Positions 1 to 64,000 of a stretch of 64,000 bases of DNA are shown here, one piece after another (position 1 is the stretch's first letter; each line of letters begins with the position of its first letter). The notes below the pieces were generated by a model. That model made no database searches and was not told where the DNA came from. It saw only the letters and a program-made list of their open reading frames with translations. Source of the stretch: Selaginella moellendorffii (Eukaryota > Plantae > Lycopodiophyta); contig NW_003314280.1 in the NCBI RefSeq assembly GCF_000143415.4, positions 620,001 to 684,000 on the forward strand. Direction: 5' to 3'. Position numbers and translations under genes: made by a program.

Positions 1-19
1 TTAGCAGGCGGCCACGCTG

Positions 20-2165
20 GTGTCGGCGCTGAAGGTATGTGGCGGCACAAGGGATTTGCGCAAGGGCAAGGCGATCCAAGCCCAGGCGGCGGAGAGGAAA
101 CAGCTGGGGATCCATGTTGCGAATGCGCTGGTGGACATGTACGCGAAAAGCGGCAGGATGGAGGATTCCCACCGCATTCTTCACCCAAACGTGACGTCCT
201 GGAACGTTCTGATGCTGGGCTACGTCACGAGCCATGTGGCTCTGGATCTCTTCGAGAGGATGCAAGCCAGGCAGTCGGGCTGCAAGCCAAACTCCAGGAG
301 CTTCATGGCCGCGGTGAAGGCTTGTAGCAGCCTCGCGGCAAAGGAAGACACTGTTTTTTGGTCGATGGGAAGCTCGTCAAGGAGGCTAGTCTCGAGACCA
401 GCAGAGGCATCCATTCTCAAGCCAAGCAGATGGGACCGTCTTGCAGCGAAGACGTTTTCCTCTCGAGCTCGCTAATCGATATGTACTCCAAGTGCGGCAT
501 CATGCTCGATGCTCGATCGGTCTTCGATGAGATGCCACGGCGAGGGAATGCTTTGATACTGGGCTACGTAGAGAATGGAGAAAGCGAGGTCGCTCTCGAG
601 TTCTTTGGGAAGATGGGACTGCTCGCGGACTTTCGTTGCTGCTGCCAAGGCCTGTGCGAATCTAGCAGTGAAAGAGGAGGCCACTAAAAAGATGGAAAGA
701 TGGTGAAGACGAAGAGCCCGGAGAGGGGCTCGCTGTTCACGATGGAGCTGTGAAAAGCCACTGCTGTGGAGATATCTTCGTGGGGAGCAGCCTCGTGGAC
801 ATGTACTCAAAGTGTGGGCGTGGTGACGCGCGGATGGTTTTCGAGAGCATGCCTCGTCGCGATGTCGTGCTCAGAACGAGCTTGATACAGACAACGGGGA
901 AAGCGAGCTGGCTCTCGTGTTCTTCGAAGCTATCCGGGTGCTGTCCAAACTCTCGAACGTATGTTGCTGCGCTTGCCACCTGTGCGAGATCGGCAATGCG
1001 AGAAGAAGCGGTGGATGTCGACGGGAAACTCGTGAAGAGAAAGAGCTTGGAAACTGGGGTGGCTATCCATGGTGAAGCTTCAAACAACAGGTGCTGCGAG
1101 GATGTGTTCGTGGGGAACACACTGATCGATATGTACGCGAAGTGTGGGAAGCTAGAGGAAGCTCGCAAGGCATGGCTGGCCGAGACGTGGTTTCGTGGAA
1201 CACAACGATCTAGGGATCTGCTGGAAGTGGAGACAGCAAGATGGCCTTGGAGCTGGTCTTCGGCATGGCTTGGGAGAACGATCCGGACGAGAGAACGTTT
1301 GTTGCTGCGCTCATGGCCTGCGTCCACCTTTCAGCGTCCGAACAACCTGTTCCGCGGGAAGATAGAAAGCTACTGCGAATCCAGAGTCTAGAAAAGGGGA
1401 TGCAGATTCATTCTCTTGCCGCGAAGTTTGAATGCTGCCAGTTGGAGCAGCTTAGTGGACATGTATGCCAAGTATGGAGATATGGTGAAAGCTCGAGCAG
1501 CTTTCAAAGGCATCCCTAGCCGGGACGTTGTTGGTTGGACGAGCTTGATCCAGGATATGTAGACAACGGTGAGAGTGAGCTTGGGCTGGAACTCTTGGAG
1601 AGCATGGACTGTGCTCCAAACTCTCAGACTCTTGTAGTGAGACTTACGGCCTGTGGGAACGTTGGGTCCAGTGAAGCTGGAAGGAAAATCCAGGCTGAGC
1701 TTTACAGCGTGGGCTGGAAGACGACCATGTTGTGGGGAAGTGCATGGTAAACTTCTACGGAAGTGCGGAATTATGAGCACTTGTTTGGATCTCTGGCAGT
1801 CCGAGATATCGTCGCCTGGAATGCACTGATCACAGGATTCGGCCGGGAGAAGATGGTGTGCGATCACGTTTGTCTCGCTCATCACTGCTTGCAGCCACGG
1901 CGACCTGGTTGAACGAGGCAGGGAGTTTTTCCAGGCAATGGACCCGGACTCTGGTATTGTTTGCGGGATTCATCACTACAGCAGCTTGGTGGATCTCTTC
2001 GGGCGTGCAAACCGACTGGAAGAGGCAGTGACAGTCCTCGAGAGCATGCCTTTGAGAGCGGACGCTGTGGTTTGGAGGAGCGTCCTCGGGGCCTGCCGCA
2101 AGTGGAAGGACGTGGAAGTGGGGAGGATCGCGTTCGAGGCACTGACGAAGATCGACGGGACAGAC
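20..2165 (+). pseudogene. Frameshifted PLS-class PPR gene, 5' part; interrupted in its E domain by the copia element
   Basis: PPR motifs (ANALVDMYAKSG, SSLIDMYSKCG, NTLIDMYAKCG, HYSSLVDLFGRANRLEEA, VVWRSVLGACRKW) are scattered over all three + frames with stops and frameshifts. The gene may begin before the window. Confidence 0.9.
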
Positions 2166-2305
2166 TGTGGTATTATGAAACGGTGTTGTGTTATTATTAT
2201 GACGGTTGATACATGGTTAAATGTATGGGTTTATCGTGACGATCCGTGGCGGCGTCTGGATCGCTCATGTGGCTGTGTGCTGACGTGGTCTTGTTCACTC
2301 CCACA
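2166..2305 (-). repeat. 3' LTR of copia element
   Basis: 139/140 identical to 6801-6940 (T2268 vs C6903). Preceded on the - strand by the polypurine tract GAGGAGGAG (2306-2314). Confidence 0.97.
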
Positions 2306-2842
2306 CTCCTCCTCAAGGCCAACGTCTAAAGTCAGCCCAAGTGCCTTCGTGAAGACTTCATGTTTAACACGAGGAAGTGGTTTTGTTAGCACGTCCGCTA
2401 GCATGGAGTTTGTCGGGCAGAACTCCAGCTCGATCATTCCTCTCTGGATCTGCTCTCGTATGAAATGGAAGCGCAGCTCAATGTGTTTAGTACGAGAGTG
2501 GAACCTGGAGTTCTTGGTCAAAGCTATTGCAGACTGGTTGTCACACAATAGCTTGACCACGCCCGTGTTGATTTGTAGATCCTGGAGAAGTCCCTTCAGC
2601 CACGCTGCTTCCTTGATTGCAGCTGCTGCAGCTATGTACTCAGCCTCAGTACTCGACATCGCTGTAATAGCCTGTCGTTTGCTGCACCAGCTTGCGACAT
2701 TTCCATTTAGCAGGAAAACGTAGCCTGTGGTTGACTTCCTGTTGTCTGGATCCCCGGCCCAATCAGCATCAGAGTAACCAGCCAGCTTATTGCCGCTCTC
2801 GCCTCTGGAGTACTTTAAAGTTAGCTGGTTAGTCCCTGCCAT
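2231..2842 (-). CDS. Copia RNase H segment (out of frame with upstream pol)
   Basis: [46 protein letters not shown]. Confidence 0.93.
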
Positions 2843-5800
2843 ACCTCATAATACGTTTCAAAGCCTGCCAGTGTGCTGTGGAGGGACGGTCCAGGTACTT
2901 CGCCACTGTTCCCACAGCATACGCAAGGTCAGGCCGAGTGGAGATTACCAGGTAGATCAGGCTGCCGACCATAGAGCGATAGACTGCTCTAGATGCTTTC
3001 CCCTCCTCGGGAGATTGATCAAGGTACTCTCCACTCTCAGCAGATAATTTCGTGCCTGTTTCCATGGGAGTAGCAACCGGATTAACATGAGCAAGGCCAT
3101 ACCTCTGGAGCACGTCGGAAACATATTTTGCCTGGCTTAGCTCCAGAGTGCCTCGTTCCCTGTTGCGCGTCACCTGGATACCGAGGCAGAAATGCAACTC
3201 ACCGAGGTCTTTCATGGCAAATTTAGCGCCAAGGTACGTTTTAAATTTGTGGATCAAACGTAGCTGATTTGCCACGAGAATAGCATCGTCCACATATAGC
3301 GCAAGGAACAAATAGCCCTCAGCGTCAAAATATATGTAGAGGTTACAATCAGCAGCACTGCGCACGAAACCAAGGGAAATTAGAAAAGAATCTATTTTCG
3401 TGTACCATTGGCGTGGCGACTGCTTGAGTCCGTAGAGAGCTTTGTGAAGCTTGCAAACGAGGTGTTCTTCTCCAGGCATACCAGGAGGCTGAGCCACATA
3501 CACCTCTTCATCGATGTCGCCGTTAAGGAACGCAGTACAAACGTCAAGTTGATGGAGCTCGAGATCCAATTCTGCAGCTAGGATTAGTAGCATACGAATG
3601 GTTGTGAGTTTCACCACAGGGCTGTAAGTCTCCGAGTAGTCCAGCCCATGAACTTGAGAAAATCCGCGTGCCACAAATCTCGCCTTGTAGCGCTCAATGC
3701 TTCCATCAGCGTTGTACTTTTTCTTAAACAACCACTTGGATGAGACGAGCTTTCTGCGAGCTGGAAGTTCAACCAGCGACCAAGTGTTGTTTTTCTGGAG
3801 AGAATCATACTCCTCCTGCATAGCTGCCTGCCAGTGCTCAGCTTCTGGTCCGTGTAAAGCCGCCTGGGGACCGAGAGAGGCAGGTGGAGCCGACAGAGCC
3901 CAGAAGTAGGCACGCTTTCCTATAGGCATCGCCTCCTTGGCTTTGAGAGATGGTTTCACGACACGACCCGAGCGTGTCACCACTGCTGTGCCGGCTGGAG
4001 GAGGTGGTAGCTTGGGAGTGCTGGGAGGAGTGGTGGCATCTTGATATAGCTCGTCGCCAACGAACAGGTCAGCCACAAGCGTGGAAAGATCTGGCTGTTC
4101 ATTGGTGCTTGAGGATGCAGCCGCTGTGGCCTGTGGAGTCATCAGAGGAGGTGTCGAAGGAAGAGAAGTACCGTGATCAGCTCCTCCTGCCAGATCGCCT
4201 CCTTCGGGCGCTCCTTCAGCAACTCCTCCTGGCTCTGCAGCGGCTGGATTGTCTGGTGCTGGGTGGAGATGTGGAACGTCGTCCAAAATCTCAGAAAGAT
4301 CCACCAGAGATGGTGGAGAAACAGGAGGGAGTCTCAGGGTATCTCGATAAAGATGAGCTTCATCAAACACCACATCTCGGCTCACCACCAGTTTCCTGCG
4401 CTGGCAGTTATAGAGTCGATAGGCTTTTACCTGGGTGTGATAGCCCATGAAGATGCATTTCTCGCTCTTGGGATCCAGCTTCCGCCGCTGAACATCGGGG
4501 ATGTGGGCGTAGGCTATGCAACCGAACACCCTCAGGTGCCCTAATTTGGGGCGCTTCCCTGTCCATACTTGAAACGGCACCTGTCCTGTGGAACGTGTTG
4601 GCAGCCGGTTCCGGAGGTACACTGCTGTGTTGAGTGCCTCTCCCCAAAACACCTTGGGCATGCCAGCGTGCTGGAGAAGGCAGCGTACACAGTCCATAAG
4701 TGTCCTGTTCAGGCGCTCGGCGACCCCATTCTGCTGCGAGGTGTGGGCTGCGGTGTACTCGTGGTGGATGCCAGCCTGAGCAAGAAATGCCAGAAACTCC
4801 TTGCTCATATACTCACCGCCGCCATCTGAACGTAGTGTCTGGATGGTACAGCCAGTGGCATTTTCTGCCCAGCTTTTGTAGACCTGGAAGTGATGGTAGA
4901 CCTCTCCCTTGTGTGCCATGAGAACAGCCACCGCATAGCGTGAGTAGTCGTCAATGAACGAAACGAAGTACCGCTTGTGACTGAGAGTTGCTTCTGACAC
5001 ATGGCACACATCCGTGTGTACCAACTGAAGAAATCCTGAGGCGCCATCTTCTGGATTTCTGCGTGGAAAGGGTAGTCGTGGCTGCTTCCCCAGTTGGCAT
5101 GTCTCACATACTCCCAGTTGGCCGGCACTGGTGAAGGTAAAGTCATCAGCAAGCTTGTGGCTAACAAGTAGCTGGATGTCGTGAGAATTAGCATGCCCTA
5201 GCCAAACGTGCCAAAGCTGGAGAGAGTTAGCAGCCCAAGAGCTAAGGCGAATTGCAAGCAAATGCCCCTGCTCGTGAGTTGAGAGGATCAACTGAGCATT
5301 GAGGTTGTAGAGAGTCTCAGCTCGTCTACCAAAAGCTACTGGATGGCCAGTCTCATCAAAGATGGTGCATCCGTCTGCATTGAAGAGTGTTGAGAAGCCT
5401 TGATCTGCTGCTACACCAACTGAGAACACTGTCTGTCCTGCTTCTGGTACGTAGTAGACCTGGTTCACGAGCTTCTCAGCTCCACTCTCCAACTTTATGA
5501 TGACCGTTCCTTGTCCTTCCACTGTTAAGGGGCGTTTGTCTCCTACAAAGACTTGCTTCTCCTGCTCCAGTGGCTGGTACTTGTGAAAAGCTCTCTTCAA
5601 TGGTGTGAGGTGCATCGAGGCTCCAGAATCCATCCAGAGCAGTTCGGCTTCGGACACAGATGCAGCGAGCGTCATCATCAACATCGTGTCAGGTTGGCGT
5701 GAAGAAGAGCTTCTTTCAGCGCGAGCTTTCTCTGCGGCTTTCTTGATCCGGCATTCACGCTCCACGTGACCAGCTTTGCCGCAGTAGTTACATGGGCCCT

Positions 5801-6539
5801 TGCGTTTTTTATTGGTTGCAAATCCAGGGCTGGGAGAAGGGCTCTTTTGTCCTCGAACAGGGCCATCTCGTTTCTTCCCATCCGATTGCTTTCCCATGAT
5901 CAAGGCCGGCTCCACCCGAGCAGCCTGAGAGGGTGCCTTTTGTCTCCGCTCGTTCTGCTTTCGTTCTTCCTCGATCAGGTCCGAGTAGAGCGAGTCCAAG
6001 TCCTTTCCAGGCACAGCCGAGAGCATCGATGCGAAAGGTTGGAGATCAGGGGAGACAGAGCTCAGAAGGAATGCCTTAGCTTGATCGATGGTGATTGCCG
6101 CTTCCGCGTCCTTCAGCTCGGTGATCATCGCTTTAAACTTTCCAATGTAAGTGGCCATGGTGTCATCAGGTTGCATTCTCATCGTGAAGAACCTTTGTGT
6201 TAGCACCACCTTAGCATTGGCAGCTTTGGCAGCGAAGATTTGTGTAAGGGATGTCCAGTTCTGGTGGGCTGTTTTGGTAAGATCAAGGAGATGAACGAAT
6301 TCATCCCCAAGACCTAACCCGATGACAAAGAGCGCTTTTCGATTCTTGGAGTCCCAGTCGAGCCGTTGGGTTACATCCGCAGCAGCCGGACGTTGAGTCG
6401 TTCCATCCACTATAGGCCAGCAGTCCTTGGCCAAACGGATAAGCTGTACTTTTGTTTTCCAAGTGGAGAAATTCTGTCCCGTGAACTTTTGGAGAAGTTT
6501 CTCCCAGCCCCCAGAGTCCCAAGAATTTCCAGAAGACAT
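2829..6539 (-). CDS. Copia gag-pol polyprotein (gag, protease, integrase, RT); frameshifted before RNase H
   Basis: Zn knuckle [14 protein letters not shown]; protease WMDSGAS; integrase [28 protein letters not shown]; RT LYVDDA. Confidence 0.96.
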
Positions 6540-6788
6540 TCTATCTATTAATCTAAGAATAGATTAAACAGAGAATTTAGAAAGGACGGCGTGGAGAAGA
6601 ATCGTGAAAAACTCGGCCGCAACAAGGGCACACCTTCCGGCAGGCTGGGCAAAGAGCTTGTTGGCGCTTTCGCTCCTGGATCTTCCGCTCCACCCACGCC
6701 AGCACTGCCAAAGCGCTCCTGAGCCAAGGGTTCCTGGCCCCTTTGATTCTTCATCTGCCACTGTCCTCTTGCCATTAGATCGTTCGCT

Positions 6789-6800
6789 GCTCCGATACCA
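6789..6800 (-). other. Primer binding site for initiator tRNA-Met
   Basis: TGGTATCGGAGC lies directly after the 5' LTR, one mismatch from the canonical TGGTATCAGAGC. Confidence 0.9.
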
Positions 6801-6940
6801 TGTGGTATTATGAAACGGTGTTGTGTTATTATTATGACGGTTGATACATGGTTAAATGTATGGGTTTATCGTGACGATCCGTGGCGGCGTCTGGATCGCT
6901 CACGTGGCTGTGTGCTGACGTGGTCTTGTTCACTCCCACA
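6801..6940 (-). repeat. 5' LTR of copia element
   Basis: Direct repeat of 2166-2305, followed on the - strand by the PBS. Confidence 0.97.
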
Positions 6941-6945
6941 CAGAC

Positions 6946-6984
6946 TCGGCTGCGTACGTTCTGATGGCAATCGCTCGATGGTGA
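6946..6984 (+). pseudogene. 3' end of the PPR gene split by the copia insertion
   Basis: Removing the element and one target-duplication copy gives in-frame EALTKIDGTD-SAAYVLMAIARW*, an E-domain-like motif. Confidence 0.85.
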
Positions 6985-6988
6985 TGGA

Positions 6989-9091
6989 TTACGCGAGGAA
7001 GGACTGCAGCGGCATGGATGAGCGGTATAAAGTAAAGAAGAAGGTCCATAAGAAAGCACAGAGAAAGGCTGCCATGAAGATGGCGACGCTGACAAGTGTT
7101 GTCACGTCTCTTTGGTCATGTTCGCTACCACCTTGTCCGTCTCTTCTAGGCCTATGCGGCAGCGTAGCAGTGCTCGAACAGGTGTTGGTCAGTGGCAAGC
7201 CAGAGAGCTGGTTCCCAGCGAAGAGAGCCGCGTCCATGGACGAGAGTTGCGGGCTGTCAGGTATCCGTCCCACTAGGCTGTTGTTGGAGACGTCGAAGGT
7301 TGTGAGAAACGAGAGGTCCGCCACGGACGATGGTATGGAGCCATTGAGACGATTGCCCGCGAGCCACACCTTGGAGAGATTCCTTGCCTTCCCCAGGGAC
7401 TCGGGAATGGGACCTGTTAGCTGGTTGTGGCTCAGGTCCAGCAGTTGAAGATTGTAGAGGTCGCCAATGGCCGTCGGAATGCTTCCAGTCAGCTGGTTAG
7501 AGGAGAAGTTTATGGATGTCGGGCAGGCAAAGCTGCTGTAGACGAGTCCTAGCATTTTAATGTCCAGCAGAAGCAGTTTGCTCTTGTGGTAAAGCTGGAC
7601 GTTGGCAAACAGTCGGCCAATGCTTGCCGGCATCTCTCCCGAGAGCCTGTTATACGAGAAATCCATCTCTCGTAAGTTCGTGAGCCGGGGAAGCCAGTCC
7701 GGGACGGAGCCACTGAAGCCGCTGTTCGAGAGGAAGAGGAACTGCAAAGTCGAGACGTTTTGCAGCATCGCGGGGACTTCTCCAGAGAGGTTGTTCGAGC
7801 TAACGCTGAGGTAGATCAGCGAGCTCATCTTGCCGTAGGAGGCCGGGATGGAACCGACGAGATCATTGCTGTAAAGCGACAGATAGCGCAGGCGGCTCAA
7901 ATTTCCAAAGCTGTCAGGGATATTTCCAGAGAACTTGTTCCGCTTCAGTGAGAGATGGACGAGCTCCGTGCAGTTGGAGAGTCCGGAAGGGAGCTCCCCA
8001 CCGATGTCGTTGTAGTTGAGAACTAGCTGCTGGAGATGCGAGAGCTTCGAGAGCTCGCCTGGGATGGTTCCAGTCAAGTCATTGCTGTCGAGCAAGATCT
8101 GTCTGATGTTCGAGCAGTTCCCAAACTCCGGAGGTATGGCGCCACTGAAACGATTCCCCGTGAGAACCAGCAGCCTCAAGTTCCTCAAGCTTCCCACCTT
8201 CACTGGAATCGTCCCGTTAAACAAGTTTTGCCAGAGGTGCAAAGTCTCGATGCTCGCAAAGTCGCCATCTTCCAGCTCCAGCGGCCCGGAGAGAGAGTTG
8301 TATCCAGCGCTTAAATCCGCGAGCTTGCGTAGCCTTCGCAAGCTCGGTGGCAAACCACCCTGGAGCGAATTGTTGGAAATATCCAAGTACCTGAGCTCCA
8401 AGTTCTTGCTCCAGATATCGGGTAGATCTCCACTAAACCTGTTATACGATATGTCCAGGCGCGTCAAATTCGTCATCTCCCCGAAAGTCTCTGGAATGGA
8501 GCCGCTGAGTCCGTTGTGCGATAGGTCCAGTACCTCCAGTCCCAGGTTACCACCGATGGAAACGCTCGCAGTCAAGTTGTTGATGGACAGGTTGAGCGAT
8601 CGCAGCGTCGAGCTAAACTTTGGAACTCCGGCCATTGATAAGAAGTTCGCACTGAGGTCCAGGCTTTCCAAACTCTGGAGGCTGGAGATATTACCCGGGA
8701 ACTCTCGCAGAGAATTGGAGCTCAAGTTGAGGAGGTTGAGCTGCGTGTTCTTGCAACCAGTGACTTCTAGCGAGGAGATGCCGTTTTGCGAGAGGTCCAG
8801 GCGAGCCAGCGATGGAAGCTCGTCCCAGATGGCAGGAAGAACTCCCGAGAGATTAAACCTAGCCAGAGCGAGGCCCTCCACTCGGTTGTCCGAGCTCCAC
8901 TCCACACCCCGCCATGCTCTTGGATTGGCGGTCTCGTTCCACACTTTGATGCCAAGCCTGTCACGGAGAGAGAAAAGAACCTGTGTGTCGTTCACGATTG
9001 GGGATGGATTCGTGGGGCACTGTGACCGGGACCTTGTGGGAAAGACGAGTAGGAACAAAGGCAGCAGCAAATCCGTGACAGACATAGCCAA
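6989..9091 (-). CDS. LRR receptor-like protein (RLP, no kinase), 700 aa, intronless
   Basis: Signal peptide, about 20 plant LRRs (LxLSxNxLSGxIP), an island region before the last four LRRs, TM helix VSVAIFMAAFLCAFLWTFFFTLY and a short tail. Confidence 0.93.
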   Translation of the reverse strand: MAMSVTDLLLPLFLLVFPTRSRSQCPTNPSPIVNDTQVLFSLRDRLGIKVWNETANPRAWRGVEWSSDNRVEGLALARFNLSGVLPAIWDELPSLARLDLSQNGISSLEVTGCKNTQLNLLNLSSNSLREFPGNISSLQSLESLDLSANFLSMAGVPKFSSTLRSLNLSINNLTASVSIGGNLGLEVLDLSHNGLSGSIPETFGEMTNLTRLDISYNRFSGDLPDIWSKNLELRYLDISNNSLQGGLPPSLRRLRKLADLSAGYNSLSGPLELEDGDFASIETLHLWQNLFNGTIPVKVGSLRNLRLLVLTGNRFSGAIPPEFGNCSNIRQILLDSNDLTGTIPGELSKLSHLQQLVLNYNDIGGELPSGLSNCTELVHLSLKRNKFSGNIPDSFGNLSRLRYLSLYSNDLVGSIPASYGKMSSLIYLSVSSNNLSGEVPAMLQNVSTLQFLFLSNSGFSGSVPDWLPRLTNLREMDFSYNRLSGEMPASIGRLFANVQLYHKSKLLLLDIKMLGLVYSSFACPTSINFSSNQLTGSIPTAIGDLYNLQLLDLSHNQLTGPIPESLGKARNLSKVWLAGNRLNGSIPSSVADLSFLTTFDVSNNSLVGRIPDSPQLSSMDAALFAGNQLSGLPLTNTCSSTATLPHRPRRDGQGGSEHDQRDVTTLVSVAIFMAAFLCAFLWTFFFTLYRSSMPLQSFLA

Positions 9092-10099
9092 TACTCCTTA
9101 ATCAAACCGATGGATCAGAACATCAAAGAGTGGAAAGATGGGATGGTTCGTTAAGCGCGAACGGGGGCAAGGGTTTTTGTGCTCGGGAGAGGGGGCGCGC
9201 GGCAAAGCGGAGCGCGGACAAGAGGAGCTATCGCCGTGGCTGCTCGAACCATGTAAGTTCCTCGATCGTTTGAGATTTTCTTTTCGCCACAGTTCGACTA
9301 GTTGGACTGATCTTCGAAAAAACAATCCGAATCCTGGACGTGTTGAAACATCAAAGGAAGACAAGTCTAAGGCCATGCTTCGGTATCAATCTTCCATTCG
9401 CAGTCTACTTCCGGGCGTCAAGAGCATGCTTTTGGTATGTTCTTCGACGCCAGACTTTTGCAGTGCAGAGCTATATATGGATATATGTTATATACATATG
9501 ACATATATTAACAATTGCCTAGGGTGGTTGGCAAATTTGGCCATTTCAAAAGGTTTGCTGAGCTTAGTTATGTTTGTTGTTTGATCAACTCCACAATTGA
9601 AAGACATTTTCTTGACTATTTGTAATCACAAAATTGTAATGCATTTACCATACTTGATTGTTGTTTAAACTCCTCAAATTCAGATTTCCTATGCTGGAAT
9701 TTACGAACTCTACCCATGAGCATTACATAAGCTAGATTAGATCACTATTGAGTTGCATTCTTCCATTTTGAACACAAAGAGCCTAAAAAATACTTTCAAG
9801 CCCATCTTTGGTGTAGGTGTTGCTATTTGCTCCACAACCTATTAAATAGGTTCCTGGGATGAGCCAAAAACCATTATACTACAATAAGAGTTGCACTTAG
9901 GAAGCAATAAGATGAAAACTATATCTTTGCCATTAACAGCTTAATAGCACGTTGCCATAACCAAAATGGCACACCACCCAAAGCACACCAGTCAATGCTA
10001 ACTTTGTTGTGGTGTGCACTTGAAACTCACAATTGAAAGCCTTGTATTTGTCAGTCTACTTAAGAATTTCAGCATAAACTATATTCACAATGATTATGT

Positions 10100-13000
10100 G
10101 GTATAATTTGTGGAGATATGTTCTTAAGAAAAATCAAAATTATATTTTGTTTTAGAATTAATTTGTGTGGTGGTAGTATGATGGGGTGATTGAATTTAAG
10201 AATTCAATTGGGAACTCTTCAGGGTGATCTGAGTTAACTGTGTCAATGCTTAAGTAAACATATGGATCACCTGGTAATCTTCTAACAATATCATTATTTA
10301 TTTTGAATATGTCGTCATTGAGTGGGGTGAGAATAACCTTTGATACAGCTATGTAAGTTTTTATAATGTCATTAATATTTAGGAAAATAAAGTTTACAAT
10401 AAGTGTAGAGATAGATAGTGCATGTGGTATTTGGATAATATTTGGTGGGAGACATGGCAACTTCAAACTACTATCACCATTGCCAAGTTTGAGAAGCTAT
10501 TCAGAAAAACAAAGATTGCTTAAACACATGCTTTTTTATTAGTGTTAGTGTTGTAAAGAATGACTATAGTCTATTCATTTTAACTAAGCTTGAAATAATA
10601 GAAGTTCTATAGCCATGGGGAAGAATAGGAAGGGTTTAACGAAAGTCACCATTTGTAATCACTATAACACTTTCAAATGGTTTAAAATTACATTTGAAAT
10701 ACTTAAAATATTTATCAACTGCAAGAAAGCACCATATTAATTTCATCCCATATGAAAACATTTGTTTGTTTAATGGTTTTTCTAGCAACACTATTAATTG
10801 TTAAAACAGAAATAGAAGTTTTATTTAAAGGAATAAGAAGTTTAAAAATTGTATGTGCCGTTTGACTATATTTTAGCAAAATACTTGCAATCCCAGTCCA
10901 TGCCATATTGATTACTTTTATTTTTTTTAATTGTAATGCTGTAATTGATAGTATTAAGTAGAAAAGTTTTCCTAGTACCACCAGGTCCATCAATAAAAAA
11001 ACATTGATGCTGATTTGTATCAATGGCATTCATAATGAGGTAAAAAATATAACATTGTTCATAACTAAATTGATTTTGTTTGTATTGATTTGGTTTTATA
11101 ATGGATCAAGGATTTGTGTATTAAGTATGTGTTTGATAATAGGAGTAATAGCTGGGAGTGGTAAACCAAAATCTTAATTAGATTTATTGTGTAGTTGGAA
11201 TTTTGAATTAATATTGAGTAAAGCAATATCAAAATAGTTTATATCATTTGTAACATAATCCTCAAAAATATCAATTTTGAATTGATCCCATAATAAATTT
11301 GGATCTCTTTGTGAATAATACAAACAAACAAAAATAAATAACTATTTTAATTGGGATGGCATTTTAAAAGTAGGAACTTCTTGTATGCAATGTTGTCATT
11401 CTGAATCATTTACCAAAAATCCCATTGCCATAACTGCTTGTTTAAAAAAGGAGAAAATAACACATTTGATAATATACATATCTTCAAATGATATAGCACC
11501 TTTTTTATAGAGCAATATAAGCTACAAATGGTACAACTCACTATTAAAAAGAGATATGGAATACATTCTTGGTATGAGTTTAACTTTTCATTAGCGTAAT
11601 TGCCATTTATGAGAGGATTTATTATATGTGTAGTACAATAGAATTTGAGTATATGTATATTGCTTTGCATTATTATCTTGCATGTTTAAATTGAACCATT
11701 GTGCAAGCATTGTTTCATTTTAAGTGGCTTTTTCTAGTGCTCTTTGTTCATGACTTAATATGAAATAAACATTTTAAAAATTAGGTAAATGAACTAGAAG
11801 GTATATAATAGTTAATGATTTATCATGCATACAAAACTTAAATATATGCTATATGGCTTTGAAAGCAAAAATATATTGAGCATCAATAAAATTTGAGATT
11901 TTGTCCCAATTTAAAGTCCCTCATTTTTCAGATGCAATTAAGAATTCTAATGTTGCACAATTATAACCTTTGTGTACATATTGAAATAAATATTTAATAC
12001 TTTTAATAAAAGCACAGATTTTTACATTGATATGTGATTTATATTTCTTACAAATGTATTTATTATAAAGAATAATCCATCTATTCTCAATAGTACAACC
12101 ATTTTTTATAAAAGTGATTCCATTATCAGGTTAGTAGTAATCAGGATAACCATCAACACAATAAATGGTTTCAACATTAAATTCTTTTGGATAATTCTTA
12201 GAGCATTTGTTATTTTTTATGCAAGGGCTTCTAGGATTTAAATAACCACATGGACCATGTATCATATGATTTATAATTATGTTATGCAATTTTAGTTTTA
12301 GTAGTGGATGTGGCAGCTGTGCAATCTCAAATTCATCAACTGAGTTATGGTTTCTTATCTTGTCTTCACTTGATAACATTACTAATAAATGACAATGAAA
12401 CAAACCTCTTTTCTAGAATTCAATAACATAAACATATATAATGCACTTCCCAAAAATTCCTTTAATACTTATATCATGTAGGAATTCTTTAAGTTTCAAG
12501 TTGAAAACTCTTGAAATAAGATCAAGTTGATCTTGAAGTGATTTATTTGGTTATAAGTTTTGCACAATTTCAGGCCACTTTAGGTTGTATGTAAATGTAA
12601 TAAATAAGTCAAGTTTTCCAAAATATGTGACAATAACAATAGCATCTTGACAATATTGTTGCATTACTCGTGGGCTACTAAGAAATGTAGAAGGCAAAAT
12701 TATAGCTCTTTTAGTTTCAGTGTTATTAGTAGCGGCTCTGTTACTAACATAATCCATAAAACCTGTGTAATAATCCACTTTTAAGTGTTTTTGATGAGTG
12801 CAAAAAAAATTAAAGTTGTTAGATTCAACCTTTACATAAGCATTAATCATAAATTGTTAAATGAGCTTCCCAACATATAGCAATTGATCATAAAGGAAAG
12901 AGTTGCCAATGCTATCTCGTTGAGATAATTTATATGCATAGTATTGGAGTAGCATTACATGCAACTCATTGTGGTAAATTTTTTCATACCAACCTTTATC

Positions 13001-13720
13001 ACCAAATAGTAAAAGTAAAGGATAAATTATAAGATCACAATTTTCATTAAGAATAAAAAGTTGTTTTATGGATGTATGCATATTTCTCTATTAAGAGATG
13101 GCTCACCTTCATCAATAGCAAAAACAACAATAACATCATTAATCTATGGCAAGTTATAACAATGTAAATTAGTACCTTCACTTCTAACAATCATGTAAAT
13201 ACCATGCTTCAGAGTTCTATTACAAATTAAGTGATGTTGTTCTTGTAGTTCAAGATTATACATCATTTGAAAAGCTTGTGCATATGGGTTTATTATTCTT
13301 AACAAATGATCTAACTATAATAACAAATTAGGATCACAATTTATGTTGAATGGGTTTTGCTTTCTAATATTTATAGCCTCAGATGCGTCAAGTATGTAAA
13401 GTTGTCCATATGATGGTGGCATCTTAGTAGCAGGATATGCTAAAGTAATATTGTGATAAATTTGACCATGTATTCTAAAACAATATAAGCCTTTACCACT
13501 TAAATTATCAATATTAACACCCATTGATGCAAAAGCACTATTGAAATTTCTTATGTTAATTTTAAAGTTGGAGGTTTTATTTTCATTAGGTAAAGATGAA
13601 AGTTGAGGAAGGGAAATTTTTCCATTCTGGCAACACATTGATCTTGACTCGTTTTCAAAATGTAATGCACCACAAAAGACACATATGGATGACATATTTC
13701 CAATATTAAACATATGTGTT
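10100..13720 (-). mobile_element. Decayed Helitron Rep/PIF1-helicase region (termini not resolved)
   Basis: Collinear broken fragments: CVFCGALHF..MCCQNGKISLP, IHGQIYH..YGQLYILD, ILPSTFLSSPRVMQQ..DLFITFTYN, HUH HCHLLVML..HMIHGPCG, helicase AWTGIASILL, IWDE, ILTPLN, FPIEFLNSITPS. AT-rich with many stops. Confidence 0.92.
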
Positions 13721-15193
13721 GTATGGTCATTATAATTCTTTGATGTACTAATTTATAGACAGTATAACTATGATGATTGCATGCATTTGTATTAGTTTCA
13801 TTAGCATTTTCAATGTCTATATTTGTATGACCTTCATCAGCATGTGCTATATTTGTATTAGTATCGTAAAGATTTTAAGTAATTTTTGCATTAGCATGTT
13901 CAAAGTCTAAATTAGTTTCTTCATTAGCATATGCAAAGTTGTTGTGAATATGAACATATGTGTTAGTATCAATAGTTAGAGGCAACTGGTGATGTATGCC
14001 TTTTAATACTTCATGAAGCCAAGGCATATTTGCTAGGGAGGAATTTTTGTTTGATAAATGAAATGAAATAACCTATCTAGTGCAAATTTAAACATAAGGC
14101 AAAAAGTAGATGCGAGTGATGCATCAATTTAAAGGAAAATCAAAGAACTTATCTTAAAATTTTCAGAGGTTTTAAGTAAAAGCCAAAACTCATGTTCTTA
14201 CACCCGAAAAAAAAATTTAAAAAAAATAATCGAAGACTATATAGTGAGAGCACAATCTATACATGCCTTAAGCTGTAAAAAAAAGAGACTAATCTAACAA
14301 CCAACAAAACCTAGACACAGGACTAGCACACATTTTCTAGGGTGTGGTGAGCGCCCAAAAAGCCTCCCATGCTTTTAAGAATACAATGACACTTGATCCA
14401 TGAGAGGTGGGTGGGGTCGAGAACTCACCTTGGGCTTATTCTCTCTTGTAGAAGGACAGGGATTGCAAACTCTTTGATGGTTATGGCTGTGAAGGCTGGC
14501 TCTGGCGCTAAATGGCATCCACAAACCCAAATGAAGACGTCTCAACACACAAAAATCCAGATTGTTGGGGTTGGGGGCCAAATTAGCAGCTGCCAGCCTG
14601 ATGCTGAACATGAATCTCTGCAGGAAGGAGTGCAATTGCTGCGATTGCCACTGATCTGGCAAGCAAGCGTTAGCTCAATTACGGCAGGGCATCTACGGTG
14701 AGTTAAAAAGAACGGGCATGGAGGCAAGACATCAATAGTGACACATGTTAGATGCCTGTTTTGCCTCACTTGGAGCCAATGAGCACTGGAGCTGTGGTGG
14801 TCTCCCACTAGCCAGTGCAAACATCAGAAAAATTTCTCATGCAACCATGGCTACCAACCCTGGCCCAGGCCTGGGATCCAATGGCCGGCAGCGCTATCAC
14901 TTTATAAATATAAATATAAATAAATAAATATATTTATATTCATCACTTTAATATTCCTTTTTGCTCAAACATTATAATAGTTTAAACACTCAGAAGGCTT
15001 TAAAGTCTCATTTTGATCTTCATCCATCATAAACACTTAATGCTCCCTCTCAAGGTGATCTACCTCATACTAAACCTTGGATTATTTTGCTGTATGTCTA
15101 GTCCCAAAATCTAACTTCCTCTTCTACCTCTGAAACTGTCCCTCCAATCTCTCCAAGAATTTTTATATCCCTTTCAAGATATCTATAATTATG

Positions 15194-15295
15194 CTTTACC
15201 TCTCTAGAACTATCATGGCTTGTTGCCTCTTAATCTATCCTATACTTTACCTCTTTAGAACTATCACGGCTTGTTGCCTCTTGATCGATCCTATA
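15194..15295. repeat. Imperfect tandem duplication of about 50 bp in CpG-poor, TE-like DNA (14300-16450)
   Basis: CTTTACCTCT(C/T)TAGAACTATCA(T/C)GGCTTGTTGCCTCTT..ATCCTATA occurs twice. TGCTCCCTCTCAAGGTG also occurs at 15041 and 15542, and CTAGTGC motifs recur. Confidence 0.7.
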
Positions 15296-16729
15296 GATGC
15301 CTCTCTCTCAATAACACTTCCCAAAGAATCTTCTCACTGTTCTCCTTTAACCCAATCCAGAGCCATAATAGCTCTCTAAACCAGCCACCTGATGCTAACG
15401 CCTCTAGCTAGTGCCTCGCCTCTGAGCTGTGAATAACCAATCCATACCTCTGGACCACACTCACACCTGCCTATGCCTCTGCTCCACAACAAGATCATAA
15501 ACATTTCCTTTTTTGGAAGTCTCATCCTCTAATTGTTACATTGCTCCCTCTCAAGGTGCTCTACCTCAAACTGAGGCCTTGGATAATCTAAACCACTTGA
15601 AGCAAGAGCAAGGATCTCTGGAAGGTAATGCTCTTGTGTGGAGTTATAAGCCACTCTCTAAACTAGCCGTCCACAGGTTCTCTCTTCTAGCCAGCACCTT
15701 TAGACCCTACCTAAGAATCACAATGCCTCTAGCTAGTGCTTATCATCACCTTAATCCAGCACACCTAGAGCTAGTGCCCTCTAGGTGCCTCTCCTAGCAC
15801 TCAGCACCTCCACCCAACACCCAGCTTTGGTGCCATGCTGCCTCATCTCGCCCTGAGCAACTCACCAGCCGCACTCCAATAGTGTCTAGTGCTCGGCCTG
15901 GCTTGTTGCATTGATTGATGGATCAATCACGATGCATAGAGGGAGAATGGAAAGATGGGGCCCCAGGCTCTGAGTAGCCAACCCGAAATTCCAATGCAAG
16001 AGGAGCGATTAGAAAATCGCAGGGCTACAACGCCCATGCATCGCCTCAGCTTGCCAACAGCGTCTACAGCCTCTAGTGCCTTTGCCAGTGTCTAGTGCTC
16101 TACCTAGTGCCTCAGGACACTGTCTAGCACCTCTACTAACACAAGCCTCTACCCTTGAGCTCCACACCACACATAGCACATAACACCACCTATCTCAACA
16201 TTTACCACCTTTGCCCTGACCTGGGCCTTAATGTAGCCATAGCCAAGAACTTCCTTTGCAGCCACAATTCTGTGACTCGCTCTCTTTGCCAACTTCCTTG
16301 CTAATCCACCTTTGACTAGCCACTTTGCTAGTGAGAGCCATCATCCCAGGATCTAAAGTCTGAATAGTGACAATAGATGAGCAAAGGATATTTCTCTGAT
16401 ATATCAAACAACAAAAAAAACAAGAAGAATAGTTGAGCTCCAACTCTTCCTGGGCAGCAGGTTGCAAACGGCCAGCTCCCTCCTCAGGATAAGCCCTAAA
16501 CCCTAGCCCTAGAACGTAAAGATTTTCTTGACTGTGATGTACTGTGATGAAACACAGCCTTTTGGGATCACATAGCCTGGAAGAGAGAGAACACCATGAT
16601 GTAATCTCAAAAAGTAGGAAGATTACATTCTACGTCCTTGAGTGCCTTTGGCATCACTCCTTGAGCCAAGCCGGACGAAAACCTGCGGTCAAACAATGCG
16701 TAGAAACAAAGTTTATCTGTCTAAAGTCT

Positions 16730-17440
16730 TGGCATACACTGCCGGAGAAGGACTGTGTAAGCTCTCCTTCCTAGCTGGAGTATATAGCGTGAATGGATAG
16801 ATACCATCTGTGTGGTTGGCCACAACGCAGCTGCCGCAGATGAGCTCAACATGCGAAACTTTCTTGTGGAAACCGATCTCAGAAGTGTAATGCTTGTTTT
16901 CTCCCTTCATTTTTGAAACGAACAGGGAGCGAGTGGAACAGGGAGGATGTCGGGACGTGATCCTCCTAGCCAGCCTAAATCCCTAGGCCATGAAAGGGAA
17001 TATTTCTGTTTTTTGCTACACAGGCCGAAATTACCAAGGCTGATCAAGGTTGGCATGCGGGAAGCTCCAGACTAGGGAAGTTAACGTATGGAAAGGTTTG
17101 CTTTTATGACTGCCGAAGCTTGTTTCTATCTCGCGGCTCGTCCATGGTGATGCATGCCGACAAGCCCTGGAAGTCGACCCGGGGGTGGTGGTCTCTCTCG
17201 TCGGCTTCTACGGAAAGTGTGGTAGCATGGCCTCTGACGCGAGCTCGCTGCTCGAGTGGTGGCCTGGAGCGTGCTCTTGACGTCCAGGTGATAGCAAACT
17301 GGTGCTCAAATGTTCACGGAATGGTTCTTGCAGCTCTCAGCAGTGGTGCTCGTCGATCAAGGCCGGGGGATCTTCCAGGCGATGGAGCGCCGCCTGGGGA
17401 TGGACCATACCTTGAGCCAGGTGGAGGGGGTGGAGGTTAC
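16730..17440 (+). pseudogene. Heavily deleted PPR relic
   Basis: Fragments LPEKDCVS, RLVHGDACRQALEVDPGVVVSLVGFYGKCGSMA (about 17135-17235) and LVDQGRGIFQAMERRLGMDHTL. Confidence 0.7.
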
Positions 17441-17660
17441 TAGGAGGATGTCGGGACGTGATCCCAAAACGGAGAAAGCAACCAGAAGATCCAAACCGTT
17501 TGATCACACCATGCGAATTACTTCAACTCTCATTCGGGGCTTTATACTTTTCTCAGATAAGCGCTGCATCTCAATACCAGTAGAGACTGGAACAAAGTCA
17601 TGCTGTTTTCCAACGCTCAACAATTCCCTTGGCGATAAGATTGATCCATTGGGAGCAGTT

Positions 17661-19096
17661 TCACAACACACTCCGCATCTCAGATATGAACGCACCCAGT
17701 TTTGCAAGCCCTTCCTTCGGGGAGCTACTTTCACCCAAGAGCTTCACAGCTGCGCTACCAACAATTACACCGTCCGCTCCCCATTTAGCAATCTGTTCCA
17801 AAAGAGCACGCTATAACAAAGTATGTGGTATGGTTTGCTTACTTGAGCTGCTTGTTCGGGCGTCGAAACACCAAATCCAACAGCTATCGGCTTCGTCGTC
17901 ACCTGAAAAGTTGAAAGTTTATTATGACTGGAGAAAACCAAATCAGCAGTATACCTGCTTGAGGTCTTTAAGAAGCTCCTCGACTCGGATACTGAGAGAA
18001 GCCCTTGCCCCTGTCACACCGGTCAAGCTCACCTACGGAAAGATATCAGATCTACTGCGATAGTTAAAGACCAAGAACTCACAAGATACACAAAACCCTG
18101 TGATGATTTGGCTATTTCTTCCATTCTTTCCCTCGGTGTGGTCGGCGTGGTTAGCAGCACCTAGAAAGATCAACCGAGAGTTAAGAACAAAAACTATCCA
18201 AAAGAGGTGGGCTCTTCAATGACACTTCAACTGAGAGCACTGGTACCTGATGCTTACAAGCTCAATATCTTGTGCCGCTGTCTTCTCTCTCAGAGCTTGA
18301 GTTTCTTCCAAAGGTACATCGGGGACAACCAAGCCTAAATTCCAGATTTCGTAAGCTTTGGCAAGAGAAAAAAAGCATCACTCACCAGAAACACCAGCCT
18401 CTTTGATTGAGGCCACAAAGTTGTCAATCCCGCGCTTGAGGATTGGATTGAAATAAGTGAAGAGCACCAGCGGCGCAGACAAAGTTGGTGCTACCTGTTA
18501 TAAAAAAAAAACTCGTTGTAAAAGAAAACCTGTTATATAAGAAAAATAGAAACTTTGGAGACATTTACCTCATGAACCATGCTAAGAACGTTTTCCAGCG
18601 TCGTACCATTCCTGAGAGCCTTTGTGGCAGCAGCCTGAAAGATTGAAAACAAACAAACAAAAAAAATATCCAAAGAAAGTTGGATCAGGAAGAATAAAAC
18701 AAAGATGCAAAAAAAATTTAAAAAATTCTTACTTGAATCACTGGTCCATCGGCTAAAGGATCCGAGTAAGGAACGCCCAGCTCAATAATATCCGCGCCTC
18801 GAGCATCCAGAAGCTTCAAAGCATCAGCCGTGGTCTCCAAGTTGGGATCGCCAGCAGTGATATACGGGATCAAAGCAATCTACAGCTTCACATTTTGTAT
18901 CAATCACAAAAAGGAGAGGATGGATCCTCACCTTCTTCAATTCGCGAAGCTGGGCAAACTTGGCGCTGACTCCCTTTCCAGTCACCACTGGAGTGCCGAC
19001 GGCCGCCACGGCGAAAACCCGAGCACGTCCACTGCTAGATCTGATGAAGGGCGCACTGCTCATCCCCACAGAGTGCGCGCCCTGTAGAGCCGCCAT
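17661..19096 (-). CDS. TSA: Tryptophan synthase alpha chain, plastid-targeted, multi-exon
   Basis: Exons give [74 protein letters not shown], ending EMRSVL*. N-terminal transit peptide. Confidence 0.96.
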
Positions 19097-19181
19097 GGAA
19101 GAAAACCCCTCAAGAACCCTAAATGTCTGTGGGCATTTTCCCGCCCAAACTTTTAAAATGCAATGGAGAGCTAGGGTTCCA

Positions 19182-21365
19182 TCAATCGATGGTGAGCTCG
19201 TTGATATTGGCCAGAGTCACATAGGGCGCGGATTTCTCCGGCTCCAGGGCATAGATGTGCTCCGCCGCGCGGGTGCCCAGCCCGGCATCCACATGAATCC
19301 ACGACGCCGTCAGCAAATTCCCCCAGCTGATCCTCCCCGGCGCCACCGGCATCGAATCCACCAGGCCCTCGGCGTCCCCGAGCTCCCCAGCCCGGCCCAG
19401 CGCATCGATCATCGCCGTGTAGTGCCCCAGCGACGGATGATCCAGCCCAAAGTCGCGGGAGATCGCGGCGAAACATTCGTGCGCCTGCGCGATGGATCCA
19501 ACCGCGCCGTGCGCCAGCAGCATCGTCGTCAGCGCGCTCTCGTCCGCCCGGATCCCGTGGAGCAGCATCTCGCGGAAGAGATCGATGGCGTCGCGGTGGT
19601 GGCCGTGATGGGCGAAGCCCGCGAGCATCACGCTCCAGAGGATTGGGTCGGGGATCCAGCGCGCCTGGCGGAACATCGTCGCGGCCTCGCGGATCTTGCC
19701 ATTGCGCGTGTACGCCGCCATCAAGCTGGTCCACAGCACAAGATCCGGCTCGTGTATTCGATCAAACAGGCGCTGGGCCTCCTGGAGCTCGCCATTGTCG
19801 GCGAATCCACACACCACGATCGTCCACACTGTCACGTCCCACTCGGGCATTCGATCCAGCACAGCTTTCGCCGCGGCGGCCTCTCCCCAGCGCGCGTAGG
19901 CGGCAACCATTGCGGTCCATGACACGATCGAGTGGAGCTCGCGCTTGGAATCGAAGAGGGCTTTCGCCGGATCGAGATGCCCACTTCGCGCATACGCCTG
20001 GAACATCGTGCTCCACGCGCCGGATCGAGACGAGACTGGGGTCTCATCGAAGACGAGCCGGGCTCCGGCAAGATCCCCATTGCGAGCAAATGCCGCGATC
20101 ATCACGTTCCTCGAAGGGAGATCGCTGCTGGGCATGAAAGCAAAGATTCGAGACGATGAATCCAGATTTCCGCTCGCAGCGTAGCCCTGGCAGAGAACGC
20201 TCCACGCGATTGGATCGGTCTCGGGCATTCGATCGATCACCCGGTGCGCAAAATCAACATGCCCAGAGAGAGCAAATGCGGTAGCGAGGGCAGTCCACGA
20301 GACATCGTTCTTCTCCGGCATGGATTGATCGAAGAACTCCTTGCAGGAATTTAGTCTTCCAGTTTGCGAGTACGCCGACAGCATCGCATTGCAAGCGACA
20401 GTGTCGATCTCCGGCATCGCATCAAACACGCTCTTCGAATCCTCCAGATGCCCTCTCTGGGCAAGGGCGTCGATCACTGCGGTTCCCGCGACGATCGAGT
20501 GGTGTGGCATCTTTTGGAATATTTCCCGGATCTCCGGAACATAGCCCGCCTTGGAGAAGGCGGCGACGATGAAGTTCCAGGTCACAGAGTTCTTCCCCAA
20601 CGCAAGATCAAACAGTCTCTTGGATTCCTGGAGCTGCCCGAGCTGCCCAGCTCCCGTGATCATCAGATTCCAGGAATTCAAGTCCCGGGTCGGCATGAGA
20701 TCGAAGATCTTCCTCGCGGCGTCGAGATCCCTGTGCTGGATGTGGATTTTGCAGGCGGCATTGCAAGCGATGGCGTCCCACTCCGGCATCCGGCGGAAGA
20801 ATTCCAGCGCCAGCGACAGATCAAAGACATGATCTTGTTTTTGTTCCCAGGAATTCTGTCCCAGGGCCGTGACCATCGTGATCCAAGACACAGCGCTCCT
20901 CTCTGGCATCGTTTCAAAGTAATGCTTCGCTCTTTCAAGATGCCCAGTTTGGGCATTCACTGCGATTACGGTGTTCCAGGAGATTGTGGCTCTCTGCGGC
21001 ATTCGAACAAACAAGTCTCGCGCGTGATCGCAATCCAATGCTCTTGCGTAGGCACTGCAAAGGGAATTCCAGGTCACTACATTTCTCTGCGGCGCCCCAT
21101 CGAAGAGTTCTTTGGCTTGCAGTGGATGCGCGGCTGTGGCATATGCCGCGATCATCGTGTTCCACGAGTAGATGTCCGGCAATGCGATTGCGTCGAAGGA
21201 TCTCCGTGCCAGATCGAGGCTGCCGCATTTGTTGTACATGTTGAGCGCGAGATTGGCAAGGTAGACGCTGCGCCGGTGCTTGCTCTCGAGGATCGCGCTG
21301 TGGATCTGTGATCCCTGGGCTAGATCCCGGCAGTGCAGAAGCGCCCGGGCGAAATCCCCAAACAT
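19182..21365 (-). CDS. PLS-class PPR protein with a long run of short (S/SS-type) motifs and a truncated E domain, no DYW
   Basis: Intact intronless ORF from the first ATG at 21365; tandem ~31-aa repeats of the FxxMPxxxxxSW type; HYTAMIDALGRAG; APYVTLAN. Confidence 0.92.
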   Translation of the reverse strand: MFGDFARALLHCRDLAQGSQIHSAILESKHRRSVYLANLALNMYNKCGSLDLARRSFDAIALPDIYSWNTMIAAYATAAHPLQAKELFDGAPQRNVVTWNSLCSAYARALDCDHARDLFVRMPQRATISWNTVIAVNAQTGHLERAKHYFETMPERSAVSWITMVTALGQNSWEQKQDHVFDLSLALEFFRRMPEWDAIACNAACKIHIQHRDLDAARKIFDLMPTRDLNSWNLMITGAGQLGQLQESKRLFDLALGKNSVTWNFIVAAFSKAGYVPEIREIFQKMPHHSIVAGTAVIDALAQRGHLEDSKSVFDAMPEIDTVACNAMLSAYSQTGRLNSCKEFFDQSMPEKNDVSWTALATAFALSGHVDFAHRVIDRMPETDPIAWSVLCQGYAASGNLDSSSRIFAFMPSSDLPSRNVMIAAFARNGDLAGARLVFDETPVSSRSGAWSTMFQAYARSGHLDPAKALFDSKRELHSIVSWTAMVAAYARWGEAAAAKAVLDRMPEWDVTVWTIVVCGFADNGELQEAQRLFDRIHEPDLVLWTSLMAAYTRNGKIREAATMFRQARWIPDPILWSVMLAGFAHHGHHRDAIDLFREMLLHGIRADESALTTMLLAHGAVGSIAQAHECFAAISRDFGLDHPSLGHYTAMIDALGRAGELGDAEGLVDSMPVAPGRISWGNLLTASWIHVDAGLGTRAAEHIYALEPEKSAPYVTLANINELTID

Positions 21366-21454
21366 GGGAGGAGGATGGATCAATGCGGCTCCACATCGAG
21401 ATTTGAGTGGGAGAATCGCGAGCTAGGGATAGGGTTTTTGCGAGTGAGGGAGGT

Positions 21455-24400
21455 ATGGCGTCGCCCATGGCGCCACCGGGCTCTCCAGATTCGCAGCACA
21501 ATGTGGAGGAGGAGGAAGAGGAGGACGATCGCGACGATGCGGCAGCTGGAGGAGCTGGGGATCTCTATTCGACAGTGGTGTACAAGCCGGATCATCACTC
21601 CAGTGCCTACTCGGCCGCGCTCCACAAGAGTGCCAAGGATCTCTCGGCGCTACTCGACAAATCCGCGGCCGGGGGCGATCTCGATGGGGAAGATGATATT
21701 TACTCCACTGTGGTGTACAAGGGATCGGCCAGGGAAGACGAGGACGAGGAGAGCGCCGTGAAGAGGAGCGATCCTGTCTCTGGGGAATTCAAGGCTAGCA
21801 GGGAGGAATTCTCGACAGTGATCCTCAGGACTGGTGATTCGTTCGTCCGCAGGGCTCCGGAATCTAGCGCGTTTCTCCGGAAGAAACCGAGCCTTCCCAG
21901 GTCCAGGGACGAAGTTCTAGCTCCTCCCCAGGATGACGAGAGGTTTGCAAAGCGCAGAGGCAGCAGCAGTCCTGTGCATGAGAATGTGGCTCGTGAAGAT
22001 CCTTCTTTGAAGTACGATCTTCTCAACCAGCTTGGTAAGGATTTGTGTTCTTCTTTTTTTCTTTCCTTCTCTTGATGGAGAGTGGGATTTTCGCAGGAAA
22101 GGGATCATATGGAGCGGTGTATAAGGCTCGGGATCGTAGAACATCCGAGTTCGTCGCGATCAAAGTTATATCCTTGACGGAAGGGGTAAGAAAGTTTGTA
22201 GTACTCTTTCAAGTGGTTCTTATGTTATCTCCGTAAGCTAGGAAGAAGGCTATGACGAGATACGAGGAGAGATTGAGATGCTGCAGCAGTGCAATCACCC
22301 CAACGTTGTGCGCTATCTGGGAAGCTATCAAGGAGAAGAATACTTATGGGTAAGTTGTCGAGCAAGGAAAGAAACAGCAAGTGGTAATGGTTTTTTCCAG
22401 ATTGTTATGGAATACTGTGGAGGAGGCAGCGTTGGGGATCTCATGAGCATTACTGATGAACCTCTGGAAGAAGTTCAAATCGCCTATATATGCAGAGAGG
22501 CTTTGAAGGTGCGTAAAGAAAGAATTGTTTTTGCACAAGATGCTTAGTGTTTGCCTCTTAGGGACTTGCTTACCTTCATGCAATCTTTAAAGTCCACCGT
22601 GATATCAAGGGGGGAAATATCTTACTTACGGAACAAGGAGAGGTGAAGCTGGGTAAGGATCTAGTCTCTGGCGTACAAAAGAGATCAATCTTTTGCACTA
22701 CTCAACTCACGTCTGTGCAGGTGATTTCGGTGTTGCGGCGCAGCTTACAAGAACGATGTCTAAGCGTAACACTGTAAGTATGGAAATGTTTCTTTTGCAT
22801 TGCTATAAGCTATTGCTTTGCAGTTTATTGGTACTCCTCATTGGATGGCTCCCGAAGTTATACAAGAAAGTCGGTATGATGGCAAGGTAAGCGTGTCTTT
22901 GATATTTGTTTCCTGTGAGAACTAATCTCTCAGCTAGGTGGACGTATGGGCTTTAGGAGTTTCGGCAATTGAAATGGCAGAGGTAAGTAACTATAATAAC
23001 AAAGCATGCAAGGACTGAAACTTATTATTGATGCAGGGGCTTCCTCCAAGATCGAATGTTCACCCTATGCGTGTATGACGTTTGTTTAGTTTCGATGAAG
23101 CATAATTTGCTGCGTTTCGTTTCAGGTTTTGTTCATGATTTCCAGGGAGCCTGCGCCAATGCTGGAGGATAAAGAGAAATGGTACGTCAATCGTCTTGGT
23201 TTATGTGTGCTAAATCTCGAGCGTATTCAGGTCGTTGGTTTTTCACGATTTTGTAGCCAAATGTTTGACAAAGGAGCCACGTCTCAGACCGACAGCAACC
23301 GCATTACTTCAGGTGTGGTTCTTTTTGTAGAATCAGTTTAATCCATCACATTTCCGTGAATTTCCCTGTACAGCACAAGTTTATTGAGAAATGCAAAGGT
23401 AGCGCTACATCCATGCTTCCAAGGATCGAAAGAGCTCGAGCATTGAAGGAATTGTCTGCTCGAACGTTTGGTCCAGAACAAGCAACAGTTTCCTCGGGGA
23501 ATGGGGTGAGCTTTGATAATTTGTGCTTCGTTGATTTGAAAGTCATTTTGTGTGCTTCAGCAATGGTCATGGGAGAGGGGTCAAACCGTAAAAATGCATG
23601 AAAGCGTGGCTGCGACTGTATTAGTTAGACCAGACAAGGAAAAGGCGGACATTGACAACGAGGATACTGATGGTTGACTATTCTTGGATTACAAAAACTT
23701 TGCGTTCTGATGGTTTTTTTTTTGTGTGTGTGTGTGTGTGTTAGTTGGCGACTTTGGAACGATGGTCGTTCATAGAACTTCGTCGTTAACGGCACAATCT
23801 AGTGACTTGCTTCAGCTGAATCAATCAAGTACCGACCTGCAAGGGGATAATCCCACCGTTAAAAGCAATGCGAAGGTGGAAAGCGAAAAAGTAGTTGGCG
23901 AAGAAAGGTACGCGTTCGTCGTTCATTGACGGCTTTCTGGACGTTCTAATCCCGTTAATTCTTCAGACATGACGAGCCTGTGATTGCAGCGCCAATCGAT
24001 CTCCCTCCGTTCTCCCCGGCTACGCCACCTTCTTTATCACCAAATCAACAACTTTCTAACGAGAGCCAAACCCTGAGAAGAAGAAAAAGTCCTGGAGATG
24101 GAGCTAGTACTGTGGGTGGAACAACGCCCCGTAATCTAGGAGGGTTTGCTTTGCATGACAAGGTACACAATTCTCTTTCGTTTCCTGGAACTTTTGCTTG
24201 ATCCAAATTTCCGTGGCAGCTAGTGTCCATCTACGCGGCTGGAAACACTGTCCCAATACCGTTTCTACGAGCGACTGACATCTCTGCAATAGCCTTGCTA
24301 TCCGACGACGTCTTGGGGAACGGTTTTGCCGATCACAGCGGCGCTGTGGCGCTGCAAACCGTCGAAGAACTCTACAATGCGGCCGGGGTGGCGGATTCCA

Positions 24401-24750
24401 CATTCAAAAAGGGGAAGAAGCCAGGAACTAGTGAGGTATTTAACACACAAGCTGCTCTCTTGATTGAACCAGTGAGTGACGAGCTCCTTTGCACAGCAGA
24501 CGCCTCTGCCCGCAAGCGTCTATCAAAGCCTGGCGACAAGCAGCACGCTCCAAAATCTCGCGCGCGCTCTAGCTTATCACAAAAGGTACTACCACTATCC
24601 ATCTCGAGAGTGCTTCCAAGTTCTAAGCGTCTCTCTCGCTTCTCATACAGATGCTACGAAGAAATGCCGCTGCAAGGTTGGCAAGCTGCTCAAGAAGAGC
24701 GCGTCATTGGCAACTTATCTGACACCCTGCGAACAATCTTGCGCCTGTAG
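21455..24750 (+). CDS. SIK1: STE20/MAP4K Ser/Thr kinase, SIK1-like, multi-exon
   Basis: YSTVV repeats, [43 protein letters not shown]; C-terminus [22 protein letters not shown]. Confidence 0.9.
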
Positions 24751-24960
24751 AAGAAGAATGGCAGCTTTGTGCAAACATCCCAACTCCAGTGTAAGTAGCT
24801 AGTCAAATTAATCCAAGAGCTTTGTTATTCTCTTACCATCTAAACCAGGATCTAGAGCAGCCAGTGGGAGCCGGCCACCTGGGCATCATCTTAGCCACTT
24901 AAAGACTTGTGGTGCTAGCGGTAGAGTGTCCGAGAGGAGTTTTTTGGAGCGAGAGGAGCA

Positions 24961-25629
24961 ATGGCGGCAGTGTTGGAGCGCTCGGCCTTCTGCGGCTCGT
25001 CCCTCGCGAGAGCACCAGTGGCAGCACGGGGCCTCCCGGCGTTGAGCACCCGCCTCACCGTCACAGCCAGGGGAGGCAAGAAGATCTCGACCAAAGCACC
25101 TCTAGGTACGTGCAAACTTTAGCTCGTTTTTACATCCTCACTCTTCTTTCATTCCAATCTCACAATCTCGATCCAAACAGGCCCTTCTGGAGACCTCTCT
25201 TTCAAGTCGGGATTGGACGCATCTGGTCGCGGAACCAAGGTATTTGATAGTTTTTCTGCGGTGAGCTGAACCATCTCGGTTCTTGTTTATGAATCACACA
25301 GGGGAAGGGCGTGTACCAATTCACGAAGAAATACGGGGCCAATGTGGACGGATACAGGTGAGCAAGGAAACGAGGAAATAACGGAGAGAAGTCTAACCAA
25401 GCTGGAAATTCTCGCAGTCCCATCTACACTCCAGACGAATGGTCGCCTTCGGGAGACGTTTACACGGGTGGTAAGTGGAAGTTTTTGCTTCGTTTTTTCC
25501 TTCGAGTTGTAAGGTTTTCTTGTTGGATTTCCAGGCCAGACGGGGCTGCTGCTATGGGCAATAACGCTGGGAGGTGTGCTTCTGGCTGGAGTGTTCCTTG
25601 TCTACAGCACCAGCGCTCTCGCAAGCTAA
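24961..25629 (+). CDS. PSBR: Photosystem II 10 kDa polypeptide, 5 exons
   Basis: Transit peptide followed by [53 protein letters not shown]. Confidence 0.96.
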
Positions 25630-25813
25630 AGTCTTGTAAACATTATCCTGTGGATAAAAAGATTTTACGTATTCGACGACAAGCAAATATCCGTAGGTAG
25701 CTAATCTGATCGCAAAACAAACATGACTCGAAATATGAAAAGAACAACGTAAACATTTGTAAAGTCTGTTTTGTGTGTCAAAGTTTCATGCTCCAGAATC
25801 TCCAGAATTTGGT

Positions 25814-27025
25814 TTAATCACGCGATATACTTATAAGCCTCCAATTTTTCTCACCATCTTCGACACACGATTCGATTACGATCGTTTGAAGCTCGCAATT
25901 CTCAAGCCTGTAATGAAGGTTTTAATAGAAGAAGAGCAGAAAACTATAAAGCAGAGGAATTACCACCCAGGATCAGATGTAGAGCTTCCACTGATAGCTC
26001 TAAGAAACTCGTGCAAGAAGTAGGAATGAGAAACCACCGCCATCTCCTCCTCCTCTCGACTCATCAACCTGGCACGGACCAAGCTCCAAGGATTCAACTC
26101 CAAAAGATCGAGCGGGCGAATCATCTAGACAAGCTTGTTACCATTGGAAGAAAGCTTTGGCTCGCTCTTGCATTTCTTGGAGAGACTCCTCCACCCCGGG
26201 CCGCCACAGCACATCCTGATCGTGTTGGACGAGCGAGAAATCAATCCCTGGGAACTCCGCTCTGTAGGAGCTGATATCACGCCTGCGATGCGCTGCCGAA
26301 TGAGCCTGGCGCGCGCGAGAGGACATTAGTAAACTCTGGAACAAAAAGACGAGAGAGAGGCCCTCACAATGTGCTCACGACAAAGCTCTTGCGCTACAAA
26401 TGGTGGAGACTTTGTCGATGGCTTTGCTCTTGTGCAAGGATTCGTCTTCCCTTTCTTCATGAGGATCGGCTTTGCTTCACCATTGTCGTCGTAAATCTCT
26501 CGCTCGCCAAACACCCCAGCGGCTGTTTGCAGTGTCCTGTTTGTTTTGCAAGTAAAAAGAAGTAAGAAAAGTTAGATCGAAGCGAGCTTACCTTGTCATT
26601 GGAGAGACTACAACTAATCCGATTTTGCTATCCAGTCCGCTCGCTACAACCATTTGACGACACTTCTCGACCTGATTGATTTAGAACGATAGAAACTTAG
26701 AACGAAGGAAAAAGGACAGAGTTTTTCTTTTTTTCATTCATTCTATACCTGTAGCCAGCCAGTAGGAGTGAGACTGGCATCAAACCTGTAGGATGGAAAG
26801 ATGCGGGACAAGATGGATAGCCAAATGGAGCTCAAGAGTTGCAAGAGACGCCCAAGTTTGATAGTTCGCCATCCTCCAAAAAGAATCAAGCGCCGGAGCT
26901 CCGTGAGAGTTGTTCTCGCGAGGTTGTGGTAGCCTTGAGCGTGACGAATCTATAAACCAGGAATGGAAACACGCGCTAGCAAAGTTTTCACAAACCAGGT
27001 GTATCGTTTTGTACTGAGTCGCCAT
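25814..27025 (-). CDS. Phosphoglycerate mutase-like histidine phosphatase, multi-exon
   Basis: KTIHL|IRHAQGYHN, DASLTPTGWLQ, SPMTRTLQTA, ELCREH, FPGIDFS, AVVSHS, ENCEL. Confidence 0.85.
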
Positions 27026-27465
27026 CTCTGGAGCTATAGGGTTACCTCAGGGTTATTAAGTCCTTTTCAATATGATGTTATTTTACCAGCATTCGCATAG
27101 AATGGACAAAAACGATGGCGTTTCGGCAAGCTACAAAGGTATGGAGCGAACGTGATCATCAAAACAGCTGGAGAATCCTCGGGATTCAGTGGTCGCGCCG
27201 TCGCTCTCCAAGTCGAGCGGCATAATTTAATCCCTCGTTTCGTTCTTCAACAGAACGAGCTCGGCGATGTCTATCTTACGTGCTGTTCGAGCGGTGAGTT
27301 GTGTCAGGGACAAACATCCGATCGACGAAATCTCGAGGTAAGATATGAAATGGACTGATACGCTGTGGTCTTAACGATCTCGAGGTTGATGGTGGTTGCA
27401 CGAGCTACTTCTTGGCTGCTATATAAACTCGCCCCTTTGGAACACATCCGAAAAAGCATAGAAAA

Positions 27466-29294
27466 ATGGCTGCATTGAAGTTCTTCTTCGAGGCTCTCTT
27501 TCTGGCCGCGATTTTTATCCTCCAGGCTCTCTGCGAGCCTCAGGGTTCCAAGGGAGTCACCAGTCGATTCGTGAGAAAGCTCCAAGACTCTGGGGATTTG
27601 CCAGAGACGAGCGAATGGTTCATCACTTTCGACGCAACTTTGAACCTTCCCGAACAGGTAACTCCTCAAGCGAGCTTTTGTGTTAGTCTCGCGTTGATGA
27701 TCTGATCATCTCTTCTTGGAAAGGTTCACTTGACGCAAGGAGATTACATTGGCCAAACAACGACGGTCTCGTGGGTAACTTGGGCCAACTCCAGCGGCAA
27801 CATCGTCCAGTATGGAAAGAGCAAAGACAGCTATACAAGCAGCGTCCAAAGCGATGTCACAACGTACACATACGGCGACTACACATCTGGCTTTATCCAC
27901 CATGCCAAATTGGAGGGACTCGATGTAAGCCTCGCAAAACTCCATCTTTGTTTGGTTGAATCTTGGAACGAACCTAACCGTGACCGTCGTTTTGTCTATA
28001 GTATGGGACCACCTATTTCTACAAGGTTGGAGATGGAAGCTCTTCTCGGGAATTCTCATTCACAACTCCTCCAGAAGTTGGTCCGGATGCTGCTCACGTT
28101 TTTGGGATCACAGGTAGCTTTAGTCGATTTCTAGAGCTTTTAACCGAGATTTCTCCTCTTTTTCTTTCTTGAAGCTGATCTCGGACAGACTATAAACTCT
28201 GCTCAAACAGTTGCTCACTACACACGAAGTGGCGGCCAGACGATGCTCTTCGTAGGAGACATGTCTTACGCTGATAGATACAGGAGCAACAGCCAAGTGA
28301 GATGGGATATATGGCTTCGCCTCCTGGAGAACAGCACCGCGTTCCAGTCGTGGATGTGGGTGGCGGGCGATCATGAGATCGAGGCCAAAGGCAACAGCGT
28401 AAGAACTTACGAGGCCAAACAATTTCCTCCATTTTCCTCCCATCTGAAAGTTTCGATCTTGCCAGGGAGAGACCGAGAAGTTCAAAGCTTTCAACAAAAG
28501 ATTTCCAGTGCCTTACCAAGCATCCGGGAGCACGTCGAGCTTGTATTACGCGTTCAAGAGAGCCTCGGCTCACTTCATCGCAATCTCATACTACGATGAC
28601 TATTGTAAGCATGCAATTCCAATTCTTTTCCCAGCACTTGAAAACTCTAAACATGTTTGTTTTTCTCCTGGATAGCTCAAGGTAGCACTCAGTACCAATG
28701 GCTACAAACCGAGCTCTCAAAGGTGGATAGAAGCACGACGCCATGGCTGATTATCTTGGAGCACGTCCCATGGTACAATAGCAACACACACCACTACCAG
28801 CAGGGAGATGAAATGCGCTCTGTGCTCGAGCCTCTCATCGTTAATGCCAAGGCCGACATATTCTTTGCTGGTCACGTCCATGCCTACGAGCGCACGGTAG
28901 AAAAATGTGAACTATTTTCCCCTGAAGAAACTGTCGACATTCTTTCGCTTTTTCCAGTTTCGTGCTTCAGCGCTGAATTGCTCTGGCGGCTGTAGCGATG
29001 AAAACGCTCCCGTTTACATCAACATTGGAGATGGTGGAAACTCGGAAGGCCTGGTTGGAAGGTGAGTGATTGTTCTTTCGTTCTAAAGGTTTCTTTGTTT
29101 GCTCATCAAGATCGTATATATGTAGTTTTGTGAGCCCCCAGCCGAGCTATTCTGCATTTCGGGAAGCAAGCTATGGATTTGCGACGCTGGACATCAGGAA
29201 CAGGACTCATGCTTTGTACAATTGGCACCGAAACGACGATGGCGATGCCGTCGTAGCAGACTCTACATGGATTATCAATCGCGTCTCCTCGTAG
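27466..29294 (+). CDS. Purple acid phosphatase, secreted, multi-exon
   Basis: Signal peptide; PEQVHLTQGD; metal motifs DLG, GDMSY, GDHE, ILEH, GHVH; FREASYG; WHRNDDG. Confidence 0.94.
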
Positions 29295-29343
29295 TTTAAA
29301 AATTCAAGCTGCTCAACCAGCAGACTATCTTACAGAATGTAAA

Positions 29344-30062
29344 TCAGGCCCAAACCCTGTTTCGCTTTATCAAGTCGGAGGTTTTGAGTTTGTCTATCTT
29401 GGCTGCGAGGATGAAATCATTTTCTGTGAGGCCACCTGCGCAAAAATCACAGGTTTCTTAGCGATCGACAAAAAACAAGAAAAGAAATCCTGAGAAGGGA
29501 GACTACCAAGTGACTCCGTCCATATGTCGACTTTGGCCCTGTTTTTCCGATCGAGCGAGAGGCTGGGGAAGTAATTCTCGGCCTTGGCTACAGCGGCAAT
29601 CCTCTGGAAGAGCTCCACTCCAGCGCTAAAACTCGCCAAGTTCCATTCGCCCTGTAGCTTCAAGCAGCCATCCTCGTTTATGATCCTCCATCCCACCACC
29701 TATCCAATGGAAACGTTACAAAAGAGGAAAAAGAAAACAATTTGGCATGCCTTGCGAAGAAATTCCTTGGCCTCTTTCTCGGTCATGGCTGTTGCACCAC
29801 GGGGAAGCTCAGCGCAAGATTTCTGGGCAATCTCCACCGGGCGGGAGGGAACAAGGATGATGTGCTCGGTGCTAGCATTCCCAAGAACCTTGTCCCCAAA
29901 TTTGCTCTCCAGCTCCTCCGGGAATGGATCCCTGGCTCCAAGTTCGATGTCCTTCCCTGCTGCTGTGGCTCGGACGAGCATTACCTTGCGTGTACCACAG
30001 GCGGGAAGCTGGAATGAAGTCGAAGATGACGGCATTGCCACGCCAAGAAGAGCCATCGCCAT
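29344..30062 (-). CDS. RAF2: Plastid pterin-4a-carbinolamine dehydratase-like protein (RAF2/SDIRIP1 type)
   Basis: Transit peptide, LGARDPFPEELESKFGDKVLGNASTEHIIL, VVGWRI, GGLTENDFILAAKID, RVWA*. Confidence 0.85.
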
Positions 30063-30655
30063 GGCCTTCAATTTTCGACAAACACATTCTTAAATAAGAT
30101 TTCATAATTATTTATTATTTAGATATTTCTTGTTTATTCAGGCTTTTTGTTTATATCACTCAATTAGGGTTGAAATTTTTGAGCCATTCATTTCAAATCA
30201 TTTCATTTGCTTATTTAGTTTAGATAATAATCTTTCATATATATTCATAGACATTTATTTTATTGAAAAAATTAATATTATAGCTGTTTATAGTTTATAA
30301 TAACAAGATAACGGTCACTCAATGTGAAGAGAATTAAAATATATCAAAAGCTTCTCTTTTGATTATCAGGAAAACAATCTCTTCAGATCCAACCACTCAC
30401 TGTTACCATTTTATAAAGGGGGTGAACACTTTGGTGGTGCTTCTTCATCTTTTAGAAATCTAACTTAAGATATATGATCTCAAGTAGAAACTTCCAATTG
30501 ATACATAGAGCTCATAAAATCTACAATAACACTTCAATAACTTCAACACCTTCAAATCGGCATTGTACACGAACCAATTGAATTTACAGTGTAGTAAACC
30601 TCAAATTTAGAGTGGAAGTGATCATTTATATACCAAGAAACCAATTGCCAAAAGA

Positions 30656-30840
30656 TCGTCTACATCACTACCAGCAGCGTTTTCTCTGTCACTCCAGAAG
30701 TCCAGCAGTGCCAGGTAGCCACCGGGAGCTCGAGCAGCTGCATCGTGTCCAGCGTCTGCTACAACTCTGTTGACACGAGCGAGATCTGGCTTTCTCCAAA
30801 GTCTTTGGCCTTGCTTCGTCACGACTAAGAAACTCGAGAG
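30656..30840 (+). pseudogene. Deleted relic of the PQQ/PVA-dehydrogenase-like gene
   Basis: Aligns by eye with 35176-35538 (TCGTCTACATC..CTCGAGCAGCTGCATCGTG..AGCGTCTGCTACAACTC..TTGACACGAG..GAGCGAGATCTGG) with internal deletions. Confidence 0.9.
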
Positions 30841-31287
30841 CGCTTTTGGTGGACACTCTTCCCATCCTGGCGCATTCACGAAGCATCATAAAACATAGAG
30901 AACGGACCTATCACCAAGGTCTCATAGCTTGAGCAGTAGGAAACGTGATACTTGAGTAGAACAGGTGTGTGCTTAAGCCAGAAGGGCGATCAAAGCTTGA
31001 AACTATCACGGGAAAGTAGAGAGGAACATACATTTAGTCAGGGATCAAGTGTCTTGCGAGTAACATCATGGAGCAAAGTAGCAGGCACAGGCTCTGGAAA
31101 ACACGTAGGCTAGATAAGCACTTGTTCTTGTGCCATTTCTCTGAGACCTGGTTCCAGAGGTTTGGACTGTGGCTGCTTGACCTCAAGAGATCTCAATCAA
31201 ATGACCCTTTAGATCCCTTTCGTCTCCCTTTTCTCCCGCTCTGTATATAACTAGGACGAGAGAAACCCTTCCTAGAGTCGTGCAGCG

Positions 31288-32196
31288 ATGTTGAAAGCAG
31301 CAAAGCGCGAGAAGGTGTCACAGGACGTGGAAGGCCCCTACTGTAAGATCGGTGTGTCGTGTATGCAGGGATGGCGCTGGTTCATGGAGGACGCTCACGC
31401 CGTCGTTGCCGACCTTGACACTAAAGGTATGGCATATGTGGGAGTCTTCGATTCCCACATCTCTCCAAGAGCAGCCCAGTTCTGCGCCCAGAACATGCAC
31501 GCTCGCATCCTAGATCGCGCTCCTCTCGATGATCTCGGCCTCGTCCTCCACAAATCCTTCATGGACATGGATGGGGAGTTCCGGGGCACCATAAAGGACC
31601 CATCGGATCCAGACTCGGTGTTTCGTGCCGGGGGCTGCACGGCCACGGTGGTGCTGCTGAGCGACCGCGGCACAAAGGTGACGGTGGCGGGCGTGGGCGA
31701 TTGCCGGTGCGTGGCTTCCAGGGCCGGGGTGGCGGAAGAGCTGAGCCGGGATCACAAACCGGACCTCCCTGACGAGAGAGAGCGCATCGAGGCCGCGGGT
31801 GGCAGCGTTACTTTCGGGCGGCTCAAGGATCTCAACGTGAGCAGGGGCATCGGGGACTACCGCCTCAAGATCCCGGCCGACCTTCCGCCTGAGAAGCAGC
31901 AGCTGAGCGCAGCACCGGAGATCAGGGAGGCGACGGTGGTTGGTGATCCGGGGATTGAGTTTGTGGTGGTTGCGTCGGATGGTGTTTGGGAGTGCCGATC
32001 CAGCCAGGAGGTGGTGGACTTTGTGCGTGGCAAGCTGATGGAGAGTGAGAGCCAAGGAGGGCCATTGGTATCAAGGATTTGCGAGGAGCTTATGGATTCT
32101 TGTGTTAAGGCTAAGAATCCCAAGGATAAGGACGAGCCAGGGACAACGGACAATATAACTATGGCCATCCTCGTTCCAGTGCCAGCATGCGTTTGA
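31288..32196 (+). CDS. Protein phosphatase 2C, intronless, 302 aa
   Basis: SCMQGWRWFMEDAH, VFDSH, GCTA, GDCR, DHKP, NVSRGIGD, ASDGVW, DNIT. Confidence 0.93.
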   Translation: MLKAAKREKVSQDVEGPYCKIGVSCMQGWRWFMEDAHAVVADLDTKGMAYVGVFDSHISPRAAQFCAQNMHARILDRAPLDDLGLVLHKSFMDMDGEFRGTIKDPSDPDSVFRAGGCTATVVLLSDRGTKVTVAGVGDCRCVASRAGVAEELSRDHKPDLPDERERIEAAGGSVTFGRLKDLNVSRGIGDYRLKIPADLPPEKQQLSAAPEIREATVVGDPGIEFVVVASDGVWECRSSQEVVDFVRGKLMESESQGGPLVSRICEELMDSCVKAKNPKDKDEPGTTDNITMAILVPVPACV

Positions 32197-32581
32197 GCTT
32201 ATAAATCAAGGTGGGGAATGGGGAAATCGTGCTTTGTATCTCGCGCTCCAATACTATGTGTGCGAAAAATTTTAGGAAATTTTTTAGGAAACTGAAAACC
32301 TTGTAAGCAGCCTTTTTCAAATAGGAGTCGGATACGGAACTATACGAGAATACATATATTTATTATATCTCACATATTATAACAAACACTGTTGTGAAAA
32401 TATAATATAACTTTCAGAGAGGTATTAAATTAATAAGAATATACTTAAAATTATGGACAAATAAATTGTCAATACTAAAGGAATTTAAGAATTTTTTGAC
32501 AACATCAAAGAAAATAAAGTTTAAAATAGGCATAGTCACAAGTATTAAACTCTTTTAGTTTGGTTAGTCTTGAGAAAATAT

Positions 32582-33490
32582 ATGGCTTTAAGCATTTTGT
32601 TATTGATTTTATCCAGATTAGTTAATGCACCTGAAATCGGTTTTAGACCAGAGGATACAGATCTTATAAATTCAAATACTACAACTAGGATTATATCAAA
32701 TTTACTTTTAATAATAAATGTCAGAGTTCCTCGTCATGCAACACTGCCAGTAGGTCAAAATATAGTAGGTAGAATAGATTTGGATGATGAAATATATGGT
32801 AGAATAACTGTGTATGTACAAATATGGCTTTACAGCCGGGAGAGAGGGAAAAGCTATAGGTATTGTTCTGCTAATCCTACTGGAGAGCGTGTTAACACTG
32901 ATGAAATGTTACGAGACTTGGTTAACTTAATAATGTATTATCGCCCTGCTCTTATAAGTTTAGGTTCTAGATTGATTGCTATAACATCAGGGATTTATGG
33001 TATTTATTACTGGGTTAGAAATACAAATTTACCTCATTCTATAAAATCTAGCTTTAGACCATCAAATCAGCTTAACAATTTTAATGATTGTCATATTTCC
33101 TTGAGTACATTAATTAGCTTTACACTTTATAATACTTTATTAGAATTTCAATTTATAACATCTCCAAATAAAAAAGCACACCTTTATTTACATCCTAACT
33201 GCAAATTAGAATTATATATCGGACATGAATCAAAGTGGTTCATATCACGAAATGACATCAACTGTTATCTTATATTACAAGAGGATGGTAATCTCGTTTT
33301 ATATAATGTAAATAAGAAAGCTGTGTGGTCACCAAATAAGTATTGTAATATCCAGCCAAATTGTGTCATGAATACTTATCTTTCTTTACAAAATAATTGT
33401 AATCTAATTTTGTACCAAAATAACCAGGATATATTTTCTAAAGTACCAAGAGTTAAAACCCTTTGGTCAACTGATACATTTTGTAATTGA
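32582..33490 (+). CDS. Secreted protein: unknown N-terminal domain plus C-terminal bulb-type (GNA-related) lectin domain, 302 aa
   Basis: Signal peptide MALSILLLILSRLVNA; mannose motif QEDGNLVLY..AVWS, a second repeat QNNCNLILY..LWSTDT; uninterrupted ORF in AT-rich DNA. Confidence 0.75.
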   Translation: MALSILLLILSRLVNAPEIGFRPEDTDLINSNTTTRIISNLLLIINVRVPRHATLPVGQNIVGRIDLDDEIYGRITVYVQIWLYSRERGKSYRYCSANPTGERVNTDEMLRDLVNLIMYYRPALISLGSRLIAITSGIYGIYYWVRNTNLPHSIKSSFRPSNQLNNFNDCHISLSTLISFTLYNTLLEFQFITSPNKKAHLYLHPNCKLELYIGHESKWFISRNDINCYLILQEDGNLVLYNVNKKAVWSPNKYCNIQPNCVMNTYLSLQNNCNLILYQNNQDIFSKVPRVKTLWSTDTFCN

Positions 33491-33913
33491 AACAACAAGA
33501 GGAAGGGTTTGTATAAACTGTTTATTGAATATTATAGTGTTATTTTTATTTAATAATCCAATTGATCAAATGCAAATTTAAAATTATAGAGATTAACTTT
33601 ATTGCATAAGATGGTAGAATATACTAGGAAGTGTTTGAATAACAACCGTTAGATAGTAAAATATTCTAGAATTTCCAAGCATATTTTAGATATATTCACT
33701 AACAAATGAAAAATTTCAAAACTAAGTATTGTAATTTATTTTTATAAAAAAAATTAAGATACATTGAAGGTCATGGTGACTCAGGTTCAAATCTAATTTC
33801 AGGCTCTTGAGTTGGGATCACTTATTCTAAAGAATATTATTCATACTACTTTAGAAACAATTCACTTATGAAATCACTGTTCAAATGCAGAATAAACATG
33901 TTTGACACTGGCG

Positions 33914-34136
33914 ATTCAGCTTCCCTCCTGTGTACACTCAACCAAGCCACAGCAGCAGCAGGGAAAGAGATCAAATTTGGAGCCACAAGGATTGCGAGCG
34001 CCGAGCACGTCACCCTTGCCCAGTGGAGATCGCGGCCCAGAAAGCTTGAGCTGTTGGTGTAAACGAAAATGGCTGCTTGAAGCTATGAGAGGATTGCGCC
34101 TGTAGCCAGGGCCGAGAATTACTTCGACGAGTCACT
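33914..34136 (+). pseudogene. Deleted, inverted relic of the RAF2/PCD gene
   Basis: ATAAAGKEIKFGA..ASAEHV compares with RAF2 ATAAGKDIELGA..ASTEHI. GGCTGCTTGAAGCTA and GGCCGAGAATTACTTC are identical to RAF2 exon 2. Confidence 0.88.
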
Positions 34137-34321
34137 CCAACCTCGTTATATTTTTCCGTTTGTTCTGTGCATTAATATTAGCTAGCAGTCAACACGCTGA
34201 CCGACAACAGTTTCTTCATGAGAAGCACCTCTTGCATTGCGCGCCTCCTTTTCTCACCTTGCAAAGTTTCTGATAAAATGATCGAGCCTTCCCTTTATGT
34301 GGTTGTTTCGTCCAAGAAACA

Positions 34322-36067
34322 ATGCTCGTCTTCAAGGATCTCCATTTTAAATCTGTGCTTGTCTTGGTCATTCACTGGATCTTACAGGTTGAGTCGCATT
34401 ACGCGGTAACACAATACAAAAGAAAAACCGACACAGAAAAAAAGAGAAAGAAGAACTCACCATGTGGTGCCTTTTGCAGACGAAGAACTGGATTAGCCAC
34501 GGAGGAGACCTGGGAAATCGACGCTATGCAGCGAGCGAGCACAAGATCAACTTAGAAACCGCACCTTCGCTCGCTCTCCGGTGGAGATATGTCACCCAGG
34601 GAGATGTCTCGGCTACACCGGCGATTCACGACTGCGCGGTGTATGTACCAAGCTGGAACGGCATCGTGGCTGCAGTGGCCATGGACGGGGCTACGCTGTG
34701 GCAAACCAACTTGTCGCAAGTCACAAGCTTGCACCCGGCCGTGTCGAGAGCAACGCCCGTGGTAACCAAGCGATGTGTGTTAGTCGGCCTTCGCGGACCT
34801 GCGAGAGTTCTTTGCCTGGATCGAATGACCGGAGATCTCTTGTGGATGTCACCGGACCTGGAACTGGCACCACACTCAATGATCACAATGTCAGGAACGG
34901 CATACGATGGGTACGTAAGAAGAGCTACTCACCGTTTCGAGGATTTCCGAGTCATAGCAGCCGCTTTGATGCCTGCTTTGCAGAGCTTACTACGTAGGAG
35001 TGTCGTCCATGCAGCAGCACGCGAAATCATGTTGCACCTTCCAAGGCTCCTTCCACAAACTGGACCTCCAAACTGGCCAAACGGTGTGGTCGACGTACAT
35101 GGTTCCTCGGGACAGCCAGTACACGGGAGTACCAGTGTGGGGAAGCAGTCCTGCCTTGGACGAGCGCAGAGGCCTCGTCTACATCGCTACCGGGAGCGTT
35201 TTCTCTGTCCCTTCAGAAGTCCGGCAGTGCCAGCAAGCCACCGGAAACTCGAGCAGCTGCATCGTGCCCAGCGTCTGCTACAACTCCGTCGTCGCCGTTG
35301 ACACGAGAGACGGAACTATCCGGTGGTGCAGTAGGATGACGATGAGCGAGATCTGGGAGAACGCCTGCCGGAGCATTCGTCCTCCACCAAACTGTCCTCC
35401 ACGGCCAGATCCAGACGCTGACTTTGGAGAAAGCCCCATGCTCGTCACCATTCAGCAACAAGGAGCATTGAGAGATGTTGTCGTCACTGGACAGAAGACT
35501 GGCTTCGTGTGGGCTCACGACCGAGAAACTGGAGAGCTCGTCTGGCATGCGGTACTGAAAAGCTTTTGCCTTCGTAGTAGTGAACTTTGATCGTTGTAGG
35601 TGGCTGGACCCGGCGGAAGCGGAGGTGGAGCGAACTGGGGATCAGCAACGGACAACTCTCGAGTCTTCACAAACATCGCCAACAGTGACCGCCAATCTTT
35701 CCTCCACGAGCCATCGCAGCTTGTAACCACGGGAGGTGGCTGGGTTGCGATGGCTGCTACAACTGGACGCTTGCTCTGGTCCACTCCCAATCCAACCGGC
35801 CAGCCAGCCTACGGTCCCGTCACTTACACACACGGAGGTGTTCTTCTGTGCACGTCCTTCGACAGCAATGGCCATGTCTATGCCATCAACTCCTACAGCG
35901 GAGAAATAATCTGGAACGCTACCACTGGCTCGACTGTTTACGGAGGCTTCTCGGTTGGTTGCGGCTGTGCCTTTGTCGGAGCAGGCTATGCTTCGACACC
36001 AACGGGCCTGGCTCTTGGAGGCACTCCTGGAGATTCACTGTTCGCCTTTTGTATCCCTCCCTACTAG
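34322..36067 (+). CDS. Secreted PQQ-repeat beta-propeller protein, polyvinyl-alcohol-dehydrogenase-like, 4 exons
   Basis: NWISHGGDLGNRRYA, GDVSATPAI, SRATP, ITMSGT, CCTFQGS, VWGSSPALD, DADFGESPM, GQKTG, GGANWGSATD. The start codon is tentative. Confidence 0.85.
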
Positions 36068-36130
36068 TGCTTCGTTTTGATGAGAAGTTCCAAGGGGAGC
36101 TTCAGGAAAAAAAAACGAGCTCACTTGTCA

Positions 36131-38275
36131 TCACCAGTAGTCCTTGCAAGAACACCCACCCGTTGCAAACGTATGAAACCGATTTGCGTCTCTGACCACG
36201 ATTTGCCGATTGGAGATAGTCGATATGTACTTGAAAGCTGTGTGACAGTCGGAACACATCCGGAGATTGTTGACAACGCACAGACTCGTACCAGGAGGTG
36301 TGTTTATCAGACCGTAAACAACTGCCAGCCTTTCACTGTGGTGGAAAAGCGTTGCTTGCTTCGTTTCCTCGTCTACATTATGTAGCACCAAGCTTGTGTC
36401 TGGCACATAGCCGGCTTCCTTGATCTCCAGCGTCAACTTCCTCAGCTCTTCGTAGATCAAGTCCTTCTGTGGATGAGATTTATCGGCAGCACCAAACTCG
36501 TGTAGCCTGTTTTTCACTTCTATGCAGCTCAGGCCCGGTTCCTTCTTCACACCTCGCCTTTCCATGAGTCGCCTCACCTTCTCAACATCGTCCCACCTTT
36601 CGAGAGCAGCGTAGAGGTTTGACATGAGAAGATAAGCGGAAGGACGTGTCGGCTCAATCTCGTAGCACTTCTCCGCAGCAATCTCGGCCCGTAGAACATC
36701 TTTCTGCAGTCTACAGGCACTAAGCATTGTTAGCCATGCTGTTAAGCCTGGCTCGAACGGCATAGCGTCGATCACTTCCTGCGCCTCCTCAAGCCTGCCT
36801 CCCCGTCCTAGAAGATCAATGACACACCTGAAGTGCTCTGGCAGCGGGAAGAATCCATGATCTGCCATTGCTATGAAGCAGTCCCGAGCCTCGTCCAGAT
36901 ATCCTGAGTGGCTGCATGCGTAAACCAAGCTCAGGAACGTCACGTTGTTGGGCTTGATTCCTTCCAGCTCCATTCTTCTCATCAAGTCCTTGGACTCCTC
37001 GATATGTCCGTGCTGAGCTGATCCTGCCACTATAGCCGTCCATGCTACCACGTCCATTCCTTCCATCTGATCGAACACCTCTCTTGCCTCCACCAGCTTC
37101 CCGCACTTTGCATACATGTTGACGAGTGCTGTTGCCACGATAAGCTCCCTGTCCAGTCCATTCGCCACCAAGTTTTGGTGGATCACTCTTCCCAGTGCCA
37201 GTGCCGAGGTGCTCGCGCACGCTTCCAGAACACTTATAAACGTAGCCGAGCCAGTCTTGACGCCTTCCTGCTGCATTCTCTGGAAAATCTCGAGAGCCTC
37301 CTTCCCAGACCCATCTTGAGCGTAGGCCGTAACGATAGCATTCCAGGTGATAGCATCCTTACAAGGAATCCTCTCAAATACCAACCTCGCGTTTCCCAAG
37401 CTGTGGCACCTCCCATACATATTGACGAGCGACGTCCCAACAACAGTCTCTGCTTCCAGGCCAACTTTTTCCACCATCTTGTGAATTGCGATGCCTTGCT
37501 CGAGAGCACCAAGCGTGGAGCAAGCACTGATCACGGTGCTGTACGTAAACTTGTCCGGAGGGACGTGAGAATCCATCCTCTGGAAAAGAGACAGTGCCTC
37601 CGCCTCATGCCCATTCTGGGCATACGCTGCCAGGATGATATTCCAAGAGAAGAGGTTCTTCCTGGAGATCCCATCAAACACGGCCCTCGCATTTTCCAAG
37701 CTGCCACACTTCCCATACATCTCCACCAGCAAGTTCGCAATAAACCTCTCGTTGGACCGGTTGCTGAGGAGAATGTGAGCGTGGACTCGCCTCCCCTCGT
37801 CCAAAGCTCTGAGACTCCCACACTTCTTGAGCAGTGCTGCGTATTCGTCACCGCTGACTTGGTCTGTGTAGTCCAATCTATCTACTAGCTGCTTCAAATC
37901 TCGACGACCGGTAGCTGAAGAAGAAGAGGAAGTAGAAGCTCGCGGGAGAGAAGAGTCGAAGCTTTCTTGTTGCATTTGACGCCTGCTGGAAGCCCCTGAA
38001 TCCGACGTCCAAGAGGGTCTGGAGCGCTTTGTGATCCTGTTCCTTTTGCTGATTCCTGATTCATTATCACCACCACTTCCATCTGCCCATGCCCACCACG
38101 ACTGTCCATCCGATTCCATGCGTGCCATCCAGCTCAAGCTGTTGTCGGAGAGAGATTCCACCACACCATCATCGAGCTTGAGAAAATCTCTCGGAGGCAA
38201 TGCTGGAGAACCTGCTGTAGCATCACTTATCCCCGACTGGAAGAGTCCCGCAAACTGAGAGGCCGCGCTTTCCAT
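36131..38275 (-). CDS. PLS-E-DYW PPR protein (C-to-U editing factor type), 714 aa
   Basis: PLS repeats, E domain, PG box KKEPGLSCIEV, HSERLA, CSDCH, terminal CSCKDYW. Confidence 0.96.
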   Translation of the reverse strand: MESAASQFAGLFQSGISDATAGSPALPPRDFLKLDDGVVESLSDNSLSWMARMESDGQSWWAWADGSGGDNESGISKRNRITKRSRPSWTSDSGASSRRQMQQESFDSSLPRASTSSSSSATGRRDLKQLVDRLDYTDQVSGDEYAALLKKCGSLRALDEGRRVHAHILLSNRSNERFIANLLVEMYGKCGSLENARAVFDGISRKNLFSWNIILAAYAQNGHEAEALSLFQRMDSHVPPDKFTYSTVISACSTLGALEQGIAIHKMVEKVGLEAETVVGTSLVNMYGRCHSLGNARLVFERIPCKDAITWNAIVTAYAQDGSGKEALEIFQRMQQEGVKTGSATFISVLEACASTSALALGRVIHQNLVANGLDRELIVATALVNMYAKCGKLVEAREVFDQMEGMDVVAWTAIVAGSAQHGHIEESKDLMRRMELEGIKPNNVTFLSLVYACSHSGYLDEARDCFIAMADHGFFPLPEHFRCVIDLLGRGGRLEEAQEVIDAMPFEPGLTAWLTMLSACRLQKDVLRAEIAAEKCYEIEPTRPSAYLLMSNLYAALERWDDVEKVRRLMERRGVKKEPGLSCIEVKNRLHEFGAADKSHPQKDLIYEELRKLTLEIKEAGYVPDTSLVLHNVDEETKQATLFHHSERLAVVYGLINTPPGTSLCVVNNLRMCSDCHTAFKYISTISNRQIVVRDANRFHTFATGGCSCKDYW

Positions 38276-38571
38276 TGAGGAAGAAGCTCGAGCTTAGCAA
38301 ACAAACAAACAAACAAAAACAAGTTAGTGCAAGTTTCCAACTAAATTTTTGCTGTGTACCTCGTGGCCACGAATCCAAAACTTTTTAAAAGCGTCGATCA
38401 AATCCGTGTGTACCACCGGATGCATCAAAGTCAGAGGAAGCAATACTGCCAGTACCCGTGTAACACCGACTTAGCAAAGTATGAAGGAACACGAGAAGGA
38501 TCGCGAGAGAAAAAAAATTCGTGTGATTGTTATCGTATATCTGGAGTGGATTTCCTTACTGTTACACACAG

Positions 38572-39168
38572 CTACCGTGCTTGAAATGGTGCTTGTGACA
38601 AATCCACTGCTTTCTCCAGCAACTGCGCAAATTTTCAGTCAGCTTCTAGCAAGAAAAAGAAAAGCATGGGAGAAACCTTGCTCAGAGATTTGAGCTCGCG
38701 GAAAACCGGTTGCAACGCTTTGGTATTGACTGTGGGAGGCTTCACATCGATCGGCCACACCTGGAACAAAAAAAAAAAAAACGGTGATTGTAGCTCTCGG
38801 AGAATGAAATGGCTCGAAATCTTACTAGAAACATCACACCTGGATTCCAAGAACTTTAACAGGTTTGACGAGGCCAGGGATGATGCAATCCGGGCCTGCT
38901 GCTTCCACCATAGCCTCCTCTGCCAATCCCATGCCAATTGGATCCGGATGCTGGAGATTCCCGAGTTACAAGACGAATGCGGCCCAATCCCGGGGCTTAC
39001 CTTCATGATGCTGAGGGCGTAGTCGAAATTCCTGCTTTTGCTGACGATGATCGCGCTTGGAGGAGAAATTCGAGGCAGCGGAGGCTCACCGGGGCGCGAC
39101 CGCCATGGCGCGTCTCCGACGAGCTGCTTCTTCGTCGTCTTCTTGCTTGACGAGCTCGTCATCGCCAT
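38572..39168 (-). CDS. Small plant protein of unknown function, 4 exons
   Basis: Spliced reading MAMTSS..DAPWRS..YALSIMK|HPDPIGMGLAEEAMVEAAGPDCIIPG..|VWPIDV..|..QAR* with GT-AG introns; resembles a conserved land-plant unknown protein (from memory). Confidence 0.75.
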
Positions 39169-39339
39169 AGCCAAAGAAGATTCCAGGCTCTTCCCAAGCC
39201 CTAAGTTTATGTGCCCATCGCCACCGTCGGCTTGGTAGAGAATATGGACCGTCCGATTTGAACGGTCAAGTGGAAAACAAAATGGTTTTTTGTCAATTAT
39301 TTTCGCAAATTTACAAGACAAACTCTTCCTTCCGCAGCG

Positions 39340-40938
39340 TCATCTCGAAGCGAACGATCTGCAAGAACAGTAAGAGCAGTGAAAAAGTTTGTTCTTGCAA
39401 GAGATGGAGATGGAGAGAAGAAACTATGAAACAAAAGAGTTCCGGAACTTACGATCCAAACGAGACCGAAAACGTCGGCCTTAATGTCCTTGGCGCATCG
39501 CCCTGGAGCTTCTCCGAGATTTGCTGTAGTTCCTGAGAACCCAAACACTTTATAGAACTTGAAAAACAGCGAGAAAACACCTTCAATCCGCTGCCTGTCG
39601 ACGCCAAAGACGAGGCCGAGGACGACGAAGATTTCGACGAGGAAGCCAAGGATGACGACGATGGGCTTCCAGACTTTAACAGCGGAGGTTTCGGGGCCTG
39701 GAATGCACACAAGGTTGTAGAGGAAAATGACAAGCGTGAAAAAGCTGTACCTGTTGTAAGAGATCTAGCTTGCGCTTGGATTCTAGCAAGCCGGGGCGTC
39801 CGTGCTCCAAGTCTTGCACGTACTGACACAGCAACAGAATTCCTCTGTTGGCAAAATCTTGCTTGGATTGAACTTCGCCAATCTTCGATTCCTAAACCCA
39901 CAAGAACACATTCACTCCAGCATATTCTCGGCAAATCAAGCACATACCAAGCCTTCGACCATTTGCTGGACAACCTGGACGTCGCCACCGCATTTTACGA
40001 CGTCGCTTCTCATGTCAAGAACCTGGAAACTATCGAAGATAAGCGAAATGAAGAAAAGGTATCAGTGTCAGTACCTGATTCTTTATAACACCTTGGACTT
40101 CGGCACTATCTTCTAAGGCTTTTGATACATCTTCTATTCGCATCGACAGGTGCCTTCGAGTTGCCTGAGTTTCACATATAGCGGGATGAGGAAAAAGCAT
40201 ACAGAAGACATTACCGCAAGCACTGCCGAGACTTGATCGAACTGCTTCGAAACCTCCGAAACAGCATTTGCCATATGACGCTTCGTAACATAGAGGAAGT
40301 CGGTTAGACGCCATCCCTGCAGCTTCCAAAGCTTAGAATTCGCAACACTCGCATTTAAACTTACCCGCCACCGAAAGTATCCATATCCCGCAGCGCCAAC
40401 AACAACCGCGGGCACTGCGAGGGAGGAGATGTTTGCTCCTGTCAAGAACTCGAATTAGGACGACTGGCCCGAGAAAAATCAATCCCACATACCACTGCCG
40501 CTTCCAGAACTTCCATTTATAAATGTGACATCTTTAGAGGCCGCTAACTGCATGAGTTCCTGCCTTAGTCTCATGAGCTGCAAGGAGCGAGACGAAGTGA
40601 GCTCGAGAAAGAAAATTTCAATCGGCAACCTGTCCAGCCAATTCGGTAGTTTTGTCTGAAACCTTCGCAGACACATCCCCGTCCTCTAGATGCTTGGAGA
40701 TGACCTAAACGCGAGAAAACTTCTATCAATCTCCTCAAAACTATCTGGAATGATCGTCTACCTTGGAGAGGTCTGAGATGAAGTCCGTGAGGCGGCCATT
40801 ATTCACAAGGAACGTTCCCGTCAGTCCTGCAAGAATCACCGCGTGAGAAGGCGGCGCCGAGCTCGATCGAATCGCGCGCTTACCGGCACCAACGAGAATC
40901 AGCACCTTGACGGTCGAGACGCCGGCCTGGAGCGCCAT
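39340..40938 (-). CDS. DUF1664-family protein, multi-exon
   Basis: KVLILVGAG|LTGTFLVNNGRL, AAGYGYFRWR|GWRLTDFLYVTKRHMANAV, ATRRHLSMRIE. The last exon is tentative. Confidence 0.85.
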
Positions 40939-41309
40939 CGCGAGCTGGAATCAAAGAAGAGACCCAGGCATTACGCCCAAAATCTGGCACAAACCCTAGT
41001 AGCAGAGTTCCAAGCCCTAGAAAATGTTTTAACAGTACCCTTAGAACATTAGCCTTTAGTCAAACAAAAGCTAAATTCATTCTTCTTCTCTGGTCAACGA
41101 AAGTCAAAGGAAGGTTTGACCATCCTTGTTGTACACGACAAGCGATGGAGTTCATCCATTACCTCACACACCTACACGCGAAAAGAAAAGAAACTAAAAA
41201 TTTTAGTGAAGTGACCAACAACCTCTCTCGAGCTCTCTCGCGCGATCAATCCAGCAGAGAATTTTCCCCCATTCTCCTCTTCCACCATCGCCTCTCTTTC
41301 TTCTCCGCC

Positions 41310-41726
41310 ATGGAATCGCTCATCGCAATCATCCCGGCATTGCTTATCCTTTTGCAGCGAAGCAGCGCCCAGATCCCTTGCGCGCCTCCATCCACGTCAA
41401 TTTGCCCCGGGAGCTCCTGCTGTGGAAAGAATGGCTACTGCGGGATTGGAGAGAGCTACTGCGGCATTGGCAATTGCCTCTCACAGTGTCCGCTCGCGTA
41501 CTATCCCCCGCCGGAGCTCCCCGCGGGAGGCTACTACTACTACTATCCTCCGCCAGAGTTTCCAGTGGAGGAGACGATTGAGCCGGTCGACCGCGGCCAC
41601 CATAGCATAGCGTGGTGGCTCGGGATAGTTGCCGCGGTGGCTGTGGTAGTAGCAGGGATCCTCGCGGTTTGCTGGCTGGTAACTCGCTCTGTCTCCAGGC
41701 ATCGCAAGTGTGAGTGTGATTCGTGA
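41310..41726 (+). CDS. Type I membrane protein with hevein (CBM18) domain, Pro/Tyr-rich stalk and TM helix
   Basis: Signal peptide; 8-Cys C..C..CCGKNGYCG..YC..C.SQC; YYPPPE twice; TM WWLGIVAAVAVVVAGILAVCWLV; basic stop-transfer RHRK. A possible donor at about 41710 could change the tail. Confidence 0.85.
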   Translation: MESLIAIIPALLILLQRSSAQIPCAPPSTSICPGSSCCGKNGYCGIGESYCGIGNCLSQCPLAYYPPPELPAGGYYYYYPPPEFPVEETIEPVDRGHHSIAWWLGIVAAVAVVVAGILAVCWLVTRSVSRHRKCECDS

Positions 41727-41906
41727 TCTTTCTCTCAACTTTCTTCGCATGATCTCTTTCCCGATGAGAGTGATGCCTGTAAGTAATTTGGCTCTCCAAG
41801 GAGATAAGTTGCGACATTCTTCACGACATTTCGGGGTCGTGTTCTTATCTTGTCATGGATTCAAAGCAAAGTTTTCTTTTTCTTTCACTCTAGCTTGCGT
41901 GCCGAT

Positions 41907-43181
41907 CTAGAGCTTTGATGTTAGAGTTTTACGAGCCAGGCAAGCCTGGATAGATCCGTGAGGTTCACTCGTTGGGAGGTAGACGTCGTGATCAAACTGC
42001 AAATGGATGGAAGCGAGAAATTTCAGAGGAGAAATGGGGACAAAAAGTACCTTCACACCAACAGTGGGCATGTTGACAGGCAAAAAATGGAGATTTGGCA
42101 TGTTTAATTCGATCGAGCTGACTTCGGGGACACTGAAAGCTTAAAGAATGACAGAAAGAAACAAGCATGAATTATATACTCGAACCTTCGCAACACCTCT
42201 TGTGCCATAAGATAGAGCGTGTTCTGCACGGAGGGGCTGTAGACTCCACTCTTGGATGGCCCAAAGAATGTTTCAAAGAGAGTTCTTGTGACTTTGTCAT
42301 AGGTTCCAGTGTAGCACGATGGCTTTCTCGCATATCTGTCAACAAAAACAAGTTTTTTTATGCGTAGAAATGTTTTTCTTCACCTCCATTTTGCGGTGAC
42401 CGTCGAAGCAAGCAAGCGCTCTCTCACTTCAGGAAGAAGCGTGAATTTATCGCGAATAAACCCCTCAAAGCCGGACTAGAAGATCACCGAAAGTTGGTAC
42501 TTTTCCTTCGATGGTTATGAGATCCACACACCTTGGTTGTTTTGAGCAAGCTGAGGTCCGTGAATCCAGAGACCACGTCCACGCTAGATTTGTCTCGAGA
42601 GATGGTGATCTCCGCGGTTCTTTTTTGAGATCCAAGCTTGAAACCTGGTGAGGAAAAACCATAAGAACTCTGAAAGAAGAAAAACTTTTAACCGTGTTGG
42701 TGTGGGATTCCATCGATCGAGACGCGTTCCCAGTTGTTTTGGACGAGAGAGACGCAAGCTCCAGTCACCTGTGCAGCGTTTGTTTTACGTGAAAAGCCAC
42801 ACTCAAGAAAGATGTGTGCCTACCTCTTTGTATGTATCGAGGAAGTGAGAGGCAAGCTTGATCCCAAAAGTTTCTATAGACACCGGCTGGTGACAGAGCT
42901 TGGCGAGAGCATACACCTTTTTTCACAGGATATGTTGGGTAAGTGGATCCAGCCAAAACAAAGAAAGATATATAAGGCTTAACTGTGTTCTTGATGGAAT
43001 CAGTGGCCACGATGCTGGAATTGTCGCCGGCGGAGTACGCAGGGATGCAATCCGAGGAGAGAATGATCGAGATTGTCCACTCCACAAACTCGTGATCTTT
43101 GCCATCGCCGCGCCACACGCGAGCAACACGAACTCTCGCCTTGCCGTGGCATTGCTCCTTCACTACGATCTCGTCAGCCAT
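41907..43181 (-). CDS. UOX: Uricase (urate oxidase), 8 exons, peroxisomal
   Basis: [18 protein letters not shown]|VY, LLKTTK|[28 protein letters not shown]-terminal SKL*. Confidence 0.96.
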
Positions 43182-43194
43182 GGATTGGTTCTAT

Positions 43195-43400
43195 CGAAAC
43201 CCCTAAAAATGAATAGGACATCTCACTGTTGGCTGTAATGGCCCAGTAGCTATCGAAAGTGGCGATGCTGCCCACAAAATCTGGATACCTGGGCAGGCGA
43301 TCGCTGTTGGTGGGCTCTCTCGCAATGCTCCAAGTGGCGAACCCACGATGAGAGAAACGTGAAAAACGATCGCGAGTTTGATGATGACCAAGAGTTGGAT
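43195..43400 (+). pseudogene. Relic of DEG5 exon 1
   Basis: Close match to 48008-48230 (ATCGAAAGTGGCGATGCTGCCCACAAA, TGGGCTCTCTCGCAATGCTCCAAGTGGCGAACCCACGA). The start-codon position reads ATA (43213). Confidence 0.9.
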
Positions 43401-43439
43401 AGACAAACACTATAAGCATCACCAAGAAGGATAAAACTC

Positions 43440-43740
43440 ATGGAGATGGCTGCAAGCATTGTCCCCCAGGCCACCACGTCCTCATCCGATCAAAGTCTCT
43501 CCCAGATCGTTGAGATGACGACGATCCCATGCGAGCCCGGGCTTCTTCCACTCGCCCAATCTGCGCATAGCCAGTGATCAGCATGTCAGGTGAGCTGCAC
43601 AGCCTCCTGTGAAATCATCCGCTATCCATGGCTCCGTGCTGCTCGTAGCTGGAGATCATCCCGGTCCAAGACTGGGATTCCTGGCTTTTAATCCAGATGC
43701 CCCCTATGAGCATATGCGGTGATCATGGCGGTACACTGGC
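43440..43740 (-). pseudogene. PPR relic
   Basis: TAMITAYAHRGHLD*, SWTGMISSYEQHG, LITGYAQIGRVEEARA, DVVAWGTMLAA in broken frames. Confidence 0.8.
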
Positions 43741-43749
43741 CGGGCGCCT

Positions 43750-46700
43750 TTGTCTAAGAATGTTCTTGCTTTTTAAGTCAGAATATTTCAACAACGTCTA
43801 AATGATGTCATTAGAAGGCATGTGCTGTGAGCATTAGGTGCCAGGTTATGACATTCCTGTGGGAGATTCAATGAGTAAACTTTCTTGCATTGGCAGTGTT
43901 TTGCGAAGAGATCATCTTTCTAGTTATTTGAAGAGCCATTTGCAAAACTCGCGTAACCACATAGTGTCAATATTGGTTCCCTTTACAATTCGAGTTAGGT
44001 CTTCATGATCAAAAAGTTCTTTTCAACGTATCAATCTGGGGGCATTACTGTTCCTTTAATAGAATTGATATCAACTTTATTTTTTGAATTTGAATCCCAT
44101 TTGAATTGGACTTTAAATCCCACCTTTAAATACAATATACGTTTGTAAACTTGATGAGGGGTGTACAAATCTTATAGGTGGTGGTTAAAATATAGAGTTG
44201 GACAGTCATCTCTACTTTGATGGAGATATATATTACAAAATGACTAGAAAATTCAGTAAACATGGTTTGACAATTGAAGTGCTTGTGGGAAATTAGATAA
44301 TTATTCAATTAAACTTTTTTGCCATTTTGTAACATGTTCCATCAAAATCCATTATAGATGACTGTCCATCTTCATGTTATTTAAATTTGGATAGTCATCT
44401 CTACTTTTGGAGATACCCATGTTATAAAACGGCTAGTAAACATGGTTTGAGAACAGAAGTTAATTATCTCAAAACCTTATCAAAAATTAAATAATAATTC
44501 TATTTTTGGTAAGTTATTTAGGTTTATTCCAGGATATTTCTTAATCTAATAACTATGATTTTGTACCCCTAAAATTTCTCTAATTAATTTGTAATCAATT
44601 TTAAATTTTAATCTTCTGTACTTATACTAATTTAAATCATGTTAACAAAATTGGATTGATCGCTGTGAGCAACATTGGTTTCCACCTCTCCCCACCCTAA
44701 GCCAAGAAGGAAGTGGTGGGGTTTCCCAAACCACCACACTCACTACACTCTCTATAAAAACTATGCATAAAGAATAAAAATTAAAATCTTAGGCTAATGA
44801 TTTTTCATTCTTGTGTTTTTCTAAGAAAGTGGCAACTCATTATTTCCATATAATAAAATTAATTATTTTATAATGCAAGATATAGGATAATACGGTGTCA
44901 ATCTTCACTATCTTCTTGTTTAAAGCTCAATAATCAATGCACATCCATATTGAACCTTTTTTTTTTTTACAAGAAAAATAAGAGCACCAAAAGAAGATTT
45001 ATTAGGCTTGATAAACCCATAGAAATAAAGAAAAATAAAGAAAGAAGAAAGAAAAATATAAAAGAGAAAAGAGAGAGTGAGGCTAAAATCTAAATAAAAT
45101 GGATCCCAACCTATATAACTTTATACTATAATTACCTTTTGGCAATTTAAATGAAATAAGAGAAGAGAGGATGCACTAGTTAAGGATGTAAGTGGGTGAA
45201 TGAAAGGTGAGAAAATTGCTTAATCAATGATATAATGTGTAATTTATAAAAGTGTGAAAGGTAATGCATGAAATTTTATTCAGAGCATATGTAAAATTTC
45301 TATAAATCTATGTAGGACAACCACCTTCATGCCAATACTAATGGCCCCTCTCATGGCCTGGATGAGGCCATCTATAGTCTCATAAACCCAATGTTCTAGC
45401 ATATCAGTAAAATATTCCTTAAAGCACTACATTATTATCCTTTATAATTGATCTTTAGACAACACTATAAGAAGTATGCATCCCTTTCTCGTGCCATTAC
45501 TAAAGCTAGATGTCTTGACATGCAAAGGGTTAATCCTTGAAGCAAATATCATTTCCTTCTTAATTTTTTCTAGCTTAAACTGTCTATTGGCTTAGTTGAT
45601 GGACTTTTTCTAAGCAACCTCCCAAGCTCTAGAAAAAATTTGTGACATGAATGGTTGAATCTCAAAACCATTATGATGGGAGCTCAAAATAGAACTTGAG
45701 GATCACAACCATGATCTTGTGTTTCCTCAAATACAATGGGGATCATTTCTCTTCAAACACCAATATTTCCTCCTCACTGCCTAAGACCAAGAATTAAGTG
45801 GCTCTACTCAAATGAATTGAGGAGTGGGAGCAGAAACTCCTCAACAGATCTTGATATAAATTTATAAAAAAGACTATAGTAGAAGATTACTTTGATCAGT
45901 AGTGCCTAAGATCCTAATATGTTTGGTTAGAGTTCTTGGGAAGAATGTGATAATTTACAGAGCTTCACTTGCTCTATAAAATTAAAAGCTCTAAAGTGGC
46001 CTTTTCTTCACATGTCCCAAGCTCCCCTAGGTAAAATCCCTTTTAAAGAATGAATCAGATAAATGGCTCTACCATCATCAAATAATTACTAATAGATTTT
46101 TGCCAAATGTCCAATTTATCATTTGTAAATTTTACATATGACTTTTTCATGCTTTGTAAATTGCCTGCCACAAATGACCAAAACTTTTAAAGAGTCACAA
46201 ACAACCAGCTATATAGTCTCTATAATAGTATCAAAGAAAAGGTGGTGGATTATCTACACAAAAAATTACCACTTACTAAAAAAGGTAGAATGGGATTGAA
46301 GCCACTCTATTAGAAGGACTTAGATGCCTCCTTATAGAAGGCCTAACTAGCCACTAAAAGTCTTAATTTACCACTAAGTTGAAATTGACGTGTTGATCTA
46401 ATCAAAACTGTAACATGTAAATGATAATGGAAATTGTTGAGGCCAACTATAATATTATGGAAAAACATGGAGTGGCATTTATGGGCAACACTGTAAAAAA
46501 TGATTAAAGCAATAATATTGATTATAAATGATAAAAAAGAATGCTGTGAGGAAAGTAGTAAGAGTGATAAGAGGTAAGAATTAAAACCCTAAACATGATC
46601 AAGAAAACTCAAAACTTACAGTTTGTTGAGATAAAATAGTATGAGGCTGAGAACCATAGTCTAAGAACACTCTTATAGCTATATAACCTGAAAAGAGAAA

Positions 46701-47700
46701 CATATAAATAAGATGAGAAGACTAAAACATAAAAAGAAAAAGAAGAAAAATAAAAATTAATAAAAAGAAAAAGAAGAAAAATAAAAATTAATAAAAAAAG
46801 AAAAAGATGCTTAATGCCAGAATGGCTTGAGGTGATAATAGTGCATAGAAAAGATTATATCCTACCTGGAAGAGCATTGTTGCAAGTGTGGCAAAAGCAT
46901 GCATAAATCACTTTTACCAGCTTCATCACTATGAAGCCGAAAGAAAAAAGAAATATATGCATTAGCTGGTACTGATGTGAATGACTAAGTCTTAGTGACT
47001 AGAAAAAAATTCTACTTCATGTTGAGACAACAAAAAAATGGTTGCTCTTCAAAATTGCCACCTTATAAAATATTTACTTACAGCAACTCAAAATTCACAT
47101 GAAATATGTCTAATATCTCAATCAATAGACACAAAGTGTGTAGAAAAGTATCTTGAAAGCTGCCATAGAGATATAGTGCAAAAATAATTGATAGAAAATT
47201 TGTTATAAGAGAAGACTTGTTTATGAAACCAAATACTAAGAAACAAAATCCAAAGTTTTTAATTTTCTCTAAAGCCTCCTTGAAGTTAATATGAAACTCT
47301 TTATTCTCCTTTGTAAAAGTGAAAACATGGCTAAATCAACTAACACCTCCAACTACTTCACTTGTAGACTTTAAAGGATCTTTGCTATAACTTCTGACAG
47401 ATTGATCCTGACTAGATTTTGAGAACATGACTTGACATGGGAGTCTGAAAATCTTGTTTAGTTAGATTGCAAAAAAATAACACCATTACAATCTACCATC
47501 TTAGTCTCTAGCAACTATGTAGGTGATAGAATCTCTCAGTCTAGTAGAGGATTCAAATGAACATAAAGCTTTAAAATGAAACTTTTGGAATCATGAAAGT
47601 GAAAAGAGATTAATAATTCTAAATGGTTCTATTGAAAATGAATGGAATAGGATATCCAGCTTGTGTAATAATTTAAACAATCTCAAAGAAGATATCGCAA
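43750..47700. mobile_element. AT-rich, CpG-depleted block of decayed retroelement sequence (possible LINE RT traces at about 45700-46000, - strand)
   Basis: No long ORFs; contains the gypsy RT relic and weak LINE-like DLR../FYKFISR traces; local repeats 44198-44280 vs 44387-44460 and an A-rich tandem at about 46730-46800. Confidence 0.55.
44890..45020 (-). mobile_element. Ty3/gypsy reverse transcriptase relic
   Basis: Reads approximately GFIKPNKSSFGALIFLVKKKKGSIWMCIDY*ALNK, matching the gypsy RT N-terminal motif. Confidence 0.8.
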
Positions 47701-47710
47701 ATAAATCCTA

Positions 47711-48007
47711 TATGAGATCCACACCTTCTTGAGTTTGGCTTCTCACGCTGCAGCTTGCGTCTCTGTCGTCCAAAACAACTGGCTTCTTCCAGAGTTACGT
47801 TGGATTTGTCTTAACTCTTACCAGGTTTTAATTCTCTCGAGACATACTGTGGACCTCAGCTTCTCAAAAGAACCAAAGCAAGCTAAGTGGCGAGAGTATA
47901 CACTCTTGATGGAATCAGTGGCCACAATGCTGGATTTGTCGCCGGCGGCGGAATGCGCAGGGATGGGGAGAAGGATAGAGCATCCGCGCCACACGCGAGC
48001 AACACGA
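47711..48007 (-). pseudogene. Deleted uricase relic with an internal inversion
   Basis: 47711-47725 matches intron 4; about 47726-47877 matches intron 2 to exon 4 in inverted orientation (GCTTGCGTCTCT.TCGTCCAAAACAACTGG, GGACCTCAGCTT); 47888-48007 matches exon 2/exon 1. Confidence 0.88.
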
Positions 48008-48023
48008 TCAAAACCCCTAAAAC

Positions 48024-49319
48024 ATGGGGCATCTCAGTGTGACTGTCTTGGCCCAGCAGCCATCGAAAGTGGCGATGCTGCCCACAAAGTCTGGGTTCGT
48101 GGCCAGGCGATCGCTGTTGATGGGCTCTCTCGCAATGCTCCAAGTGGCGAACCCACGACGCGCATTGGGGAGAAACGCGAGAGACAATCACGATGAGGAC
48201 CTAGAGTTTGAGATGAGAACCATGCAGCTGTTTGAGGTAGCCTATCTTCTTTCTTGATCTTCCTTATGTATTGACAAGGATGTTTCTAGCAATTCCAATG
48301 CGTAGAGCACAACGCGCTCAGTCGTCGCGATCCAAGATTTGGACCTCTCGAGCAATGTCGCAGCAGTGGACATGGACGATGGTGAGATCCAAGGCATTGG
48401 CTCCGGATTTGTGTGGGATCGATTCGGCCACATTGTGACAAATTATCACGTTATCTCGAAGATAGCCAAGGATACGAGCGGCAAGAAACAGATAAAGGTC
48501 TCGTTCTTTTTTCCTTCTTTTGTGGCTACAAAGTCGTGTATGATCGATCACAGGTGGTATTGCTGGGTTTGAATGGAGACGTCGATTCTTACAATGCAGC
48601 TATCATCGGTCTCGATGCTTCTCGTGATCTCGCAGTTCTCAAGGTACAGGAAAATCTTTTCCGCTGGTTGTTTACATTCTTCTTTTCTTTGGTGTTTAAG
48701 ATTGAAGTTCCAGAATCCAGTGTATTGCGTCCAGCAGTGATAGGAAGCTCCAAAGATCTTAGAGTCGGCCAAAATTGCTACGCGATAGGAAATCCTTACG
48801 GATACGAGCACATCCTCACTACTGGAGTACGTAAAAACTTCTCTTTTCTTGCTTCACGTAGCTTTGTTCTTCGCAGGTAGTCAGTGGATTGTGCAGACAA
48901 ATTCCTTCACCCTCTGGCAAACCGATCTTCGGTGCCATACAAACTGATGCATCGATAAATGCGGGTATAATACATCGAGTGATTAGCTTTGGAAGAACTG
49001 GAACTAAAAAGACGATCTTGCAGGGAACTCTGGAGGACCATTGCTCGATTCATTCGGACGAGTCATCGGTATCAACACCGCAACCTTCACCCGGCGAGGT
49101 AGGCATACTTTTCTTTCTCATTCTCACACGATGATAAACATTGAAAAAACATTCTCTCAAATTCCAGGCTCGGGAACGTCCTCCGGTGTGAATTTCGCAG
49201 TGGCGATCGATCTGGTGAGGCAAGTCGTGCCCCATTTGATCGTGGAAGGCGCGGTGAGCTCTAGCAGATCAGTGGAGAGAGGTGTTCTTGGGCCTCCCAG
49301 ATACCTCTCGCTTCCATGA
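48024..49319 (+). CDS. DEG5: Thylakoid-lumen Deg protease without PDZ domain, multi-exon
   Basis: Twin-Arg signal ARRSLL; [35 protein letters not shown]|NSGGPL, GVNFAV; no PDZ domain. Confidence 0.9.
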
Positions 49320-49344
49320 AAAAATTCCAAGTCCTATAGACGCA

Positions 49345-49369
49345 AAACCCTAAGAACTAGGGTTTAGGG
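49345..49369. promoter_or_regulatory. Inverted pair of telo-boxes upstream of the L12-like ORF
   Basis: AAACCCTA-agaac-TAGGGTTT followed by AGGG, about 20 nt before ATG 49385. Telo-boxes are typical of plant translation-machinery genes. Confidence 0.6.
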
Positions 49370-49384
49370 CTTTTGGGGTTCTCG

Positions 49385-50374
49385 ATGATGAGGCGCGCGT
49401 GGAGGAATCGCTGCCCCGCCCGGCGCTGCTACGAGAATGGAGGTATTCCTTCCAGGTCCTTGCACGGCGCGGCGAGGCGCGGCCCCTACGATGATGGCGG
49501 CGGCGTCGACGCGGCCCCGGCGCCATCGGCTAAGGTGCTCAAGATCGTCGAGGACATCGCCAATCTCACACTGCTCGAGGCGGCCGACATGTCGCTGCTG
49601 CTCAAGAAGAGGCTGCGCATCCAAAACGTGCCCGTCATGTCCATGGGGATGAATGTGATGCACGATATGTGGTATGATCCTTTGCCGCTCCCCGCCGCCG
49701 GTCCTCCGCCGCCTCCTCTTCCGCGGCGTTCCCTCGGCGGCAGCCAGAGGATTCTTCCGGAAGAGATCCATCTCCAGCACGGGCTCTTGCGCAGTCCAAG
49801 TGGTGCCGCCGCCACCGCCGCGAGCTCCTCCTCCTCCCGGTCGGTCCATGCGGCGATCAGCGAGAGTGACAAGTATCTCTATCAGCTCCCCTCGGCGTCG
49901 TCGGACACGGACTCCTACGACAACGAGCTGGACGATCGCGACCACGATCGCGACGTCGATCGCGACGACGACGACAAGTTCGGCACCGGCGTGGAAGAAG
50001 AGGATCGTTGGGACGATGACGAGGTGACAATGCCTGGAGCGAAGAGTCTGAGCAAGGCGCAAGGTGATGGAGCACAGACTGTTGCTGCAGCAAAGAAGGC
50101 CGCGACGCCGACGAAGAAGAAGGCTCCAGCGGCGAAAGCCACAGCGAGCAATGGAGCTCCCGATGGATCGCCCGCTCCCGCGGCCGTCATCAAGAAGAGA
50201 GGTGGCCGGAGACCGAAGGCCAACGAGGGAGCTGTGCCGTCTTTCACAGCGCCAGCGCCGGACCCCCCGCCGCCTGCGAAGAAACCAGCGGTGGCGACGA
50301 AAGCAAAGGCGAGAGCTTCGACCACTACAACCAAAGCCAAACCAGCTGCTGCCGCTGCAAAGGCTGCTGCGTGA
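49385..50374 (+). CDS. Ribosomal L7/L12 N-terminal-domain protein with an acidic tract and Lys/Ala/Pro-rich tail, 329 aa, intronless
   Basis: Arg-rich presequence; PSAKVLKIVEDIANLTLLEAADMSLLLKKRL..PVM; no L12 C-terminal domain; D/E tract; AKKAATPTKKKAPAAK-type tail. Confidence 0.75.
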   Translation: MMRRAWRNRCPARRCYENGGIPSRSLHGAARRGPYDDGGGVDAAPAPSAKVLKIVEDIANLTLLEAADMSLLLKKRLRIQNVPVMSMGMNVMHDMWYDPLPLPAAGPPPPPLPRRSLGGSQRILPEEIHLQHGLLRSPSGAAATAASSSSSRSVHAAISESDKYLYQLPSASSDTDSYDNELDDRDHDRDVDRDDDDKFGTGVEEEDRWDDDEVTMPGAKSLSKAQGDGAQTVAAAKKAATPTKKKAPAAKATASNGAPDGSPAPAAVIKKRGGRRPKANEGAVPSFTAPAPDPPPPAKKPAVATKAKARASTTTTKAKPAAAAAKAAA

Positions 50375-51652
50375 GATCGATCGATCGATCGATCGAGCAG
50401 GACGAAGGGAATCACAAGAGCTGATGAAACAACAAACTCTCAAAGGAACTTCCGACACACAGGTTCCAAAATCGTATCGTCGTTTATCTTCGTTTTTTTC
50501 GCTTTGCTTTGGTCCACTTTCAGGGAATGAAGAGGCACAAAGTCTCTTCACCTTTTTGCTTTCTTGGAAGCTCCTCTAAAGTTTGACAACAGGGATTCTT
50601 CCTTCAAGCTTGCCAAAAGAAGAGTACTTTTGCAAAAGATAACTCTCGTGCAAGTTTATAATCTAGTGTCAACTTTTGGCAATTGCCCTTTCCCGGCATG
50701 TGGCGCTACAAGAGAATTCCGCTCCATTCCAACTCACGCCTGTAAGGCCACAGCCTTATAAAACTATTCCCGATGATGAAAAGGAGGAGAAAAGAATGGA
50801 CCAAAATTCAAAGATAATCGCTTTGGTTCTCCATGATCATCGCAACATGCCTGACCAAAATTATACCTTGCGTGGAGTGTGGCGCATTCCATCCCACCAA
50901 TGTAATCAATCATGGGATACCACGAGATTTCTAAATGCTATAGTTTCACTATCAATCTAAACATCACATGGTTTGCTTGCTTCACGCTACATCCCAGCCG
51001 TCGATTCCAGAAGCCCACCAAACGCTTTTAACACCTTGTCGTCGTTACCCTTTTTGTACGCACTCATTAACATGGACGTTAGGCGCATATGCCGCGATAT
51101 ATTCTCCGCCGCAAGATCCCATTGACGGCGCTGGGCATATTCCGTGTGTGTGGTTTAGTGCTCGTGAGAGGGGGAGGACCACGCGCGCCCTGCCCGCGAG
51201 CACCCGCCGGGACCGAGACGATGATGAGCGCTGCGCTGCCAGGTATGATCTCTGCTCAATCTGGCGCTGGCTCCAGCTCCACTAGCCGCGCTGGAGCGAT
51301 TTCCAGCAATGCCTAGGTCTCCCAGCGTCGATTCTTGCTGCTCTTGGGATATTTCATCGCCGGCCAATGCGCCGGAGCTGCGCAAATTGCCCCGGAGCTC
51401 GGGATTTTTCTCTGTTGTCTGGCTGGACCTTTGGGAGGCTTGTGTGGAATCGTGTGAGCATTGCAATGCCTTTCGTGTGAACGAGAGATTTCTTGCAAGC
51501 CAGTTCTAGGTAGTTTTTCCATCGTTTTTCATCCTCTGCTGGATCTTGACCTTCGTTATTTTTTTGTCATTGCATAGAGAGAAGAACTGGCAACTGGCAC
51601 AAAGTGGTGATCCCAATGCGCTGCGCTTAACACGAGGAGGACGAAGAATAAG

Positions 51653-53610
51653 ATGGAGAGAAATCGCTGCGCACTTCTAATCGTCCTGGCAGTTCTGGCA
51701 ATGCCCGGTGGTGGTAACGCGGACGATAAAGACGCGCTCATGGCATTCAAGGCTTCGGCAGATGTGTCGAACAGGCTAACGAGCTGGGGGAACGGAGATC
51801 CTTGCAGCGGCAATTGGACTGGTGTAAAGTGCGTGCAAGGACGGATTCGCTATCTCATCCTCGAAGGCTTGGAGCTGGCCGGATCAATGCAAGCGCTCAC
51901 CGCACTCCAGGACCTCCGCATTGTCAGCCTCAAGGGGAACTCTCTCAACGGCACTCTTCCGGATCTCACGAACTGGAGATACTTGTGGAGCTTGTATCTT
52001 CACCACAACGACTTTAGCGGCGAGCTTCCACCCAGCCTGTCCAACCTCGTACATCTTTGGCGGCTCAATCTCTCCTTCAACGACTTCTCGGGACAGATAC
52101 CACCATGGATCAACTCGTCGCGGCGGTTGCTCACTTTGAGGCTCGAGAACAACCAGTTCTCGGGGGCTATTCCGGATCTCCGGCTCGTCAACCTCACGGA
52201 GTTTAACGTTGCCAACAACAGGCTGAGTGGAGAGATCCCACCGTCGCTCAGGAACTTCTCAGGCACTGCGTTTCTGGGGAATCCATTCTTATGTGGTGGC
52301 CCTCTGGCGGCATGCACGGTGATACCCGCGACACCGGCACCTTCTCCGGCAGTGGAGAATATAATCCCGGCCACACCGACGTCCAGACCAAACGAGGGAA
52401 GAAGAACGAGGAGCCGACTTGGGACAGGGGCCATCATCGCCATTGTCGTTGGTGATGCGGCGGTTCTCGCCTTGATCGCTCTGGTTTTCCTGTTTTTCTA
52501 CTGGAAACGCTACCAACGCATGGCGGTGCCTTCTCCAAAGACCATCGACGAGAAAACGGATTTTCCAGCGTCACAATACTCGGCTCAGGTGCCGGAAGCG
52601 GAGAGAAGCAAGCTGGTATTTGTCGACTCCAAAGCCGTGGGCTTCGACCTGGAAGATCTCCTGCGAGCTTCTGCCGAGATGCTGGGAAAAGGAAGCTTTG
52701 GAACGGCATACAAGGCTGTGCTCGAGGACGGAACAATAGTTGCGGTGAAGCGGCTCAAGGACATTACAATATCTGGAAGGAAAGAGTTTGAGCAACATAT
52801 GGAGTTGATCGCAAAGTTTCGACACCCCAACGTGGTTAAGCTCATCGCATACTATTACGCCAAGGAAGAAAAGCTCCTGGTGTACGACTTCATGCCCAAC
52901 GGGAACCTCTACACACTTCTTCACGGTAAGTTTGTCGCTGTTTACAAATTCCTAGCTCATCGACTGCTCTTGCAGGTAACAGAGGTCCCGGAAGGAAACC
53001 CCTGGACTGGACAACGCGCGTTAAGATCGCTCTGGGTGCGGCTAAGGGCCTGGCCTTCATACACCGTCAGCCTGGCGCTCAAAAAATACCGCACGGAAAC
53101 ATCAAGTCTTCGAACGTGCTGCTCGACAAAGATGGCAACGCTTGCATTGCAGACTTCGGCCTAGCGCTGCTCATGAACACGGCAGCGGCTTCTCGTCTAG
53201 TAGGCTACAGAGCTCCCGAGCACGCAGAGTCAAAGAAGATATCTTTCAAGGGGGACGTCTACAGCTTCGGGGTCTTGCTCTTGGAGCTCCTAACTGGGAA
53301 GGCACCGGCACAGTCACATACTACGCAGGGGGAGAACATCGATCTTCCACGCTGGGTACAGTCCGTGGTTCGGGAGGAGTGGACTGCCGAAGTCTTCGAC
53401 ATCGAGCTCATGAAATACAAGAACATCGAAGAGGAGATGGTGGCCATGCTACAGGTTGGGATGGTTTGCGTCTCGCAGTCGCCGGACGATCGGCCAAAGA
53501 TGAGCCAGGTTGTGAAGATGATCGAGGATATAAGAGCCGATCAATCTCCAGTGGCCGGGGACTCGACTTCGCAGTCACGCTCTGGATCTCCCTCGGACGC
53601 AAGCCATTGA
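51653..53610 (+). CDS. LRR-III receptor-like kinase (PXC1-like, atypical HGN catalytic loop), 2 exons
   Basis: Signal peptide, 5 LRRs, [19 protein letters not shown], intron about 52926-52975, [27 protein letters not shown]. Confidence 0.95.
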
Positions 53611-54163
53611 CTGGATGAAACATTTATTTCTACTATACTGGTACGTTTTTCTCATTGTTTTTCTACTTTGGAAGTCCTGATCTCTTCTCTTCGCTGGCGC
53701 AGGGTTCTCTGCGACTTATTCATTCGTGGAAGCTCTGCTAAGTGCATTACATCTATTCACAGGAAAGTCTCAATAACAGATTGGGCTCTCATTATTTCTC
53801 CAGCTTATATTGACAGAGCTTCGCTATAAACTTCCAAGTAAACGAATCCAAATGGATTTTTTGTTTCTGATTTGGTTGCTATTACTCTCGAGTTTCTCCA
53901 GCGCAGATCACTGTCTCTTAAAAACGCATGGCGCGAGTCCTTTCCACCCAGGCAAGGAAGAATTTATTTTTTCCTCGCAGAAAAAGAGATAGCCTAGCTA
54001 ACCAGCCGAGTCGAGCCAAGCCGACTTTTCCTTTTTCTGTGCCAGCAGCTAGCTGATGTGCTGAAAACAACACCCCCCAAGAAAAAAGCAAAAAAAACCA
54101 AATGGAGATGATTTCGACACGAAGTTCCTTGCTTGGCTTTCACTTGGACTGACTGGACTAGTG

Positions 54164-54673
54164 AGTCAACGCCGGGGCTGACTAAGGCCGTGGACTGACT
54201 AAGTTGACTAGAATTGACTGATCTCACTTTTATACGAGTCGAGCTATCTTTAGACTTTACAGCAACGCACAATTGAATCCCCGCCACCTTTGGACAAAGA
54301 AACAATATTCAGATTCTAAGTTTCTTGTCATTTACTTGTATTTACACTAATTCCAAGGCCCGATAATATTGCAGGCATTTTCTTGGTTTGGCAAAGTCAT
54401 CAGGAGTAGCAAAACTAGCTCACGAATTGGTCAGAGCAGCACGAACCAAAGATCGATCAATTTGACTACATTTTCCCAGCCAAAGGACCACCACCATGAA
54501 AATGAAAATTGAAAAAGCCAAGATTCTTTTTTGTCTCCTTTTTTATAAATATATATTTTGACAAGACAGACTGATTGGTTTGATTCCTCTCGGAACAAGA
54601 AACTACAACTTTGACGGCACGACCGGTCAACGTGCAGTGGAACCGGATGGTTGACTGGCTTAACACTGGTCAA
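54164..54673. promoter_or_regulatory. Upstream W-box cluster
   Basis: TTGAC(C/T) on either strand at 54164, 54204, 54214, 54462, 54625, 54651, 54668. Confidence 0.6.
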
Positions 54674-57600
54674 CGCTGCCGGCTGGTCCATGGCCGACTC
54701 CTTCTGGCTCCACTGTTACAAATCTGCCACGTTTTTGTACTTCGTAAAGTCCCATTCTCTCTTTTGCAGCTGGATGCCAATATTTGGTTTTTCATTAGAC
54801 TAAAGAAATGGTTCTGGATTTTCACTCCAATCTTCCTGCACATGAAGATTCAGCGAGTTTTTGGAGATGTTTCCAATGTTGGATAACGTACAAGATATAT
54901 GTATACATAGTTGTTATATACTTTTGTGCGGATCCAACAGAAGCTGGCCCATTGAGAACTTTGAGAGTCTATAAATTCGCGGGACCACGATCACACACGT
55001 TCACGTTCCCATTTATAATGTTCCCTTTGTGATCAGTGATAAGTGAGCAGCGACGATCGAGCGAGGAAGGACCCGATTCAAGTACTATGACAGGAACACC
55101 CAAACCCGAAGGTGATCACTGACACACTGCGCAATTGAATTCGAGCTTCGTACCGCACAGCGAAAACGATTGAATATAGTGGAGTCTCAGAGGTGTTTGT
55201 GGCTGGAGAGGCAAACCAAAGTTTCTTGCTCCTTTTTTACAGCTGATTTGATTTGTGTGGACTCCTGGAGAAACATGCCAGGTGAAAGTGTTTGTTTAGG
55301 ACACGGGGTTCGACACCACACGTGAGATCGCAGGACAACTCATACCTGAGGAGCGATCAAGAGGTTTATAGCTAACTTGAGTCACCTTTCCTTCAATTCA
55401 ATGCTCGTGGAAACTCTCCTATCTCGTCTATAAGATCTGGGGACCAACGTTTTTCTTTATTCTCAAACTTAATCTGTGCTTTGGCGCATGAAATCTAGCA
55501 AAGCATTTGATTAAGTTGTGAGCCGGGAGACGAGGCGTCGCTCTAGGCGAGAATCAAGCGATCATTAACTTTGTAACCAGCTAGTTTTGGGATGAAACAA
55601 ACCAGAGCGATCATCTCATGCATTGGGAACAGCGTGTATGCTGCTGGCTGGCCACAGCCTTGCGCATAAAAACTAGAGCAACTTTTCTTTTGGTTTCTCT
55701 CAGTCGATCCGAAATGTTAGTGCTTTTGTAAGAGCTTGAGTCAACATGACAAGCTTTTGTATAGCCAAAAACACGAACTTCCACACCACACGTGCACTAA
55801 ATAGCGAGATACCTGGACAGAATCCTCAGAAGTTTGTGTCCTAGTTTACAGGTGAATGGGTCCCAAAATCAAGATGCCCAAAACCAAAACGTATAATGCA
55901 TGGAACTTGATTTCAAGTGACCGACCACAACCAATCCATCCATCAGCATCATCAGCCCGCACGCTCGCAAGGTTTACAAAACCATTCCATAGCTTTCGGC
56001 CAAATGGCTAAAATCTTGTTAAGTTCCGCGGGCGGGGGTAATTCAAACCGCAGTGTTGTCTGTGAAGTGGACAAGGTATGGATAGATTGGATGAACACCG
56101 TGCATATATAAAAGATCTTTTATATAGCAATGCAAAAACCCTCTTGATTGCATCTTGGATCCAAATTACGAGACAAGCGTTGTTTTTATGATCCATGATC
56201 CACGTTCACGTGCACTGATCATCACTGCCAAGCGAAAACCTTAAACCCTAAGTTAAACCCAAAACCCAAACCTGAACCCCTAAACTTTTGATGTTGATTT
56301 GCGAGAAAAGGTTGGTAGCATTCGCGCACCAGCTTTTGCTCACAAGAATGTCGTACGCTGGCCGGTTTGCTCTACACAAAATCCTGCCCATAAACATCAA
56401 GGCTGTTGGTCGCCTAACACTCATTTAATGCCCCAAAGTCCCGGACTAAACCATCCCAATGTCAATGAGAGGATTGACAATGTTTGGGATCTCACCACTC
56501 GCGCCGGGCTTCCAGCCCTTCCAACCAGGCCGCAGACTCGCCGGTGAAAACTCTTCCAGTGGAGAGGGAGACAGCGATTTTTGCTTGCATTAGCATTGCA
56601 TGATAGAGATCGAGCCCCGGGCTTGAGTTTCAATGCTGTCGATGGACAGCGATTGCACACGAGTTGCAAGCTGGGCGAGAAAAATCGCCCCATTTGGTCT
56701 TGCATGGCATCTTGTTTAGAGGCTTAGTGGGCGTTTAGGTAGCTAATTTGTTTTGTCAAATAAAGAAATACACTGGATCAAACCGTTGATTTTTATGATT
56801 TTAAATTCTTTTGAAATATGTTCGATCTTGTTTGCTTGTAGAAATAAAAAATTTCCGTTAGCAACAAAAACACGGTGCTGACTTTTGGTTAGATCTATCA
56901 GGGCGGACCAGCATTAATTTCCAGATAAACGGAAATAGGAAATATATATATAATTTATTAATATAAAAAGGAAAGAGGCCACCAAACTCCCACTGTTAGT
57001 TTTTCTTTTTTGCTTACAACAAAGAGACAGAAGCCGGAATTGCCCACCACTTCATTCATTCATTCATCCATTTCATCCCATTCATTCTCTCCTCTTCGAG
57101 GCTCACACACAAACTCTTACATGAACATAAAGTCACCTAATACTTTGCATGCCAATGCCAGGGCAAGCCACATCGCCAGTCGCTATTGCAAGACGAATAT
57201 CCACACGCGATGCCTTCCAAATCATAGAAGAACACGGATCAAAGCCAGTGTTAAGAACAAAGCGCGAGATCATATTGAAAAGTTGGCCGTGCTGACAATC
57301 CCGTGTCGACCGGGGCTTGTTGGAGGGGCCACACGACACACAAACTTTAATAAACTTGAAGCTCACAAACACGCACACACAAGGCCAGTCTTTGGGTCTC
57401 CTTCGCTGCAGTGCGCGGGGGTCAAAGTTCTGTAAGAGCGAGCGATCAAGATCAAGCTGGGGGATTTCCATTCTCATCGCCCTTCTCGCTCGTCTTGTTC
57501 CCTCTCGCTTGCTCGAAGCACCCGCGACAAGAGAGCCAGAGCTTTTGAAGTCGATAGCTCCTAAAGTTGCTCTTCGAGTGGGGCTCTCGCGTTATTCTTC

Positions 57601-57793
57601 CTGCCTGACACGAGAATGTGCTTGCTCGCTTAGCAAGACCTGTGTAGCTCTCCGAAAGCGTCGAAAGAGTTTCTAGAATCTCACCGAGACCGACTGTTGA
57701 CCGGCAGATTTCCTCCCATTCTTTTTTCTCTCCCGACCGTAGAGTTTGGCTCCTCTCCTAGAGCCGGGTCCTCCCACGGAGTACTCATCAGCC

Positions 57794-57800
57794 TATAAAA
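57794..57800 (+). promoter_or_regulatory. Candidate TATA box of the WRKY gene
   Basis: TATAAAA followed by GA-rich and CT-rich leader-like sequence; W-box at 57697. Confidence 0.4.
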
Positions 57801-58812
57801 TAAAAGAGAGAGAGGGAGAGGGACTGTGTTAGAAGAAGAAGAAGAAGAAGAAGCCAAGAGGCTGATAAACGCGCCCCGTTTGTCAACATACCATCATTTT
57901 CGTTCTCTCTTTCTTTTTTCTTCGTCCCTGCGGTGCTGCTGCTGCTGCTGCTTGCTCGAAGTACCAGCTGCCGATGCCACTGCGCACATTCCCCCACACG
58001 CTTCAAACTCTGGCTTGATCTCTCCCTTCCCGGCTTCAAGCTATTTTCCTTTCGAGCTGATATATCATATATCTATCCATCGCCTTGTGCTCTCCTCCGA
58101 GAGCTTTCCAATCCTCCTCGGACTCTCTCTAAATCTCTCCACCTGTGCTTGAGTGACTCACTCGGATGTTTCTAACTTGGTCGGAGCGTGTGAACGAAGA
58201 TCTATCCGGATAACTTTAGCTGCAAGCCTTGTTTGACCGGACGTGTTCTCTGGTGAATTTGCACTCTGGAGCTTTGGCAGCAGCAGCACCCCAGTAGTAG
58301 TAGCAGCATCAAGGTTCCATTTTCTATCCCACCTCTCTCTTTCTTTTCTATAGCAGTCTTTCACGAAGCTCGAGCAAAGCGTGTTCCTGAATGCGTGCCC
58401 GCCGCTGTAAAAGAATTCCCCGGGTTCTCACTGTAGACTGGACACGCTTCCTGTTTCCTTCCCGTTGTTTCTTCGCTCTCTTGGTTTTCATTGTCACTGA
58501 GGCGCCTGCTTGATCTCCTCTCACTCCACTTCGCAAATTCCAGTGCCTTTTCCAGGATCCAGCACCAGTGTTGACTAAGTCTTGCAGTCTCGATCATGCT
58601 CGTGGCTTCTAGAGCCGAGCGCTCGTGTGCAGTGTAAGAGAGTCTCGCTTATCTGTAGCTCAGGAGGAAGCTTTCGGCTATCGACGTCCGTGCAGCATCA
58701 GGTCTCTCCTCTTGGTCGGTTCTCGCGCTGTTTGGAACAAGTCGGGCCGCTCGAGAGCGAGAAATTGTGCGATCGAAGAGTACACATGAAAGCTTCGCAG
58801 GCGTTCGTCTAA

Positions 58813-60892
58813 ATGTCCAGTCTGATGCTCTCCGAGTCGACGCAGCAGCACTTGTCCTCGGCCTGGAATCCCGTCGGTAGTAGCATGCTATGCAAGCCAG
58901 AGACATTCTCCGCGAGCTTTCACGACCCCTTTGATCAGTCTTCCTTCTTCTCTTCGTCATCGTCTTCCCTCGAACAACAGCAGCAGCAGCAGCAACAGCA
59001 CGACGTTTTGCTTCCATCGCCTCGTCTCATCAGGTATGCTCATCATCTGTGGAGCAATTCGGGATCGCCCAAGGCGCTGGAGCTGAAGAATCCCGAGATT
59101 TTGCGAAAGACCTCGTCGCCATCGTCCTCCACTTCGCAGATCACTAACGAGGCCATGGAGGGCCGCATCCCCAAGCAAGAACTCTCGGAGAGCGAGCTCG
59201 ACGCGATCCTTCGAACGCTCTCCCACCAGCAGCAACAAAGTCACGCTTCCACTGTTGCTTCTTCCGGAATTCCATTCCACGAGTTGGCCGATCCCGACCA
59301 CCACCACCACCACCACAGTCAACAAGCTCCTCCCTCCTCGTCTGGATTGCAAACTCAAACCGCTGCCACGGCTGGATCTCTCTGGAACTTCCCCGAGCAG
59401 GATCCATTCAGCTCGTCACCGCCGGATCACCACCCATTCGCCTTCCACGCCGCGACCAACAGCGATCACAAAGACTCCAGCCAGTTCTCGTGGAGCTTCT
59501 CGGATCAACAGCAAGCGCCGCGCGATCGCCAGCAGCAGCAGCAGCAGCAACAATGGTTCTCGCAGCTCCAATCTTTTGGAAATCCTGCCGATGATCCAGC
59601 TCCACCTCTCTACTTCCAGACACAGCCACAGCAGCAGCACATGCCCGGTCAAGGCATCCTCGGCGCGCCACCGTTATTCATCCCGGATCACCTGGAATTC
59701 GAGGAGAAGCCCATCCTCGGCGGCGGCGCGGCTGCCACAGGCCTACCTGGAACACCGAATTCTTCCACATCCTCGTCGCTCAGTGACGGGCCCGACGATC
59801 AAGACGCCAGAACTGCCGCCGCTGCCGCCGCTCCTGCGAGCCCGTCATTGGGATCCGGAGCGCCAAATGTCGCTGTTGGGAGCTCCAAGCGCAAGATGCC
59901 GCACAATGGATCCGGCGATGGCGGTGATCCAGACGCGAAACCCTCGCCCGGTGGTGGAGACAAGAAGACGTGAGTTTCTTTCGTAAAGTTCTTTCTTTCA
60001 TTTCTTTCGCTGATCGATCGAGACTTTGATGCTTGCAGCAGCGCCAAGCCGCGCAAGAAAGGCCAGAAGAGGATCCGCGAGCCGCGCTATGCGATCCAGA
60101 CGCGCAGCGAGGTGGATATCATGGACGATGGCTACCGGTGGAGGAAGTATGGGCAGAAGGCCGTCAAGAACAGCCCTCATCCCAGGTAAGCTCCTCTCTC
60201 TCTCGTCATTTTTGCATTCGATCCATCTATCTCGATAGCAATTTTGACAATATCGTCGTGAGCGCGAGAGATTTTGGCTGATCCATCCAGGTTTTCGTTG
60301 CATCTAGGATCTAGATTTTTTTTTTCCTGTAGACTCTTTGCTCTTTTTTGGTCGAGCTCTAGCGTAGAATATTTACTTCTTTTCGAGCTGTAATGGATGA
60401 TCTTTCCACAGGAGCTACTATCGGTGTACCAACACGAAGTGCCCCGTGAAGAAGCGCGTGGAGCGTTCTTCCGAGGATCAAGGACTGGTGATCACAACTT
60501 ATGAAGGGATCCACAACCATCATAGCCCTGCCGTGCTGCGCAGCTCCGCCGAAGCTGCTCAGTATGCAGAGCGATCGTTTGCTGGTTACTCGCTCTACTC
60601 GGCTGGATTGCTCCATCACCACCTCAACTTTGCGGCTCCGCCGCCACCACTGCCGCCGCATAACTTCTCCACCGCCTCCTCCGCCAGGACCAACTTCGAT
60701 CTCACAATGCAGCTCACGAGAAATTCCAGCCAGCAGCAGCAGATGTATCGACCGGATCAACTGGAGCACCATCACCACCTCCAGCTCCAACACGCTCAAG
60801 AACAGCACGAAAACGTTGGGAGTGGCAGGGTGGCGGACGAGGGCCTCCTCGAGGACATGGTTCCAACGAGCTCACGAACGAGGAACTTATGA
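58813..60892 (+). CDS. WRKY transcription factor, group IIc, 3 exons
   Basis: polyQ/polyH N-terminus; [37 protein letters not shown]|[21 protein letters not shown]. Confidence 0.96.
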
Positions 60893-61409
60893 TATATTCG
60901 ATTCGATCGAGATCATCGTGGGACCAAGTTCAATCGGAGCCGAGAGCTCTATCGATCTGATCATCAAATCACTGACACAAAAGCTGATCAATGCGGAAAA
61001 CATCACCGAATAACTTTTGGGAGGATCGTTTTCGCTCGATGCTGACTCGAAACGATTTTGCAGACCTCATGTGCATTACAATGAAAATGGATCGACCCTA
61101 TCTCAGTGTACGGGAGTTTACGTGTGCATGGATAGGTGTGTTCTCACAACCTCCAGTAGAAGTTCATACACCCAATCCATGATGATTCCCGGATGTACGA
61201 AGATTATTCCCGGCTAGAGATTCCCCGCTCCACTAGCCCAACATGCATGCATGTGGTACGGCCGCGGCTATCCAGGAAACATCGAATAAACAAAAGAAAG
61301 GAAGTTGGCAAAACACACACATAGTTGAAGAGTTTCTATCGTTCTCCATTGGAAGAATCGATACATACGATCAAAGGTTTATAGATACAGATCAAAGGTT
61401 TGTAGGTGT

Positions 61410-61791
61410 TTGACTGGATCATCAAAAATCCCCTGCCTGGTCGGGAATGATCTTGTCCCATTTGTTCATCAAAAATATGCGATCGAGCGGAGAAAATAAG
61501 AATGGAAAGGGAATCCCCGCAAATTGACTGGCATTTCTTTTAAAGAGCCGATCTTGTTCTTGCGGCCGGTCAATTCTTTTTCTGGATCAACGAGCGCGCG
61601 AAGCTCTCGTTGGCCGGTCAGTCAACCGTGGTCAATGGAAGCGTTGACGAGCTGCTGACGAGTCGGTGGCGTCACCGCTGGGCACTAGTGTGAATGGAAC
61701 CATTTGGATTGTGGGCTGTGAGTGCGCTGCTCCCGCGCGAGAGCTCTTTGGCGGTGCTTTGGCTTGCTTTGACTGATCGAGCGCATTGACT
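61410..61791. promoter_or_regulatory. Downstream W-box cluster
   Basis: TTGAC(C/T) on either strand at 61410, 61524, 61568, 61620, 61630, 61769, 61786. Confidence 0.6.
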
Positions 61792-61847
61792 GGCTAACGA
61801 ACCCAGCGCGGTGCCACCGTAAGCATGAATCATTATCGCCGCGCTGC

Positions 61848-61848
<1 letters not shown>

Positions 61849-61876
<28 letters not shown>
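61849..61876. repeat. (GA)n microsatellite
   Basis: About 14 GA units. Confidence 0.9.
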
Positions 61877-61880
<4 letters not shown>

Positions 61881-63348
61881 AAGAATCAAAACAGAGCTCT
61901 CTTTAAGTTGCTAGATAGAACTCACCTGGGAAGGAAGAGCTCGGAAACTTCTACACATGTTGTCAGTCCGTGATCCTGCCAGAAGAAACAAGAAAAAAAA
62001 AAAAGATGTTATATCCTATTAGCTCGCTCTCGAGGATGGAACAATATACTCACCGGCTTAACAGTGCTCGACGAAATCATTGCCGAAGAAAAAAGGATGG
62101 CGCACTCCTGTTTTTTGCAGTGGTTGTGTTGCTTGTTCTCTCGCTCGCTCTCGTTCTAGACCCGTCCGTGACCGAATCCGGGGCCAGCTTTTTTAAGAAA
62201 AGCAAGCCAGCTGCATGAAGAGGCATGGTACGTCGGGAGCAATAGAAAGGAAAAAAAAAAAAACGGGGAAAAAAGAGTGTACCTATTAGCGGTACAATCC
62301 GTCGGTTGGATTCCCCATCTTTGCAGAGATTCGAAGCAGCCGAAGTCGAACGTTTGTGCTGCTGGCTTTTCTATTTTATTACTTTCTTGCGGCCAAGGCT
62401 GTTCCATCATCATGCCCCGCTTTTGAGAGGATTTCGGAATCCTTCGCGCTGATCAACGTTTACTTGTCAATGGCCTCTCCAAAAGAAGTTGAGAATCAAA
62501 TCGCAAACAAAAGCTTTCTTTCCTCTCCCCTTTTTCTTTTTGTTGGTACCTCGAGCGAAAGCTGTTGCAAGCACCTTCACCTCGTTTCCTTGAAGCTGCT
62601 TCCTCCTGCAAGTGGCCTTATTGTGCTGTAATCGGAGAACCAAGTGAGTCTTCCTTAAAGTAGTGATGCAGCTTCGTCTGTTTTTGTCAATTTCCCTGTT
62701 GGAGTCGTAAAGGCTGGATGGCGCTGCACAAAACGTGGTCGCTCGATATCAAGATATCTCGATAATCAAAGAAACTTCTTTTACCAGAATTTGAGACTCT
62801 GAAGCTCCCTCCAAGCATCCATCTCCATGACCGTGACCAGTGGATGCATCGTCGATTTGACGACTTTTAGAACGCTTGAAAAGCTGGGAAGGAAAAAGTG
62901 TTAAGGAAGTATTATTCTTGAAACGTAATGTCACCGTCCGGCGTTCTCCAAAAGCTGCTGAGAGCCCATCGTCTAGGCAACGTCGTTGTCTTGTTGCGTT
63001 CTAAAAGTCTGGACATATAAAGTTAAGTGTTGAAAGCACACACAAACCAGGATTGCAACTTTCTCCTGGCTGGAAGAACACGATTTAATCAATCTGTGAG
63101 CTAGCTTACCGACTTTACAGGGACGATACATATGTATGAAGATGAACACTGTGAAGACAACGGGGAAAGAAAATCGATACTCATACGTCGAGTGGTAGTA
63201 AATTAGCGAGCATATCCGGCTGTCTATTTGATTTATATCACTGTTAGAAGCAACACAAGTTTTCTTACACAACGCTATGATGAGTTTCTTGATGCAATGG
63301 CGGCCCTGGATACACAAGAAATAGAATGAAACTGCTTTCTTACTTCAG

Positions 63349-64000
63349 CTATTGCAGAGTTTTGATGTTGGCTTTCAAAGCTGGTGATTGTGTTGTCGGA
63401 GATTTTAGCAAACTAGAAACGCAGCGAGGGGAGCTCACCGATCTCTTGGGAGTTCCCATACGTCTTTGTCTCACAAGAGGGATCAGTGATTGGACAACGT
63501 CTGTGATAAGAGGCCTATAGTCCGGCTCCGGTTGAACACACATTGCAGCGATTGCAGCAACCTGCACGACAAATTAAGCTATATGCTGCTACTACGTTTT
63601 ACTTACTTGGACGAGCTCTTTCATGTTGTATTGACTCCTAAGATATGGATCCACCATTTGCGCCAGCTTTTCTCTATCAGTGAGCCGTGGAAGAGCCTGC
63701 ACTATTTAGTTAGTTGAGAAACATAATGTATGGTGGGAGCAGCTCACCCAATTAACGAGCACGTTTTGTCCCGGAGGGCGCTTCGCATCGACTGGAAGCC
63801 TCCCAGTTATGAGCTCCAAGAGAACAACCCCATAACTGTATACGTCGGACTTTGTTGTCAAGTGGCCTGTCATGGCGTACCTGCAACCATATCAAAGGCA
63901 ATCAAGTTGTTACAACTTGCACCAAGATTTGAATCTGGATTCTGGTAACACTTACTCGGGTGCGAGATAGCCCTGAGTTCCAAGAACTCGTGTAGAAGGT
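63349..64000 (-). CDS. 3' part of a Pelle/RLK-family Ser/Thr kinase (continues beyond the window)
   Basis: [14 protein letters not shown]|[27 protein letters not shown]..|[10 protein letters not shown]..|[13 protein letters not shown]. Confidence 0.93.

Follow-up and report, generated by a model that had tools for sequence, protein, structure and literature searches.

Mitochondrial bL12 proteins (bL12m), such as human MRPL12, yeast Mnp1 and the L7/L12 of Marchantia polymorpha, carry a presequence, an N-terminal domain of two helices and the Met/Gly-rich start of a hinge, and canonical members go on to a factor-binding C-terminal domain (Pfam Ribosomal_L12, PF00542). To our knowledge every bL12 N-terminal domain dimerises and binds the C-terminal helix of uL10, as a property of the family, and the number and identity of the bL12 copies on the stalk set the efficiency with which translational GTPases are recruited. 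L7/L12 engineered to be single-headed or reduced to the N-terminal domain are classical tools; we know of no natural headless bL12 paralog, none was found in the literature searched, and a full-text literature search on the Pfam domain, by its name or by its accession, returned no paper. The available portion of one pan-eukaryotic survey describes bL12m duplications in myzozoans, diatoms, spermatophytes and kinetoplastids and proposes hetero-oligomeric stalks (bioRxiv 10.64898/2026.10.06.756942); in that portion lycophytes are not among the duplicated lineages, and no headless paralog is described. Passages of two papers report that a free pool of human MRPL12 binds and stimulates POLRMT (PMC3787750; PMC2896726, citing Wang et al. 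2007); no such interaction appeared with the homologue from yeast (PMC2896726). Off the ribosome, human MRPL12 therefore offers a precedent at the interface of transcription and translation, although the human protein is full-length, unlike the one described here. As background rather than evidence, gene expression in the mitochondria of Selaginella is unusually elaborate: the transcripts have 2,139 mRNA editing sites, and the genome has 37 introns but lacks tRNA genes (PMC5654404).

Within the 64-kb stretch of spikemoss DNA that we analysed (the window), one ORF shares with bL12m a presequence-like N-terminus, the two-helix N-terminal domain and the Met/Gly-rich hinge start, with 40-60% identity over about 45-90 residues. 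The homology ends within the hinge, near residue 95, and in place of PF00542 some 235 residues follow as an acidic and basic tail that is predicted to be disordered. Most probably the ORF is a genuine nuclear gene of spikemoss, derived from bL12m and restricted to its lineage.

Layout of the ORF and its N-terminal domain

The ORF runs uninterrupted for 329 codons on the forward strand (window 49385-50374; ATG at 49385, stop codon at 50372-50374). An earlier note on this DNA had described an intact, intronless ORF of 329 residues with an Arg-rich start, a Pro/Ser linker, a D/E tract and a K/A/P tail; the coordinates were as it gave them, transcript contigs crossed the ORF colinearly without a joint, and composition counts bore out the layout, which is as follows.

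Residues 1-35 (49385-49489, + strand): Arg-rich, presequence-like N-terminus with 9 Arg and 1 Glu, net charge +8
Residues 36-48: short acidic and Gly stretch, net charge -3
Residues 49-95 (49529-49669, + strand): bL12 N-terminal domain and start of the Met/Gly-rich hinge
Residues 49-77, within the preceding: two amphipathic helices, net charge +1
Residues 78-95, within the same: Met/Gly-rich stretch, net charge 0
Residues 96-175 (49670-49909, + strand): Pro/Ser/Ala-rich linker, net charge 0, predicted disordered
Residues 176-217 (49910-50035, + strand): acidic block with 16 Asp and 5 Glu, net charge -16
Residues 218-329 (50036-50371, + strand): K/A/P/T-rich basic tail with 18 Lys and 4 Arg, net charge +18, predicted disordered

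A mature protein beginning near residue 36 would be about neutral overall, with its charge strongly segregated, and an exact look-up found the exact protein sequence absent from public assemblies. The frame did not stay open when the ORF was shuffled by mononucleotide (0 of 5000 shuffles open in the same frame). At 64% GC (71% at third codon positions), against 47% for the window, the region is GC-rich, and because of this composition several frames are open, including one of 395 residues on the opposite strand (window 49364-50551, -). Since such openness is weak evidence alone, the choice of frame needed independent evidence, which is given below from transcripts and polymorphism.

Residues 53-87 matched Pfam Ribosomal_L12_N (PF16320) at 26.0 bits (E-value 7.6e-6), a margin of 1 bit over the curated cut-off of 25, and the motif that had earlier been read as that of an organellar bL12 N-terminal domain falls within this match. 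A phmmer search of all PDB chains returned solely mitochondrial bL12 (pig and human, E-values 9e-7 to 2e-5, residues 30-89), with no plastid or bacterial L12 chain among the matches. An exhaustive HMMER search with residues 1-232 against 1.84 billion representatives identified 12 matches at E ≤0.001 (40.7 bits at most), all of them running through residues 36-95; the full-length ones were canonical bL12m with a normal C-terminal domain, among them those of Psilotum nudum, Marchantia and an arachnid, and the shorter ones were truncated sequences or fragments. By tblastn the Psilotum bL12m precursor aligned over 121 residues at 36% identity (window 49394-49717), an alignment that begins in the presequence region and extends as far as the start of the hinge. 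Since this homology reaches the presequence region, from about residue 4, the N-terminal part appears to have been inherited from a mitochondrial precursor, and the same homology together with the composition suggests a targeting role for the N-terminus.

AlphaFold2 predicted a helix-turn-helix of residues 49-59 and 63-76 (pLDDT 84-94), and outside residues 49-76 a single short, low-confidence helix (residues 155-158). In a 13-sequence alignment the spikemoss protein kept all invariant N-domain columns, as it does by construction of the alignment; its Met/Gly-rich hinge start (residues 84-93) aligned with plant and animal hinges, and no alignable sequence lay beyond. A homodimer prediction for residues 40-100 scored 0.19 against a mark of 0.32, which says nothing either way about binding. 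In a protein atlas the whole protein pointed weakly (0.78) to a cluster of L12_N, and word-index protein searches with the full length, residues 40-100 and the first 130 residues returned no matches; in such searches low-complexity words swamp the full-length query, and the N-terminal domain shares too few exact words. Judged by these sequence comparisons, residues 49-95 contain a genuine mitochondrial-type bL12 N-terminal domain, and with bL12m as its closest relatives and a presequence-like N-terminus the protein falls into the mitochondrial subtype, not the plastid or bacterial one.

The C-terminal domain, which the earlier note had also found missing, was absent from every search: PF00542 had no match at E ≤10 in the ORF, in its C-terminal 239 residues or in the ORFs of alternative frames, and permissive tblastn with six canonical bL12m proteins found no bL12 C-terminal domain anywhere in the 64-kb window, the matches being confined to 49394-49717. 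On these two results we rejected a C-terminal domain hidden in another frame or elsewhere in the window. MAFFT placed residues 153-175 under a helix of the canonical C-terminal domain, a placement that no search supported and that we regard as an artefact of the alignment. Because the protein matches the N-terminal family above cut-off and the C-terminal family not at all, we file it as a bL12m-derived paralog rather than as a bL12, with what appears from its sequence to be a new architecture.

Transcript and coding constraint

Four runs, each from a different study, supplied the Logan contigs that were placed on window 47600-52600. The contigs of all four runs splice out the 50-70-nt GT..AG introns of the upstream gene and are therefore RNA-derived. 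Colinear contigs covered 49374-50839 (run X1), 49307-50724 (X11), 49358-50570 (X9) and 49532-50621 (X3), crossing the junction of N-terminal domain and tail, at which the earlier note had proposed a look at RNA, unspliced in all four studies and continuing past the stop codon into 250-550 nt of 3' UTR. There were no contig joints between 49166 and 51240 in the four runs, and depth was zero at 50940-51106 in all of them. From the colinear cover, the lack of joints and the zero depth downstream it follows that the gene is a single exon, separate from both neighbours.

49307-50921 (+ strand): transcribed unit, single exon of about 1.5-1.6 kb, apart from both neighbours

The contigs carry no strand, and the + orientation of the transcript was inferred from the coding evidence below. 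Depth relative to the upstream gene was about 0.4 in the lowest run and 5.6 in the highest; crude as contig depth is, this spread suggests an independent transcript and hints at its own regulation.

These contigs also bear on the explanation that the gene model is incomplete, with a C-terminal domain supplied by a distant exon or by trans-splicing, or with this ORF as the organism's only bL12m. An environmental eukaryotic contig (L001:286-1028) lends this some colour, as its bL12m was called as two adjacent ORFs, the N-terminal domain (P0003, one of the truncated HMMER matches) and directly behind it the C-terminal domain; these split calls imply that an intron or a frameshift interrupts the gene immediately past the hinge, where the spikemoss homology also ends. 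However, the four studies showed no joints between 49166 and 51240, the contigs pass the stop codon into UTR before depth falls to zero, no frame of the 64-kb window encodes a C-terminal domain, and the Marchantia bL12m gene is intronless. The earlier note had named a missing Ribosomal_L12_N match, splicing to a C-terminal domain and a split into two genes as outcomes that would speak against its reading, and none of these was seen. We regard this explanation as largely refuted and give it hardly any chance.

The variants available for a look at constraint are differences between the contigs and the window, and represent alleles or accessions that share about 98.5% identity with the window rather than orthologs; contigs filed under a second organism label were likewise about 98.5% identical to it. 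Among the variants listed, the ORF has 15 single-base differences, 9 synonymous and 6 non-synonymous, the latter mostly conservative (V/A four times, I/V once, G/R once). Over 245 synonymous and 742 non-synonymous sites this corresponds, among the variants listed and with small counts, to a pN/pS of about 0.22, and the synonymous excess over the neutral expectation is significant at P 0.004-0.012, the exact value varying with the transition bias that is assumed. Read in the frame of the antisense ORF, the variants listed comprise 3 synonymous and 12 non-synonymous changes, a pattern that rejects the antisense coding frame; the 395-aa ORF is a side effect of GC-rich coding sequence on the sense strand, and one that could mislead automated gene callers. 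The only listed change within the Pfam match (residues 53-87) is synonymous, and the listed changes in the tail are 4 synonymous and 4 non-synonymous, so that the tail is perhaps more relaxed than the N-terminal domain. Indels follow the frame as well: among the variants listed, the 990 nt of the ORF contain one, of 12 nt, and about 465 nt of 3' UTR contain five, of 4, 1, 1, 1 and 7 nt. Such a pattern of polymorphism is consistent with a frame that is translated and subject to purifying selection, and we are fairly confident that the gene is real and protein-coding.

Tail, origin and possible function

Beyond the hinge, the searches returned no relatives. The linker (residues 96-175) matched no Pfam family, residues 95-329 had no usable match in the protein atlas, and the HMMER search with residues 1-232 of 1.84 billion representatives found neither a relative of the tail among its 12 matches nor any protein that joins the N-terminal domain to an acidic and basic tail. 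This sequence is of low complexity and consists in part of short tandem repeats: a 12-nt tandem repeat (GACGATCGCGAC, 3.4 copies) lies inside the acidic block at window 49931-49971, a (GATC)5.5 repeat follows directly after the stop codon, and the 12-nt in-frame length polymorphism sits at 50325, in a Thr-rich run of the basic tail. Ala makes up 33% of residues 218-329, Lys 15% and Pro 14%.

These features would suit a young, truncated bL12m duplicate that is transcribed yet functionally neutral, either a chimera in decay or a "proto-gene" one, with a tail that results from reading through into simple repeats rich in GC. Consistent with such a chimera, no relatives share the tail in the search of 1.84 billion proteins (query residues 1-232) or in the atlas, the tail has microsatellite-like repeats (the 12-mer in 3.4 copies), a (GATC)5.5 run after the stop codon and a length polymorphism, and high GC keeps several frames open, the 395-aa antisense ORF included. 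A neutral sequence would, however, be hard to reconcile with a pN/pS of 0.22 (P ≤ about 0.01) among the variants listed, or with a single in-frame indel in the ORF against five out-of-frame ones in about 465 nt of UTR, again among the variants listed; the transcript is moreover present in four studies at a depth comparable to or above that of the neighbouring gene, and the invariant alignment positions of the N-terminal domain are all intact. We consider a neutral chimera unlikely.

The tail had been called histone-H1-like, and this likeness stood in composition only. The C-terminal tails of H1, the N-terminal extensions of Drosophila RpL22 and RpL23a, and mycobacterial HupB all place Ala/Lys/Pro-rich, basic, disordered segments on a folded module, and basic disordered Ala/Lys/Pro tails generally bind nucleic acid electrostatically. 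The resemblance of the spikemoss tail to these extensions is compositional, the adjacent block of net charge -16 could neutralise it, and H1 tails have a Lys content much higher than its 15%. The protein had no Pfam match to the globular domain of linker histones (Linker_histone) and none to AT_hook; the core of an AT-hook is Arg-Gly-Arg-Pro flanked by basic residues, and the nearest string, KKRGGRRPK (residues 270-278), is without the G-R-P tripeptide.

In many nuclear chromatin proteins a basic K/A/P block comes after an acidic one, and this shared layout raises the explanation that the gene encodes a functional nuclear or nucleolar protein associated with chromatin or RNA, in which the Arg-rich and K/A/P parts act as signals and the bL12 helices merely dimerise. 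The sole other family hint in the protein, a sub-threshold match to the YL1 nuclear protein (E-values 0.05-0.18), points the same way but is far below cut-off and driven by low complexity. Against a nuclear role, homology of the N-terminal part to a mitochondrial bL12m precursor sets in near residue 4, and the composition of its first 35 residues (9 Arg and 1 acidic residue) fits a presequence. We judge this explanation to be quite improbable.

Returning to a bL12m-derived gene with a mitochondrial product, the homology suggests that it arose as a duplicate, or a remodelled copy, of a plant bL12m gene, and the tail has the look of coding sequence that arose de novo from simple, GC-rich sequence once the C-terminal domain had been lost. 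The missing introns were rejected as an argument for a retrogene origin: the bL12m gene of Marchantia paleacea is also intronless, so the intronless state is probably ancestral and uninformative on retroposition. The earlier note had proposed a repurposed bL12 paralog that could act as a stalk decoy or tether mitoribosomes to nucleoids or RNA; derivation from bL12m, absence of the C-terminal domain and transcription as one unspliced exon all stood (Pfam, PDB, tblastn and contigs), and the repurposing, as decoy or as tether, is the more conjectural part.

For such a role we propose the following, as a tentative mechanism. The protein would be imported into mitochondria, where its N-terminal domain would dimerise, with a second copy or with canonical bL12m, and attach to the C-terminal helix of uL10m. 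The stalk, or the free bL12m pool, would thereby gain a subunit that lacks the factor-binding head but has a long polyampholyte tail; through its basic K/A/P block this tail might bind rRNA, mRNA or mtDNA by electrostatic attraction, and the acidic block next to the basic one might mask it. We put the probability that the locus is a real, transcribed bL12m-derived gene and that this mitochondrial headless-subunit explanation also holds, taken jointly, at roughly 0.4. The most specific form, a dedicated headless stalk subunit whose switchable tail couples mitoribosomes to RNA or the nucleoid, or which tunes the number of factor-binding heads, is doubtful.

If docking on the mitoribosome is true, the gene would be a natural experiment in stalk heterogeneity and might provide a physical link of translation to RNA or DNA in plant mitochondria; should the headless-subunit reading hold, it would be the first natural bL12 without a C-terminal domain to have a regulatory role. 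If there is no docking, it is still a clear case of a new expressed gene in which a conserved docking module is joined to low-complexity sequence that apparently arose de novo, and the protein collections searched do not contain it.

Neighbouring genes and flanking sequence

The gene lies between two others on the same strand, with a pair of telo-boxes shortly before its ATG.

47938-49319 (+ strand): upstream gene, trypsin-like (Deg/HtrA-type) serine protease, identified from separate ORF pieces
49345-49352 (+ strand) and 49358-49365 (- strand): telo-box pair AAACCCTA, inverted, 20-40 nt before the ATG
51153-53164 and beyond (+ strand): downstream gene, LRR receptor-like kinase (LRRNT_2, LRR and kinase Pfam matches)

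Telo-boxes are typical of plant genes for ribosomal proteins and translation factors. The pair that had been noticed upstream was located as an inverted one at 49345-49365, and with contig 5' ends at 49307, 49358 and 49374 it coincides with the 5' end of the transcript or lies slightly within it. The window holds 7 telo-boxes against 1.58 expected, a number that none of 100 shuffles reached; the five others (AAACCCTA at 16498, 21430, 40991, 46584 and 56243) may mark the 5' ends of further genes. A site II motif (TGGGCC) at 49289 was set aside, the motif having chance frequency in the window, as was capture by a transposon, there being no terminal inverted or direct repeats flanking the gene.

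The protease gene has at least 6 GT..AG introns of 50-70 nt, all confirmed by RNA contigs, and the intron from 48234 uses alternative acceptors at 48288 and 48304. Introns this short and genes this closely packed suit Selaginella moellendorffii. Its protein seems to end without a PDZ domain, in which it presumably resembles DEG5-type proteases. As its stop codon (49317-49319) is about 65 nt before the ATG of the bL12m-derived ORF, the transcript ends of the two genes nearly abut or overlap. Near the 5' part of the protease gene, at 47748-47904 and 47948-48049, the contigs have a joint of opposite strands and two non-canonical skips of 35 and 41 nt (CG..AT and TC..CT), odd joints that may be assembly artefacts or reflect a divergent haplotype. 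On the downstream side, splicing of the 5' leader of the LRR kinase gene uses either of two donors, 51240 or 51506, each of which is joined to a point near 51575-51576, and this gene is strongly expressed in all four runs.
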